A DNA stretch of 10,021 nt from Prevotella sp. (lineage in GTDB: Bacteria; Bacteroidota; Bacteroidia; Bacteroidales; Dysgonomonadaceae). This document shows, in pieces, positions 1-10,021 of this stretch. Position numbers and translations under genes: made by a program. The stretch is from NCBI GenBank assembly GCA_031285625.1, contig JAITVV010000003.1, positions 1-10,021 on the forward strand, written 5' to 3'. The notes below the pieces were generated by a model. The model searched no databases. It worked only from the letters and a program-made list of their open reading frames with translations, and was not told the origin of the DNA. The stretch's first letter is position 1, and each line of letters starts with the position of its first letter.

Positions 1-150
1 CGACAAAGGTAATAAGACCGATATTCTATTGTGATAAGATACAGAGGTATTTATTCGCCTCGCTTGGCATTTTTAAGATAAATTTCCGATCTCTTATCTT
101 GCTTCTGCAAACTTAGAGCATTTTTATTTACTAACTATAAAATTAAAATT

Positions 151-840
151 ATGAAGTATTTTACAGCACTACTATTCTTATCGTCATTCATTGTCTTTAT
201 TGCAGGAATGATAAAACCTAACGTTGTACTAAGGTTTATGAAATTGCCAAATCGTGTTCACGTATTTTTATTCAGTTCAGCTATCGGGATTGTTTCCATT
301 ATCTTAATGCTTATTATTGCACCTACCGATTTAATCAATAACAATACAACTACTAATAACAATACTAATACAGTACAAACACAAGTAGAAAACGATAAGC
401 AAATTCAAGAATCCGAGAAAAATAATAATAAAGAAGAAGATACTTCTATCGGCAAAGAAGTGTCTGTCGGGCATTTCTCTTATACTGTAAATAGTATAAA
501 CTTTAGAAAAAGTGTAGGAGACGAATTTATAGGAGAAACAGCAGACGGCATTTATTTACTTGTCAATCTCTCTATAAAAAACACGAGTGATGAAACACGG
601 ACATTAGACAACTCCTGTTTTTATCTGACTGATGCAAACAATGTAAAATTTGAATTTGCCGTAGATGCATCCACAGCACTTGAATTATCAGGACACAAAA
701 CATTATTTCTAAAAGATTGCCAGCCACGCATAAAAACCAATGGGGTATTGATTTTTGAAGTTCCCGAAAAAGATGTGTATTACTTGCATCTTGCTGGAAA
801 CTTTTGGGGTACTAAATCAGCACGTATAATATTAAAATAA
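151..840 (+). CDS. Membrane-anchored DUF4352-like (Ig-like beta-sandwich) protein
   Basis: Two N-terminal hydrophobic segments and an Asn/Thr-rich then charged linker. The C-terminal domain has the typical DUF4352 pattern: IGKEVSVG..YTVNS, G.YLLVNLSIKNTSDE, F.L.D, QP.....GVLIFEVP, Y.L. Confidence 0.75.
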   Translation: MKYFTALLFLSSFIVFIAGMIKPNVVLRFMKLPNRVHVFLFSSAIGIVSIILMLIIAPTDLINNNTTTNNNTNTVQTQVENDKQIQESEKNNNKEEDTSIGKEVSVGHFSYTVNSINFRKSVGDEFIGETADGIYLLVNLSIKNTSDETRTLDNSCFYLTDANNVKFEFAVDASTALELSGHKTLFLKDCQPRIKTNGVLIFEVPEKDVYYLHLAGNFWGTKSARIILK

Positions 841-843
841 GGA

Positions 844-1743
844 ATGAATATGAAAAAGGTAATATTTTTAATTATTGTTGTATTATTCTGTGCAACTATT
901 ACAGGATATTCTCAAAGTAAGCATATCAAATTATTTGAAGAGAAAGCAAACTCTATTTTGAAAAAGCCTATAAATAATAAAAGTTTTGAAGCCTATAACA
1001 ATTTGCAACGTGAGGCGAAAATGAAAAGATATACTTATTCAGATGGACGGCAGAAAAAGAAAAATGATGCAATTATGAATACCATTGAGAGGAAAATCTT
1101 TGATAGTATCTCCATATATGAGAAACGTAAAGAAGAGTTTAGATTGGAACAAAATAGAATTGCTTCAATAAGGAGAGATTCTATTAAACTTGCCAATGAA
1201 AAAGCAGAACAGCATAGGTTAGATTCTATAAAAATATCCCAAGAACAAAAAAAACAAAAAGAGGTGGCTATCCGAGACAGTATAGATATGATTCGGAAAA
1301 ACGACCCTGATTTTACTGTTGTAAAAGGCACAGGTAGCGGCACTTTCAGTAGTTCTCCGAATACATTAGTAAGAGCATTTACAAAGAACGCTACGGTAGA
1401 ATCTATTGTCTCCACTTTTCAACGATACATAGCATATTATGCAAAGGAATTTCCCGATGGGCGAAGAGAACGTTCTTATGATGTATATAAGGGTAACGAA
1501 CATTATTCTGTAAAACTGGAGTATTATACTAAAACACGTAAAGTAACTGCTATTATAATAGACGACCCTTATACCGATAAATTTAAACAGAGACTTCTCA
1601 ATGCAGGGTATAGATGGGACAGTGGTTCTTCTATGACTGCAACTTCTTTCGGACATGGGTATCGTTCTTATTGGAAAAAGAAAGGAAGTCCTATATTCTT
1701 CTCAATAAATGACAGGACTATTAAGATTTTTAGATTTGATTAA
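844..1743 (+). CDS. Secreted hypothetical protein (Sec signal peptide, charged helical region, unknown C-terminal domain)
   Basis: 299-aa ORF starting 3 nt after the previous stop. The N-terminus MKKVIFLIIVVLFCATITGYSQ is a typical Bacteroidota SPI signal with Gln after the cleavage site; the true start may be the second Met at 850. Followed by a terminator. Confidence 0.7.
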   Translation: MNMKKVIFLIIVVLFCATITGYSQSKHIKLFEEKANSILKKPINNKSFEAYNNLQREAKMKRYTYSDGRQKKKNDAIMNTIERKIFDSISIYEKRKEEFRLEQNRIASIRRDSIKLANEKAEQHRLDSIKISQEQKKQKEVAIRDSIDMIRKNDPDFTVVKGTGSGTFSSSPNTLVRAFTKNATVESIVSTFQRYIAYYAKEFPDGRRERSYDVYKGNEHYSVKLEYYTKTRKVTAIIIDDPYTDKFKQRLLNAGYRWDSGSSMTATSFGHGYRSYWKKKGSPIFFSINDRTIKIFRFD

Positions 1744-1759
1744 TTTTGTACTCTCAAGC

Positions 1760-1790
1760 AAGGCTCTTATTATTAGAGCCTTTTTTATTT
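1760..1790 (+). terminator. Rho-independent terminator closing the 151-1743 two-gene unit
   Basis: Perfect 8-bp stem AAGGCTCT (1760-1767) / AGAGCCTT (1775-1782) with a 7-nt loop, followed by TTTTATTT. Starts 16 nt after the stop codon. Confidence 0.85.
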
Positions 1791-1878
1791 AAAATTCCAA
1801 CGTTCTGTAATTATGTTTATCAAACGTTGAAAAAGTATTTGTATGTTTATATATAATATAAAAATTAAGGTTTAAGCT

Positions 1879-2424
1879 ATGAATTTAGAAGTTAATCCTC
1901 AAGCAATCGAACAATCATTTGATAGAATCGCCAAAGAATTATTAATTGAAAATGCTTTGTATATAAATGATAAAGTATTCCGATTTACAGAAATAGAATT
2001 TTACTATTATAATGAAGAATTCCACCCTGATAAATACACACATGAACATTCTTTAAAAGAAGGACAATGGCGTTTCCATAATCAAGGTATTGATATTACA
2101 TTCAATAGTGATGACAATCTCCAAATAGACGGAGGCATTTTAATAAGAGGAGTTTTATTAGACAAAAAATATATTAATGGACCAAGAAAAATAATAACTG
2201 CATTTTTCGAAGCATTTGGAAATATAACAGATAATACAAACTTTATTTTGAAAAGCAGCGAAAAAAGAGATGTTGAAATTATTAAAACATTTAGGCAATT
2301 ACCCAATAAAATAGAATATCCTATATATCATGAAAAACATTATCGATATATCGCAGAAATAGAAAAAGTTAAAATTTCGAGTAGTATTAAAGATGCTATT
2401 TTAAAAGACTATCAAAATCTATAA
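1879..2424 (+). CDS. Divergent methylpurine-DNA glycosylase (AAG/MPG)-like protein
   Basis: Motifs occur in the MPG family order: IAKELL (~VARDLLG), FRFTEIEFY (~GRIVETEAY), D-x3-H (DKYTH ~ DPASH), GIDIT (~LNIV), GGILIRG (~AVLIRA), INGPRKI (~TNGPGKL). Aligned by eye only. Confidence 0.6.
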   Translation: MNLEVNPQAIEQSFDRIAKELLIENALYINDKVFRFTEIEFYYYNEEFHPDKYTHEHSLKEGQWRFHNQGIDITFNSDDNLQIDGGILIRGVLLDKKYINGPRKIITAFFEAFGNITDNTNFILKSSEKRDVEIIKTFRQLPNKIEYPIYHEKHYRYIAEIEKVKISSSIKDAILKDYQNL

Positions 2425-2504
2425 TAATCAAATTTGCATTGTATTTCTATTTTAGCTATATTAAGCTAATAGTATATATCATTATTGAACTTTTAATTGT
2501 AACT

Positions 2505-3542
2505 ATGATAGATAAAATTGTATTTTATGTAAATGATGTGGATATAGACGTTTTGGAAAAACACCTAACAAGGCAGAAGATAATAAAAGATGAGTTAGCT
2601 GCTGTAGCCTTAGATAGAGAAAGAGACATCTTTAAATATGGCGTAACCCTAAAAAGAGCAATAGTCCTAAAAGTTTCTTTAGAAAAAAAGAAGGGGGCTA
2701 AAGAAAAGCACTGGAAATTGAGTGGGCATGGCTCGCTTCATAAGTTTGTACAAGGAGGAAACCATGATAGATTTAATGCAAGCGAAGCAATTAAAGCAAT
2801 TATTGAACTTGGCGAAATATTGGGCATTTCTTTAGACCGTATTATAATTACGTGTTTAGAAATCGGAGTAAACTTACAAATGCCTAAAGAACCAATGAAA
2901 TATATAGACAAGGTTCGTTCTCATGGCATAACAACAAAAAGAGCATTTATTCACATGAGGCCTCTTAAAGACACTCCTCATTTACGAGGGAAACTATGCC
3001 AATATACCTATTATGTAATTAAATTTTATGATAAAACATTTGAAGCAGAATATTATAGGAAGAAATGGTTGAAAAAATATAAGGCAGAAGGTATCCCTAT
3101 ACCTGTTATACGTAAGAATATTTTACGATACGAAATAGAACTGCATCCAAAGAAATTTCCAGCATTAGGCTTTCAAAATATAAAAGCCTCAACCTTCACA
3201 GCAGAAAAACTATTAAATCATCGCTTCTACTCAAGATTTGTCAAAATGTTAGAAGATGTTTTTCAGAAAACAGATCTTGTAGATTTGAGTAATATTCATC
3301 ATGAAAAATCGCTTGATGAAATAAAAAATTATATATTTGTAACATCAGACAGCTATAATCTATATCTTGACTATTTAAAGGATATTCTTGAGAAGAATGA
3401 TTATAACAAAGCAATAAGAGACGATAAAGCTTTAGCGAAAGAATTTAACTTTGTAAAACATACTGAAAGTATCAAAGAGCTAAAGGCGATTTTTGAAAAA
3501 GAAATAGACTTAGTTTACGATACTAGAAAACACAGCAAATAA
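2505..3542 (+). CDS. Putative replication initiator protein (Rep_trans / phage gII-X-like) of the integrated element
   Basis: Preferred start is the ATG at 2505 (MIDKIVF; 345 aa) rather than the TTG at 2439. Motifs MIDKI, GSLHKF..G.NH..F, ITCLEIGVN, IKFYDK and LRYEI follow the order D...RxD/E...YxK...RxE seen in this initiator superfamily. Basic protein. Confidence 0.55.
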   Translation: MIDKIVFYVNDVDIDVLEKHLTRQKIIKDELAAVALDRERDIFKYGVTLKRAIVLKVSLEKKKGAKEKHWKLSGHGSLHKFVQGGNHDRFNASEAIKAIIELGEILGISLDRIIITCLEIGVNLQMPKEPMKYIDKVRSHGITTKRAFIHMRPLKDTPHLRGKLCQYTYYVIKFYDKTFEAEYYRKKWLKKYKAEGIPIPVIRKNILRYEIELHPKKFPALGFQNIKASTFTAEKLLNHRFYSRFVKMLEDVFQKTDLVDLSNIHHEKSLDEIKNYIFVTSDSYNLYLDYLKDILEKNDYNKAIRDDKALAKEFNFVKHTESIKELKAIFEKEIDLVYDTRKHSK

Positions 3543-3672
3543 AATTCCACAGAATACAAAAAACACAACTTTTCCCATATCTAATAAGTAGGAATAATTA
3601 ATATTATTACATAAATAGAAATAATAATAAATAGACAAGATGAAATAAAAGAGAGTTATTGTTTTGAATTAT

Positions 3673-3680
3673 TATCTTTG
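3673..3680 (+). promoter_or_regulatory. Bacteroidota sigma-A -7 box for the four-gene cassette
   Basis: TATCTTTG matches TAnnTTTG exactly and lies 35 nt upstream of the ATG at 3716 in an AT-rich intergenic gap. No canonically spaced -33 TTTG is visible. Confidence 0.55.
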
Positions 3681-3715
3681 CTATTAATTATTAATTAATC
3701 GTCCTTTAACGTAAA

Positions 3716-4801
3716 ATGATAAACTCTTTCTTTGTTTTTGGAAAAGGAGATATAGAGATTGAAAGATTCCATCTCTGTACATGGGATTTGTCAAATTGTA
3801 ATTCTTTTATCGAGATTGGTGCCGAGATAGACCAAAATAAATATTTTGAAAAAAACAATAATCATGTAATTGAGTTAACTATTGCAGCCCCAATCTTATC
3901 AGAAATTACTAATGAGGACAACGTCATTTGCTTAGCAAAACGATTAGCTCAAAGTGAAAACAGCAAATTTATTTTCAATGATTCTTTAAAAAGTTGGTCT
4001 GAGATACAAGAAGATAGTCGTAATGGAGTTAATCTATCTTTTGTTGAAAGAGAAGAGTTGACAATTTTACCGATTGAAATACTTAAGTTAAGCGATAAAG
4101 GTTATTTAACCATATCTATAGAAGTTCCAGAAAATGCCAATAAATGGGTGTATTTTAGAATTCTAATAAAAACAAATTCTAAGACCTTAGCTCTTCCCAA
4201 AAAGGGAATTGCATCATCAAAATATATTTTTGACATAAGAATTAATGAACAACGGAACTTATCGGATATTATTCATGATGCAATAAAAAGAGAACACTTG
4301 AAAATCTGTAATATTAGAACATATTTTTGTTTTCATATAGTCCCTAATACATATGAAATATCTTTTGTTGATGATGATAAGTTGAATAGTGTTAGAATGT
4401 TAGAGACAGAGTTGTTTAAAAGATATTTAGCTGATGACATTGACCAAAAAATAGAAAATAAAAAATATCTTATTGCCTTTAACAAGTGGGAGAATAAGAA
4501 GTATCCAGATCAAAGGAAAGGATGCTCATTCTTTTCTATTTTTAAACAGGAGAGACTTGGAACAGGGCAGATTGTATTAGCTATAGGTGCTAATATTTTA
4601 TGCTCTTTATTGTTTGCATCGGCAGCTTTCAGAAAAGAACAGGGATATATGCAAAATATAGAGGGATTCGAAAGTTGGTATAGAAAGATGCCTATTGAAT
4701 ATTGGATTGCATTTTCAATCTTGATTGCATTATTTGTTTATCTTATTCCCATTAAAAAGTTTATATCAAAATTATTTTATATCTTTAAAAAGAAGAAATA
4801 A
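3716..4801 (+). CDS. Hypothetical protein: ~280-aa soluble, probably beta-rich domain plus two C-terminal TM helices
   Basis: 361-aa ORF with no signal peptide. Hydrophobic segments IVLAIGANILCSLLFASAAF and YWIAFSILIALFVYLIPI are followed by a Lys-rich tail, consistent with a cytoplasmic C-terminus. Confidence 0.7.
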   Translation: MINSFFVFGKGDIEIERFHLCTWDLSNCNSFIEIGAEIDQNKYFEKNNNHVIELTIAAPILSEITNEDNVICLAKRLAQSENSKFIFNDSLKSWSEIQEDSRNGVNLSFVEREELTILPIEILKLSDKGYLTISIEVPENANKWVYFRILIKTNSKTLALPKKGIASSKYIFDIRINEQRNLSDIIHDAIKREHLKICNIRTYFCFHIVPNTYEISFVDDDKLNSVRMLETELFKRYLADDIDQKIENKKYLIAFNKWENKKYPDQRKGCSFFSIFKQERLGTGQIVLAIGANILCSLLFASAAFRKEQGYMQNIEGFESWYRKMPIEYWIAFSILIALFVYLIPIKKFISKLFYIFKKKK

Positions 4802-4846
4802 ATATGATTTAATAAACTATCATTTCTTTTTTCTCGTTATTATTAT

Positions 4847-5356
4847 ATGAAAACAATAGTCATTGATAAGCATTTTTTCGATTCGCATATGAAAGATTTT
4901 TTCTTTTTTATGCCACTTATTTTTAATGCGCTATCAGATTTAGAAAATGAATACCCCTATTTTGGGAAATGGCTATTGCAAGTCTTTGACGATATTCCAG
5001 CTAAAAAAAGGAGTATTATATTAAAGCTTTATAATGAACAAATTATAGCAATTTCTATCGTAAAGCATACAAAGCAAGAAGAAAAGATATCAACATTCAG
5101 AGTATTTCCTAAATATAAAAGACTCGGAATAGGTTCTGAATTGATGGAGGATTCTTTATATTATTTAAAGAATGATTCTCCAATGATTACTGTATCAGAA
5201 AAAAGAATCTTTGAGTTCAGTTCATTTTTAACAAAACTGAAATTTGAGAAAACACAAGAAATACCATCATGTTATATTCAGGATATTTCTGAGCATATTT
5301 TTAATGGAAAATTAGAAAAAGAGGAAACACCAAAATATTTCTACTTTTACGAGTGA
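4847..5356 (+). CDS. GNAT-family N-acetyltransferase
   Basis: Canonical acetyl-CoA-binding motif A in ISTFRVFPKYKRLGIGSELM (R-x-G-x-G), followed by the ITVS strand and FLTKLKF (motif B-like). Confidence 0.85.
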   Translation: MKTIVIDKHFFDSHMKDFFFFMPLIFNALSDLENEYPYFGKWLLQVFDDIPAKKRSIILKLYNEQIIAISIVKHTKQEEKISTFRVFPKYKRLGIGSELMEDSLYYLKNDSPMITVSEKRIFEFSSFLTKLKFEKTQEIPSCYIQDISEHIFNGKLEKEETPKYFYFYE

Positions 5357-5435
5357 GAAAATATTAAGAAGTTTAAATTTATTTATCTATATAGAAATAA
5401 TGATAAATTTCTAATTATCCTTAGAATATAATTTA

Positions 5436-6956
5436 ATGAAAATATTACTTGATACTAATATTATAATCCATCGAGAAGCAAATAGAGTCTCAATCCCAGC
5501 AATAGGACAACTTTTTTATTGGATAGATAAATTGCATTATACAAAATATATTCATCCTATAACTATTCAAGAATTGAATAAATTTAGAGATGCACAAGCT
5601 GTTGATGTAATGAATATAAAGATTGAAAGCTATAATAAAATAAAGAATATTGCTTCAATATCAGATGTAGTTCAAAAAATCAGTCAAAAAATAGACTCAA
5701 ACGAAAATGATATAAATGATACCCAAATTCTAAATGAGGTTTATGAGGGACGGATTGATATTCTAATATCCGAAGATAAAAAGATACATACAAAAGCCTC
5801 TTTATTAAACATTCAAGACCGAGTATATAAAATACAAGGGTTTCTTGAGAAAGTTATATCTGAAAATCCCGAATTAGTGGATTACAAAGTACTAGCTGTT
5901 CAGAAAACCGATTTCGCTAAGGTCAATATTAATGACAGTTTTTTTGATAGCCTTCGTGCAGATTACAAAGAATTTGATAAATGGTTTAATAAAAAAGCTG
6001 ATGAGCCATGCTATGTTTGTTATGACAACAACATATTAACAGCCTTTCTGTATGTTAAGGTTGAAGCAGAAGATGAAAACTATTCAGACTTTATCCCGAT
6101 ATTAAAAAGAAAAAAACGGCTTAAAATTGGAACTCTGAAAGTTTCGGGCAATGGTTATAAAATTGGGGAACGTTTCTTAAAAATAATTTTTGATAACGCA
6201 ATTCAATATAAAGTTGAAGAAATATATGTAACTGTTTTTAATAGAACGCCTGAACAAGAACAGTTAATAGAAATGTTGGAAGAATGGGGTTTTATTTACC
6301 ATGGGGTAAGAGAGTCCTCTAATGAGAAAGAATTAGTATATACTCGTGCTTTTAACAAGACGTTACCAGTAAAAGTTGAATGTCCAAAATTAACTTATCC
6401 TTTCTTTTCAAGAGATACAGATAAATATATCATTAAAATTGAGCCACAGTATCATACAGAGCTTTTCCCAGACAGTATAAATACGAGAGAAGATGCAAGC
6501 CTTTATGTTGATAATGAGCCTCATCGTAATAGAATTGGGAAAGTATATATCTCTCATTCTAAAGATAGAAATCTAAAAACTGGAGATATAATTTTAATAT
6601 ATCGAATTGGGGAGACTCTCCCTAAAATATATTCAAGTACTTTAACTACTATTTGTATTGTGGAGAATGTTATAGAGAAATTCGACTCTTTTGAAAGTTT
6701 CTATCAAGCCTGTAACCGCCGGACTGTTATCAAGAAAAATGATTTAGAAAAAAATTGGTGGAATAAATATCCCTCATATAGACCTTTTGTTATAAATTTC
6801 TTGTATGCCTTTTCTTTTAAAACTCCTAAGCCAACTTTGTATGATTTGAATTGTTTAGGTGTCATACCTGACATTAAAAATATGCCAAAAGGGTTTATAA
6901 AAATAACGAATGAGGAGTTTAATAAAATTGTTAATTTTGCATACCGTAAAAAATAG
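5436..6956 (+). CDS. PIN-GNAT-PUA-like (EVE/ASCH-like) three-domain fusion protein
   Basis: N-terminal PIN domain with acidic residues in ILLDTNII, IQEL, NDTQI and ISEDK. Central GNAT (LKIGTLKV..NGYKIGERFL, IYVTVF, LEEWGF). C-terminal PUA-like region (IKIEPQYHTELFP, KVYIS, LKTGDIILIYR, TTICIVE, PKGFIKIT.EEF). Confidence 0.8.
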   Translation: MKILLDTNIIIHREANRVSIPAIGQLFYWIDKLHYTKYIHPITIQELNKFRDAQAVDVMNIKIESYNKIKNIASISDVVQKISQKIDSNENDINDTQILNEVYEGRIDILISEDKKIHTKASLLNIQDRVYKIQGFLEKVISENPELVDYKVLAVQKTDFAKVNINDSFFDSLRADYKEFDKWFNKKADEPCYVCYDNNILTAFLYVKVEAEDENYSDFIPILKRKKRLKIGTLKVSGNGYKIGERFLKIIFDNAIQYKVEEIYVTVFNRTPEQEQLIEMLEEWGFIYHGVRESSNEKELVYTRAFNKTLPVKVECPKLTYPFFSRDTDKYIIKIEPQYHTELFPDSINTREDASLYVDNEPHRNRIGKVYISHSKDRNLKTGDIILIYRIGETLPKIYSSTLTTICIVENVIEKFDSFESFYQACNRRTVIKKNDLEKNWWNKYPSYRPFVINFLYAFSFKTPKPTLYDLNCLGVIPDIKNMPKGFIKITNEEFNKIVNFAYRKK

Positions 6957-6961
6957 CTAAG

Positions 6962-7363
6962 ATGAAAGTTGTATTATCAATAAAACCAGAATTCGCATAT
7001 AAGATATTTGATGGAACCAAAAAATTTGAGTTCCGCAAATCAATTTTCAAGAATAGTAACATTGAAACTGTTGTTGTTTATGCCTCGTCTCCAGTAAAGA
7101 AAGTTATAGGAGAGTTTCAAATAGAACGAATCTTAAATTATGATTTAGATACTTTATGGGAGTTAACGAAAGAATATTCAGGTATATCAGAAGATTATTT
7201 TTATGAATATTTTGATAACCGAGAAACTGGCTTTGCAATACAGATCAAAAGTAAAATAAAGTTCAAGCAGCCTAAGAGTCTACAAGAAGATTATAAAATA
7301 ATAACTCCACCCCAATCTTTTGCTTATTTAAGTAATCAGGATAAACTTGAGGCTGTTATTTGA
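6962..7363 (+). CDS. ASCH domain protein
   Basis: Signature LSIKPEFAYKIFDGTKKFEFRK (G-x-K-x-x-E-x-R), VVVYASSP..KVIGEF and C-terminal PPQSFAYL. Starts 5 nt after the PIN-GNAT stop. Confidence 0.9.
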   Translation: MKVVLSIKPEFAYKIFDGTKKFEFRKSIFKNSNIETVVVYASSPVKKVIGEFQIERILNYDLDTLWELTKEYSGISEDYFYEYFDNRETGFAIQIKSKIKFKQPKSLQEDYKIITPPQSFAYLSNQDKLEAVI

Positions 7364-7897
7364 TAACTTACTATATTGATTAGATAATTTAGAGTCTAGC
7401 TTAGTGACAGAATTATATTTCTGTAATAAGTCAAAATACAGCAATTCAAACGCACAAGCATCTATATAATCTACAAATTTTCGATAGCCCGAAATAAATT
7501 GGCAATTAGTCATTGATATAAAATGCTGGATATTTTTTTCCGAAGTACGCATAGTAGAGCAACTCCCGAAGTGTACGACTTTACCTTTTAATTTACCCTC
7601 TATAGCTGTTGCAATCTCTTTTAGTGTTATGTATTGGTTTTCTACTATAATTCGATTTGTACGTCCATGAAATGCTAAATACAAAACAGAATAGTTTTTA
7701 TAATTTCCTTTTGTAAATTGCTGTAAGCGGTAAAAGAATTCTTCTTTAGTATCGCATTTATGATAAATATATTTTATCCCTTTAAAAGTACGGAGTAATT
7801 CAAGCATTGGCTTTACACTTTGATTGCTTCGTGGATTCTTATTCCAGTTGCCCTCTAAACAATAAATATTTCTGTCGTATGTCTTTATATCACTCAT
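7328..7897 (-). CDS. DUF6642-like protein with caspase/CHAT-type His-Cys dyad motifs
   Basis: Motifs IYCLEGNW, VLYLAFHG, VVHFGSCST and ISGY. The strand-HG ... strand-SC arrangement is typical of clan CD peptidase folds. The ATG overlaps the recombinase TGA (ATGA at 7897-7894). Confidence 0.7.
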   Translation of the reverse strand: MSDIKTYDRNIYCLEGNWNKNPRSNQSVKPMLELLRTFKGIKYIYHKCDTKEEFFYRLQQFTKGNYKNYSVLYLAFHGRTNRIIVENQYITLKEIATAIEGKLKGKVVHFGSCSTMRTSEKNIQHFISMTNCQFISGYRKFVDYIDACAFELLYFDLLQKYNSVTKLDSKLSNQYSKLSNNSLKFILIT

Positions 7898-8791
7898 AGT
7901 GTAATATCGCTAAATACGTTATAAAAACGCGGCAAATCCTGCTCCCTTATTATCTCGTCATTATAGACCTCTAGCATTTGAATGCTTCTATGACGGCTAT
8001 ATTTAGAAACCGTCAGTAATTCGCCTTTGTAAGACTTTATCAATTTGGTTATAAAAAAATGACGGAAGCCATGGGTACTTCCGTCAATATTTAGATCATT
8101 TAGAACTTTCTTTATTATCTCTCGTATGGATTTAGTTGTTAGCCTGCTACCCGAAGAGAAATTGCTTCCACTTCGGAATAAAGCGCCTTCTCTTATTCTA
8201 TTTGTATGTAGGTATTCTTTTAAGATTTTAATTGTTGCAGGGTGTAAATGTATCAATTCTTTATCGTCTTGTCCTTTTCCGATAATGAAAGCCGTTTTTA
8301 TCTTTCAGGTTAATATCGGTAACGTTCAGCCTTGTTATTTCTACTTGGCGCAGTCCTTGAAAAATAAGCAGTGATAAAATAGACTTTAACCGTAGATTCT
8401 GAATAGTGGGTTCTAACGAAGAACAATAATTTACAATCTTAGAAATATCCTCATCGCAAAGACCATCTTTTTTATGGAGCTTACTTTGTTTAAATCCTCT
8501 TACTTTCGTATTAATCTGAAAAGGGAATTGCTGTAAGTTATTCAGACCGTCAATAAAAATCTTAGCGGAAATCAGATACTTATTTTTTGTAGAAACACTT
8601 AACGTGTCGATAGAACTTAAATAGCGTTTATATTCTAAATAAGTATTGGGATTAATTCCATGTAATTTTACAAAATGGATAAAGTGTTTAATTCGGGTCA
8701 GGTACTCTTTTCGTGTATTTTCTGTAACATCTATACAATCAAAAATACTGTTCTTTAACTGCGAAACATCATTGTAATTTACTAACTCCAT
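7894..8791 (-). pseudogene. Tyrosine recombinase/integrase, frameshifted (real lesion or sequencing error)
   Basis: ORFs 8261-8791 and 7894-8256 join into one 298-aa protein if a single base is removed from the T5 run at 8295-8299, giving ...DINLKDKTAFIIGKGQDDKELIHLHP... All catalytic motifs are present: GLRQVEI (R), GKG (K), HGFRH (HxxR), SRH (H), VYND (Y). Confidence 0.9.
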
Positions 8792-8862
8792 AGTTATAAT
8801 TTAGTGGTTATTTACTAAGTAATTACTTGAAGTTACTAAAAATATCTTATATTTGCAAATAC

Positions 8863-8885
8863 AAACACCTAATTATGAGGTGTTT
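8863..8885. repeat. Perfect 8-bp inverted repeat upstream of the recombinase (operator or recombinase-binding candidate)
   Basis: AAACACCT (8863-8870), 7-nt spacer, AGGTGTTT (8878-8885). Confidence 0.55.
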
Positions 8886-8927
8886 AGCTATTAATCATCT
8901 AAATGTTTAACCTATGTTTACCCACCT

Positions 8928-8968
8928 AAAAAGAAAAAACGCTGTAATCTATTCAATTACAACGTTTT
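8928..8968 (-). terminator. Rho-independent terminator downstream of the tRNA 3'-end copy
   Basis: The minus strand reads AAAACGTTGTAAT-tgaatag-ATTACAGCGTTTT-TTCTTTTT. This is a 13-bp stem whose only mismatch becomes a G-U pair on the minus strand, followed by a U-rich tail, 15 nt after the tRNA end. Confidence 0.75.
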
Positions 8969-8983
8969 ACAATTTCATTTCAG

Positions 8984-9003
8984 TGGTGCCACCAGGAATC
9001 GAA
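8984..9003 (-). mobile_element. att core: duplicated 3' end of tRNA-Phe (T-loop to acceptor end)
   Basis: The minus strand reads TTCGATTCCTGGTGGCACCA, i.e. T-loop, 3' T-stem and 3' acceptor stem, matching the Bacteroidales tRNA-Phe 3' end as I recall it. Upstream sequence (9004 onward) gives no D-arm, anticodon arm or 5' acceptor strand (GGTGCCA), so this is a fragment and not a gene. Confidence 0.85.
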
Positions 9004-9171
9004 TCCTTCAGACAACACCAACTATATCAAGTTTTTATAAACTCATTTATGCAACAGTCCCACCCATTTCAATAGTCCGCTTCACAATGTTCTGCGGGAT
9101 TCTACTTTGTTGGTTCGATTACCGAATGCGAAGATAAGCATTGCTGTTGGATGTTTGATGATTATGAGGGT

Positions 9172-10021
9172 TTATTTTTCTATATGTAAGCGAAGTTTCT
9201 CTATTCCGGCTGCAAATTTCTTGGGATTGCTTGCTTTCAGTTTCAATATGTTTTGTAACTTCCATTTTACTGATGGATGGTCTCTCAAATCACCGGCACA
9301 GCATTTATCCCATTCCGGTTCTCCTGATTCAAAGGATAGTAAAAACTCTTTGTCTGCTTCCGACAACATGTGGTTTATGTCTGAAATCAATTCCAAGCGT
9401 GTGGATTCATAATCTGTGTATGAAAAAGGGATGTCTGTCATTCCTTCAAATTCCTGTTCCAAAGCCTTTTTCTGATCTATCAAATTAGGCTGTAACGATT
9501 CAACAATGGGTTTGTCGCTTCCCAAAAGAGCATAGAACAATCCATCTTTCACCTCTTCAAGCAATTCGAGCGGCATGTACTTACAATCGAAAAGGTCGCG
9601 CGGATGTTGCCGGCTAAGTGCAGCCGATATTTTACCTCCATACAGTTGCGAAAACGAAACAGTCCTTGCACGACAAATCATACTGAATTCTATTTGAGCT
9701 TTGAGGCAAAGTTCTTTATCTTCCGTAGTACCAATAATCCCTCGCTTGGTACCGTTGACTTCTATTTTTACCGTTGCACCATCTTTCAAACATAGTAGTT
9801 TCCAAACATCCGGTTTGTGAGTAATGCGAATACCCGGAATCGTTTTTTCTATCATCTGTTTAAGCTCTATCAGATAGACATTGATTGCCTGTAAACTGTC
9901 ATCTCGCCCTTTGAGGGGAATGTATGTAATATCTATATCGACCGAATAACGAGGCATCTCTTTATAAAACAGATTGATGGCTGTTCCTCCATGTACGGCA
10001 AAGTCAGCTATCCGATATACC
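9172..10021 (-). CDS. abiEii: AbiEii/AbiGii-family nucleotidyltransferase toxin (type IV TA / abortive infection), 5' end outside window
   Basis: The frame stays open upstream of Met 9957 to the window edge: VYRIADFAVHGGTAINLFYKEMPRYSVDID, containing the GGTA...R.S.DID Pol-beta NTase signature. Also KIEVN and GKISAALSRQHPRDLFD (K...R...RDxxD). Confidence 0.92.
   Translation of the reverse strand, partial: VYRIADFAVHGGTAINLFYKEMPRYSVDIDITYIPLKGRDDSLQAINVYLIELKQMIEKTIPGIRITHKPDVWKLLCLKDGATVKIEVNGTKRGIIGTTEDKELCLKAQIEFSMICRARTVSFSQLYGGKISAALSRQHPRDLFDCKYMPLELLEEVKDGLFYALLGSDKPIVESLQPNLIDQKKALEQEFEGMTDIPFSYTDYESTRLELISDINHMLSEADKEFLLSFESGEPEWDKCCAGDLRDHPSVKWKLQNILKLKASNPKKFAAGIEKLRLHIEK

Follow-up and report, generated by a model that had tools for sequence, protein, structure and literature searches.

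Organization of the locus

The window analysed here, a 10,021-bp stretch that makes up an entire contig, carries a cassette of four genes (Table 1) that had originally been predicted to form a single undescribed four-gene defence system. The co-oriented arrangement is borne out, with all four reading frames on the + strand and separated by gaps of 45, 79, and 5 nt, and a terminator scan found no + strand terminator within 3716–7363, as the original prediction had it. The domain architecture that had been called also stands, with PIN, GNAT, and PUA-like folds in gene 3, an ASCH domain in gene 4, and two helices in gene 1. The GC content of the cassette (28.6%) is lower than that of the window (30.7%), which is lower than that of the genome (37.0%).

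The whole cassette had been placed behind one TAnnTTTG box, but a single box is not shown, because the motif is not rare in the window and four further + strand copies lie within the cassette itself (at 4225, 4322, 6012, and 6932). The window contains 20 matches, compared with 15.8 ± 4.2 in shuffled sequences; since this count is at chance level, the position of TATCTTTG upstream of gene 1 is suggestive only. The second box, TAATTTTG, could act as an internal promoter for gene 4. The contigs of one RNA library include matches of at least 99% identity to genes 1 and 3, as well as a contig spanning the gene 3/gene 4 junction (6869–7065), both of which are weak signals that may reflect DNA carry-over.

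Table 1. Features of the 10,021-bp window and the basis on which each was assigned.
Feature	Position	Strand	Basis or remark
Upstream gene, 367 aa	2439–3542	+	Same conserved block as cassette
TATCTTTG, Bacteroidota −7-type promoter box	3673–3680	+	Motif match, 35 nt 5′ of gene 1 ATG
Gene 1	3716–4801	+	ORF, 361 aa
Gene 1 C-terminal membrane helices (predicted), residues 283–308; 327–343	4562–4639; 4694–4744	+	Structure model
Gene 2	4847–5356	+	ORF, 169 aa
Gene 3	5436–6956	+	ORF, 506 aa
Gene 3 PIN/VapC-like nuclease domain, residues 1–134	5436–5837	+	Fold match, Z 12.8
Gene 3 GNAT-like domain, residues 148–309	5877–6362	+	Fold match, Z 14.4
Gene 3 PUA-like (ASCH/EVE-type) domain, residues 327–503	6414–6944	+	Fold match, Z 12.8
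TAATTTTG, second −7-type box	6932–6939	+	Motif match only, 22 nt 5′ of gene 4 start
Gene 4	6962–7363	+	ORF, 133 aa
DUF6642 gene	7328–7897	−	PF20347 at 2.8e-38
Tyrosine recombinase of the element	7894–8791	−	ORFs, Pfam, comparison with Dysgonomonas sp. 511
tRNA-Phe(GAA) 3′ end, exact 21-nt copy	8983–9003	−	Identity to last 21 nt, beside integrase
AbiEii gene	9172–10020	−	Pfam/PADLOC, clipped by contig end

The gene 3–gene 4 pair

Gene 3 matches the PADLOC PDC-M11A model PDLC04422 over its full length (E 1.1e-203), and its structure was modelled with a pLDDT of 83.6. In the family alignment, the acidic residues D6, E46, D92, D95, and D114 are invariant. The GNAT-like domain lacks canonical acetyl-CoA motif A, the R/Q-x-x-G-x-G/A loop, in the alignment, as argued for the GNAT domain of the PIN-GNAT-PUA family by Matelska et al. 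2017 (PMC5499597). The absence of this loop makes acetyl transfer by gene 3 doubtful, and with it the proposal that the cassette holds two GNAT “writers”. The best solved-structure match of the C-terminal domain is an ASCH protein; the domain has neither a Pfam EVE nor a Pfam ASCH match and carries no GxKxxExR motif, and a profile comparison found no similarity between it and gene 4 (probability 1.3%).

Gene 4 matches the PDC-M11B model PDLC04425 over its full length (E 5.8e-53) and falls in the Zymomonas ASCH family (E 2.4e-14 as a single sequence and 3.6e-23 as a profile). It aligns end to end with ZmASCH (PDB 5GUQ/5GUS), which has been reported to be a Mg-dependent ssRNA nuclease, and shares with it the GxKxxExR motif (G18, K20, E23, and R25 in gene 4) and the mutated Tyr and Ser. 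The invariant columns of the gene 4 family, K20, E23, R25, Y40, and S119, correspond to the residues mutated in TthASCH and ZmASCH, and TthASCH requires the Lys/Glu dyad of this motif. The ASCH ac4C amidohydrolases YqfB and TthASCH have been reported as deacetylases, in contrast to ZmASCH, and gene 4 may have one of these activities, if either.

The retention of GxKxxExR in gene 4 agrees with a quite different function, in which a GNAT-PUA writer and an ASCH eraser would handle N4-acetylcytidine in tRNA or rRNA as a cellular modification pair, recruited to a mobile element by chance and forming no immune system. A 2026 preprint describes ASCH proteins, including those of the GxKxxExR type, as tRNA ac4C deacetylases, and the gene 3 clade nearest to the window copy, of the Flavobacterium type, is 63–70% identical across families, syntenic, and set in a housekeeping context beside suf genes with few credible defence neighbours. 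This context fits a role in cellular RNA metabolism at least as well as one in defence. Against such a role, gene 3 occurs only sporadically (in 11/400 other genomes of the phylum), its GNAT loop is non-canonical, and the low GC and mobile context of the window cassette point away from a cellular gene pair; the fusion to a PIN nuclease, the phage-borne forms, and the embedding in restriction systems all suggest conflict. A cellular modification pair is a rather improbable account of the cassette.

Gene 4 lies directly 3′ of gene 3 in all 48 related loci on genome contigs, and the two genes form an obligate pair. By their model matches, they represent a widespread and already catalogued candidate anti-phage or toxin–antitoxin pair, PADLOC PDC-M11 (Payne et al. 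2024, 10.1101/2024.01.29.577857), which has the same adjacent, one-strand arrangement. The genes on which PDC-M11 was defined lie inside BREX, DISARM, and type I RM systems; it is a two-gene candidate that models neither gene 1 nor gene 2, and its name does not occur in the main text of that paper. Because it is catalogued as PDC-M11, the gene 3/4 half of the cassette is already described, an outcome that the original prediction had named as counting against it, and the idea of one undescribed four-gene system is not upheld.

Neighbourhoods of PIN, GNAT, PUA, and ASCH domains had indeed been noted before, as originally claimed, and no validation was found in the literature searched. Bell et al. 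2020 (PMC7641849) describe a “(PIN)-GNAT-EVE” protein found together with ASCH and AAA_17 in the vicinity of type I RM, and Matelska et al. describe PIN_15/PIN_17 “PIN-GNAT-PUA” proteins accompanied by another PUA gene and, in some cases, by an ATPase; Iyer et al. 2013 is cited by both papers. As in the loci examined here, these operons encode a three-domain protein followed by a PUA-like/ASCH protein, with PIN-less forms and an optional AAA_17 gene. They differ from the window, where genes 1 and 2 stand in the place of AAA_17 or nothing, and where the gene 3 C-terminus escapes the Pfam model of the EVE domain named by Bell et al. A membrane partner is absent from the main texts of both papers, and the word “transmembrane” has no occurrence in that of Bell et al.

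A phage form of the pair is annotated in Escherichia phage PhiR47_2 (GenBank PV340567.1) as adjacent, co-oriented GevT toxin and GevA antitoxin genes between cI and kil. “GevA antitoxin” is 50% identical to gene 4, and “GevT toxin” is 37% identical to residues 160–502 of gene 3, the GNAT-PUA part; neither a PIN domain nor gene 1 or gene 2 is present in this form. No paper describing GevT/GevA was found in the literature searched, and the names come from the GenBank record annotation alone. The literature searched likewise held no report of an experimental test of the PIN-GNAT-PUA/ASCH family. The defence and toxin/antitoxin roles ascribed to the family are drawn from context and a GenBank annotation.

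Structural superposition relates the gene 3 PIN domain to VapC toxins (Z 12.1–12.8), and GNAT toxins with aminoacyl-tRNA as their acetylation target form a known class (cited in PMC7641849). The cassette differs from VapBC and TacT/AtaT-type systems in having no VapB/RHH/HTH-type antitoxin gene, the partner being an ASCH protein.

The membrane protein encoded by gene 1

No Pfam, PADLOC, or NCBIfam family matches gene 1. Its predicted structure (pLDDT 90.8) comprises a beta-rich domain (residues 1–280) followed by two helices, and the model suggests a cytoplasmic beta-sandwich domain with a C-terminal two-helix membrane hairpin that belongs to no named family. Ribophorin/OST1 gives the top fold match (Z about 11), followed by the M1 aminopeptidase N-domain (Z 8–9). 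The family comprises 348 representative clusters.

Gene 3 is present in 77 of the 80 metagenome loci collected via gene 1, and in 79 of 82 once loci L002 and L041 are added, which agrees with the original view that the membrane protein belongs with the pair. The three loci without gene 3 include two that end 41 and 220 nt past gene 1 and a third that is a truncated copy. When gene 1 sequences are clustered at approximately 90, 70, and 50% similarity, every one of the 57, 29, and 15 clusters has a gene 3 locus. The two genes abut in 68 of the 79 loci, are separated by an inserted gene in nine, and occur in the order gene 3–gene 4–gene 1 in two; their spacing of −4 to +19 nt resembles that of translational coupling. 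Gene 1 is scattered over at least six places on the gene 3 tree and also partners PIN-less forms of gene 3 (L094, L106, and L124). The converse link is weak, as gene 1 is missing from 46/48 gene 3 loci. Because loci were gathered either by way of gene 1 or by way of genes closely related to gene 3 of the window, these fractions are conditional and are not census figures. AAA_17 adjoins gene 3 in 18/40 loci without gene 1, compared with 0/79 loci with it. Gene 1 is thus an accessory met almost only beside the gene 3/4 pair, and it fills the upstream position held by the AAA_17 NTPase in other clades. It is gene 1 and its tie to the pair that form the new part of the locus, and no mention of this link was found in the literature searched.

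The scarcity of gene 1 among gene 3 loci, the two-gene format of PDC-M11, the lack of a convincing PADLOC match for genes 1 and 2, and the use of the gene 2 slot by unrelated genes would also agree with the pair alone being the true unit, and with genes 1 and 2 being independent neighbours from a separate small defence or cargo set. For gene 1, this is contradicted by its co-occurrence with gene 3 and by the close spacing, and the linkage has held in two gene orders and across the gene 3 lineages. For gene 2, it may hold. As an account of genes 1 and 2 together, independent neighbours are a very improbable explanation.

Gene 2, an insert in a variable slot

Gene 2 is predicted to be a small, stand-alone GNAT-type acetyltransferase. 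It matches GNAT families only below the Pfam cut-offs (E 7.6e-5), and it matches the PHROG acetyltransferase family phrog_13728 (3.8e-7), which is also matched by the gene 3 GNAT domain (6.9e-20); hhalign relates gene 2 to that domain with a probability of 46%, and the alignment shows a K-x-x-G-x-G loop in gene 2. Its homologues make up 10 protein clusters only. It was seen in 1/48 gene 3 loci, in 0/80 metagenome gene 1 loci, and in 0/400 genomes of the class, and the slot between genes 1 and 3 elsewhere holds HNH_5, PIN_12, an unknown gene, or nothing. Gene 2 is therefore a rare, lineage-limited insert in this variable slot, and the four genes do not recur as a unit. We infer that the remaining gene 2 homologues sit with gene 1, on the sole basis that the sizes of their contigs match.

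The mobile element and its neighbours

The cassette is carried by a small element that encodes an integrase and is inserted at a tRNA-Phe site. The cassette had been assigned to a tRNA-associated island; ARAGORN found no tRNA genes in the window, and the association survives as the 21-nt tRNA-Phe fragment beside the integrase. Where the fragment lies, a near-identical Dysgonomonas locus carries an intact tRNA-Phe; the fragment is the attachment-site remnant and marks the element end. The full tRNA-Phe of the genome lies on another contig (C47), next to another integrase-like gene, which was identified by its N-terminal sequence alone. The recombinase is broken into two ORFs by an extra T in a T-run at approximately position 8295; in Dysgonomonas sp. 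511, the gene is uninterrupted (297 aa).

The conserved block that includes the upstream gene shares 98.8% identity with Dysgonomonas sp. 511. That gene has neither a Pfam nor a PHROG match; its nearest Atlas clusters have Phage_CRI in 10–16% of members, a lead that it is possibly the rolling-circle replication initiator of the element. The DUF6642 gene converges on gene 4, whose last 36 nt it overlaps. Among the gene 3 and gene 1 loci compared, it lies beside the cassette in L002 only; it belongs to the mobile block and is elsewhere unlinked to the cassette. The AbiEii gene reported as a neighbour is present, but because it lies past the tRNA fragment and is missing from the Dysgonomonas locus, it is a neighbouring segment outside the element of the cassette.

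Within the element, 3/3648 positions of the cassette differ between the window and Dysgonomonas sp. 511, compared with 28 differences in the Rep-like gene and 15 in the integrase gene. This far better conservation, together with the location inside a small integrase-bearing element, would suit a plain addiction module that stabilizes the tRNA-Phe element without any role against phages, with gene 3 as the toxin, gene 4 as the antitoxin, and genes 1 and 2 as passengers or modulators. Published predictions likewise call the family toxin–antitoxin-like (PMC7641849, PMC5499597), and the phage record names the pair as toxin and antitoxin. The phage copies, however, occupy the accessory-gene position between cI and kil, and gene 1 loci often lie inside type I restriction operons or near Thoeris, AbiE, AbiL, and TIR genes, as is typical of defence genes. 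Toxin–antitoxin and abortive-infection roles are also compatible with each other, and addiction alone is an unlikely account, albeit one that carries some weight.

Defence context and proposed mechanism

Gene 1 was found in 0/400 other genomes of the phylum, and the loci that bear it lie in defence islands. A PADLOC neighbour (E ≤ 1e-8, within 6 kb) occurs at 17 of 20 representative gene 1 loci, a raw, uncontrolled count that accords with the defence-like context originally described, and five of the 20 are set within a type I system, between hsdM/hsdS and hsdR.

The reading favoured here, with a probability of about 0.6, is that 3716–7363 encodes a membrane-protein-bearing (PIN)-GNAT-PUA + ASCH module that acts as a toxin–antitoxin-like abortive-infection or defence module, with genes 3 and 4 at its core. 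Gene 3 would be the effector: its PUA-like domain would recognize some feature of a nucleic acid, and RNA would be cut by its PIN domain, in which the acidic residues are intact. The GNAT-like domain, with its non-canonical cofactor loop, may acetylate a nucleic-acid or aminoacyl-tRNA target, or may have turned regulatory. Gene 4, which retains the Lys/Glu dyad needed by ASCH N4-acetylcytidine amidohydrolases, would restrain gene 3, either through removal of a mark or through competition for the same RNA.

CBASS 2TM effectors, Kiwa KwaA, and Zorya ZorAB are membrane-anchored defence components. These offer a works-like analogy only, in which a cytoplasmic module directed at nucleic acid has a partner embedded in the membrane; gene 1 showed no relation to them in sequence or fold, and the cassette has no cyclase, KwaB, or ZorCD partners. 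In the reading proposed here, gene 1 would anchor the module at the membrane's inner face, where it may sense envelope events or act as an additional effector directed at the membrane. Gene 2, which has an intact G-x-G loop and appears to belong to the same GNAT subfamily as the gene 3 domain, may supply or modulate acetyltransferase activity within this lineage.

Organisation and expression of the cassette

The predicted arrangement of four co-oriented genes separated by gaps of 45, 79 and 5 nt was recovered in full (Table), and the absence of an internal terminator was borne out by a terminator scan of the cassette, which returned no terminator-like sites on the plus strand. Of the single promoter box placed ahead of the genes by the original prediction, the box itself (TATCTTTG, plus strand) is present upstream of gene 1, but it is not alone, as four further plus-strand copies lie within the cassette. 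The -7-type box motif occurs 20 times in the window vs. 15.8 ± 4.2 expected copies, which is chance frequency, and no -33 TTTG was seen at the right spacing from the box at 3673 on inspection of the sequence. The window makes up an entire contig of 10,021 bp. The GC content of the cassette is 28.6%, compared with 37.0% for the genome, and an Rfam scan of the window found no RNA family. A single RNA-library run contains 21% of the sampled words; its short contigs map at ≥99% identity to the upstream gene, gene 1, and gene 3, and one contig spans the gene 3/gene 4 junction. These contigs may be a sign of cassette expression or may stem from DNA carry-over, and the lack of contigs of this library on gene 2 and several other stretches is not evidence of silence.

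Features of the cassette, the domains of gene 3, the slot between genes 1 and 3, and the neighbouring genes
Feature	Location	Strand	Remarks
367-aa protein	2439-3542	+	No Pfam or PHROG match
Promoter box ahead of gene 1	3673-3680	+
Gene 1	3716-4801	+	361-aa 2TM protein
Gene 2	4847-5356	+	169-aa GNAT
Gene 3	5436-6956	+	506-aa PIN-GNAT-PUA
PIN/VapC domain	Gene 3 residues 1-134		Best match VapC15 4chg_A, Z 12.8, rmsd 2.8, 125 aligned
GNAT domain	Gene 3 residues 148-309		Best match Naa60 5hh1_A, Z 14.4, rmsd 5.3, 165 aligned
PUA-like domain	Gene 3 residues 327-503		Best match ZmASCH 5guq_A, Z 12.8, rmsd 2.8, 140 aligned
Second box copy	6932-6939	+	Motif match, shortly upstream of gene 4
Gene 4	6962-7363	+	133-aa ASCH
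DUF6642 gene	7328-7897	-	E 2.8e-38; converges on gene 4, overlapping its last 36 nt
Tyrosine recombinase	7894-8791	-	Two ORFs, split by one extra T in the T-run at ~8295
AbiEii-type nucleotidyltransferase toxin gene	9172-10020	-	PADLOC AbiEii 6.9e-92; cut by contig end
HNH_5 endonuclease	Gene 1-gene 3 slot		L050, L125, L126, L127, L129
PIN_12 protein	Gene 1-gene 3 slot		L115
164-aa protein, no family	Gene 1-gene 3 slot		L073, L075
Gene 2	Gene 1-gene 3 slot		L002, as in the window

Identity of the core gene pair

The cassette had been put forward as a candidate uncharacterised defence system; a PADLOC check of the locus showed that genes 3 and 4 match the models PDC-M11A and PDC-M11B, respectively. 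Gene 3 matches the PDC-M11A profile PDLC04422 with an E-value of 1.1e-203 (residues 1-504 against profile positions 1-494 of 501), and gene 4, which starts 5 nt past gene 3 on the same strand, matches the PDC-M11B profile PDLC04425 with an E-value of 5.8e-53. According to Payne et al. 2024 (10.1101/2024.01.29.577857), 145 PDC systems were added to PADLOC as candidates. The core pair is an already known, uncharacterised candidate, and the cassette does not represent a new kind of system but an organised lead into this known candidate.

The same pair was described computationally as PIN_15/PIN_17 by Matelska et al. 2017 (PMC5499597), and Bell et al. 2020 (PMC7641849) presented (PIN)-GNAT-EVE + ASCH as a predicted toxin-antitoxin system and described an AAA_17 accessory. 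The PIN domain with its acidic residues, the GNAT-like domain and the separate ASCH gene of this operon are all found in the window, whereas the AAA_17 partner, which is frequent and not obligatory, is absent from it. VapBC systems differ from this arrangement in having a small gene for a DNA-binding VapB-type antitoxin beside the PIN gene; window 3543-7363 contains no such ORF or family match. No experimental test of PDC-M11, GNAT-EVE, PIN-GNAT or GevTA was found in openly accessible main texts, no mention of a membrane partner of the pair was found in these main texts, and the main text of DefensePredictor contains no ASCH, GNAT or PUA.

The PIN-GNAT-PUA protein

The domain boundaries of gene 3 were derived from an AlphaFold model (22-sequence alignment, pLDDT 83.6) compared with 48,161 solved chains; many other GNAT structures also match the central domain. 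Pfam returned PIN_3 alone, below its cut-off, and five acidic residues of the PIN domain (D6, E46, D92, D95, and D114) are invariant across the 22 sequences. The GNAT-like domain matches the PHROG family phrog_13728 (E 6.9e-20) and carries N-G-x-x-x-G-E-R in place of the canonical motif A, R/Q-x-x-G-x-G/A; the same loop deviation was noted for the family by Matelska et al. 2017 (PMC5499597), with activity perhaps lost. The C-terminal domain alone has no EVE or ASCH match in Pfam, so an EVE subtype is not assignable to it, and the GxKxxExR octapeptide is absent from this domain. A profile-level relationship between the C-terminal domain and gene 4 was rejected (profile comparison probability 1.3%), and the likeness of the two is at the level of fold only.

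The ASCH protein and its possible chemistry

The alignment of gene 4 with the Zymomonas ASCH protein (ZmASCH) is full-length, with E-values of 2.4e-14 as a single sequence and 3.6e-23 as a profile. Its octapeptide comprises G18, K20, E23, and R25, of which the last three are invariant and G18 is nearly so among 41 sequences; Y40, P117, Q118, and S119 are invariant in the same set, and Y40 and S119 are the equivalents of ZmASCH Tyr47 and Ser128. The ASCH N4-acetylcytidine amidohydrolases carry the motif GxK-x-x-(E/T)-x-R, with a catalytic Lys and a Glu or Thr, a pattern that the predicted gene 4 product shares. A 2026 preprint reports that the Lys and Glu of GxKxxExR are essential for the removal of tRNA N4-acetylcytidine by ASCH, and single-strand RNA nuclease activity has been reported for ZmASCH. 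Through its link to the ASCH ac4C deacetylases, the pair points to a specific chemistry that experiments could seek. A rival explanation is that the genes have a cellular role as ac4C writer and eraser. The AAA_17-gene 3-gene 4 trio of four Flavobacterium loci (L003, L004, L005, and L022; ~900-13500) occurs in the same neighbourhood every time; Flavobacterium-type loci that lack gene 1 share a common syntenic neighbourhood, in which PADLOC models match proteins of the cysteine desulfurase and ABC ATPase types; the genes are read as suf genes and the matches as housekeeping look-alikes. A supposed defence system would not be expected in such a suf-like setting.

The membrane protein and the stand-alone GNAT

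Gene 1 has no match in Pfam, NCBIfam, PADLOC, or PHROG. Its model (70-sequence alignment, pLDDT 90.8) consists of a beta-rich domain (residues 1-280) followed by two helices (residues 283-308 and 327-343) and a lysine-rich tail, and because no signal-like segment was seen at the N terminus, we infer a cytoplasmic location for the soluble domain. The top fold match is the beta-sandwich of ribophorin I/OST1 (Z 10.7, 189 aligned, rmsd 3.9), followed by the N-domain of M1 aminopeptidases (Z 8-9); these matches (Z 8-11) are confined to the beta-sandwich, and no function is derivable from them. A Foldseek search of the PDB returned low-TM matches only (≤0.33), to ribophorin and pentameric channels, the BFVD matches (TM ≤0.32) are giant-virus proteins, and all neighbours in the ESM Atlas are unnamed clusters. 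No relatives of gene 1 were found in IMG/VR viral contigs, and none of the other genomes in a sample of 400 from the phylum contains a match.

Gene 2 matches GNAT families in Pfam, all below their cut-offs, and belongs to the same PHROG acetyltransferase family as the gene 3 GNAT domain (phrog_13728, E 3.8e-7). Unlike that domain, it retains a K-x-x-G-x-G loop in the alignment. Comparison of the two by hhalign (probability 46%, E 2e-4) is suggestive of a specific relationship, though not proof of one. The family is rare: 10 clusters, all ≥70% identical, were found among 5.8 billion proteins, no other genome among 400 of the class has a match, and no relatives were found in IMG/VR viral contigs. 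In seven of the nine other clusters, the longest contig is of the same size as that of a gene 1 homologue, a hint that gene 2 is always carried together with gene 1.

Conservation of gene order

Starting from gene 3, 48 loci with a relative were collected from one-genome-per-species contigs, and gene 4 directly follows gene 3 in all 48. Gene 1 is present in two of them, namely L002, the near-identical Dysgonomonas sp. 511 locus, and L041, from a Bacillota-labelled MAG, in which gene 1 (36% identity) abuts gene 3 and gene 2 is missing. The expected conservation of the four-gene order did not hold, as gene 2 occurs in one of the 48 loci (L002).

Starting from gene 1 gives a different picture. 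A profile built from 70 homologues matched 185 metagenome stretches, and among the best 80 of these, 77 contain gene 3. With L002 and L041 added to the best 80 of 185, gene 1 abuts gene 3 in 68 of 82 loci, mostly at a spacing of -4 to +19 nt; nine loci have one inserted gene, two have the order gene 3-gene 4-gene 1, and three lack gene 3. Two of these three stop 41 and 220 nt past gene 1, and the third (L111) holds a truncated gene 1 copy whose neighbours are read, from N-terminal sequences only, as type I restriction genes. After dereplication of the same 82 loci into 57, 29, and 15 clusters (~90, 70, and 50% similarity), every gene 1 cluster includes a locus with gene 3. Gene 1 also lies beside PIN-less forms of gene 3 (L094, L106, and L124). 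In a quick gene 3 tree of 116 rows, whose sampling is biased by locus collection, the loci with gene 1 occupy at least six positions; the window and L002 are nested within a clade of 40 rows (support 100) that is otherwise devoid of gene 1. The gene 1 and gene 3 fractions are conditional on how the loci were collected; gene 1 needs the pair, and the pair does not need gene 1. A rival explanation in which genes 1 and 2 are independent of the pair is, for gene 1, contradicted by these linkage data; for gene 2, it may hold.

An AAA_17 NTPase gene abuts gene 3 upstream in 18 of the 40 loci without gene 1 and in none of the 79 gene 1 loci that contain gene 3 (drawn from the best 80 of 185 plus L002 and L041); these adjacency counts leave out L130-L140, because in some of those loci the match does not lie on the plus strand. 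In the window variant, the membrane protein and a rare stand-alone GNAT replace the AAA_17 accessory. What is new here is that a membrane protein of no known family is the faithful partner of the pair in one large branch, that gene 1 and the AAA_17 NTPase alternate in the same position, and that additional genes, for nucleases or a GNAT, are inserted at a hotspot where gene 1 meets the pair (Table). The three- and four-gene forms, set against the two-gene form, offer a concrete handle for experiments.

Distribution, defence context and proposed function

Gene 3 has a match in 11 other genomes among 400 of the phylum, and the pair occurs in ~3% of sampled Bacteroidota genomes and in >4,800 protein clusters from a word-filtered search. 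PADLOC matches with E ≤1e-8 lie within 6 kb of gene 1 in 17 of 20 representative loci (raw count). Five of the 20 (L053, L054, L064, L070, and L074) lie between hsdM/hsdS and hsdR of type I systems, and others adjoin AbiE, AbiL, Thoeris TIR, TIR-NLR, viperin-like, type II/IIG restriction-modification, and several PDC candidate genes. As for the two loci with the order gene 3-gene 4-gene 1, several Thoeris-type TIR proteins and a viperin-like radical SAM gene lie alongside in L124 (3778-9214), and a TIR-NLR gene in L094 (5731-8091).

PIN-less relatives are also found in phages, both lambdoid and other (16 records; 36.5% identity in E. coli phages), and on plasmids (33 records). In the Escherichia phage PhiR47_2 (PV340567.1), the pair is located between cI and kil and is annotated as GevT toxin and GevA antitoxin; GevT is 37% identical to gene 3 (E 2e-59), and GevA is 50% identical to gene 4 (E 3e-44). 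The toxicity of GevT and its neutralisation by GevA are statements of the GenBank annotation only; no paper describing GevT/GevA was found in the openly accessible literature, where a paper naming the PhiR47 phages does so without Gev. As a rival explanation, the cassette could be a pure addiction module of the element. With the restriction and abortive infection genes around the gene 1 loci in view, the most likely function of the cassette is that of a toxin-antitoxin-like defence module, whose mechanistic steps are inferred. The gene 1 membrane protein would serve in such a module as an anchor, a sensor, or a second effector.

A more specific reading, to which we assign a probability of roughly 10%, takes gene 1 as the defining component of a membrane-coupled PIN-GNAT-PUA/ASCH system with three components, which would provide immunity based on acetyl marks. 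Both Matelska 2017 (PMC5499597) and Bell 2020 (PMC7641849) credit Iyer et al. 2013 with the idea that nucleic acids are acetylated. N4-acetyl marks on nucleic acid would be written by gene 2 or by the gene 3 GNAT-like domain, erased by the ASCH protein, and read by the PUA-like domain, and the membrane protein would sense genome injection or envelope stress and turn on the PIN nuclease; alternatively, it might collapse the membrane by its own action. If true, acetyl-mark immunity would be a reversible self/non-self or alarm system without a described counterpart. The pair is common and was flagged in at least three papers (2017, 2020, and 2024).

The mobile element and neighbouring genes

Window 2494-9003 is 98.8% identical to scaffold29 of Dysgonomonas sp. 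511, and window 121-1830 is 89% identical to it, with the remainder of the window unaligned. The shared block contains the 367-aa protein, the cassette, the DUF6642 gene, and the tyrosine recombinase. Within this block, the cassette differs from the Dysgonomonas copy at 3 of 3648 nt, compared with ~70 differences in the rest of the 6.5-kb block (2494-3715 and 7364-9003), including 28 in the 367-aa Rep-like gene and 15 in the recombinase; because of this disparity, the data suggest either that the cassette was recently exchanged between elements or that it is under much stronger constraint. The nearest ESM Atlas clusters of the 367-aa protein (score 0.97) have the Phage_CRI replication-initiator family in 10-16% of their members, and the protein is possibly a rolling-circle initiator or another replication or mobilisation protein of the element. 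The recombinase is a single 297-aa ORF in Dysgonomonas sp. 511, and its split in the window reflects either a genuine frameshift that inactivates the gene or a sequencing error in the homopolymer.

Beside the recombinase, window 8983-9003 corresponds to the last 21 nt of tRNA-Phe(GAA), and an intact tRNA-Phe(GAA) follows the recombinase at the Dysgonomonas sp. 511 locus. The full tRNA-Phe of the window's own genome is located on another contig (C47, 681-2220), next to a different 417-aa integrase-like gene (recognised from N-terminal sequence), which suggests that tandem islands are stacked at one tRNA site.

Two neighbouring genes were considered and rejected as parts of the cassette unit. 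The AbiEii gene is on the far side of the tRNA-Phe fragment, and the near-identical Dysgonomonas locus does not contain it; an AbiEi partner would have to be located past the contig end. Among the other loci examined, the DUF6642 gene is beside the cassette only in L002. At the left edge of the shared block, window 1879-2424 contains a 181-aa ORF (plus strand) with no Pfam match, in place of which L002 has ~2 kb of different DNA (2030-4057) encoding a PIN-domain protein and a 322-aa protein, and this region is a second variable spot. The first 25 nt of the window are found again, inverted, close to one end of another contig of the genome (C20, ~53238), probably owing to an overlap in the assembly graph or to a repeat where the contig breaks off.
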